Shown here: piece by piece, positions 1 through 39,425 of the stretch | Layout of the letters: each line of letters opens with the position of its first letter | Numbering within the stretch: the first letter of the stretch is position 1 | IMG/VR virus record: IMGVR_UViG_3300016665_000074 | Span: 1 to 39,425 of that record | Strand: one strand, 5' to 3' | Length of the DNA stretch: 39,425 bases | From: a virus | Lineage: Duplodnaviria > Caudoviricetes | Notes under the pieces: model-generated | Told to the model about the DNA's origin: nothing | The model's input: the letters and a program-made list of their open reading frames with translations, nothing else | Databases searched by the model: none | Made by a program: the position numbers and the translations under genes

Positions 1-45
1 GTTTCAGGCTCATCATTCTTTCTATACGGTATCAAATCCAGTTAG
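1..45 (+). CDS. C-terminal fragment of a small tail-associated protein (paralogue of 38502..39044)
   Basis: Reads VSGSSFFLYGIKSS*, matching the FALYGIKGA* end of 38502..39044; truncated by the window edge. Confidence 0.75.
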   Translation, partial: VSGSSFFLYGIKSS

Positions 46-59
46 TGTAGAATAGATAT
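46..59 (+). promoter_or_regulatory. Putative -10 element for a leaderless HNH transcript
   Basis: TAGAAT at 48-53, preceded by TG, ending 6 nt before the ATG at 60; no SD sequence. Confidence 0.5.
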
Positions 60-506
60 ATGGGTGGACAAGGGAGCGGCAGGTTTGCAGTTTATGAATC
101 CTGCACAATAGTTACGCAAGATAATAGACAGTGCAAGAAACCACACACCGCACAAGGTATGTGTCAGATGCACTACAAGCGGGTCAAGTTATACGGCGAC
201 CCATTTGCTAGACCTAAAGGTCATAAAGGTGTCAGACAAACATACAAGGTGGTTCCAGCACCAGGGCATCCTAACTCTGATAGTAAAGGGTACATTGGTG
301 AGCACAGGCTTGTTATGTCAGAGCACTTAGGTAGAGCTTTAGTAGATGGAGAAAATGTGCATCATAAGAATGGTGACAGATATGACAACCGCATAGAGAA
401 CCTGGAACTCTGGGTCACAAAACAGCCCAAGGGTCAAAAGGTGGAAGATAAAGTTCAATACGCTTTAGAAATACTAAAACAATATGCACCAGAAAAGTTA
501 GCATAA
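60..506 (+). CDS. HNH homing endonuclease (HNH_3 type) with N-terminal Cys/His motif
   Basis: YIGEHRLVM...[21 protein letters not shown] motif; N-terminal C-x9-C...CQMHY. Confidence 0.9.
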
Positions 507-515
507 GGAGCAATA

Positions 516-737
516 ATGGAAAAAGTAATCGTAGATTGCAGCACAGGAGAGCAAACCGTAGTACCGCTAACAGCTGAGGAAATCGCTGAGCTAGAAGCAG
601 CAGCAGCTAAGGCTGAAGCTGACAGACTAGCAGCTGAACAAGAAGCAGCAGCAGTAGCTGCAGCTAAAGAAGCAGCACAGGCTAAACTAGCAGCACTAGG
701 TTTGACTGCCGAAGAAATCGCAGCACTAACTAAGTAA
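516..737 (+). CDS. Small tail-fibre-associated coiled-coil protein
   Basis: AGGAG RBS; Ala/Glu-rich helix ending KLAALGLTAEEIAAL; lies within the tail cluster. Confidence 0.7.
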   Translation: MEKVIVDCSTGEQTVVPLTAEEIAELEAAAAKAEADRLAAEQEAAAVAAAKEAAQAKLAALGLTAEEIAALTK

Positions 738-746
738 AGGAAACCA

Positions 747-1964
747 ATGGCAACTATAAGTAATACACCCAGACCAGGGTATGTATGGGATGCAACAGAC
801 AATTGTTGGTATCCGATAGGTACTGGTCCTCACACTCACGCTTATATCCCTGAGTCTATTGTAGATGCCAAGGGCGATTTAATCTCTGCTACTGCAGACA
901 ATACTCCTGCTCGCTTAGCAGTAGGCAACAACGGCGAAACACTCGTTGCAGATAGTTCCGCCTCTACTGGTTTGAGATGGCAAGGTTCTACCGCTGCTGG
1001 ACGCAACTTTTTAATTAACGGAAACTTTGACATTTTCCAACGCGGTTCATTTGCCTCTCAAACAGTAAGCGGCTATTCACTAGACAGATGGAATGCTGGC
1101 GTAGGTGGAACGGTGACTATCAGTCAGCAAAGTTCTGGCGCTCCAATTGGTTCTCAGTTTTATATGAGAACTGCTTACAATGGCGGTGGTGGTAATTTTG
1201 CTAACCAGCACAATACCCTTGAGTCATCAATGGTGCAAATACTTGTTGGACAAACAGTAACATTTTCAGTTTTAGTTCGTGCAAATGCTTCTTATGTAGC
1301 AACTTCTGGACAAGGTCTTCAAATAGCAATTGATAAAAATGCAACTGCAAACACAGCCACTGGCGGCTCGTGGAGTACAGTCGTTTCTACAAATGTTATG
1401 GCTGCAAGTATTCCAACTGGCACTGGCTCCTCTAACTGGCTTAAAGTTTCAGTTACTGCTGCAATTCCAAATGATGGAACTGCCAATGGTTTAAGAGTCC
1501 GAGTTGGTGAATTAGTTACTGGTCCATCAGGCGCTTACTGGGAAATGGCGCAAGCACAATTAGAAATAGGTTCAGTTGCTACATCATTTACAAGAGCAGG
1601 TGGAAACATCGCAGGGGAGTTAGCCGCTTGCCAGAGGTATTATTGGCGTCAAAATGGATTTGGTGGTGCAAATAATGCTTTTGCTTTTACAGGTCTAGCC
1701 AGCGCAAGTAATCAGTTTTACGTAACTATATACCCTCCTACTGAATTCAGGGTTAGCCCTACCTCAATAGATTTTTCCAATCTAGGCGTTTATATATTTA
1801 GAACAGGTGGCAATCTTGCGGCTACGCCTTCTTTAAATGCAGCTATGCCAAAAGGTGTTGGATTGGTTTTTACTGTATCAGGTGGTTTAACAATAAATGA
1901 TGGTGGAATAATTAATCAACAATCAGCCGGAACGGCGTTTCTCGGTCTAAGCGCGGAGTTATAA
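747..1964 (+). CDS. Tail fibre / receptor-binding protein with carbohydrate-binding-like domain
   Basis: DAKGDLI..TPARLAVG module, RNFLINGNFDIFQRG, AQLEIGSVAT.F and ELAACQRYY motifs typical of phage tail fibres. Confidence 0.85.
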   Translation: MATISNTPRPGYVWDATDNCWYPIGTGPHTHAYIPESIVDAKGDLISATADNTPARLAVGNNGETLVADSSASTGLRWQGSTAAGRNFLINGNFDIFQRGSFASQTVSGYSLDRWNAGVGGTVTISQQSSGAPIGSQFYMRTAYNGGGGNFANQHNTLESSMVQILVGQTVTFSVLVRANASYVATSGQGLQIAIDKNATANTATGGSWSTVVSTNVMAASIPTGTGSSNWLKVSVTAAIPNDGTANGLRVRVGELVTGPSGAYWEMAQAQLEIGSVATSFTRAGGNIAGELAACQRYYWRQNGFGGANNAFAFTGLASASNQFYVTIYPPTEFRVSPTSIDFSNLGVYIFRTGGNLAATPSLNAAMPKGVGLVFTVSGGLTINDGGIINQQSAGTAFLGLSAEL

Positions 1965-1965
1965 A

Positions 1966-2121
1966 ATGACCAATATAGAAATCCTAGAAGTTGAAAATGC
2001 AATAGATGGCTCGACAGAAACCCACGTCATTATTGACCGAGGCAACGGGGAATATACCTCGATGCCTAAAGTGGTCTGGGATGAACTAGAGGCGCAACGC
2101 GAGCAAAGCGGAACACTCTAA
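1966..2121 (+). CDS. 51-aa hypothetical protein, possible fibre chaperone (absent from ORF track)
   Basis: MTNIEILEVENAIDGSTETHVIIDRGNGEYTSMPKVVWDELEAQREQSGTL; starts 1 nt after the fibre stop. Confidence 0.7.
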   Translation: MTNIEILEVENAIDGSTETHVIIDRGNGEYTSMPKVVWDELEAQREQSGTL

Positions 2122-2152
2122 TAGGAGTTAGCCTACAAGAAACGAGGGGACA

Positions 2153-2878
2153 ATGATACAAAAGAATGAAACAGTTGCTGTCGGTTGGTGCGATAACGGC
2201 ACCACCGACGGTAAGTTTACAGAAGGTTTAATGACAGCGGTCCTTGCAGGGCCTGCTAACGGTATATCAATTCATACCAGTATCCGAGTTCAAGGCAATC
2301 AAATTGGCAGACAACGCCAAGTATTGTTTGACCATTGGGCTGATAAGATTAAGACTGACTGGTTATTGTGGGTTGACTCAGACATTGTGCTGAACTTAGA
2401 GTCAATGCAGAAGTTATGGAAGACTGCAGATAAGATTAACCGCCCAGTAGTTAGCGGTGTCTACTTCATTAGCAAAGAGAATGAGGGCAGCTTGATGCGC
2501 CCATTCCCTGTACTATTTGATGATATATCTGAACATCAGATTAGATATAAACACCCATTACCACAAGATGAAGTAATCAAGATTGACAATGCAGGGTTTG
2601 GTTTTGTCTTAATGCACAAGTCAATTGTCCCTAAAATGCGTGAAGCTAATCCTGGTAAGGGTATGTTTATGGAGACTGGTGACGGGGTAGATGACCATTT
2701 TATAGGCGAAGATATTATTTTCTTCCGCCGTATGAAAGCAGCTGGTATTCCACTACACGCCCATACGGGTGCAATCGTAAAGCATATGAAGCGATTCAGT
2801 CTGGACTATGACTACTATGCAATGTACTGGACTAATGAGCAACTTAAAGAAAAATTAAAAGAACAACAACAAGGCTAG
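2153..2878 (+). CDS. GT-A fold glycosyltransferase
   Basis: WLLWVDSD DxD motif, AGFGFVLM, GEDIIF and terminal H (VKH) motifs; GGGGAC RBS. Confidence 0.8.
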   Translation: MIQKNETVAVGWCDNGTTDGKFTEGLMTAVLAGPANGISIHTSIRVQGNQIGRQRQVLFDHWADKIKTDWLLWVDSDIVLNLESMQKLWKTADKINRPVVSGVYFISKENEGSLMRPFPVLFDDISEHQIRYKHPLPQDEVIKIDNAGFGFVLMHKSIVPKMREANPGKGMFMETGDGVDDHFIGEDIIFFRRMKAAGIPLHAHTGAIVKHMKRFSLDYDYYAMYWTNEQLKEKLKEQQQG

Positions 2879-2886
2879 GAGAATAA

Positions 2887-5085
2887 GTGGCTGGTCGTGA
2901 TATTACCGAAGGTCGTTCCAGTAGAGCGATTGCGGTTGACGTAGGTCTTGTATCTGACACTAGCGTATGGCAGAACACTGACATTGCTTACGATGTTGCT
3001 ATCGGAGGTATGCCATTCATCTATGCCATCAACGATGGTAATCCATATGTTAGACAAACAGCTCCTTTCCGCAAAGAACAATTTGATAATCAGACTGAGC
3101 CTGGAGAGCAGAGCCTCACAGGCTGGTGGATTAGAAGTCAATCCTCGTTCCATTCAGGGACGGGGATTAATTTCTTTGACCCCACTGGTGGCGAAGCTGC
3201 TATTACCTATCGCTACTCTGACAGCAAGGGTGTAGATGTTTGGACTAAGGGACAGGTGACTCTGCTTAAGGATACATATCAAGCCCACGTCACAAGCCAA
3301 CCAGTCAACGGATACAACCGTTCTTATCAACAACTACGTTCTATCCAATGGAATGGAAACGATGGCGTTCTATTACACGACGGTTATGACGTAGACAAGA
3401 TTGATTCAACTGGAGCTGAGACCCACTTCATTGATTACAACTCTGGTGCTGACGATAAAGTTTATGCAGTATGTGACGATGGAACTACAGCCTACTGGGT
3501 AACCAACGATACGGGTCCTACTGGAAAGCTAGAGGTAAACAAGAAGCCTTTGACTGGTAATGCTAGTACCTCAGCTACAGTTATGTTTACAGCTGCTGGT
3601 ATTACTGTAACTAACGCTTGTATGGAATATGTCAAAGAGCGTATCGTTATGTGCGTCAACAACTCTATCTATGAGTTCTCATCTAGCGCGTCTGCGCTGC
3701 CTACCGCTGTATATACACACGGCGATGCTGACCATATCTTCACAAGCATCACAGCTTCAGGTCCTGCTATCTATGTTGCAGGCTTTGGCGGTATCCAATC
3801 TAATATCTACAAGTTTACCCTGACTTCATCAACGGGTGCTATGCCTACCTTGACATCAGCTATCACAGCAGCTGAGATGCCAACTGGTGAAATCATCCAC
3901 AAGATTTATTACTACCTAGGCTATATGCTAATCGGTACAAACAAGGGTGTCCGTGTAGCTACAGTCAACGACCAAGATGGTTCTATATCCTACGGACCGC
4001 TTATCTTCGAAAGCAACCAACCAGTCTATGACTTTGCTGCTCGTGACCATTATGTATGGTGCGCTGCTTCTGTCGGTGATGACCCAGGTCTAGTTCGTAT
4101 TGACTTAAGTAATGAGATTGAACCACTACGATTTGCTTACGCAAATGATATTTACTACAACACAGCTGATACCTACTACACAACATCAGTGGCATTCTTG
4201 GGCGAGACAAACAGACTTGCATTCTGTACTGCAGCTGGAACTCAGACAGCAGTAACTAACAAGGCTCGTACTGGAACTACAGTAACCTTAACCTCTGCTG
4301 GTCACGGCCTAACAACGGGCGATATTATTTATGTAATCGGCGTAGACGCTGCACTAGATGGTGGTCCATACACAGTTACTAGTACCACAACTACAACCTT
4401 TACATACGAGACCGCAACCTCTGGAACTATTGCATCCACTGCTTGCTCTGGATTTACTGGTAAAGCTGGCTTTTCATATTTAGAAGAAGAGACAGAGCTT
4501 GTTGCATCAGGGCAACTAACTACTGGGTACATCAGATACAACACACTAGAACCAAAGAACTTTAAGCGTCTTATTGGTCGAGGTGAATTTACTTACGGCT
4601 CTATGACCCTGGAAACTGTAGACAAAAATGGAACAGAGTATGAAGTTATTTCTTACGACGCAACCACTCCGCCAGTTGAGGTAACGACATCCAATCCTCC
4701 AACTGCTCAGGAGTACATTGCCTACAAGTTCATTTTATTTAGGGACGGAACCGACAATAGCAAAGGTCCTACATTCAAGGGTTATCAGGCTAAAGCCACT
4801 ATCGCTACACCAAGGCAGCGAGTAATTAGATTTCCCGTCTATTGCTTTGACGTGGAGACTGACAAGTACAACGTACTAACTGGATACGAAGGACGAGCAC
4901 AGGAGCGTATTGCTGACCTGGAATCTATCGAAGAAGGTGGAGACGTTGTGACTTGGCAAGACTTAACAACTGGCGAATCACGCCAATGTGTTATCGAACA
5001 GATTCAATTCACTCGTATGACGCCACCTGATAGAGGATTTACAGGCTACGGTGGTGTCCTCACTATCACTATAAGGACCGTATAA
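2887..5085 (+). CDS. Large beta-rich tail protein (tail nozzle / tubular B-like) with inserted beta-sandwich
   Basis: 732 aa, beta-propeller-like composition, last gene before lysis; insertion HGLTTGDIIYVIGV..YTVT..TTFTY. Confidence 0.65.
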   Translation: MAGRDITEGRSSRAIAVDVGLVSDTSVWQNTDIAYDVAIGGMPFIYAINDGNPYVRQTAPFRKEQFDNQTEPGEQSLTGWWIRSQSSFHSGTGINFFDPTGGEAAITYRYSDSKGVDVWTKGQVTLLKDTYQAHVTSQPVNGYNRSYQQLRSIQWNGNDGVLLHDGYDVDKIDSTGAETHFIDYNSGADDKVYAVCDDGTTAYWVTNDTGPTGKLEVNKKPLTGNASTSATVMFTAAGITVTNACMEYVKERIVMCVNNSIYEFSSSASALPTAVYTHGDADHIFTSITASGPAIYVAGFGGIQSNIYKFTLTSSTGAMPTLTSAITAAEMPTGEIIHKIYYYLGYMLIGTNKGVRVATVNDQDGSISYGPLIFESNQPVYDFAARDHYVWCAASVGDDPGLVRIDLSNEIEPLRFAYANDIYYNTADTYYTTSVAFLGETNRLAFCTAAGTQTAVTNKARTGTTVTLTSAGHGLTTGDIIYVIGVDAALDGGPYTVTSTTTTTFTYETATSGTIASTACSGFTGKAGFSYLEEETELVASGQLTTGYIRYNTLEPKNFKRLIGRGEFTYGSMTLETVDKNGTEYEVISYDATTPPVEVTTSNPPTAQEYIAYKFILFRDGTDNSKGPTFKGYQAKATIATPRQRVIRFPVYCFDVETDKYNVLTGYEGRAQERIADLESIEEGGDVVTWQDLTTGESRQCVIEQIQFTRMTPPDRGFTGYGGVLTITIRTV

Positions 5086-5289
5086 ATGACTCCTGAAGAC
5101 TGGGCTAAACTAGCCGTTGCACTCATAACCATCTTTAGCGCACACGCTGCGCTGGTTAAGTTCCTAACTAAGCATTACTTATCTGAATTAAAACCCAACG
5201 GTGGTTCCAGTCTTAAGGATAAAGTAAACGCACTCGAAGATAAAGTTGATTTACTAACTGACCTAGTCAAGGAAGCATTGAGGAAATGA
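5086..5289 (+). CDS. Holin-like membrane protein
   Basis: One N-terminal TM helix, LKPNGGSSLKD followed by a coiled coil; immediately upstream of the endolysin. Confidence 0.6.
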   Translation: MTPEDWAKLAVALITIFSAHAALVKFLTKHYLSELKPNGGSSLKDKVNALEDKVDLLTDLVKEALRK

Positions 5290-5805
5290 ATGAAACCTGT
5301 AGCGAAGGCCGCGAGTCCTGCGGCTATTGCTGTTCTTCGTCAAGCGACAGCGTTGTTTCCGAAACGAAAGAAACTGTCCGACGGATTATTGCCATCACTA
5401 GCGCATCAGAAAGCCAGTCCGAATTCGGACCACAACACGGGTCTTGCTGTTGACTTGACACACGACCCCGAGAATGGGGTTGATTGTGCCCAGATATTCG
5501 AAAAGCTTAAGGAAGATGAGCGGGTTTCCTACCTTATCTTCAATAAAAAAATTTGGTCGCGCCAGTATGCTAAGCGTGGCAATCGTCCTTACACTGGTAG
5601 CAACCCTCATACTAAGCATCTTCATATTTCTATTAACCCTGATTCCGCTAATGACACTAGTCCTTGGTTCTGGTGGATGAATCAACCTAAGATTGTGAAC
5701 CAGGTAAGGGCTAAACTACAGCCTCAACCTAAGAAGAAAGTAGTAGTGGACATACCCGTATGTACCTGCTGCAAGGTTCACAATACTAAACGAAAGGCAA
5801 TCTAA
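5290..5805 (+). CDS. Endolysin, M15-like Zn peptidase
   Basis: SDHNTG-x-AVD...HxH (HLHIS) LAS-type Zn ligands; flanked by membrane proteins. Confidence 0.75.
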   Translation: MKPVAKAASPAAIAVLRQATALFPKRKKLSDGLLPSLAHQKASPNSDHNTGLAVDLTHDPENGVDCAQIFEKLKEDERVSYLIFNKKIWSRQYAKRGNRPYTGSNPHTKHLHISINPDSANDTSPWFWWMNQPKIVNQVRAKLQPQPKKKVVVDIPVCTCCKVHNTKRKAI

Positions 5806-5991
5806 ATGGAAACACTAAAGCAAGTATCGCTGACCTGGTTCCGTGCTGCAGCCTCTGCTGCAATCGCACTCTACCTCGCAGGCGAGACCGACCTTAAGAC
5901 TCTCGGTATGGCAGCCCTCGCAGGGTTCCTCGGACCAGTACTTAAGTGGCTCGACCCATCCGCTAAGGAGTTCGGCAAAGGCGCAGAGTAG
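5806..5991 (+). CDS. Holin
   Basis: Two hydrophobic helices; KWLDP..FG C-terminus typical of actinophage holins. Confidence 0.7.
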   Translation: METLKQVSLTWFRAAASAAIALYLAGETDLKTLGMAALAGFLGPVLKWLDPSAKEFGKGAE

Positions 5992-6026
5992 CCTGTTAAA
6001 CGCCGTATAAGGCGATTTAAGACCAT

Positions 6027-6075
6027 AAGACCCCCGACCTAAGGTAACTACCTTGGGAAGGGGGTTCTTTTTTTA
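6027..6075 (+). terminator. Intrinsic terminator of the late/lysis operon (possibly bidirectional)
   Basis: ACCCCC..CCTAAGGTA/TACCTTGGG..GGGGT stem followed by a T7 tract, between convergent genes. Confidence 0.8.
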
Positions 6076-6675
6076 TACCTTCACAATCCAAAGCTGCCAT
6101 CCCTTGTGAATAATGGCTAAGTCATCTTTGTGTCTATCAAGAAACGAATTGATTCCTGGCATAGGACGGAAGGCATCACCCTTACCATCACTCCATTCGT
6201 AATCATCAAAGCCAATAACCCCACCTGACTTAAGACATAACCAGGATAACTCAGCATCAAGTAGTACGCCTACTGCTGTGTGGTCAGCATCAATATAAAT
6301 AAAATCATAATGTTCAACAGGTGCATTCTTTAGCCACTCGATAGTTGTACCCTTGAACTTAGTTAGGTTCTTGTAGCTTTTAGTCTTGTAGTCATAAGCT
6401 AACTCAACATCAGTAAAGTCCATCTCGTGATGAGCTTGCTCATCTGAACCTTGCCAGGTATCTACATCAGTCAGGTGTGACGAAGGATTAGTTAATATAT
6501 TATCGAGTAGCCATACTGAAGTATCGCCAGTGAATGCTCCTAATTGCAGAAACTGTAGGTCGGGAAGACCTTTCAATGGCTTTAGTATTGTTTCAAAGTT
6601 CGCTTTGGCAGGAGTAGATTCGAACCAATTAGGGAACTCGACACGCCGAGTCTCTTTCAATTTGACACCTTTCAA
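6073..6675 (-). CDS. Class I SAM-dependent methyltransferase (Methyltransf_24-like); start uncertain
   Basis: LQLGAFTG motif I, VDTW, YDFIYIDADH, LKSGGVIGFDDY. Confidence 0.85.
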   Translation of the reverse strand: MKGVKLKETRRVEFPNWFESTPAKANFETILKPLKGLPDLQFLQLGAFTGDTSVWLLDNILTNPSSHLTDVDTWQGSDEQAHHEMDFTDVELAYDYKTKSYKNLTKFKGTTIEWLKNAPVEHYDFIYIDADHTAVGVLLDAELSWLCLKSGGVIGFDDYEWSDGKGDAFRPMPGINSFLDRHKDDLAIIHKGWQLWIVKV

Positions 6676-6691
6676 AACACTTGACTATAAT
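6640..6691 (+). promoter_or_regulatory. SigA-type promoter of the replication operon with upstream GACAC box
   Basis: Perfect TTGACA (6662-6667)-N18-TATAAT (6686-6691); GACACGCCG at 6640. Confidence 0.8.
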
Positions 6692-6773
6692 TGATATATA
6701 TAATATCATATATAATATATAGGGGCGAAGCCCCTTATATAATTAATATATAATATATATATTATATATATAA
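6692..6773. repeat. AT-alternating tract centred on a GGGGC-GAA-GCCCC hairpin
   Basis: Almost purely A/T TATATAA-type repeats on both sides of a 5-bp GC stem at 6722-6734. Confidence 0.8.
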
Positions 6774-6780
6774 CTGAATA

Positions 6781-6852
6781 TTGCATAGCCCCGATATGTT
6801 GAGTACCCTCCTGTCCTCCATAAAAGGGCTATGCAAATCTAACTGACAGGAG
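6781..6852 (+). ncRNA. Structured 5' leader: hairpin with anti-RBS loop (predicted pseudoknot)
   Basis: 11-bp stem TTGCATAGCCC/GGGCTATGCAA; loop CTCCTGTC (6808-6815) complementary to GACAGGAG (6845-6852). Confidence 0.6.
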
Positions 6853-6858
6853 AAAGCA

Positions 6859-7047
6859 ATGATTCAATTACAGGGCTACAACTTACCAGCCCATATATCT
6901 TATTCAGCATTCACTACTTACCTGACTTGTGGTTATCAGTATTACCTAGGTCGACTACTGCAGGTACCTGAAGAGCCAAGTATTTGGTCAGCAGGTGGCA
7001 GAGCATTCCACTCAGCAACTGAAGAATGGGACTTAGCAAATGACTAA
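6859..7047 (+). CDS. Cas4/RecB-like PD-(D/E)XK exonuclease, N-terminal part
   Basis: HISYS..TYLTCGYQYYL..GRAFH; carries the first Fe-S Cys. Confidence 0.8.
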   Translation: MIQLQGYNLPAHISYSAFTTYLTCGYQYYLGRLLQVPEEPSIWSAGGRAFHSATEEWDLAND

Positions 7048-7639
7048 TCCACTATGGGCAGAAGCTTGGGCTAAAGAAACCAAGGACCTTGACTTTACTA
7101 AAGCCCGCGTTGCGGGCAGAGCTACCAAAGCTAATCCGAATAAGGAAGATGCTACTTGGTGGAATGAGATGGGTCCACAATGGGTGGACAACTACATCGC
7201 TTGGCGCAAAGCCAATACCGATTGGAAACTATGGCGCACTCCTCAGGGTGCTAAGGCCATAGAACTAGAACTCAATCCCATAATTGCAGACGTGCCTGTG
7301 AAGATGGTGATTGACCGTGTCTTCGAAGTCAATGGTGAACTTGTCATTGTTGACCTTAAGACATCAGCACGACGTCCAACATCTGACCTACAGCTTGGCT
7401 TCTACAAAGTCGGCATTGAGATGATGCTTGGAGTAACCGTCAATCAAGGAAACTACTGGATGTCCAGAGAATCTGGGACAGGAGAGATGATTGACCTGAG
7501 TAGATATACCCTAGATATGCTTGAGTATCTAGTGTCAGGCTTTGATAAGGCAAGGCAGGCTGGTATATTTCTACCTAACCTATCCAGTTGCAGTTACTGT
7601 GGACTCACAGAACACTGCCAATTTACGAAAGAGAAATAA
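7040..7639 (+). CDS. Cas4/RecB-like PD-(D/E)XK exonuclease, C-terminal part
   Basis: IELEL, IDRV, IVDLKTS, QLGFY and C-xx-C-x5-C. Confidence 0.85.
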   Translation: MTNPLWAEAWAKETKDLDFTKARVAGRATKANPNKEDATWWNEMGPQWVDNYIAWRKANTDWKLWRTPQGAKAIELELNPIIADVPVKMVIDRVFEVNGELVIVDLKTSARRPTSDLQLGFYKVGIEMMLGVTVNQGNYWMSRESGTGEMIDLSRYTLDMLEYLVSGFDKARQAGIFLPNLSSCSYCGLTEHCQFTKEK

Positions 7640-8022
7640 TGAACAACGACGATTGGAAGATTCAAGTCTCCATTAAATCATCTGCATCAAAGGATGCTGA
7701 TATGATTAACATCCGCGCTAACACCGCTGATGAACTAAGCGTTCTACTAGAGGGCGTATCTGATTACTCAACTCAAATCGCAGCTACTGCGAAGATGGTT
7801 CAGGCAGCGTACAACACACTCCCTTTAGCGACGCCCGCTTCAACTCCCGCCACAACGCCACCAGTCTCCTCAATTCCAGACCAGGCAAAGGCTCAGTCCC
7901 CTACCTGTATTCACGGACCGCGAGTGTTCCGAAGTGGCGTAAGTAAAAAGAATGGACAACCATACGCGTTCTGGTCTTGCCCTCAACCACAGGGTGCTGA
8001 CCAGTGCAAGCCCGTTAACTAA
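7639..8022 (+). CDS. Hypothetical replication/recombination protein with C-terminal Zn motif
   Basis: ATG overlaps the upstream TAA; Pro/Ala linker then CIHG..FWSC..C; sits between exonuclease and helicase. Confidence 0.7.
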   Translation: MNNDDWKIQVSIKSSASKDADMINIRANTADELSVLLEGVSDYSTQIAATAKMVQAAYNTLPLATPASTPATTPPVSSIPDQAKAQSPTCIHGPRVFRSGVSKKNGQPYAFWSCPQPQGADQCKPVN

Positions 8023-8039
8023 CACTATCGGGGACAATG

Positions 8040-8076
8040 GAACCACTCACTATTCGGGGAAGGTAGTGGGTGGTTC
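8040..8076 (+). other. 15-bp RNA hairpin with CGGGGAA loop in the helicase leader
   Basis: GAACCACTCACTATT / GGTAGTGGGTGGTTC pair with three G-U pairs; no U tract. Confidence 0.7.
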
Positions 8077-8096
8077 TACCTTAAGACAGGAGAACA

Positions 8097-8879
8097 ATGA
8101 AAACTTTAGTAAGGTCAGTCGGTAGAACCGACATCGGCGGAGAACCGTTGCCCGCTGTATTCAAAGCATTTGAATCTAATAAGATTATATTTCGTAGAGC
8201 TGAAGTCTCTATGATGGCAGGAACTCCAGGCGTAGGTAAGTCAACTCTTGCGCTCGCATTAGCACTTAAGATGAAAGTTCCTACGCTGTATATCTCAGCT
8301 GATACCAACGCACACACAATGGCTATGCGCCTTGCGTCAATGATTAGTGGTAAGAATCAGACTGATGTTGAGTATCTATTACAGAATGATATTGGCTGGA
8401 CTAAGGCGACCCTTGCAAAGGGAAGCCATATCGTCTGGTCATTTGAATCTAGCCCTAGCCTTGCAGATATTGACGAAGAGGTACAGGCATTCGAAGAACT
8501 ATGGGGATGTCCACCTGTGGCTATCTTCGTAGACAATCTAATGGACATTGCTACTGATGGGGGCGAGGAGTTCGCTTCAATGAGAGCGATTATGAAGGAG
8601 TTGAAGTACCTTGCTCGAGCGACTAATACTGCGATTATCGTATTACATCATACATCGGAAGCTGTGGAAGGCAAACCTTGCCAACCAAGGTCGGCACTCC
8701 AAGGAAAGGTGGCTCAACTCCCTGCGCTTATCTGTACTCTCGGAGTCGTCGGAACTGCTATGGCAGTTGCGCCAGTCAAAAACAGGTATGGTCGAGCGGA
8801 TGCTAACGCGAATCTCAACGCGTGGCTAGCATTCAATCCTGAGTTTATGTATATAGAAGACATCCCCGAAAACGCATAG
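8097..8879 (+). CDS. DnaB/RecA-family replicative helicase ATPase
   Basis: Walker A GTPGVGKS, LYISAD, Walker B IFVDNL, LHH, VKNRYG arginine finger. Confidence 0.9.
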   Translation: MKTLVRSVGRTDIGGEPLPAVFKAFESNKIIFRRAEVSMMAGTPGVGKSTLALALALKMKVPTLYISADTNAHTMAMRLASMISGKNQTDVEYLLQNDIGWTKATLAKGSHIVWSFESSPSLADIDEEVQAFEELWGCPPVAIFVDNLMDIATDGGEEFASMRAIMKELKYLARATNTAIIVLHHTSEAVEGKPCQPRSALQGKVAQLPALICTLGVVGTAMAVAPVKNRYGRADANANLNAWLAFNPEFMYIEDIPENA

Positions 8880-8887
8880 GAGAAATA

Positions 8888-9076
8888 ATGGACGACGATT
8901 ACCTAGAGATTCACGCCAAAGAGATGGCGCAATCTGAATATCTCCAGCACGTTGCTAAGGTTATTAAGAAGATTGAAGATGCCAAGACACCAGTCAAAGA
9001 TGAGTGGACAGAAGGATTTAATACTGGTCTAGACTGGGCTATTAGAATATTGGAGAAGGATAAAAGTGCTTACTAA
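8888..9076 (+). CDS. Hypothetical protein
   Basis: AGGAG RBS; operon packing. Confidence 0.7.
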   Translation: MDDDYLEIHAKEMAQSEYLQHVAKVIKKIEDAKTPVKDEWTEGFNTGLDWAIRILEKDKSAY

Positions 9077-9212
9077 ATCTACACAAAAAGTTTTCTTAGG
9101 CAGAATGTTTTCAATAGGTTTTGCTTTGGACAGATTTGCTATTGGCTTTACAATTACTAAATACAATATCGACCTTGACTTAGGCTTTGTTTGGTTGGCG
9201 GTTGATTTCTAA
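9066..9212 (+). CDS. 48-aa hydrophobic hypothetical protein (absent from ORF track)
   Basis: GTG start, MLTKSTQKVFLGRMFSIGFALDRFAIGFTITKYNIDLDLGFVWLAVDF; fills the gap exactly up to ATG 9213. Confidence 0.65.
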   Translation: MLTKSTQKVFLGRMFSIGFALDRFAIGFTITKYNIDLDLGFVWLAVDF

Positions 9213-9569
9213 ATGGCTAATCCCAATGGTCGCAAAGGTTCTAAGTGGGAGACTGACCTACTAAAGTTCTTCAGAGGTATTGGACTTTGGATAGAGAGAC
9301 TCACTAAAGCTGGGGCCAATGACGAAGGTGACCTTGTCACTATCGTTGGTGGTAAGACCTACATCTTCGAACTTAAGAATGTAAAGAAGATGGACTTGCC
9401 TAAGTTTTGGGAAGAGGCTAAGGTCGAAGCTAAGAACTATGCTAAGGCTAGAAACCTAGAGGTTGTACCTCCAGCATTTGTTATAGTTAAGAGACGCAAT
9501 CATAGTATTGAAAAGGCTTGGGTCATACAAGACCTAGACCAGTGGATTCAGGAGAGAGTTGGACAGTGA
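9213..9569 (+). CDS. Holliday junction resolvase (Hjc-like)
   Basis: KGSKWE, DEGDL, FELKN motifs. Confidence 0.85.
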   Translation: MANPNGRKGSKWETDLLKFFRGIGLWIERLTKAGANDEGDLVTIVGGKTYIFELKNVKKMDLPKFWEEAKVEAKNYAKARNLEVVPPAFVIVKRRNHSIEKAWVIQDLDQWIQERVGQ

Positions 9570-9931
9570 GTGACTTACCTAGTATCAAGGCAGTTCTTGA
9601 ACACTATGGTGCTGCACTCAGACAGACTCACGGACAGGTCAACTTGCGTTGTCCCTTTCACGGAGACACGCATCAAAGTGGAACTGCTAACCTTGACAAG
9701 AATATCTTTATTTGTTTTGCCTGTGGCATACAGGGAAATAGCTTACAAATCATAGCGAGACAGGAGAATGTGAATATCAATGAAGCAAAGCGTATTGCAG
9801 AAGGAATTACTGGGACGAGCGACGGAGAAATACAGCGCAAATATTCATCTGGCGGAAGACTACCTAAGAAGCAGGGGTATTCCAATAGAGACAGCACGGC
9901 TGGCGCGATTAGGCGTAGTCGTCGAGGCTGA
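9566..9931 (+). CDS. DNA primase zinc-binding (CHC2) subunit
   Basis: GTGA overlap with the resolvase; CPFHGD...CFACG. Confidence 0.85.
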   Translation: MSDLPSIKAVLEHYGAALRQTHGQVNLRCPFHGDTHQSGTANLDKNIFICFACGIQGNSLQIIARQENVNINEAKRIAEGITGTSDGEIQRKYSSGGRLPKKQGYSNRDSTAGAIRRSRRG

Positions 9932-10394
9932 GGTAGGGCACGAGGCTTATCAAGGAAGGTTGAGTATCCCTTATCTTACTAAGACTGGCGTTGTGGATTT
10001 ACGGTTCCGTTCGCTCAATCCTGCGGTGGAGCCTAAGTATATGGGACTCACTGGGGCTGATACTAAAATGTATAATGTTCTTGATATTGAGCGGGCTGGC
10101 GATTACATTGGTGTTTGTGAAGGTGAGTTGGATACTCTTACTATGTCTGCCTGTGTCGGTATTCCTTGTGTTGGTGTTCCAGGCGCGAACAGTTGGAAGA
10201 AACATTACACGAGACTCCTTGCCGATTTCGAAAGAGTATTTGTCTTCGCTGATGGCGACCAGCCAGGAAAAGAATTTGCCTCTAGTCTTGCCCGCGAACT
10301 ACCAGTTACTGTCGTTGGATTCCCCGACGGAGAAGACGTTAACTCGTTCTATATTAGTCACGGGGCGGAAGCAATCAGGGCGAAGATTCTATAA
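9780..10394 (+). CDS. DNA primase catalytic (TOPRIM) subunit
   Basis: YLRSRGI, RLSIPY, PKY, VCEGELD, DGDQPG, EDVN; GACAGGAGAA upstream at 9759. Confidence 0.9.
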   Translation: MKQSVLQKELLGRATEKYSANIHLAEDYLRSRGIPIETARLARLGVVVEAEVGHEAYQGRLSIPYLTKTGVVDLRFRSLNPAVEPKYMGLTGADTKMYNVLDIERAGDYIGVCEGELDTLTMSACVGIPCVGVPGANSWKKHYTRLLADFERVFVFADGDQPGKEFASSLARELPVTVVGFPDGEDVNSFYISHGAEAIRAKIL

Positions 10395-10756
10395 TGGATG
10401 ACGAAGAACTATACTGCGACGACTGTGGCATACAGTTTGAGAATGCCTTTGAGATGGTCGACCACCACCTTGGTGATGATGAGTTCGACCCTGCAATAGT
10501 CCTGCCCAATGGGATTAGATTGATGGTTGGTAGCTTACTGAGATTTCTTTTCGAACACGCCGACTTACCAGAACAAATCAGACAAATAACTCAATCTACA
10601 TATGTTACACTTTATGCTGCCGAGACTGATAGTGAGGCGTTGGACGAACTAATCGAGGAAGTTGTGGTAGGTTCCGAGATGTTGAAGTTTGATTCAAGTC
10701 TTAAGAAACTATTAGAGGAGAGCAACAAAGATGACACTGACAAAGGCGGAGCGTGA
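10394..10756 (+). CDS. Acidic hypothetical protein with C2H2-like Zn finger
   Basis: CDDC-x12-HH; TAATG coupling. Confidence 0.7.
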   Translation: MDDEELYCDDCGIQFENAFEMVDHHLGDDEFDPAIVLPNGIRLMVGSLLRFLFEHADLPEQIRQITQSTYVTLYAAETDSEALDELIEEVVVGSEMLKFDSSLKKLLEESNKDDTDKGGA

Positions 10757-10877
10757 AGAAGTATGGCAGATTACAGACCATCTAGAGAGGATGGGGTACG
10801 CGATTACCTCTCTCACATCTCAGAACGGAATGCTGACCGTCACCCTATCTATTCCTCTGCTTTCTTCAAGGACGTAG
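10731..10877 (+). CDS. 48-aa overlapping hypothetical protein (absent from ORF track)
   Basis: GAGGAG RBS; MTLTKAEREEVWQITDHLERMGYAITSLTSQNGMLTVTLSIPLLSSRT. Confidence 0.5.
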   Translation: MTLTKAEREEVWQITDHLERMGYAITSLTSQNGMLTVTLSIPLLSSRT

Positions 10878-11140
10878 AGAAAACATTTAATGAACTCCAA
10901 GAACTGCTTATCAAAAAGCATATTGATTACGGTCCGAAGAACATATCTCAATCACCAGGTGGTCCTATTAATGGACTTCGAGTGCGTATGCACGATAAGC
11001 TGGCGAGGATTAATAACCTCGTCGACAAAGGCGTATCGAACCCACAATACGAATCGCTTGAAGACTCCTTTAAGGATATGGCAAACTACGCAATCATAGG
11101 TTTGTTAGTCTTAAGACAACAATGGGATAGTGAAAAATGA
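10763..11140 (+). CDS. Nucleotide-modification-associated domain 1 (DUF1599-like, all-alpha pyrophosphatase-like) protein
   Basis: KHIDYG, RMHDKLAR, ESLEDSFKDMANY motifs. Confidence 0.75.
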   Translation: MADYRPSREDGVRDYLSHISERNADRHPIYSSAFFKDVEKTFNELQELLIKKHIDYGPKNISQSPGGPINGLRVRMHDKLARINNLVDKGVSNPQYESLEDSFKDMANYAIIGLLVLRQQWDSEK

Positions 11141-11376
11141 CACAGGAAGAATTGCTACAGAAACTAGCAGACATTGCGCACAACAAAGACGCACACGAGG
11201 CGCGTAATGATTACCTAATTGCTCTTCGTGCAGTAGTGGAATTACATCAGCCTATTTACACATTTGTTGCTGATAGCGATAAAAGCGTACCCCTCTGTAT
11301 TCAATGCAGAGATGGAGATTTTATAGCAGATTATCCTTGTAATACTATTCAGGCTATTGAGAAGGCTTTTTCGTGA
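11137..11376 (+). CDS. Hypothetical Zn-binding protein (paralogue of 12657..12896)
   Basis: ALRAVVELHQP..CxxC..YPCNTIQAIEK. Confidence 0.75.
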   Translation: MTQEELLQKLADIAHNKDAHEARNDYLIALRAVVELHQPIYTFVADSDKSVPLCIQCRDGDFIADYPCNTIQAIEKAFS

Positions 11377-11771
11377 GAGAGCCTGAATTATTTGCTTGGT
11401 TAAAGGATAACTTTTATCCTGACTTAAATAAATCAGAGTCAGAGTTCGACGGCTTTGACTGTCAGTCTGATGAGCACAAGCTCTTCATAGAACTGAAGTC
11501 CCGTAAGACTCACTACGACGAGTTACTTATCGAGAAGTATAAGTTTGATTTCCTTGTCACCGAAGCAGGGAAACTATCCTATACACCTTGCTATGTAAAC
11601 TACACCCCGCAAGGGGTTTATTTTTTTGACCTTGATTCTATACTTAAGAATGAATTAGATATGAAGTGGCAAGACAAGTGGCTGCCTACCACCACAGAGT
11701 TTGCCAACACCAACAACCGAGTCAAGAAGATTGGCTTGCTCAACGTACAATGGGGAACGAAGATACTATGA
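11373..11771 (+). CDS. PD-(D/E)XK nuclease-fold protein
   Basis: E..FDC..FIELKSR pattern. Confidence 0.6.
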   Translation: MREPELFAWLKDNFYPDLNKSESEFDGFDCQSDEHKLFIELKSRKTHYDELLIEKYKFDFLVTEAGKLSYTPCYVNYTPQGVYFFDLDSILKNELDMKWQDKWLPTTTEFANTNNRVKKIGLLNVQWGTKIL

Positions 11772-12448
11772 ACTGGGAACGCATTGCTAAGTGGGACTAT
11801 GTAGTCGATAGTGTGGCACTTGAATACTCCCGCAAGTTTGAGATGGTAGAGCTTGATGACTTAAGACAAAGTCTTTACCAATGGTTTGTTGAGCACCCCA
11901 ATAAGTTGGATGAGTGGGAAGCAATCGGTGAGAAGGATGCTAAGAATTTAATCTATCGTAGCCTACGCAATCAAGCTTTAGATTACTGCCAGAAGTGGAA
12001 AGCTAAGACCATTGGCTATGATGTTGCTGACCTTTACTACTACACATCAGAAGTGATTGAAGCTTTGCTTCCTGCTGTCTTAAGAAGTGAATACAATACA
12101 GCTCATAAGTTAAACGTTGGTAGAGTTGGTCGCCCGTCGGCTCCAGCAGAGGGCGGTAACCTTGTTGCTATGATGATTGAGATTGATTATGTTTACTGGA
12201 AGCTTGGCAAAGATGACAGGAAGATTCTGTTTATGCGTCACGCTGAAGCCTTAGACTTCAAAGAGATAGCTAACTACTTAAGTCTTGGGTCAGAGGATGC
12301 TGCTCGTATGAGACACAAGAGAGCAGTTAATAGAATGATTAGAAAGCTTGGTGGCTTCAAGCCTTACGCTGACTATGATTCAGATGGCAAGCAAGAGGAC
12401 GCCGTAGACGGTGACGAAGATACCAATATAAGTGACGAGATAGCTTAG
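11768..12448 (+). CDS. ECF/sigma-70-like phage sigma factor
   Basis: Region-2-like DDLRQ..LRNQALDY and region-4 HTH DRKILFMRH..FKEIANYL..AARMRHKRA; true start ATG 11768 (ATGA overlap). Confidence 0.75.
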   Translation: MNWERIAKWDYVVDSVALEYSRKFEMVELDDLRQSLYQWFVEHPNKLDEWEAIGEKDAKNLIYRSLRNQALDYCQKWKAKTIGYDVADLYYYTSEVIEALLPAVLRSEYNTAHKLNVGRVGRPSAPAEGGNLVAMMIEIDYVYWKLGKDDRKILFMRHAEALDFKEIANYLSLGSEDAARMRHKRAVNRMIRKLGGFKPYADYDSDGKQEDAVDGDEDTNISDEIA

Positions 12449-12490
12449 TGGCACAACAACTGGCGCAATCTTAATTAGAAAGTTCTTCAT
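12380..12490 (-). CDS. 36-aa membrane peptide (absent from ORF track)
   Basis: MKNFLIKIAPVVVPLSYLVTYIGIFVTVYGVLLLAI; ATGA-coupled to the upstream gene. Confidence 0.5.
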   Translation of the reverse strand: MKNFLIKIAPVVVPLSYLVTYIGIFVTVYGVLLLAI

Positions 12491-12657
12491 CTGTTATCCG
12501 TTTTGTAGAACCCTGAACCCTTGAACTGAATTCCTGGGGCAGACCACACTCGGCTCATATTCTTGTCGCATACTGGGCAAGCAGGGCCGATAATGTAGTG
12601 CTCTTTTGTTTCCATATAAGACTCATCATCATTGCATCTGTATTCATATGTTGGCAC
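12487..12657 (-). CDS. FmdB-family zinc-ribbon protein
   Basis: MPTYEYRC..CPVC..MSRVWSAPGIQFKGSGFYKTD; GTG start overlapping the upstream TAG. Confidence 0.85.
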   Translation of the reverse strand: MPTYEYRCNDDESYMETKEHYIIGPACPVCDKNMSRVWSAPGIQFKGSGFYKTDNR

Positions 12658-12896
12658 TAGATTAATTCCTTTTCTATAGCTTGAATAGTTGGACAAGGAT
12701 AGCGGTAAGTCATAGCTTTGTCATCAACTCTTATTAACTTGACACATTCAGGGCAACCTGGTTCTCCATTTGATGTAGGTTCAGGCTTATGCAATTCTAA
12801 TACTGCACGAAGAGCTCTTGCTCCAGCAAGCCAAGTGTCATAATCTGACATACGCAATTCGCTATCAATCTCTGCCAGCAACTCTTCGTAGGTCAT
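12657..12896 (-). CDS. Hypothetical Zn-binding protein (paralogue of 11137..11376)
   Basis: MTYEELL..ALRAVLELHKP..CPEC..YPCPTIQAIEK. Confidence 0.75.
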   Translation of the reverse strand: MTYEELLAEIDSELRMSDYDTWLAGARALRAVLELHKPEPTSNGEPGCPECVKLIRVDDKAMTYRYPCPTIQAIEKELI

Positions 12897-13072
12897 TAGT
12901 CTTTCCAGTCTATCTCTGTCGGGGCGGTAGCAACAGCACCGCACTCTTTACATTCTTGTCTTAAGTCATACCATCCAACTGTGCGGGTCTCTTCATCCCA
13001 CATCACAGTCAGTATCCACATCTTGCAACCGCAGATGCAGACAGTCGTCGGAGTTCCAGTTAAGTCTATCAT
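12896..13072 (-). CDS. 58-aa zinc-ribbon protein (absent from ORF track)
   Basis: MIDLTGTPTTVCICG...ECKECGAVATAPTEID; coupled to neighbours at both ends. Confidence 0.75.
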   Translation of the reverse strand: MIDLTGTPTTVCICGCKMWILTVMWDEETRTVGWYDLRQECKECGAVATAPTEIDWKD

Positions 13073-13485
13073 CAGTAGTGATTGTGTCTTAAGTGAAACT
13101 TCATAGCTTGGCAGGGTGTTTCGTATCTGTGCCTGATGTATTTGTAAGCGTGAAGGATTTGAATGGCGGGGTCTTTGCTAGTTTCCTTGAGCCTTTGTCC
13201 TATGCCGAAGGCTGATGAGCCCTGTCTATTCTTGGCAAGGTGGTCATACCTAGCTTCCTTTGTGAAGATATAGTCAATGCACTTCCATTGCATACCACGC
13301 CACCCATATCCAGCCCACGCATATTCTTTAGCGAGAGCTTTGTTTGCTCGCTTTTCTTCCATCGTTGCCTGAGTTCTTTGCTTTATCTCGGGTTTGTCTT
13401 TTAGTATTGGGGGAAGCAGGGGCGGAGCTGACACTACAAGCAGAGCACCAGCCACCGCACTCACAACTACTGTTCGTCTTTTCAT
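13072..13485 (-). CDS. Secreted/anchored lytic transglycosylase (SLT/lysozyme-like)
   Basis: N-terminal signal/TM; QWKC..KEAR..AKN..SSAFGIGQ..YIRHRY..C. Confidence 0.75.
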   Translation of the reverse strand: MKRRTVVVSAVAGALLVVSAPPLLPPILKDKPEIKQRTQATMEEKRANKALAKEYAWAGYGWRGMQWKCIDYIFTKEARYDHLAKNRQGSSAFGIGQRLKETSKDPAIQILHAYKYIRHRYETPCQAMKFHLRHNHY

Positions 13486-13829
13486 TAGGCAACCTTAGCA
13501 ACCTTTTGTCTGACTCGTCTAACCATATCCGTCTCTCCTTTGATTAGGCTTCTAACTGGTCGCTTCAATAACTGTCTGCGCTCTAGGGTCATAAGCCCAC
13601 CCCATATAGAACCACCTTGCACATTCTCATCTTCGAGTCCTTGCTTAAGACATAACTCTCTAACTGGACAGTCGTTGCAGATTTCAATAGCTTCGATAGT
13701 TCTTAATACTTGCAGGTCAGTCTCGTCCTTGAACTTAGAGAATTCATACCACCACAGGTCAGGGTCAGGGTGGTTAGCGCATAGTGCGTCCTTGTGCCAG
13801 TCAGGTGGCAACTTGATTCCGTGCTCCAC
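13485..13829 (-). CDS. whiB: WhiB-family Fe-S transcription factor
   Basis: W..ALC...CNDCPVRELCL...IWGG-L-T..ER. Confidence 0.9.
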   Translation of the reverse strand: MEHGIKLPPDWHKDALCANHPDPDLWWYEFSKFKDETDLQVLRTIEAIEICNDCPVRELCLKQGLEDENVQGGSIWGGLMTLERRQLLKRPVRSLIKGETDMVRRVRQKVAKVA

Positions 13830-14050
13830 TATTGCACCACTCTTAGATTATTTCGTAGCTCTACGACTGACTGCGCCTTACCGAAATCAAGGTCATCTAT
13901 TACTAGCACAGAGTATTCTTGGTTTTCATACAGCCATTCATCTTGTTCTTCTGTCTTAAGACTATCCCAATTCTTAGGAAGCTCGGCCTTTGTTGTCACA
14001 TCTATAATGCGAACACCTCTTTGTTCGTAGGAAATCCTAAATGTTTTCAC
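13829..14050 (-). CDS. Hypothetical protein
   Basis: Overlap-coupled within the early operon. Confidence 0.7.
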   Translation of the reverse strand: MKTFRISYEQRGVRIIDVTTKAELPKNWDSLKTEEQDEWLYENQEYSVLVIDDLDFGKAQSVVELRNNLRVVQ

Positions 14051-14324
14051 TAGCCAACTCCTTCTCTGCGATATCTGCTAAGTAAGTATCTATTGCTAGC
14101 TCTGCCTGTTCTTCCTGTTCAAGGGCGAACTGTGCGTCGATTAGTAGGTCATCTATGTAATCTGAGAAAGTGGAAAGTTGATTCTCTCCGTCCCAGATTT
14201 CTACGGCCTTATCCCATACTCCAGCTCTCGTCTCTCTATAGTGCGAGCCAACAATAAACGCCATTACTTCTTGCTCTCCGTCATAGTTGCGTTGTAGTAA
14301 TTCGATTAGGTTATTCACTTTCAT
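14037..14324 (-). CDS. Acidic hypothetical protein
   Basis: GACAGGAGAA RBS element upstream. Confidence 0.75.
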   Translation of the reverse strand: MKVNNLIELLQRNYDGEQEVMAFIVGSHYRETRAGVWDKAVEIWDGENQLSTFSDYIDDLLIDAQFALEQEEQAELAIDTYLADIAEKELASENI

Positions 14325-14511
14325 TTTCTTCTCCTGTCTTTAGTTCGATTTGTTCTAGTGCTTGGCCTATTGCTCCTCGCCAATGAGATGCTACGCCCTC
14401 GGCGATTGGCTTGTCAATATCTAGCTCTTGTGCTCCGTCGTAAATCTTTACCTTGCTCTTCGTCTTAGTCCATTCAACAATTACTAAGAACGCTGATTGT
14501 TTGTCTGTCAT
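14311..14511 (-). CDS. Hypothetical protein
   Basis: GACAGGAG RBS element upstream. Confidence 0.75.
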   Translation of the reverse strand: MTDKQSAFLVIVEWTKTKSKVKIYDGAQELDIDKPIAEGVASHWRGAIGQALEQIELKTGEENESE

Positions 14512-14684
14512 TTGATTAACTCCTGTCGTCTTGGTAGGTCGTATCGGTACATACTTACACCTGTGCCCTTTGTGGTGAGCTCGTCAAGGTGTGCGTCTAG
14601 TATCTTATATACTTGTTCGTTTGTCAATGAGCTATCAACATCTAAAACAACTCTGAACTTTAGGCGTCGTAGTGTCTTATCCAT
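14508..14684 (-). CDS. 58-aa hypothetical protein (absent from ORF track)
   Basis: MDKTLRRLKFRVVLDVD...; CTTAAGACAGGAAAG upstream. Confidence 0.7.
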   Translation of the reverse strand: MDKTLRRLKFRVVLDVDSSLTNEQVYKILDAHLDELTTKGTGVSMYRYDLPRRQELIK

Positions 14685-14856
14685 TTTTCTTTCCTGTCTT
14701 AAGTCGTATCTTTTTCTTTAGGTCTGTGATTACTATCGCCACCCACCAACTCCACACCGCTACGGCGAAGAGGATGAGGACATAAAGAATCATTTGCAGT
14801 AAGGCCATAGGCCACTCGATATATACGCCCGTTAGTATTTGCTTTAGTGTTTCCAT
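14677..14856 (-). CDS. 59-aa membrane protein (absent from ORF track)
   Basis: METLKQILTGVYIEWPMALLQMILYVLILFAVAVWSWWVAIVITDLKKK...; GACAGGAG RBS. Confidence 0.7.
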   Translation of the reverse strand: METLKQILTGVYIEWPMALLQMILYVLILFAVAVWSWWVAIVITDLKKKIRLKTGKKNG

Positions 14857-14869
14857 TTGTTACTCCTGT

Positions 14870-14986
14870 CTATGCTAGTAGGTCTGCGTGTTTTTCTTGA
14901 CACGTCTTGCAATAATAAAGATTAAATTCTCCGTCACTTTCCCAACCTGCTCCGCACTCGGGGCAGTCTCCTAATCCCTCAAGCAT
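14870..14986 (-). CDS. 38-aa CxxC..CxxC mini zinc finger (absent from ORF track)
   Basis: MLEGLGDCPECG...YCKTCQEK; full 15-mer start element upstream. Confidence 0.7.
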   Translation of the reverse strand: MLEGLGDCPECGAGWESDGEFNLYYCKTCQEKHADLLA

Positions 14987-15145
14987 TTATTTCTCCTGTC
15001 TTAAGTAGTAACTATGAACGCACTCGCTAAGAGGCACGAGGCAGTCGCCACACATAACCTCTCCGTAACTAATTTTCCCGCCTGTGATTCCGTTGTCGAA
15101 CTTTTGATTGTCTAGTGTTACGGTGTAATAGTTGTAGTTTTTCAT
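14987..15145 (-). CDS. 52-aa Cys-containing protein (absent from ORF track)
   Basis: MKNYNYY...MCGDCLVPLSECVH; 15-mer start element upstream. Confidence 0.7.
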   Translation of the reverse strand: MKNYNYYTVTLDNQKFDNGITGGKISYGEVMCGDCLVPLSECVHSYYLRQEK

Positions 15146-15264
15146 TCTTCATTCTCCTGTCTTAAGTCATTAACTCTGTCTGCTTTGCGATTATCCTCGC
15201 AGATTACACCGTGAGGAATCAGCGTTCTTGATATCGCTCCGCCACATACACCACACTTAGGCAT
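15142..15264 (-). CDS. 40-aa Cys-containing protein
   Basis: MPKCGVCGG...HGVIC; CAGGTGG RBS; start revised from the ORF track. Confidence 0.6.
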   Translation of the reverse strand: MPKCGVCGGAISRTLIPHGVICEDNRKADRVNDLRQENEE

Positions 15265-15652
15265 TTGCCACCTGCTTCGTGCTAGGTAGTGACACCCAAT
15301 GAGAACCGAGAGCGTAGTAGTTCCAGCCCCAACCACTATAAGGGTCGTACTCGAATAAGTAAATGAACTCTGCGTCCTGACTTAAGGCGTATTCTATCCA
15401 GTCCTGAACTGTGTCGAATAATCTCGCCTCGGTGTCAGTTGCTCCGAGCTCTGCGTAGCTTTTAATCTCCTCGACATTCTCCATTAGACTAGAGAAATCC
15501 CCTAAGTCCATAAGAGCCTCAACCTTTGCGAGGTCTGTGTAATGCTCCGCTAGTGTTGCGCCTACGCCTGAGGGATACCCGTCCCAATGGCAATAAATCG
15601 CCTTAATTTTTCCGTCTGCTCCTTGTATTCCAATGTTGCTTCGTGTTGCCAT
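15257..15652 (-). CDS. Conserved phage early protein (TRS..YCHWDGYP family)
   Basis: MATRSNIG..IYCHWDGYPSGVG..L..HY; 15-mer start element. Confidence 0.8.
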   Translation of the reverse strand: MATRSNIGIQGADGKIKAIYCHWDGYPSGVGATLAEHYTDLAKVEALMDLGDFSSLMENVEEIKSYAELGATDTEARLFDTVQDWIEYALSQDAEFIYLFEYDPYSGWGWNYYALGSHWVSLPSTKQVANA

Positions 15653-15680
15653 TTTATTTTTCTCCTGTCTTAAGTGATAA

Positions 15681-16172
15681 CTATTTGTTGTTGAGTGCTG
15701 TTGCGATTGCCTGCATTACTTCGATTGGTAGGTTTCCTAGTTTTGTTTCGCTCCACACGTTAGGATTTAACTCCTTCATTGCTTGCCAAAACTCGTCTTT
15801 GATTGGCTTCTCAATCTGTTCGCGCTCGCGTTGTGCCTTGCGCTTTAGGTGCTCGGCGTATCGAATCCCTGCGTCGTTGTACCTGTTGCGCTTTGCTCGG
15901 TTTGTGTTTGTGATTAGTGCGACGCCTTCGCGCCACTCTGCTCGGATTTGTTTTAACATAACGTAATCAGTATTACCGCGCCCGTCGGTCATAACCACGC
16001 GCCCTTTGTAATCGCGTCTCACGTTGCCGTTCTCGTCTGTGACTGGCGTCCAGCGATTGCGCTTTAATTGTTGAGCTACTTTAGGATAAGACTCCCCCCA
16101 CGCTGAGCGGAGCCAGTCCTCACGGGAATAAACTAGATAGTTTTTACCTGCTTGAATCTCTGCTAATTTCAT
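15681..16172 (-). CDS. Hypothetical basic protein
   Basis: 15-mer start element upstream; 163-aa ORF. Confidence 0.8.
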   Translation of the reverse strand: MKLAEIQAGKNYLVYSREDWLRSAWGESYPKVAQQLKRNRWTPVTDENGNVRRDYKGRVVMTDGRGNTDYVMLKQIRAEWREGVALITNTNRAKRNRYNDAGIRYAEHLKRKAQREREQIEKPIKDEFWQAMKELNPNVWSETKLGNLPIEVMQAIATALNNK

Positions 16173-16202
16173 TTTAATTTCTCCTGTCTTAAGTCGTAAG
16201 GT

Positions 16203-16529
16203 TTAGTTGTTCTCTTTGATTCGTTCGATTGCTTGGCGGGCGATTATGTCGAATGGATAAGTGCCCCAACCCTGCAACATTTGAGCCACATAAAGCCCCG
16301 CCACGTCGCTGATTTCTTCAGTTACTAGGTCTTTAATCTGCTCGGTTAGTGTCTCCCACTCGTCGCGCAACTGGTCACCTAGAACCGCTACGGGTGTCTC
16401 TGATTGCATTGCTTCCCTTGCGCTGTCCATTAGTCGCTCGGTTAGCTCTGACTCGTTATCGGTTACCAATAACCACTCCTCGGCGAAATGGTGGGCGATT
16501 GTGTCGCGTGTTGTTTCTGTTGTGCTCAC
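16203..16529 (-). CDS. Acidic hypothetical protein
   Basis: AAGACAGGAGAA RBS then GTG start. Confidence 0.8.
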   Translation of the reverse strand: MSTTETTRDTIAHHFAEEWLLVTDNESELTERLMDSAREAMQSETPVAVLGDQLRDEWETLTEQIKDLVTEEISDVAGLYVAQMLQGWGTYPFDIIARQAIERIKENN

Positions 16530-16579
16530 TTGCTTTTCTCCTGTCTTCGCTAGACCCTGCGCCTAGCTAGTGCCCTAAT

Positions 16580-16635
16580 AGAGTCTCGAACTCTGCGCCC
16601 TCTGTCAAGGGTTTAGGGCTGTGAGTTGCCTCACA
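16580..16635 (-). promoter_or_regulatory. Second early promoter with perfect CRP/GlxR box
   Basis: TTGACA at 16608-16603, weak -10 (GACTCT, 17-nt spacer); TGTGA-GTTGCC-TCACA at 16620-16635. Confidence 0.7.
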
Positions 16636-16643
16636 TTTATGCC

Positions 16644-16805
16644 TTAAGACTTCTTTTTTCTAACTCCTATGAGTTGCATTGTTGCGTCCTTGTCTATTGC
16701 TTGAATCTCTTTCAAGAAATCTAACGCCTCGCGTGACGAGTTGAAAGTATCCACCATAAGAACCTTGTTCTTTTTGCCGTTCCAGATTGCGATTTCCATT
16801 TCCAT
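16644..16805 (-). CDS. 53-aa hypothetical protein (absent from ORF track)
   Basis: MEMEIAIWNGKKNKVLMVDTFNSSREALDF...; 15-mer start element. Confidence 0.75.
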   Translation of the reverse strand: MEMEIAIWNGKKNKVLMVDTFNSSREALDFLKEIQAIDKDATMQLIGVRKKKS

Positions 16806-16840
16806 TGTTTGCTTTCTCCTGTCTTAAGTCTGAATTGCTT

Positions 16841-16890
16841 GAGCTCATCAGTAGGGGCACTACCCCTAGACCCCTTGCGGGGTTTCGCTC
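16841..16890 (-). ncRNA. Hammerhead ribozyme, type II
   Basis: GAGC-GAAA-CCCC(GCAA)GGGG-UC-UAGGGG(UAGUG)CCCCUA-CUGAUGA-GCUC: complete core, three stems, GUC cleavage triplet. Confidence 0.93.
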
Positions 16891-17516
16891 TACGCTGTAG
16901 CTATAAAGTGGGTCTCACAATTTGAGCAGATTGGGGCGCATAGTTCTAGAGTCTTAAGACTTAAGCGGATTTTCTCACCGCAACGACATTGCGCCACTTT
17001 TAGATTCTTATTGCGTCCTTTAGTCTTTCCTGCGCTCTCGCTGTCTGCCATTAGTGCTAGAGCATTCTCGATTAGAGTTAGAGCGTCAGCCCAGCGGGCT
17101 GCGCACTCGTCGGATACCTCGGTAACGCTCCACCCAATCCCCTGCGCATTGGTAATCGTTAGGCCTAGAGCCTCGGCGGTGGCCTTAAATTTCTTATTGT
17201 GGTATCCGTCCCCTGTCACGCCTTGAATGCCTGCCTGTAGGTCTAGAGAGTGGGCTACCTCGTGAAGAAGAGTTCCCAATACCGCCCGAGCTCCTCGCTC
17301 GAAATAGTTAGCGGAAATCATAATCTCGTGGAAAGATTCTTCGCCCGCTTTCCATAATTTTGCGTGAGTAAAGTGTCCCATTGTGCGCCCTGTCTTACGG
17401 GTCACTAGGATAGTGGCGCGGGGGGCTCCTGTCTTTTCTCTAATAATCTCGTGAGCTCCCTCTAGGGCTGAAACAATCCCCGAGAGGTTCTCGGTTTTGG
17501 TAAGTGTTGCGGTCAT
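16890..17516 (-). CDS. SprT-like Zn metalloprotease with C-terminal Zn ribbon
   Basis: TLLHEVAH (HExxH), YHNKKF, CRC..CSNC; first gene of the early operon. Confidence 0.85.
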   Translation of the reverse strand: MTATLTKTENLSGIVSALEGAHEIIREKTGAPRATILVTRKTGRTMGHFTHAKLWKAGEESFHEIMISANYFERGARAVLGTLLHEVAHSLDLQAGIQGVTGDGYHNKKFKATAEALGLTITNAQGIGWSVTEVSDECAARWADALTLIENALALMADSESAGKTKGRNKNLKVAQCRCGEKIRLSLKTLELCAPICSNCETHFIATA

Positions 17517-17558
17517 TGCTTGAGTCTCCTGTCTCGAGGTATTTCCTCGAATGGCTAA

Positions 17559-17588
17559 ACCTTACGCCCTAAGGCGTGAGCCTGTCAA
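17559..17588 (-). promoter_or_regulatory. First early SigA-type promoter
   Basis: TTGACA (17588-17583)-N18-TAAGGT (17564-17559); 5' hairpin TCGAGG/CCTCGA just downstream. Confidence 0.75.
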
Positions 17589-17609
17589 GTATTTAGCCCC
17601 TTGAATTTT

Positions 17610-17625
17610 AGTGAATTGCGTCACA
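17610..17625. promoter_or_regulatory. CRP/GlxR-type site
   Basis: AGTGA-ATTGCG-TCACA, 9/10 match to TGTGA-N6-TCACA. Confidence 0.7.
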
Positions 17626-17632
17626 CAATTAC

Positions 17633-17648
17633 CCGAACAGATGTTCGA
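17633..17648. promoter_or_regulatory. LexA SOS box (Gram-positive/actinobacterial type)
   Basis: cCGAAC-AGAT-GTTCGa, perfect CGAAC-N4-GTTCG. Confidence 0.85.
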
Positions 17649-17652
17649 TAGA

Positions 17653-17679
17653 AAACTCTCAACTCTAGGTTTAGGGTTT
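17653..17679. promoter_or_regulatory. Imperfect palindrome resembling a MerR-family operator
   Basis: AAACTCTCAAC-TCTAG-GTTTAGGGTTT (9/11 symmetric). Confidence 0.4.
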
Positions 17680-17685
17680 AATAAG

Positions 17686-17703
17686 TTGTTGAAAGTTCAA
17701 CTA
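17686..17703. promoter_or_regulatory. MarR-family (RosR-like) operator
   Basis: TTGTTGA-AAGT-TCAACTA matches the arms of the Corynebacterium RosR consensus TTGTTGA-N4-TCAACWA. Confidence 0.55.
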
Positions 17704-18085
17704 ATCTAATCCTTGAATCTGATTTTTAGGGGGCTCTCTATTTCTGATTTATAGCCCGCGATAAGGAGCGGGGGGATAGTAAGCCCCCCCTGCATTCCCC
17801 CCAATGTTTATTTATATAACCCAATAGGTCAGATTATTATCAGATATCCCTAGAGAATAGCTCCCTAATGGAGCGAATAGGTAGGAGATAGATACCGCCT
17901 ACCCCTAGGGGGTGGCTTGTGTCTTAAGTAGTCAGCTCATATCGTATGAGCCTAGGCTTATTAAACTGCTAGGCAGGAGGCGCGATAGTCTCACCCTAAA
18001 ATTTTCTGTTATATTCGCGCCTCTAATATAGGACAAAATAGGACATATATACCGCCCAAAGGGCGAATAAAAAATATTTCCTGAA

Positions 18086-18218
18086 AACCTGTTCGGTTTT
18101 CCGATTTGAACAGGTTATCTTATATGTATAGATATTTATATATCTATACGGAGCGTCGCTCCGCCTCTTGCGGGCTACGCGACTATATATAATATATATA
18201 ATTATATATAATATATAT
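18086..18218. repeat. Cluster of inverted repeats and AT-alternating palindromes upstream of terminase
   Basis: AACCTGTTC/GAACAGGTT; GTATAGATAT/ATATCTATAC; CGGAGC-GTC-GCTCCG; near-perfect 32-bp AT palindrome. Confidence 0.8.
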
Positions 18219-18283
18219 CAGGGTGGGTGTATTCTGACCGTTTAACGGTAGCCGTTTATATTAAGTTTTTATCGGGGGATTAA

Positions 18284-20149
18284 ATGGGACGTAGACCTGG
18301 GAAAGTCGATATCCCAAAGGGCGAGGCTATGGAGCGGGTGCTCCACCAACTGAGCCAAGGTAGCACTATCAAGGCCGCTATGGAGTCGGTAAACCGCAAT
18401 GAGGTTACCTTCCGACAATGGACTATGGCTGACGCCGACTTTAAGGCTAGAGCTGACAAAGCTCGCCTAGAGGGCAAAGGGGTCAAAGCTGACCTAGCTA
18501 ACCTGAAGGATATCTCCTTTGAGGAGTTCTCAGCTGAGTTCCTAGACACCAAACTTTTTCCTCATCAGCTCGACTGGATTGACCTGATTGAGGGTCGTGA
18601 GCCAAGATGGCTACATCCCTCTATGACCTACGAACCAGGGGCGCATAACCGAGTACTGATTAACGTACCCCCTGAACACGCCAAGTCAACGGTACTGACC
18701 ATCAACTACGTCACCTACCGAATCGCTACCAACCCAAACATTAGAATTATCCTAGTCTCCAAGACTCAGGGTATGGCTCGTAAATTCCTTTCAGCCATCA
18801 AGACCAGATTAAGCCATCCGTCCTGGATTAAGCTCCAGACCGCTTTCGGTCCTAATGGTGGATATAAAGCGGACTCGCCTACGTGGTCCGCTGATATGAT
18901 TTATCTAGGCTCAGGTCGAGATTCTGGTGAGAAAGACCCTACGGTTCAAGCCTTGGGTTTTGGTTCCCAGATTTACGGTGCTCGTGCCGACCTGATTATT
19001 CTAGACGATGTCGTGATGAACTCCAATGCCCACGAGTGGGAGAAGCAAATTGAATGGCTTCAGAAAGAAGTAATCACGCGTTTAGGACGGCACGGGAAAC
19101 TACTTATCGTAGGGACCCGTGTTGCTCCTGTCGACTTATACAAACAGATACGGGACGGCTCTAACTGGACTGGTGGTAAATCGCCTTTCACTTATTGTGC
19201 AATGCCAGCGGTCCTCGAGTTTGATGAGAAGCCAGCCAACTGGAAAACACTATGGCCGCAAACTGACCGCCCTGAGGGCGAGAATGATGAACCTGATGAG
19301 CAAGGACTATATCCAAAATGGGACGGAGGCGCTCTCTTCACTAGAAGAAGCGAAGTCGCCCCTTCTGTATGGGCTATGGTCTATCAGCAAGAAGACGTCG
19401 TCGAAGACGCTATCTTTGCGCCAGCAGCAGTTGCAGGATGTGTCAACGGTATGCGAAAGCGCGGACCGCTTAAACCAGGTACTGCAGGTCATCCAAAACA
19501 AATCGAGGGCTATACCATTATAGGTCTTGACCCTGCTATGACGGGTAATACCGCAGCAGTGGTCGCAACATACAACAAGGTTGATTCGATGATTTATATC
19601 CTTGATTGTGTGAATATGACAGACCCAACACCAATGAAGATTCGTAACCTGATTGAAGATTGGGTACAAAAGTACAGACCACAAGAACTAAGAATCGAAA
19701 TCAATGCGCACCAAAAAGCATATGCACTCGACGACGACCTACGTAACTGGTTGTCAATGTACGGCTGCCAACTCAACTCTCACTTTACTGGTAAAAATAA
19801 GTGGGACACTAACTTTGGTGTGGCTTCTATGGCAGGTCTTTTTGGCAGTCTTAGAGATGGAAGATTCCAGGATAACAATTTAATAGAACTACCAAGCAAC
19901 GAAGGTAGCGAAGGTCTTAAGGCATTAGTTCAACAACTAATTACCTGGAAGCCTGACACTAGAAACGCTACCGACTGTGTGATGGCTTTATGGTTCGCTG
20001 TCATTCGTATCAGAGAAATGATGCAAAGCGGTTCTCAACAACAGCGTTGGGTACAAAACCGTTGGGCAACCAAGGCACAGACATATCGCAGAACAACAAT
20101 TAATCTAGATGAAGCCTTTGCTGAGCAATGGCAAGATATATACGGATAG
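18284..20149 (+). CDS. terL: Terminase large subunit with N-terminal HTH extension
   Basis: PHQ, NVPPEHAKST Walker A, LIILDD Walker B, VGTR, GLDPA nuclease, DCVMA. Confidence 0.92.
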   Translation: MGRRPGKVDIPKGEAMERVLHQLSQGSTIKAAMESVNRNEVTFRQWTMADADFKARADKARLEGKGVKADLANLKDISFEEFSAEFLDTKLFPHQLDWIDLIEGREPRWLHPSMTYEPGAHNRVLINVPPEHAKSTVLTINYVTYRIATNPNIRIILVSKTQGMARKFLSAIKTRLSHPSWIKLQTAFGPNGGYKADSPTWSADMIYLGSGRDSGEKDPTVQALGFGSQIYGARADLIILDDVVMNSNAHEWEKQIEWLQKEVITRLGRHGKLLIVGTRVAPVDLYKQIRDGSNWTGGKSPFTYCAMPAVLEFDEKPANWKTLWPQTDRPEGENDEPDEQGLYPKWDGGALFTRRSEVAPSVWAMVYQQEDVVEDAIFAPAAVAGCVNGMRKRGPLKPGTAGHPKQIEGYTIIGLDPAMTGNTAAVVATYNKVDSMIYILDCVNMTDPTPMKIRNLIEDWVQKYRPQELRIEINAHQKAYALDDDLRNWLSMYGCQLNSHFTGKNKWDTNFGVASMAGLFGSLRDGRFQDNNLIELPSNEGSEGLKALVQQLITWKPDTRNATDCVMALWFAVIRIREMMQSGSQQQRWVQNRWATKAQTYRRTTINLDEAFAEQWQDIYG

Positions 20150-20156
20150 GAAGTAA

Positions 20157-21920
20157 ATGGCACTTTCAATAGACCAAGTAGCTGCGCGAGTTGAATCGCT
20201 GCGCTATCGTGCAACTGAGCGCGATGCCCGCAACCTTGACGTACTTGCTGTTCGTAAAGGACAAATCTCCAGCGTATATCCTGAATTCTTTCCAGAGGGC
20301 GTAGACCAGAATGTCGTTGCAAACTTTGTTGATATTGTGGCTCGAGACCTCTCAGAGGTTATGGCGCCACTACCAGCTGTCAACTGCAACGCAGCGAATT
20401 CGGTTTCTGATAGGGCTCGTAAGTTTGCTGATACACGTACTCGCATTGCCTCTAACTATTTTGCTCATTCAGATTTGGGCGTACAAATGTACCAAGGAGC
20501 GGACTGGTACTTAACTTATGGATTCCTCCCATTCATTATTGAACTGGACGAGGAAGCAAAACTGCCACGTATTCGCCTAGAAAACCCAATAGGTGCTTAC
20601 CCTGAGTTTGACCGCTACGGACGATGCGTTGCTTTTGCAAAACGATATATGATGACATTGGGCGAACTCGTTTCCTTGTTCCCTGAATTTGAGTATGAGC
20701 TTCTCGGCAAGCTTCGCTACGAGCAAGACTTGACTCAACAGGTTGAAATGATTCGCTATTATGACAAAGACCAGTCAATAGTTTACTTGCCACACAAAGA
20801 GAACCTTGTACTTTCAAAGGCTGCAAATCCTCTAGGCAAGATGATGATTGTTGTTGCACGTAAACCATCTGTTGATGGTGAGATGCGTGGTCAATTCGAT
20901 GACATCATTGGTATTCAGTTGCTACGCAACCGCTTCGCGTTGCTCGCTATGGAAGCTGCAGAAAAATCTGTACAGTCTCCAATCGTTCTACCTACAGATG
21001 TACAAGAACTTATGCTCGGTGGAGATGCTGTTATCCGCACAAACAACCCAGGTGGAGTACGTCGCGTAGAACTTCCAATTCCAGCGGGCGCATTTACCGA
21101 GCAGACATTGCTCAATCAAGAAATGCGTGTTGGCGCTCGTTATCCTGAGGGACGTACAGGAAACATTGACGCATCAATCGTCACAGGTCAAGGTGTTCAG
21201 GCGCTTATGGGTGCCTTCGATACACAGGTCAAGTCCGCTCAAGCAATCTTTGCGAGCGCACTACGTGATGTAATTCAGATTTGCTTTATGGTTGACGAAC
21301 AACTTTTCCCTAAAGAAAAGACTATTCGTGGCGTTGACGCAGGTAGCCCATATGAAATTACCTATAATCCTCGTAAGGATATCAAGGGTGACTACTCTGC
21401 AGATGTTCGTTATGGAATGCTCGCTGGTCTAAATCCAGCACAAGGTCTTATCTTTATGTTACAGGCACTTGGCGGTGGACTCATTTCCAAAGACTTGGCA
21501 ATGCGCGAGCTTCCCTTCACCGTCAACGTCACACAAGAATTAGAAAAAATTGAAGTTGAGAATATGCGTACTGCATTACTTGGTTCGCTAACTCAATATA
21601 CACAAGCTATTCCAGCAATGGCTACACAGGGTGGCAATGCTGCTGAAGTAGTACAAAAGATTGCTGCAGTTATCAAGGCTCGCCAAAAGGGACAGGCACT
21701 TGAGGATGCGATTGAAGAAGTATTCGCTCCTGCAGAACAGGTTCCTCCTGCTGGCGCCGAAATGGTTGAGCAACCGTCCCCTGCTCCCGAAGCGTTAGCA
21801 GGAGGCGCTATGTCACCTGGTGAACAACAAGGTGGGGCGCCAGACATTATGAGCTTGCTTTCGGGTTTAACTGGAAGCGGAGAACCAACAGCCAGCGTAA
21901 GAACCGTTCGACGAAGATAA
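20157..21920 (+). CDS. Portal (head-tail connector) protein
   Basis: 587 aa directly after terL; helical; low-complexity P/A/G/Q tail as in podoviral portals. Confidence 0.8.
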   Translation: MALSIDQVAARVESLRYRATERDARNLDVLAVRKGQISSVYPEFFPEGVDQNVVANFVDIVARDLSEVMAPLPAVNCNAANSVSDRARKFADTRTRIASNYFAHSDLGVQMYQGADWYLTYGFLPFIIELDEEAKLPRIRLENPIGAYPEFDRYGRCVAFAKRYMMTLGELVSLFPEFEYELLGKLRYEQDLTQQVEMIRYYDKDQSIVYLPHKENLVLSKAANPLGKMMIVVARKPSVDGEMRGQFDDIIGIQLLRNRFALLAMEAAEKSVQSPIVLPTDVQELMLGGDAVIRTNNPGGVRRVELPIPAGAFTEQTLLNQEMRVGARYPEGRTGNIDASIVTGQGVQALMGAFDTQVKSAQAIFASALRDVIQICFMVDEQLFPKEKTIRGVDAGSPYEITYNPRKDIKGDYSADVRYGMLAGLNPAQGLIFMLQALGGGLISKDLAMRELPFTVNVTQELEKIEVENMRTALLGSLTQYTQAIPAMATQGGNAAEVVQKIAAVIKARQKGQALEDAIEEVFAPAEQVPPAGAEMVEQPSPAPEALAGGAMSPGEQQGGAPDIMSLLSGLTGSGEPTASVRTVRRR

Positions 21921-21934
21921 TCTAGGAGGGGACA

Positions 21935-22471
21935 TTGACAACGATTATTGGAATCGAATATGAAGACCGTGCAGTTATCGTTGCCGATTCTCGGGTAACA
22001 GATGACTCAGGTCGTATCTATGCTCACAAAGTAATGAAGAAAATTTCTAAGCGAGGTTCGATACTAATCGCAGGAGCAGGAGAAGTAGCTCCTTGTGATA
22101 TCGCTCAGAACATTTGGGTACCACCAGCATTTACAGCGAAAGACAAGAAAGATGTCTATCGCTTTATGATTACCAAAGTAATGCCATCACTTCGCAAATG
22201 TTTGGTTGAAAATGGTTACAACTTTGATGAAGATAAGAAAGACGGAATGCGATTCCAGTTTCTTATTTCAGTCGGTGGACAAATGTTTGATGTAGCTGAA
22301 GACTTATCAGTTATGAAAAGTGATGACAATATGTACGCCATAGGTAGTGGTGGAGCATTCGCATTGGGCGCACTTTATGCAGGAGCAACTCCACATCAAG
22401 CTATGGATATTGCTTGTAGAGTTAGTGCTTATTCAGCACCTCCGTTTTACGAAGAAGTGCAATACAAGTGA
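21935..22471 (+). CDS. Ntn-hydrolase protease (HslV / proteasome beta-like)
   Basis: N-terminal (M)TTIIG, ADS, KK, AGAG, AIGSGG motifs; TTG start with GGAGGGG RBS. Confidence 0.85.
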   Translation: MTTIIGIEYEDRAVIVADSRVTDDSGRIYAHKVMKKISKRGSILIAGAGEVAPCDIAQNIWVPPAFTAKDKKDVYRFMITKVMPSLRKCLVENGYNFDEDKKDGMRFQFLISVGGQMFDVAEDLSVMKSDDNMYAIGSGGAFALGALYAGATPHQAMDIACRVSAYSAPPFYEEVQYK

Positions 22472-22695
22472 GTAAGTTCAACGATGCAATCGAAAAGGCA
22501 ATGAGAATTCTTGCCGAAGAATTAGAAGATTCAGAGAGCCAAATCTGTACAGGTTGGGTTCTTGTTAGTGAGTGGTCAGATTATGAGGGCACTCGATATT
22601 TAATGACAGACGTCAGCGATAATATGAATCCTTGGCTTGCCAAAGGAATGCTACTTAGCGCTGAAGAATATTCATACACACCAGAGGAGAAATAA
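22468..22695 (+). CDS. Hypothetical protein
   Basis: GTGA coupling; acidic, 75 aa. Confidence 0.7.
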   Translation: MSKFNDAIEKAMRILAEELEDSESQICTGWVLVSEWSDYEGTRYLMTDVSDNMNPWLAKGMLLSAEEYSYTPEEK

Positions 22696-23147
22696 TGGCT
22701 AGAGGTGGAATGCGACCAACAGCACCACAGAACAATCCTGCCAACGTATCAGCCACTGGTGGCAATGGTCAATCAGGACGTCAAGCTGCCAAGTACTATT
22801 CAGGTGGTACTTATGGACAAGGACAAGAAATGATGGCACAGCAACAAGGTGCACCGATGGCTAAAGCACCATCACCAACTGCACCAGCACCAAGAATGAG
22901 CAACCTTCCGCCAGTGACCCCGCTAACGGCTCCTACGATGAATCCTAATGAGCCAGTTACAACGGGTATACCTGTGGGACCAGGAGCAGGACCAGAAGCA
23001 CTTACGCTTCCAAAAAACGAAGATACCGACATTGACCGTCAAAGGTTGTTAAGTTATCTTCCAGCGCTAGAAAACGCAGCGCTTAGTCCCAACTCCTCAC
23101 AGGCATTCCGTAATTACGTGAGAGTGTTGAGGACTAGCCTACTGTGA
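22695..23147 (+). CDS. Pro/Gly-rich putative virion protein
   Basis: GAGGAG RBS; RGGMRPTAPQNNP..PNEPVTTG..GPGAG. Confidence 0.7.
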   Translation: MARGGMRPTAPQNNPANVSATGGNGQSGRQAAKYYSGGTYGQGQEMMAQQQGAPMAKAPSPTAPAPRMSNLPPVTPLTAPTMNPNEPVTTGIPVGPGAGPEALTLPKNEDTDIDRQRLLSYLPALENAALSPNSSQAFRNYVRVLRTSLL

Positions 23148-26100
23148 GCGAAAGAGAAGCAGCCCAAAAAGCATACGCCGAACGTCAGAAGTCTCTTAAC
23201 CCTTCTGCATTTGACACCCTTGGCGCATTCAACAAGTACTACCAGAAGCCTGGTAAGGAAACATCATTTGCTGTTCCACTAGATTTTGCTGCTGCTATTC
23301 CTGTACAGGATAGAGCAAAGCTAATCGAGTCATTTAATCCTACGACTCGTACATTCAAAGAAGAATATTTTAATACATTTGTTCGACCAAAACTACCTGC
23401 TAATCAGCAAGAGAACAGCCTATGGGCTAAGACAGCAGCAACTTTAGAGAAAGGCTATAACTTAGCCGCTCAAGCGGTTGTCTTTGGTCTTGGTATAGCG
23501 GAAGAAAACAATCCGTTATGGAAAGGCCAGTTCAACGTAGAGCGTATCCGCGAGTCTTGGGATGCTGCTAGAAATATCTCTCCTGGTCAGATGATGCTCA
23601 ATACGTTAGCTCAGAACTCTATCTCGCTATTTGACCAAGTAACAGGAACATTGGGCGATTCTTTTATCAGAGAGAACCTACTCTTTGGTGCAAACAACTT
23701 TGATATCTACAACTCAGCTGAGCGCAAGAAAGCTTTCGAAGAGCAAACTCTAGGACGTGTAGGTTCCTGGACTGGTGACGTAATATCACGATTTGTTATA
23801 GACCCAGCAATCGTAGTAGGTAAAGCCTATAAGGTTTACAAAGCTGGCAAGTACGCATTTAAGAGTGCAGATGAATTTACTAAGATTACGACTGCTGCAC
23901 CTGCAGACTTAACAAAGCGTCAGCAAAGACTTCGTGCAACGTTCAATGATTTTCTTGAGCGCACTGATGGTCTTGATGAGCAGAATCTTTTCCGTGTTAA
24001 AGCTATCCGTGAATCCTCTAACCCAGGAATTATGGCTAACCTATTGGCTACAGCCAACAAGATTGAGGATAAAACAGCTCGTCACGCAGCTAAGACAAAC
24101 CTCATTCATATGGCAATGGGCGACGAAGATGCCTTCGTAAACCTAGTCAATCAGAGTGACCTTCTTGCAGCGCAGGTAGCAAGCCTTCGTAGCGAAGTGC
24201 CTCAGATGAAGTTCTTAACAGGTAGAACTTCTGAAGATGGTCAGATGGCTTTCAACTATATGAACGATGGCGCTGAGTATCAGAAGCACCTAGAACTTAT
24301 CAAAGAGTACGAAGAAGACATTGATAAGATTCACAAACAACTTTCCGTTATCGGCACAATGGACCCTAAGAAGGTTCCGTTCGTAGATGTTGGTAGCGAT
24401 ATCCGTCGTCAGTTTGTAAACAGCCAAAACTTTATTGACTTCCGTTCCAACTCAGGAACTATGGTCAGATTCCACACGGGCTTTTTCTACAAGCGTCCTC
24501 GTGGTTGGATTGACTACACAGACAACCAGAGCGTACAAACTGTAGACAATCAGCTTAGCCGCGTAGTTGGTCTTGGAGACCGCCAACGCAAGATTTACCA
24601 AGCTGAGATTGACTTACTTAAGACAAAGATTGCAGCTACAACCGACAAGGATGAAATAGCTACACTTAATAAGAAGCTTAAGAAGACTCAAGGCTTTATG
24701 GATAGAGCTTCTTCATTCTCAGTAGAACGCCGCAACGAGTTATTTAGAAAATACACAGAGGCCGTAGACGCTGACCAAAGAGCTTTTGCTCACGCTGAAA
24801 TCGAAAGAGAACTGTTTACAACAGTAGCTCGTCAGTTTGGATACAGCGATAATGAGGTAGCTAAGGCTTACAGCCTATTTGCTAACCGTCGTCAGCAGTC
24901 AACTAACCTGATTAAAGAGCGTCTATATACTGGAGCCATTGACCCTAAGACTGGTTTGCCAGTAGGCGTAAAGGCCGTTGTTGATGAAGATGGCTTATCG
25001 CACGTCTTTGCAGCTCCTATCAATGAAACTCAGTTGGCTAAGCAGATGCCTACACTTGACATTGACACAATGTACAAAGTGCTTAAGAGAGCAAATGCTG
25101 CAGAACGCTTGAAAGATGCAACAACTGGCGCCCCTGTAATCTACAATGCCTACAGCAAAGCTATGCAAGCCAAGATGGGTGCAGGAGATTTAGCTGATGC
25201 GCTTGACCAACTACTTAAGTTCCAGGTTTTAGCCCGTCTAGGTTACCCAGTACGTAACTTGACAGAGGGCAACCTACGTGTATTCAGCGTTCTTGGTGCT
25301 TGGACAATGCTTGAGACTCTAGCTAAGGGCTCAATGAACAAGATGGCTAACCTGGTTAATGGTATCGGTGGCAAGAATGCCGCAGCAGATGCCCTTGACT
25401 TTGCACAGAAAGCTTCATTACAGGCTGAACGTAACAAATTGTTAGCAGCTCGTGAGTTAGTTGATGATACAACTCAGCTTGATGCACAGATTTTTGAGAT
25501 TGACAGTGTGCTTGAAGGTAAAGCTTCTCTCAAGCAGGAGTTTGGTGTAGGTGAGATTGAACTATTCGGTCTTAAGTTGCAAGATGCTAAGGGTCTTACC
25601 CCAGCACAAGCTGCTTACTACAACGATAAGTTCATTTCCTCAGCAGGTCAGGTAGTAGATACCAGCCTAAGTCAGGTCAAAGATTCAATCACTAACTCTA
25701 TCCAGCTAACTGGTGACTTTGTTCGTGTCAATGGTACAGACCCCAACTGGGCTGAGGCTTATCTTCGTGTGGTTAACCGCCAAGTTCGTGGTTCAAAGAT
25801 TGGTGTTAAGTTCCTCGAAGGCAAGAGCATTGATGAAGTTGAGATGTGGCTACAGACCTCAGATGAAGGTCGTCGTATCCTACGTCCATTCACTCGTATC
25901 GGTAAGACTGCTCGTGAACTAGCCGAAGAAAACGCTGAGAACGTCCGTCATTTATTTAGAGGTGACTCTGAATTTATGGCTACAGCGCTAAAGCGCAACC
26001 TTACTGCAGATGACATCACAAGATTCTTGGGCGATGTAGCTGATTCATATCCTTCAGTCAACGGTGCTCAGGTATCTGAGGTACTAGGTGGCAATATCGT

Positions 26101-27811
26101 TACCCGCCTATCTTCTGAAGTAGCTAATAAGTTCTATAAGTGGGCTGGTGAAGTACCTGAGTCCCGTCTTGTTCGCTCTCCTTTGTATGTCAACCTATAC
26201 CGTCGCCGTTTAGGCGCTTTGGTTGAACAGGCTATCGAGACAACAAAGGGCGATACCATTGACCCACGTTATCTACGCAGCCTTGAGAATAAAGCTCGCC
26301 AATGGGCTAGAGCAGAACTACGTAGAACTGTATATGACGTAGCAGAAAAGACAGATGCTGCGTATACCTTGAAGTATGTATTCCCGTTCTTCGGAGCATT
26401 CTCTGACGTTATGGAGAAATGGTTACGTATTGGTCTGGATAACCCAGCGGCACTACGTGCTCTACAGATGACATACGAATCACCTGACCGTATGGGTATG
26501 GTTGAAGAACGTGATGGTATTAAGTACATCAACGTACCTGCAGAGTGGATGAAGCGTATGGGTATCAGCGACAGACCACTTCAGATTCCTAAACCATCAC
26601 TAAACCTTATCTTTCAGGGTGGTGCTTGGTGGAACCCAGGTGCAGGATGGTTCGCACAGTACGCTCTTTCAAGCTTAGTATCTAAGTATCCTAACCTTGA
26701 GAAGACTAAGCTTATTGAAGAAGTTCTACCTTATGGTGCACAGGATAGAAGTGTTAAGGATTTGCTAGTTCAATCAGCAGCAGCTCGTAAAGCTTTTGCT
26801 TATATGAACGAGGATGACCCTATGCGTCAGCGTATGACAGTCCTTATTATGGCTGAAGAGAACGCTAAGTATGACCAAGGTCTACGCGATACTCGTCCAA
26901 CCAAAAAGGAAGTCAACGATAAAGCTCTACGCGTTCTAGCGCTAGAAGTTGCAAGTCGCCTTTTGCTACCTTTTGCTACCAACACCCGTAGCCCTTATCA
27001 GTTCTACATTGACAAGTATCAGGAACTACGTCAGACAGACCCTGATAATGCAGCTGAAATCTTCTACAACAGATACGGTGCAGATTATTTCTACTTTACT
27101 ACTAGCCTTTCAAAGAACAATACTGGTATTGCTGCAACCCTAAGCGCCTATGAGCGCTCGCAACAACTATCTGATTTGATTGCAGAAAGCCCAGAGTACG
27201 GCTGGTTCCTAGTAGGAGATGCCAATGCTGGAGAGTTCTCACCTACAGTTTATGGTAATCAGTTCGAAGACCCAGTAGCTCCTGGTTCAACTATCAAATA
27301 CAGAGGGCGCAAAGACCCTTATGAGGCATTTGAGGAAACCCAAGCAAATCTAGGATGGCGTGAATACCGTAAGGGTATGGCAATCCTTGAGGCTCAGCGT
27401 ATTGATAGAGGGCTTAAGAGCCTAACATCAAAGGGTGCTGAAGACCTAGCTTTAGCTAAGGCTGAGTTCATTAATAACCTCATACAGGAATACCCAGGAT
27501 GGGGTAAGGCTTACGGCGAAATTGATATTCAATCAGTCAATAAGTTCCTCAATCAAGCAAGCAAGTGGGTGTCAGACCCTCGTCTATCTGGTCGTCAAGA
27601 TATGCAAACCTTTAGAGATTATCTAGAAGGACGCAGATATCTTAGAGAACAGCTAGCTACCAGAACATCTAAGTCTATTAATGCTGAATCTAATGCTGAC
27701 TTAAGAGCTTTATGGGATGAATTCACTGGCGCATTACTAGATGAAGATATTACTTTTGAAAGAATCTATTACCGAATTCTTGAAAAAGATGACCTTACGA
27801 AAGGCTTCTAA
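23144..27811 (+). CDS. Very large internal virion / DNA-ejection protein
   Basis: 1555 aa, helical, in the head module of a genome lacking tape-measure or tail-tube genes. Confidence 0.65.
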   Translation: MSEREAAQKAYAERQKSLNPSAFDTLGAFNKYYQKPGKETSFAVPLDFAAAIPVQDRAKLIESFNPTTRTFKEEYFNTFVRPKLPANQQENSLWAKTAATLEKGYNLAAQAVVFGLGIAEENNPLWKGQFNVERIRESWDAARNISPGQMMLNTLAQNSISLFDQVTGTLGDSFIRENLLFGANNFDIYNSAERKKAFEEQTLGRVGSWTGDVISRFVIDPAIVVGKAYKVYKAGKYAFKSADEFTKITTAAPADLTKRQQRLRATFNDFLERTDGLDEQNLFRVKAIRESSNPGIMANLLATANKIEDKTARHAAKTNLIHMAMGDEDAFVNLVNQSDLLAAQVASLRSEVPQMKFLTGRTSEDGQMAFNYMNDGAEYQKHLELIKEYEEDIDKIHKQLSVIGTMDPKKVPFVDVGSDIRRQFVNSQNFIDFRSNSGTMVRFHTGFFYKRPRGWIDYTDNQSVQTVDNQLSRVVGLGDRQRKIYQAEIDLLKTKIAATTDKDEIATLNKKLKKTQGFMDRASSFSVERRNELFRKYTEAVDADQRAFAHAEIERELFTTVARQFGYSDNEVAKAYSLFANRRQQSTNLIKERLYTGAIDPKTGLPVGVKAVVDEDGLSHVFAAPINETQLAKQMPTLDIDTMYKVLKRANAAERLKDATTGAPVIYNAYSKAMQAKMGAGDLADALDQLLKFQVLARLGYPVRNLTEGNLRVFSVLGAWTMLETLAKGSMNKMANLVNGIGGKNAAADALDFAQKASLQAERNKLLAARELVDDTTQLDAQIFEIDSVLEGKASLKQEFGVGEIELFGLKLQDAKGLTPAQAAYYNDKFISSAGQVVDTSLSQVKDSITNSIQLTGDFVRVNGTDPNWAEAYLRVVNRQVRGSKIGVKFLEGKSIDEVEMWLQTSDEGRRILRPFTRIGKTARELAEENAENVRHLFRGDSEFMATALKRNLTADDITRFLGDVADSYPSVNGAQVSEVLGGNIVTRLSSEVANKFYKWAGEVPESRLVRSPLYVNLYRRRLGALVEQAIETTKGDTIDPRYLRSLENKARQWARAELRRTVYDVAEKTDAAYTLKYVFPFFGAFSDVMEKWLRIGLDNPAALRALQMTYESPDRMGMVEERDGIKYINVPAEWMKRMGISDRPLQIPKPSLNLIFQGGAWWNPGAGWFAQYALSSLVSKYPNLEKTKLIEEVLPYGAQDRSVKDLLVQSAAARKAFAYMNEDDPMRQRMTVLIMAEENAKYDQGLRDTRPTKKEVNDKALRVLALEVASRLLLPFATNTRSPYQFYIDKYQELRQTDPDNAAEIFYNRYGADYFYFTTSLSKNNTGIAATLSAYERSQQLSDLIAESPEYGWFLVGDANAGEFSPTVYGNQFEDPVAPGSTIKYRGRKDPYEAFEETQANLGWREYRKGMAILEAQRIDRGLKSLTSKGAEDLALAKAEFINNLIQEYPGWGKAYGEIDIQSVNKFLNQASKWVSDPRLSGRQDMQTFRDYLEGRRYLREQLATRTSKSINAESNADLRALWDEFTGALLDEDITFERIYYRILEKDDLTKGF

Positions 27812-28563
27812 TGGCACGATATAGAGAAAGCAACGCCTTAAGCATACTAAAGGGTGGCACCGCCTCTGGCGCTACTGGAGCTAAAGGTGAAGTTTATTTT
27901 GGTGAAGAGACTCGTACCATAAATATGCCTAAAAGAGGTACTAAAAAAATTACAGTTAGCAAGACCAAGAGCTTAGCTGATGCTATTGCTATGGCTTACA
28001 CCTGGACAGATGCTGAGCGTAAAGCATTCGTAGCTAAAGCACGGGCTTTAGGTTATGACGATACGACAGACCTAACATCTCCTAACCTATGGGCAATGGC
28101 TGTCAATGGGGCCTCTGAATGGTACAAGAATTCTAATGGTCAGGTAAAGATTACCCCTGAAGAATACCTTGAATGGTATGCAAAGAGTAAGGGCGTTGGC
28201 GAAGATAAAGGCCCAACTACAAATAAGACCATCACCCAATATGGAGCACCTCAAATTCGTGACTGGATTAATGAAGGCTTGAGTAGAAAGTTTGGAAGAA
28301 CCTTTGAGTCCTTGACTCAAGAAGAACGTTCAACTCTATTCAATGCAGTTAAGGATTATTCAGAAAAGGCTGCCGTAACAATCTCTAAGGCTGGTAAGAA
28401 AGGTACAACAATTACTACTGTTAAACCTGGTGCCACAACTGCTGGAATTCAAGAAGTAGTTGAAGAAACTGCTATGAATATTCCAGGACTTGTTTCTGAT
28501 AAAGAACGTCAAGACCGCATTAACTTCTCACAGTGGTTGACACAGAATGCGCCAGGTGCATAA
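27811..28563 (+). CDS. Putative internal virion protein
   Basis: TAATG-coupled at both ends. Confidence 0.6.
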   Translation: MARYRESNALSILKGGTASGATGAKGEVYFGEETRTINMPKRGTKKITVSKTKSLADAIAMAYTWTDAERKAFVAKARALGYDDTTDLTSPNLWAMAVNGASEWYKNSNGQVKITPEEYLEWYAKSKGVGEDKGPTTNKTITQYGAPQIRDWINEGLSRKFGRTFESLTQEERSTLFNAVKDYSEKAAVTISKAGKKGTTITTVKPGATTAGIQEVVEETAMNIPGLVSDKERQDRINFSQWLTQNAPGA

Positions 28564-29495
28564 TGGCATTTCCTAATGCAGTAATTGATGGCGGTGGGTC
28601 TCTAGACGGAGATACAACTGGCCTAACTGGTCTACCAAATGTAACCGTAGTTGCAGGAGCTGGCGTTGAGACAGCTGCAGCCTACGGAATCAGCGAAGCA
28701 TTACTGAGCCTTTTCCCTGAACTCCAGGCAGTATTTGATTTGTTCAAAGCTGGCAAGACTGGCGAAGCCCTAGAGAAGCTATACCAAACAAACTATTACA
28801 AGAACTATAGCCCTCTAATTAAGTCCCGTTTCAAACTTAAGGCAGAACAACCTGGCGTATATACCAGCGAACTTGGTAAGTTTATTGAAACTCAACGTCG
28901 TCGCCTTGTGCAAGCTGGCATCAGGTTAGACGATGCAACCCTAAAGGCTACTCTAACCACAGCATTTGAAAATGCTTTTGATGATAATCAAATTGATGCA
29001 GCCATTATGGCCACAGGCAAGGTATCTAAAATCGGTGGAGATATCCTTGGAAACATATCATCACTTAAGTCATATGCTCGCGCCTTTGGTGTAGCAGGTC
29101 TATACAATGACCAAGCTTGGGACCAAATTAGCCGCGACCTATTTGAAGAGAAGACAACTGAAGAAGACATTCAGAACACAATCAGAAATCTTGCAGCAAG
29201 CGCATATCCAGCATTTGCTCAGGGTATCTTAAATGGTCAGTCAATGGAAGTACAGGGCTCATACATTACCCAGACTTTGTCTAGCGTATTAGAGCGCCCT
29301 ATCACTCTTGATAGCCCTGAGGCTAAAAGATTCCTTCAGTATATAAATCCTCAAAGTGGAAAGCCAGAACTTATTCCACAATGGATGGTTGAAAAAGAAG
29401 GTAAGAAGTTACCTGGTTGGGAATTTACCGACAACGCTATAGCAACTATTGATTCATTGAGTTTAAGGTCGCTTAGAGATTGGGGATTAGTTTAA
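28563..29495 (+). CDS. Putative internal virion protein
   Basis: Start revised to ATG 28563 (TAATG); helical. Confidence 0.6.
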   Translation: MAFPNAVIDGGGSLDGDTTGLTGLPNVTVVAGAGVETAAAYGISEALLSLFPELQAVFDLFKAGKTGEALEKLYQTNYYKNYSPLIKSRFKLKAEQPGVYTSELGKFIETQRRRLVQAGIRLDDATLKATLTTAFENAFDDNQIDAAIMATGKVSKIGGDILGNISSLKSYARAFGVAGLYNDQAWDQISRDLFEEKTTEEDIQNTIRNLAASAYPAFAQGILNGQSMEVQGSYITQTLSSVLERPITLDSPEAKRFLQYINPQSGKPELIPQWMVEKEGKKLPGWEFTDNAIATIDSLSLRSLRDWGLV

Positions 29496-31726
29496 TGTTT
29501 AACTTCAATTTTAATCTAAATCAGATTGACGGCTTTGGAGATTCAGTTAGCCTTGCTAATTTAGAAAAAGAAATAGCTGCACTTGCTAGCGTAGCTACAG
29601 CTGCAGCAGTTAATTCTCCTGCAGTAGTCGATTCACCTAAAAATACAACTCCTAGTACAGCAGCTGTACAAACTGTAGTCAATCAGGTAATCCAAGCAGT
29701 AGCCCCAGTAGTTGCTCCAACTGTACCTAGTAAGGTAATCTCAAAACTTGAGCCAATCATTGCAGATAGTGTTGCTACCAACCCTAAAGTTATTGCCAGC
29801 CCAGCTGGTGTAACCATACCTGCTTCTGCTACAAATGCAATAGCTTCAACTATTTCAACCACTTTTAAGACTGATGCTCAGAAGGATGCAGAGCTAGCAG
29901 CTGCTATCAAGACAGTAGCAACGACTCCCGTTACTAGTAAGCCTGAGGTTGTAACTCAGCCAGGAACTACTGCTACAACAACTGCAAAGCCTGAGGCTGT
30001 TAACTTACCATTTGATACGACTAAACCTGCTACTTCACAGACGATGCCGTTTGATACAACCAAGCCTGCATCTACAGTTAATCTAACTACAACCACAGCA
30101 ACTACAACCGCAGCTGCGAATGTACAAGCACCTCAAAACTTTACTGGTCGTGGTATATCTAACGACCCATTAAAGGTTAATGGAACCGCATTCACAGGTA
30201 ATCGTAATGGAATCGAATACAAGAATGGTGTAGCTGTAAATGCTAGCCGAGCCGACATTCTTGAGGCAGATAGACTTGCCAACGAAGCTGCAGAGGTAGC
30301 TAAAAGAGCAGCAACAAATCCTCTTTACAACCCTGCTCAGCGCCCTGAAGGAAAGATTGATAATGGTTTCATTATTTATTACTCCTGGGTTGGTGGTTCA
30401 ACAAGCGGTGAATGGAAAGCATATCGCGCTCCAGTAAATCCAACCAATATGGCCAAGTATGGTTCACGCGTTTTTGGTGGAGACACACAACAAGCGGGAG
30501 CCTCAGCGATAGGTGCAAACAGCTTAGAAGAACAGCCAATGCCAACCTATGATAAAGATGGAAATCTTAATGGTTACACATTAGGTGGAAAAACATTTAG
30601 CTCTACTGGATTTACAGGAACTACTACAAGTGGCGTAACATCAGGTGTTACTGGTGGAGTAACTAGCGGTGTGACTGGAGGCGTAACCTCTGGTGTTACT
30701 GGCGGTGTTACCTCAGGGGTTACCTCAGGAGTTACAGGTGGCGTAACCAGTGGAGTAACGGGTGGTGTTACTAGTGGTGTGACTGGTGGAGTTACATCTG
30801 GTGTAACTGGTGGCGTAACTTCAGGCGTTACATCTGGTACAACTACTAGACCAACAACTACAACTCCAACCACTACAGCAACTACAGCAACTCCTGTAGT
30901 TGACATTAATAGACAGTCAGCTATCAAATCACTTCAGGACCGCTTTGCTAAATATGGTCTATCAAGTCTTGCTAATAAGATTCTTGAACTTGCTCAAGAT
31001 GGAGCAACTGAAGCAACAATTACTTTGCAGTTGCAAGAAACTCCTGAGTATCAAATGCGCTTCCGCGCCAACCAAGAACGTCTCAAGAAGGGGCTCACAG
31101 TTCTTACTCCTGCTGAGTATCTAAACCTTGAAGACGGATACCGTCAGATTCTTAGAGCTTATGGCTTAAGACAATTTGATACTGATGACTATGTACAACA
31201 GTTCATCTCTAATGATGTATCTCCTGCAGAGCTGTCTAACCGAGTAGTTACAGCTGTACAACGAGTTCAGAATGCTGACCCACAGATAGCAAGAACTCTA
31301 CGTGACTTCTATGGTATCGGTCAAGAAGACTTAGTTGCTTATGTTCTTGACCCAGAGCAACAGTTCCAGAGAATCGAACGTCAAGTAGCTGCAGCTGAAA
31401 TCGGAACAGCAGCACGACTACAGGGAATTGAAGCAGGAGTAGGAACCGCTGAAGCTCTAGCAGCTCAGGGAATTACTCAAGCTGAAGCTCGACGCGGTTA
31501 CTCAACAATCGCAGACATTCTTCCAACAGCCGAGAAACTCAGCGAAATTTATGGCGGAGTAGAAAAAGGCTATGGACTAGCAGAGGCTGAGCAAGAGGTA
31601 TTCAACTCGCTCGCTGAAGCACAACGCAGACGTCAAAGACTTGCAAGCCGTGAGGCTGCACAGTTTGGTGGCACATCTGGCGTATCTCGTGTAGGCCTAA
31701 CACAACAACAACGAGGCCAATTCTAG
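29495..31726 (+). CDS. Putative internal virion protein with Thr-rich and GVT(S/G)-repeat linker
   Basis: Start revised to ATG 29495; low-complexity N-terminal two-thirds, helical C-terminal domain. Confidence 0.65.
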   Translation: MFNFNFNLNQIDGFGDSVSLANLEKEIAALASVATAAAVNSPAVVDSPKNTTPSTAAVQTVVNQVIQAVAPVVAPTVPSKVISKLEPIIADSVATNPKVIASPAGVTIPASATNAIASTISTTFKTDAQKDAELAAAIKTVATTPVTSKPEVVTQPGTTATTTAKPEAVNLPFDTTKPATSQTMPFDTTKPASTVNLTTTTATTTAAANVQAPQNFTGRGISNDPLKVNGTAFTGNRNGIEYKNGVAVNASRADILEADRLANEAAEVAKRAATNPLYNPAQRPEGKIDNGFIIYYSWVGGSTSGEWKAYRAPVNPTNMAKYGSRVFGGDTQQAGASAIGANSLEEQPMPTYDKDGNLNGYTLGGKTFSSTGFTGTTTSGVTSGVTGGVTSGVTGGVTSGVTGGVTSGVTSGVTGGVTSGVTGGVTSGVTGGVTSGVTGGVTSGVTSGTTTRPTTTTPTTTATTATPVVDINRQSAIKSLQDRFAKYGLSSLANKILELAQDGATEATITLQLQETPEYQMRFRANQERLKKGLTVLTPAEYLNLEDGYRQILRAYGLRQFDTDDYVQQFISNDVSPAELSNRVVTAVQRVQNADPQIARTLRDFYGIGQEDLVAYVLDPEQQFQRIERQVAAAEIGTAARLQGIEAGVGTAEALAAQGITQAEARRGYSTIADILPTAEKLSEIYGGVEKGYGLAEAEQEVFNSLAEAQRRRQRLASREAAQFGGTSGVSRVGLTQQQRGQF
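30626..30840 (+). repeat. 12-nt-period coding repeat (GVTS/GVTG, about 17 units)
   Basis: Visible in the translation; codons differ between units. Confidence 0.9.
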
Positions 31727-31729
31727 AAT

Positions 31730-31815
31730 CCTTGACAGGTCGACCAGCACTGTCAGGCGTATAAGACTGGTAGCAGAAGCCAACCCATTTCCCCGAATGG
31801 ACATTGAGGTCTGCG
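31730..31815 (+). ncRNA. Structured leader of the scaffold/capsid genes (pseudoknot plus UCCCCG-loop hairpin)
   Basis: TGACAG/CTGTCA stem, loop ACCAG pairs with CTGGT (31767-71); GCAGA/TCTGC closing CCATT-TCCCCG-AATGG. Confidence 0.55.
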
Positions 31816-31847
31816 AACTAACAACTAATAGAAGGGTGGAGGTTGCT

Positions 31848-32312
31848 ATGAGCAACAATTACTGGGATGACGAAGACGATGACTTTGACGGCGCTGAGCC
31901 TGTCGATGGCAGTGACTTGATTAAGAAGTTACGCAAAGCCAAGCGAGCAGATGAAAAGCGTATCAAGGAACTCACTGAGCAGCTTGAGGGATTTACCAAA
32001 GCGCAGCGTGAGCAAGTCGTACAGAAAGTCCTAGAAAAAAAGGGTGTACCCGCTAAGGCTGCACGTCTTGTCCTTAAAGATTTGGACGAAGTTAACGAGG
32101 AGACAGTATCTAACTGGCTCGAAGATAACGGAGACATCTTTGGATACAAGCCTGCAGAGGAAGATTCCAAGAGAGATATCGCTGCATTGCGTCAGCAAGA
32201 TGCTCTCATTCACAATGCAGTTACTCCCGACAGAGCAGAAGACTTTGAACTACGTCTGAATAATGCGCAATCAGCAGACGAGATTCTAAGCCTACTGCGT
32301 TCGCAAGACTAA
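31848..32312 (+). CDS. Capsid scaffolding protein
   Basis: GGAGG RBS at ATG 31848; acidic N-terminus and coiled coil; directly upstream of the capsid gene. Confidence 0.75.
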   Translation: MSNNYWDDEDDDFDGAEPVDGSDLIKKLRKAKRADEKRIKELTEQLEGFTKAQREQVVQKVLEKKGVPAKAARLVLKDLDEVNEETVSNWLEDNGDIFGYKPAEEDSKRDIAALRQQDALIHNAVTPDRAEDFELRLNNAQSADEILSLLRSQD

Positions 32313-32344
32313 CTAACCGTTCATAGTCAAGGAGACTAAAACTA

Positions 32345-33547
32345 ATGTCAAACCAATATACGTCAACCGCGAGCACCTCGCTCGGCGGTACCGTAGGTGG
32401 CGCAGGTCTCGTACAGAAGGCGTATGACCGTCTTCTCGAGTTCGCTCTCCGCTCAGAACCTCTAATCCGTTCTGTCGCAGATAAGCGCCCAGCAAAGCAA
32501 TCATTCCCTGGAGCAACTGTAGTTCTCCAGAAGTATGTTGACCTAGACCAGGCAACATCAACACTAACAGAGACAACTGACCCAGATGCAGTTTCTCTAA
32601 CAACACCAACATCTGTAACCATCACTCTTAACGAGTACGGTAATGCAGTTCTAGTAACCCGTGCACTTGAGTTGTTCTCACTTGCAGACGTAGACCCAGC
32701 TATTGCAAACATTATTGCTTACAACCTAGCTGACTCTATCGATGCAGTTGCAATGACAACTCTACGCTCAGGTTCAAACAACATCTTCGCAGGTAACGCA
32801 ACATCCGTTGCTGACGTAGATGCTGCTGATACTGTTGATTCAGCTGACTTCCGTAAGGCAGTTGCTAAGCTACGTGGTAACAAGGCTAAGGCACGTCGCG
32901 GAAGCCTATACTGGACAGGTATTCACCCAGACGTTTCACACGACCTTCGTGCAGAAACTGGAAATATGGGCTGGAACTTCGTACACGCACAATCTAACCC
33001 AGCAGTTAATAACATCTGGGCAGGAGAAATCGGAGACTACGAAGGTTCATTCTTCGTTGAGTCACCACGTTTGTACAACGCTAAGACTGGTGCAGACCAG
33101 ACAGCATTGGCAACAACAGCTGTTACAGTTGCAGGTACTTCAGCAGGCTTCACCTTCGGTGTAGCTTCTTCTTCAGTTATCGCTTCTCGTGCAGAAGCTG
33201 GTGACAAGATTGCTGGAACTGGTATCGCATCTGGTGCAAAGATTACCAAGATTGAAACCAATGGTTCAACAACCACAATTACTGTAGACACAGCTAACAC
33301 AGCTGCTGTTACAGCTACAACAACTGTAACTGTAACTCCAGTAACACGTGTATACAACACAATCGTTTGCGGCGCTCAGGCAATGGCAGAAGCTGTAGCC
33401 GAAGAGCCACACGTAGTTATCGGTAACGTAACTGACAAGTTGATGCGCTTCCGCCCAATGGGCTGGTACGGCGTACTTGGCTTCGCAGTCTATCGTGACG
33501 AAGCGTTGTATCGCATTACTTCTGGTTCCTCAATCGCTGCTAAATAG
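32345..33547 (+). CDS. Major capsid protein (HK97 fold, N4-gp56/P22-like)
   Basis: AAGGAG RBS, strong codon bias, TLTET.DP, ITLNEYGN, IHPD, GEIG, DKLMRF.PMGWYG. Confidence 0.88.
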   Translation: MSNQYTSTASTSLGGTVGGAGLVQKAYDRLLEFALRSEPLIRSVADKRPAKQSFPGATVVLQKYVDLDQATSTLTETTDPDAVSLTTPTSVTITLNEYGNAVLVTRALELFSLADVDPAIANIIAYNLADSIDAVAMTTLRSGSNNIFAGNATSVADVDAADTVDSADFRKAVAKLRGNKAKARRGSLYWTGIHPDVSHDLRAETGNMGWNFVHAQSNPAVNNIWAGEIGDYEGSFFVESPRLYNAKTGADQTALATTAVTVAGTSAGFTFGVASSSVIASRAEAGDKIAGTGIASGAKITKIETNGSTTTITVDTANTAAVTATTTVTVTPVTRVYNTIVCGAQAMAEAVAEEPHVVIGNVTDKLMRFRPMGWYGVLGFAVYRDEALYRITSGSSIAAK

Positions 33548-33556
33548 TTGATTGAC

Positions 33557-33585
33557 TATCGGGCTAGGGAAACCTAGCCTGGTGG
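33557..33585 (+). terminator. GAAA-tetraloop hairpin after the capsid gene (attenuator/stabiliser)
   Basis: GGCTAGG-GAAA-CCTAGCC, extendable with G-U pairs; no U tract. Confidence 0.5.
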
Positions 33586-33605
33586 TGAGTTCACTAGGAG
33601 GACTT

Positions 33606-33878
33606 ATGACTGAATGGCTATTCAAACCCCCAACCGTTTTGGAGGGTCCTATAGGTGAACACCGTCTATTTTACTTTTACAAAATGGACAGAGGTATCAC
33701 TATTGTGCAGAAACTATCAGGTGGTTATGCGCAGATTCGTTACCCAATGGACGGTGACTTAGATTCATATCCTGTTGTATATCGCGGAGGATACGAGTAT
33801 ACGGTAGATGACGCTACCCGCGAAGCGCTAATTAACGGAAACGTAGGAGTTACGACGGAGAACTTTACTGAACTATGA
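33606..33878 (+). CDS. Hypothetical virion protein
   Basis: AGGAGG RBS before ATG 33606. Confidence 0.75.
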   Translation: MTEWLFKPPTVLEGPIGEHRLFYFYKMDRGITIVQKLSGGYAQIRYPMDGDLDSYPVVYRGGYEYTVDDATREALINGNVGVTTENFTEL

Positions 33879-34186
33879 AACATTGGGAATATCACCCTGA
33901 GCCAGTGGACGGATGCTTTGGGTGTAAGGGACTATCCATCCAAATGAATACAGGTGATGCTAATAGTAAGAAAGTTATTACTAATAAGCAGCACACAAAA
34001 GAATTGAATGCTTACAAGGAAGCTAGAGAACAAGGCATTCAACCCTCTGGCACTTCTCTTCAGAAAGTTCAAGAGGCCATTAAAGCTAGTGAGACATTAG
34101 GCAAAGCGTATGACGCAGGCAAGATGCCACCAGCTAAAGCAATCAATAAACAAACAGCAGCGGTAATGAAAGAAATAGGAGCATAG
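33875..34186 (+). CDS. Hypothetical protein (HP..GCFGCK)
   Basis: ATGA coupling. Confidence 0.75.
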   Translation: MKHWEYHPEPVDGCFGCKGLSIQMNTGDANSKKVITNKQHTKELNAYKEAREQGIQPSGTSLQKVQEAIKASETLGKAYDAGKMPPAKAINKQTAAVMKEIGA

Positions 34187-34188
34187 CT

Positions 34189-34344
34189 ATGTCAATGAAG
34201 GGCGAGAAGTACAAGTCAAAGAAAGCAATGATGCGCCACGAAAAGATGGAAGGCCCTAAAGAGCGCAAGATGGAATATGGCAAGAAGTCTATGAAGAAGG
34301 CTGGAGCCAAGAAAGCTATGAAGAAGATGGGCAAGAAGAAATAA
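34189..34344 (+). CDS. Lys/Met-rich 51-aa basic protein (absent from ORF track)
   Basis: MSMKGEKYKSKKAMMRHEK...KKMGKKK; AGGAG RBS. Confidence 0.75.
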   Translation: MSMKGEKYKSKKAMMRHEKMEGPKERKMEYGKKSMKKAGAKKAMKKMGKKK

Positions 34345-34505
34345 TGTCTGCCAACAAGAAAAAGAAACCTGAGGAGACAAAACCTAAAGCAGGTAAAACT
34401 CGCATTGGTTCAGTCTCTGATAGCAGGTCTCCATTCGTAGCTCAAGGTAATCAAGGCGAGACATTCGATAAGATTATGAAGCAGAAATATCCTTGGTGGA
34501 AATAA
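34344..34505 (+). CDS. 53-aa basic protein (absent from ORF track)
   Basis: MSANKKKKPEE...KYPWWK; TAATG at both ends. Confidence 0.7.
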   Translation: MSANKKKKPEETKPKAGKTRIGSVSDSRSPFVAQGNQGETFDKIMKQKYPWWK

Positions 34506-34684
34506 TGAAAAAAGCAGCAGCCAAGAAAAAAGTAGCCAAGGTAATGCGCGAGTTTAAGGCTGGCAAATTACATTCAGGCAAAGACCCAAAGGGTCCAAAA
34601 AAGGCACCAGTAGTTAAGAATCGTAAGCAGGCAATCGCTATTGCTTTGTCTTCAGCTGGTATGTCAAAGAAGAAAAAGAAGTAA
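34505..34684 (+). CDS. Lys-rich basic protein (KVMREFKAGKLHSG family)
   Basis: KVAKVMREFKAGKLHSG..KQAIAIALS. Confidence 0.75.
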   Translation: MKKAAAKKKVAKVMREFKAGKLHSGKDPKGPKKAPVVKNRKQAIAIALSSAGMSKKKKK

Positions 34685-34830
34685 TGTCTTCAGGAAAGCA
34701 TAAGCCGCACCGCAAGTTCAATCCTATTCAAATTAAAGATGGCTATGTAGTGCGGCTTAGAAAAGATGGCAGAGTCAAGGCAGTACTAGGAAAGTATGGG
34801 GAATATGGAAAAGAGAGACCCAAGGCTTAA
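34684..34830 (+). CDS. 48-aa basic protein (absent from ORF track)
   Basis: MSSGKHKPHRKFNPIQIKDGYVVRLRKDGRVKAVLG...; TAATG coupling. Confidence 0.7.
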   Translation: MSSGKHKPHRKFNPIQIKDGYVVRLRKDGRVKAVLGKYGEYGKERPKA

Positions 34831-35068
34831 GAGAGCTGGCGTATCTGGTTTCAATAAACCAAAGCGCACACCTAACCACCCGACTAAGTCACACGTTGTT
34901 GTGGCTAAAGAGGGAAGCCAAGTAAAGACAATTCGCTTTGGTCAGCAAGGTGTGACTGGGGATAAGAAGCCTACAGCTAGACAAAAATCATTTAAGGCTC
35001 GTCACAAAAAGAATATTGCTAAAGGCAAGATGAGTGCAGCCTACTGGGCAGATAAGGTGAAATGGTGA
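34805..35068 (+). CDS. Basic protein (KTIRFGQQG..SFKARH..YWADKVKW family)
   Basis: Recognisable phage basic-protein motif; GGGGA RBS. Confidence 0.75.
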   Translation: MEKRDPRLKRAGVSGFNKPKRTPNHPTKSHVVVAKEGSQVKTIRFGQQGVTGDKKPTARQKSFKARHKKNIAKGKMSAAYWADKVKW

Positions 35069-35226
35069 AGAAGAAAGCATTCTGGGATAAGAAAAACCCA
35101 AAGAAGACTTCAAAGAAATTAACTCCTGCTCAGAAGACAGCAGCTAAGAAGCGAGCTAAAGCAGCAGGACGTCCTTATCCAAATCTTGTAGATAACGCAG
35201 CAGTAGCCAAGAAGAAAGGCAAGTAA
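35062..35226 (+). CDS. 54-aa Lys-rich protein (absent from ORF track)
   Basis: KKAFWDKKNP..LTPAQK..AKAAGRPYPNLVDN. Confidence 0.75.
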   Translation: MVKKKAFWDKKNPKKTSKKLTPAQKTAAKKRAKAAGRPYPNLVDNAAVAKKKGK

Positions 35227-35501
35227 TGGCAACGGGCACAGCAGGTAGTTCTTTTACTAGCGAACTAAATCGCTTAGCAAATGGTGGGACATATCCAGCA
35301 ATCGCAGATTACGTAGCACCTGTTGAAGCTGCCAACGTTTATGCTGGCACTACAGGACTAGCTTTGCTTGGTGCCTTAAACCTTAAAGCAGACCCTACTC
35401 GTCAGCCTGATGACTATAAAGCCCTTGGCGGAATCTGCAATGAATTAGCAGGAACAACAGACCTTTCACCGACTGACGCCTTAAGGAGTATTAACCTGTG
35501 A
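35226..35501 (+). CDS. Hypothetical virion protein
   Basis: Coupled at both ends in the late operon. Confidence 0.7.
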   Translation: MATGTAGSSFTSELNRLANGGTYPAIADYVAPVEAANVYAGTTGLALLGALNLKADPTRQPDDYKALGGICNELAGTTDLSPTDALRSINL

Positions 35502-36418
35502 CAACAACCCTTAATGAAATGATTGATGAGGTTTTAATTAACCTCTCAGGTTATACCTATCAGCAAGACCGTTCAACTTACCTAACCTCTGCTGTTACAA
35601 CTCTTACCTCACCTAGTACAGCTCCTTTGATTCTAAGCCTAGGCTCAACCGACAACGTCGGTAAGGGAATCATTGAGATTGACGAAGAGTTAATGTGGGT
35701 AGACTCATTTGACCGTGTAGGTAACACAGCCACTATCGCTCCTTATGGTCGCGGATATTTAGGCACTACAGCTACTACACACTCAGTTGATACAAAGGTA
35801 ACTATCTCACCTATCTTCCCTCGCTACGTGGTTAAGAAGGCTATCAACGACACAATCCAGGCAGTTGGAACCCAGCTCCTAGCTGTCAAGCAGACCTCAT
35901 TTACTTACAACGCTGCTATCACAACCTATGAATTTCAAGACTTAAACATTGAAAATATCTTGACTATGTACTGGCAGGATATTGGCCCTAGCCAAGAGTG
36001 GATTCGTATCCGTCGTTGGGACTTTGACCCACTAGCCGATACCGCTACCTGGGGCTCCAACAGTCAGACCGTAACAATCGGTGACTATGTCGTGGCAGGT
36101 CGTACTGTAAAAGTGATGTACACGACACGCCCAGGAACATTATCTAGCGGAAGTGATGTATTTACCACAGTAACAGGGTATGGTCAGTCTGTAAAAGATG
36201 TCGTCATACTAGGTGCCGTATATAGATTGCTTGCTTACTTAGACCCAGCACGTGCTTCTCAGATTAGCCCACAAGCTGATGAGATTGATGCGAAGAGAGC
36301 ATTTGGTTCTGCCAACTCTGCAGCACGTCAAATTTACGCATTGTACCAGCAGCGTCTCCGCGAAGAGATTTCTGCTCAACAAACCCAGTATCCTCCCCGA
36401 GTTCACTACAGCCGATAG
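35498..36418 (+). CDS. Head-tail adaptor / tail tubular A-like protein
   Basis: TLNEMIDEV N-terminus, AIND, VILGAVYRLL..Y C-terminal helices; lies before the fibres. Confidence 0.6.
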   Translation: MTTTLNEMIDEVLINLSGYTYQQDRSTYLTSAVTTLTSPSTAPLILSLGSTDNVGKGIIEIDEELMWVDSFDRVGNTATIAPYGRGYLGTTATTHSVDTKVTISPIFPRYVVKKAINDTIQAVGTQLLAVKQTSFTYNAAITTYEFQDLNIENILTMYWQDIGPSQEWIRIRRWDFDPLADTATWGSNSQTVTIGDYVVAGRTVKVMYTTRPGTLSSGSDVFTTVTGYGQSVKDVVILGAVYRLLAYLDPARASQISPQADEIDAKRAFGSANSAARQIYALYQQRLREEISAQQTQYPPRVHYSR

Positions 36419-36426
36419 GAACCTAA

Positions 36427-38502
36427 ATGACAACACGCAAATACTCATCTCGCTCTCAGCAAACTACGCTGACTGGAGCAATTACATCTGGGGCCACATC
36501 TATGACTGTGGTGTCGGGAACAGCACTATTGGGTGGTGTAACTATCCCAGCAGGTCAAACCTTTACCCTTGTTATCGACGTTGATACAGCTCTTGAAGAA
36601 ATCGTAGATGCTACGGCGGTATCTACTAATACATTTACAATCACTCGTGCGATAGATGGTTCAACAGCACAAGACCACTCAGCTGGTGCTGTCGTAAGAC
36701 ATATGGCTATCGGTAGAGATTACCGTGATGCCAACCTTCACGCAGAGGCTGACGCTTCTTACAACGATGGTGGTGGTAATGCTCATACAATGCACGGCAT
36801 TGGTTCTGGAGAAGGTGTCGTAGTCGGCACACTCAAGACGCAGACTCTGACCAACAAGACTCTGACTAGCCCAATCATTTCTAATCCAACCTTTACTGGT
36901 ACACCTTCAGCCGAAGCAAGCATTGTCTTTGAAGGTACAACTGCTGACGCATATGAGACAACCCTAACTGTAGTTGACCCAACACAGGACAACACAATCA
37001 CTCTACCTAACACAACAGGTACAGTAGTCATTGCTACAGCAACCCAGACCCTGACAAATAAAACTTTGACAAGCCCTGTAATATCAGGTTCACCAGTGAT
37101 TACTGGTTTGTCTTCAGCAGGTATGGTATCCAGCTCTGCTACCCCTAAGGATTATGTAGATAGCATTCTAGGCTCAGCTACAGCTGCAGCCACTTCAGCA
37201 GCATCGGCTGCTACAAGTGCTGCCTCTGCCGCTACAAGCGCCTCTAGCGCGGCTACAAGCGCTTCTAACGCCCTAACTAGCGCCAACAGTGCATCTACCT
37301 CAGCCACAGCAGCAGCTACCTCTGCAGTTTCTGCAGCGACTTCTGCGACTGCAGCAGCTACTTCAGCTACCAGCGCAGCAGCCAGTGCAACAGCAGCATC
37401 TACTTCTGCTTCTTCGGCTGCTACCTCAGCATCCTCCGCCCTAACATCTGCTAACTCAGCCAGCACATCTGCTGCCTCAGCATTGACTTCTGCTAATAGC
37501 GCAGCGACTTCGGCTTCTACTATGGCAGCCAGCGTTGCCGCTGCTGCTACCTCTGCAGCCAGTGCAGCAACTAGTGCTACCGCTGCAGCAACAAGTGCTG
37601 CTAGTGCAGCGACATCTGCATCATCTGCTTTGACCAGTGCTAACTCTGCTGCCACTTCTGCAGCAAGTGCTGCTGCTGCTGTTGCAGCTTCCTTTGATGC
37701 AAAGGGAGATTTGCTAGTAGGTACAGGACTAGATGCTTTTAGTCCATTAACAGTATCTTCAACTAACGGATATCTACTAACAGTCAATAGCGCTACTGCA
37801 ACGGGACTTGAATGGGCTGCTGCCCCTGTAAGCCTACCTAGCCAGACTGGTAATAATGGTAAGTTGTTAACTACAGATGGCACTACTGCTTCTTGGGCAG
37901 GAGCTGCCCCTGTAGCTCAGACAACTGAACCTACAACTCTTATTGATGGTTTAATATGGCTAGATACAGATGGTTCTACCGCTGATGCAGCATTTATACC
38001 TAATTCAATTGTAGATGCAAAAGCAGATTTAATAACTGCAACTGCAAATGATACTCCAGCAAAATTAGCAGTAGGAAGCAACGGACAGTTCCTACAGGCT
38101 GACTCCACAACTGCTACAGGATTGGTTTGGAGTAGTGCTGTAACTGATGCTACAACATCTACTGCAGCGCGTGGTGTTGGTTATATGGGTATCCCACAAA
38201 GCCCTGCTGCAACCACTGGTGCATACACCATAGTTGCTGCCGATGCTGGTGAACATATCTACTCAACTGCTACTCGTACAATTACAATCCCTGCCAATGC
38301 ATCTGTTGCCTTTCCAGTAGGAACTGCAATTACATTCATTGCAGCAGCAGGAGCAACTGTAACTATTGCAATCACCTCAGACACTCTGATTCTTGCTGGA
38401 CCTGGAACCACAGGCTCCCGTACACTTGCTGCTCACGGTATGGCAACCGCTGTTAAGGTTGCTTCTACTACTTGGTACATTTCAGGAAATGGATTGACTT
38501 GA
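36427..38502 (+). CDS. Tail fibre protein with long SAASAAT coiled-coil
   Basis: TQTLTNKTLT repeats, Ala/Ser/Thr heptads, two DAK(G/A)DL modules, ITIPAN.SVAFPVGT..W.ISG tip. Confidence 0.88.
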   Translation: MTTRKYSSRSQQTTLTGAITSGATSMTVVSGTALLGGVTIPAGQTFTLVIDVDTALEEIVDATAVSTNTFTITRAIDGSTAQDHSAGAVVRHMAIGRDYRDANLHAEADASYNDGGGNAHTMHGIGSGEGVVVGTLKTQTLTNKTLTSPIISNPTFTGTPSAEASIVFEGTTADAYETTLTVVDPTQDNTITLPNTTGTVVIATATQTLTNKTLTSPVISGSPVITGLSSAGMVSSSATPKDYVDSILGSATAAATSAASAATSAASAATSASSAATSASNALTSANSASTSATAAATSAVSAATSATAAATSATSAAASATAASTSASSAATSASSALTSANSASTSAASALTSANSAATSASTMAASVAAAATSAASAATSATAAATSAASAATSASSALTSANSAATSAASAAAAVAASFDAKGDLLVGTGLDAFSPLTVSSTNGYLLTVNSATATGLEWAAAPVSLPSQTGNNGKLLTTDGTTASWAGAAPVAQTTEPTTLIDGLIWLDTDGSTADAAFIPNSIVDAKADLITATANDTPAKLAVGSNGQFLQADSTTATGLVWSSAVTDATTSTAARGVGYMGIPQSPAATTGAYTIVAADAGEHIYSTATRTITIPANASVAFPVGTAITFIAAAGATVTIAITSDTLILAGPGTTGSRTLAAHGMATAVKVASTTWYISGNGLT
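37170..37692 (+). repeat. 21-nt-period coding repeat (SAxSAAT heptads)
   Basis: About 170 aa almost entirely A/S/T. Confidence 0.85.
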
Positions 38503-39044
38503 TGAGTGGAATATTAGGCGGATTAATTGCAGCATTTCCTACACCTATAACTGGCGCTTTTGAGTCTATTGCTACTGCTACTGGTACTGGGTCAAGCGGC
38601 ACAATTACTTTTAGCTCAATTCCTAGCACATATCAGCATCTGCAAATTCGCGGCAGAGTTTTACTGTCATCAGCTGGTTCTATTACTTTTACTTGGAACG
38701 GTCTAACAAGCAATTATGCACAGCATTATTTAGCAGGTGACGGGGCAACTGCATCCGCTTCAGGCTCAACTGGTCGCAGCTCACTAGATATAAACATCTT
38801 AGCGGCTGGAGAAGCTACCAACCCGTATGTAACTATCCTAGATTTCCACGACTATGCAAGCACAACAAAAACTAAAGTAGTCAGACAATTTTTAGGTTAC
38901 GATAAAAATGCGGCAGGTGGCGAGGTCGCACTTATGTCTGGTATGAATACAAGCACTAACGCCATTACTTCTATTACATTATCAAGTAATGCCAACTTTA
39001 CAACCAATACTGTTTTTGCCCTGTACGGCATAAAAGGAGCGTAA
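38502..39044 (+). CDS. Small tail-associated protein
   Basis: TGATG coupling; FESIAT..ITFSSIPSTYQHLQIR..AITSITL..ALYGIK. Confidence 0.8.
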   Translation: MSGILGGLIAAFPTPITGAFESIATATGTGSSGTITFSSIPSTYQHLQIRGRVLLSSAGSITFTWNGLTSNYAQHYLAGDGATASASGSTGRSSLDINILAAGEATNPYVTILDFHDYASTTKTKVVRQFLGYDKNAAGGEVALMSGMNTSTNAITSITLSSNANFTTNTVFALYGIKGA

Positions 39045-39045
39045 C

Positions 39046-39425
39046 GTGCCAGCGACATACGAACCGATAGCGACTACTACGCTTACTGGTACGGCAACTA
39101 CTATAACTTTTTCGTCTATAAGTTCAAGCTATACGGATTTACGATTAGTAGCTTCAATGTTGTGTACGGCCAGCACTTCTCTAGCTGTAAGATTGAACAA
39201 CGATAGTGGTACTAATTACAGTTCTACTTTTTTATGGGGTAACGGTAGTAGTGCATCTAGTTTTAGAAACACCAATAGCTCTTATTTAACTGGTAATTAC
39301 GCGGTGGGCACAACGCCGTTATTATGGACTTACGATTTATTTTCTTATACAGGTTCAACAAATAAAACTATTTTGCAAGTTCACTCCAACGACAACAACG
39401 GAAGCGGTGAAGTAGCTCGCGTTGT
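39046..39425 (+). CDS. Small tail-associated protein, paralogue, truncated (absent from ORF track)
   Basis: AGGAG RBS, GTG; MPATYEPIATTTL..ITFSSISSSYTDLRLV; open to the window end. Confidence 0.8.
   Translation, partial: MPATYEPIATTTLTGTATTITFSSISSSYTDLRLVASMLCTASTSLAVRLNNDSGTNYSSTFLWGNGSSASSFRNTNSSYLTGNYAVGTTPLLWTYDLFSYTGSTNKTILQVHSNDNNGSGEVARV

What the first reader, a model, noticed from the sequence alone, without database searches (positions are those of the whole stretch)
16841..16890. Intact hammerhead ribozyme immediately after the first early gene
Seen: the minus strand reads GAGC GAAA CCCC-GCAA-GGGG UC^ UAGGGG-UAGUG-CCCCUA CUGAUGA GCUC, containing every hammerhead core nucleotide with stems I, II and III (type II topology). 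It starts on the last base of the SprT stop codon. Predicted cleavage is between 16869 and 16868, about 60 nt before the next start codon. Known: hammerheads self-cleave after NUH, leave a 5'-OH end, and have been reported in phages. Inference: it cuts the early polycistron so that SprT mRNA is uncoupled from downstream genes, whose new 5'-OH hairpin end could be more nuclease-resistant.
Basis: partly seen in the sequence, partly recalled or inferred. Interest (0 to 1): 0.85.

Follow-up and report, generated by a model that had tools for sequence, protein, structure and literature searches.

The report
Self-cutting RNA punctuating phage early genes
A freshwater phage has a complete hammerhead ribozyme sequence between its first two early genes, which likely cuts the long early message into gene-sized pieces (a known phage arrangement); this one also carries a conserved hairpin predicted to lock the cut, and related phages have a miniature tRNA look-alike in the same gap.

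Summary
Minus-strand 16890-16841 is a complete type II hammerhead: 0 of 400 shuffles give an equal one, 23 of 42 relatives keep it behind sprT, and 10 of 18 pairs covary. The phage is close to cultured 'Ca. Planktophila' phages E7/F5 (terminase 79%).

The arrangement is not rare: about 920 viral stretches match a type II pattern, and clusters between phage genes were described in 2011. It is not SprT-specific.

Two additions. (1) It belongs to a pseudoknot-less subtype that scores below Rfam's threshold. Its 3' tail carries UCAG, complementary to the catalytic CUGA: 24/24 in this lineage, 57/161 of the subtype versus 2/163 of the long-stem-I form, replicated 12/50 in cellular genomes. The pairing stops exactly at the core edge. 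It likely refolds the downstream product and blocks re-ligation. (2) In 14 relatives a mini-tRNA fills the same gap. One also follows gene 2 here, and E7/F5 carry several. This scan noted that swap earlier on other DNA.

No cleavage or RNA evidence. New variant of a known kind.

The parts
17559..17588 (-). Likely early promoter (TTGACA, 18 nt, TANNNT) ahead of sprT
   Evidence: Read by eye; a similar site lies before sprT in L015, L017, L018. The promoter scan did not call it.
17534..17550 (-). Hairpin at the inferred 5' end of the early transcript
   Evidence: Fold
16890..17516 (-). sprT-like metalloprotease gene, 208 aa; its UAG overlaps the ribozyme
   Evidence: PF10263 E 3e-6; 48 related loci
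16891..16891 (-). Conserved A (middle A of the stop codon), five bases before G12; likely tertiary partner of the loop I U at 16862
   Evidence: A in 155/161 viral and 47/50 cellular subtype members, not asked for by the patterns; U opens loop I in 47/51 short-stem hits from scans that did not ask for it
16841..16890 (-). Type II hammerhead ribozyme without loop I/tail pseudoknot; predicted cut 16869/16868
16830..16833 (-). UCAG, complementary to core CUGA (16851-16848); predicted alternative hairpin 16851-16830
16816..16829 (-). Repeated near-palindromic box plus Shine-Dalgarno sequence before gene 2
   Evidence: the same box+SD precedes several early genes
16644..16805 (-). Gene 2, 53 aa, no Pfam match; lies between the hammerhead and the mini-tRNA
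16620..16635 (-). Hairpin directly before the mini-tRNA; predicted 3' end of the gene 2 message
16568..16619 (-). Mini-tRNA: 7-bp acceptor-like stem starting with G, one hairpin, T-arm-like hairpin, then A-C-N-N
   Evidence: not called by ARAGORN or Rfam
16549..16567 (-). Hairpin between the mini-tRNA and the SD of gene 3

Best explanation
This is a complete type II hammerhead sequence that likely cuts the phage's early transcript between sprT and gene 2, as one of a series of punctuation marks that would turn one long message into gene-sized mRNAs with folded ends. Shown: core, three covarying stems, position, conserved A and U, and the UCAG tail. Inferred: host RNA polymerase transcribes from the promoter before sprT; the ribozyme folds using a single loop I U to stop-codon A contact in place of a pseudoknot and cuts after C16869. 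Type II topology leaves each product its own hairpin: sprT mRNA ends in stem III plus a cyclic phosphate, and gene 2 mRNA starts with a 5'-OH stem I. Only the 4-bp stem II holds the halves together. UCAG then likely captures the freed CUGA strand, stacking on stem I, which would drive release, block re-ligation and cover the single strand before the SD. The mini-tRNA behind gene 2 likely does the same job through host RNase P.
For: 23 of 42 relatives with sequence past the sprT stop keep the hammerhead; 6 of the 48 contigs end earlier. 99.7% of cells pair, 10 of 18 pairs change on both sides and all 6 stem I pairs covary; 0/500 shuffles reach this, and slid controls give 0-2 such pairs (alignment fitted to the model). 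In three runs holding close strains the only listed change inside 16841-16890 is the free position N7. The other 19 relatives carry another structured RNA in the gap: 14 mini-tRNA, 5 long hairpins. Phage type II hammerheads sit within 9 nt of an upstream stop in 238 of 310 cases, a median 51-54 nt before the next start. UCAG is in 24/24 sprT-linked copies, and precedes the box+SD in 17/17 cases with a core upstream against 0/85 without. It is in 21 of 107 sequence clusters (shuffle mean 5.8, max 16), with N7 covarying: C:G 10/11, U:A 7/10. It extends into stem I in only 1 of 57. It replicates in cellular genomes, 12/50 against shuffle mean 2.6, max 8. The alternative hairpin has probability 0.74 in the window's 3' product. 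Clustered phage hammerheads cut native polycistrons in vitro (PMC3088659).
Against: No cleavage or transcript was seen. With sprT coding sequence attached, ViennaRNA gives stem II a probability of 0.003 and the alternative hairpin 0.89 (no tertiary energy), so the ribozyme may often be misfolded. The pseudoknot that speeds type II ribozymes is absent (best 3 bp). 104 of 161 subtype members have no UCAG. The fifth pair is not kept in this lineage: U.U in the window, C.A and U-A in close strains. At looser clustering (0.62, 0.58) the sets collapse and N7 pairs in only 4/8 and 2/4. The 17/17 and 24/24 counts are one lineage. On the SprT tree the hammerhead loci form one side of a branch (79/93), so the slot changed about twice, not repeatedly. 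Cultured E7/F5 lack type II hammerheads.
Confidence: 0.62

Rival explanations
1. Translation-coupled switch. A ribosome ending on the sprT stop covers the first stem II strand and GAAA, UCAG captures the core, and the message stays whole; cutting happens mainly when sprT is not being translated.
For: Stem II overlaps the stop codon, 3-8 nt from G12 in this lineage. With that strand masked the alternative hairpin has probability 0.75. It dominates the modelled precursor in 30 of 57 UCAG carriers.
Against: Overlap with the stop also holds for the long-stem-I form, which lacks UCAG (123/157), and for the hairpins before many mini-tRNAs, so genome compaction suffices. Two thirds of the subtype lack UCAG.
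Confidence: 0.17
2. The cut destabilises rather than protects: it starts decay of one product and so times the shut-off of early genes.
For: glmS self-cleavage is followed by RNase degradation (PMC6765202 passage). That RNase J attacks 5'-OH ends is recalled, not from a call.
Against: Both products begin or end in a hairpin at the cut. The primary transcript and the mini-tRNA slots show the same hairpin-at-the-end design.
Confidence: 0.13
3. The elements are mainly DNA-level cassette borders or hitch-hiking repeats that let early genes be shuffled by recombination; cleavage is incidental.
For: Genes between the elements vary widely, and each unit ends in a similar box+SD.
Against: Stems diverge with compensatory changes while the catalytic core is kept, which lowers DNA homology but keeps the RNA fold.
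Confidence: 0.08

Closest known systems
Type II hammerheads clustered between prophage/phage genes (Perreault et al. 2011, PMC3088659; Rfam RF02276)
   Same: Core, topology, position between small phage genes, tandem copies, proposed processing into single-gene mRNAs. The upstream copies in relatives pass RF02276.
   Different: No loop I/tail pseudoknot, 4-bp stem II, 23.5 bits against 37. UCAG tail complementary to the core. Slot shared with a mini-tRNA. Pseudoknot-less type II examples do appear in that paper's Figs S4/S5.
Viroid/satellite hammerheads with a loop I U to loop II A reverse-Hoogsteen contact (review PMC6155905)
   Same: U opening loop I and an A next to a 4-bp stem II
   Different: Loop II does not exist here; the A comes from the upstream stop codon. 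DNA phage, not a circular RNA.
RNase III sites punctuating the phage T7 early transcript (recalled, no call)
   Same: One early polycistron cut into gene-sized mRNAs with structured ends
   Different: Protein nuclease on long hairpins, rather than self-cleavage or a tRNA mimic. The long hairpins in L040, L043-L045 and L048 may be of this kind (untested).
tRNA-like RNase P substrates: phage P1 C4 and P4 CI RNAs (recalled), mascRNA (search listing only)
   Same: For the neighbouring mini-tRNA: acceptor-like stem stacked on a T-arm-like hairpin
   Different: 48-52 nt, one middle hairpin, sits between stop codon and SD in series; no Rfam match at E<=1

Membership tests
Hammerhead ribozyme, type II permutation | Core C3 U4 G5 A6 N7 G8 A9 G12 A13 A14 A15 U16 H17 | tested here: met
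   against the consensus quoted in PMC3088659
Hammerhead ribozyme, type II permutation | Core-adjacent pairs 10.1-11.1, 1.1-2.1, 15.1-16.1 | tested here: met
   G-C, U-A, A-U
Hammerhead ribozyme, type II permutation | Stems I and III closed, stem II open, supported by covariation | tested here: met
Hammerhead ribozyme, type II permutation | A stem I-stem II tertiary contact | tested here: inconclusive
   U and A are conserved at the expected places; the pair itself is inferred
Hammerhead ribozyme, type II permutation | Mg-dependent self-cleavage after H17 | not testable with these tools
   Needs in vitro transcription
Rfam RF02276 Hammerhead_II (pseudoknotted consensus) | Loop I / 3' tail pseudoknot of 4 bp or more | tested here: not met
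   Best helix 3 bp in the window, 3-4 bp in its lineage, against 4-7 bp in the long-stem-I copies upstream of sprT
Rfam RF02276 Hammerhead_II (pseudoknotted consensus) | Gathering score 37 bits | tested here: not met
   23.5 bits; same-slot relatives 28-33 bits
tRNA gene (for the element at 16619-16568) | Cloverleaf with anticodon arm | tested here: not met
   One middle hairpin only; ARAGORN finds 0 genes
RNase P substrate (mini-tRNA) | 7-bp stem beginning G+1, stacked on a T-arm with a T-loop-like loop | tested here: met
   39 distinct copies, 3-4 pair types at each T-stem position; the descriptor required pairing
RNase P substrate (mini-tRNA) | 3' RCCA | tested here: not met
   A-C in 39/39 (required by the descriptor), full ACCA in 1/39
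RNase P substrate (mini-tRNA) | Cleavage by RNase P at G+1 | not testable with these tools
   Needs enzyme or infected-cell RNA

The most novel reading that the evidence does not exclude
Phages use a widespread, pseudoknot-less hammerhead subtype as a two-state RNA device: the stop codon of the upstream gene is a structural part of the ribozyme, and a downstream UCAG captures the catalytic strand, so cutting is set by ribosome traffic or made irreversible. Nanopelagicales phages use this ribozyme or an RNase P-recruiting mini-tRNA in the same slots of one early-gene processing programme.
Probability: 0.25. Interest if true: 0.8.

Novelty: new variant of a known kind. Interest (0 to 1): 0.52.

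Why it matters
What self-cleaving ribozymes do in phages is still open (PMC6155905, PMC6765202). A lineage where the same gap holds either a ribozyme or a tRNA mimic argues that the cut itself is what is selected. Its cultured relatives E7/F5 on 'Ca. Planktophila' LanE-43 carry the mini-tRNAs, so the idea can be tested in infected cells of an abundant freshwater bacterial group. The UCAG hairpin, if functional, would be a natural product-release or off-switch module in a hammerhead and a compact part for engineered RNA processing. The subtype is largely below Rfam's threshold, so it is under-annotated (about 470 viral stretches).

Tried and rejected
RNA evidence: no RNA holder listed. The one possible RNA run is probably DNA and does not cover the element. 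This is evidence neither way.

Long pseudoknot with the tail or with the downstream box: best 3 bp, no consistent covariation; rejected.

Sequestration of stem II by the end of the sprT coding sequence as a conserved switch: strong in the window (0.05 native vs 0.60 shuffled), weak in the lineage (0.21 vs 0.31), absent in the 140 others (0.32 vs 0.27); rejected as a general feature.

Terminator or internal promoter in the gap: none called. The TTGACA in the mini-tRNA loop varies among copies.

Antisense type II hammerhead: the descriptor run on both strands found none.

Mini-tRNA as twister-sister, pistol, C4 or tRNA: no Rfam match at E<=1 in 25 loci scanned.

Template-switch palindrome as the cause of UCAG: disfavoured, not excluded, because pairing stops at the core edge (1/57).

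General core-to-tail pairing over all subtype members is only modestly above shuffles (0.57 vs 0.41).

Motif searches in the supplements of PMC3088659 found nothing, but its alignment file is cut in storage.

Whether the host has RNase P, J or E was not tested. WhiB was not compared between the window and F5.

Full report
Setting. The window is a 39.4-kb, 45% G+C phage genome with a WhiB gene (PF02467), held by freshwater and aquaculture metagenome runs. Its terminase-like protein is 79% identical to that of records OX376640/OX376641. Their titles, LanE43-AprE7 and LanE43-AprF5, and lengths match the two cultured phages of 'Ca. Planktophila' LanE-43 in PMC10202952 (passages). A Nanopelagicales host is therefore likely (inference). 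A run of small minus-strand genes starts with sprT (PF10263) behind a promoter read by eye at 17588-17559, which the consensus scan did not call.

Observation. The element is exactly as described, with all core bases and core-adjacent pairs. A descriptor finds it once in the window, never in 400 shuffles at equal stem lengths, and 9 times in 400 at loose ones. Rfam misses it: nothing at E<=1 over the window, 23.5 of 37 bits locally.

Conservation. Of 48 sprT loci, 6 end before the stop. Of the other 42, 23 have this hammerhead 3-8 nt behind the stop, 14 a mini-tRNA (3 of them a looser form that my script labelled 'hairpin') and 5 long hairpins. On 23 distinct aligned sequences 10 of 18 pairs change on both sides, including all six of stem I. 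No shuffle of 500 reaches this (the alignment was fitted to a model built on 21 of these sequences). In contigs of close strains the only listed change within the ribozyme is N7, with eight changed sites in the flanks. Many relatives have more copies: 14 loci hold two and 5 hold three, of 27 with any. The upstream copies are mostly pseudoknotted and several pass RF02276.

How common. A generic type II pattern matches an estimated 920 stretches of IMG/VR, and a pattern for the short-loop form about 470. Of 329 distinct hammerheads in hand, 163 have a long stem I (mostly pseudoknotted), 161 are the window's short form, and 5 fit neither. Both forms hug the upstream stop codon (123/157 and 115/153 within 9 nt; no formal null) and lie a median 51-54 nt before a start codon. 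Perreault et al. 2011 (PMC3088659; passages) already describe hammerheads flanking single genes in prophages, show that such clusters cut native polycistrons in vitro, and propose single-gene mRNAs. Their Figs S4 and S5 (garbled text) include type II examples without a pseudoknot; as I read the scrambled table, the pseudoknot share is 0.22 for stem II of 4 bp or more. So neither the context nor the subtype is new in itself. Reviews still call the function open (PMC6155905, PMC6765202, PMC10085705; passages).

Tertiary contact. The base five before G12 is A in 155/161 viral and 47/50 cellular short-form members, although no pattern asked for it. Loop I opens with U in 47/51 hits from scans that did not ask for it. 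This fits the reverse-Hoogsteen pair conserved in type I and III hammerheads; the pair here is inferred. In the window that A is the middle base of the stop codon.

The UCAG tail. UCAG, the complement of core CUGA, follows stem II in 24/24 sprT-linked copies. It precedes the repeated box+SD in 17/17 instances behind a core and 0/85 others (one lineage). Across phages it is in 57/161 short-form against 2/163 long-form members, and in 21 of 107 clusters at 70% likeness (shuffles: mean 5.8, max 16 of 2000). In cluster representatives the partner of N7 is G in 10/11 with C7 and A in 7/10 with U7. The helix extends into stem I by a Watson-Crick pair in 1 of 57. In 99 loci from cellular genomes, 46 held a hammerhead; 12 of 50 short-form members have UCAG (shuffle mean 2.6, max 8) and N7 pairs in 10 of 12, G-U included (2 of the 50 also occur in the viral set). 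Against: two thirds lack it, looser clustering leaves too few sets to judge (4/8, 2/4), and the fifth pair is U.U here and C.A or U-A in close strains. Modelled probability of the hairpin is 0.74 in the window's 3' product, 0.34 in a short precursor and 0.89 in a long one (no tertiary energy). I found no description of it in nine paper searches (listings only, apart from the five papers read in passages). Subscription papers and the cut Dataset S1 of PMC3088659 were not seen.

The mini-tRNA. Behind gene 2 lies a hairpin, then a 7-bp stem starting with G, one hairpin, a T-arm-like hairpin, A-C-U-A, another hairpin and the SD. A descriptor gave 103 hits, 39 distinct, in 62 of 89 sequences; 40 of those were fetched by a pattern for it. 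Pair types vary freely in the T-stem (pairing was required). ARAGORN and Rfam do not call it. E7 has three by script; F5 shows two by eye in its gaps; neither has a type II hammerhead or a close SprT. On a tree of 36 distinct SprT proteins (L048 left out as partial) the hammerhead loci form one side of a branch (79/93; 78% of bootstrap trees). So the slot was replaced about twice, direction unknown.

Mechanism. Shown: sequence, structure by covariation, position, conserved A/U, UCAG. Inferred: transcription, cleavage, structured ends on both products, release and locking by UCAG, RNase P on the mini-tRNA. I put active self-cleavage near 0.85, punctuation with protected ends at 0.62, a translation-coupled switch at 0.17, timed decay at 0.13 and DNA-level cassette borders at 0.08. 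For UCAG alone: lock about 0.5, off-switch 0.2, neutral 0.3.

Verdict. Real and conserved. A hammerhead of type II topology, not a member of the pseudoknotted Rfam family. Ordinary in context, with one undescribed feature (as far as searched) and a testable swap partner. New variant of a known kind, interest 0.52.

Noticed in passing
window, 21 sites on both strands, e.g. minus 16829, 16194, 15675, 15167, 15006, 14704, 17929: A 9-base near-palindromic box, often fused to the SD of early genes and also present in promoters of relatives; far above chance (under 1 expected). Possibly an operator for a phage regulator.
   Followed up: partly
window 16619-16568 (-); L464 minus strand 36905, 37319, 37679; L465 about 23040 and 23550: Mini-tRNA family without Rfam match, present in cultured phages E7 and F5
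   Followed up: yes
L040, L043, L044, L045, L048, behind the sprT stop: Long hairpin with internal loop followed by a small hairpin in place of the ribozyme; possibly RNase III sites
   Followed up: no
L001, about 870-960 (before sprT): A different G+C-rich structured element in the slot where relatives have a hammerhead; no Rfam match
   Followed up: partly
window about 18100-18260; similar in L006, L007, L008, L016, L042: AT-rich stretch with alternating TA runs around a G+C-rich hairpin, between the early promoter and the terminase gene; candidate origin or packaging site
   Followed up: no
L012 1293 and L046 2918: Pseudoknotted hammerheads with GUA rather than GUC at the cut site
   Followed up: no
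window 21935-22471 (+): Proteasome-subunit-like gene (PF00227, E 4e-7) behind the portal-like gene
   Followed up: no
L037 2091-2163 (-): A true tRNA gene near the early promoter in one relative
   Followed up: no
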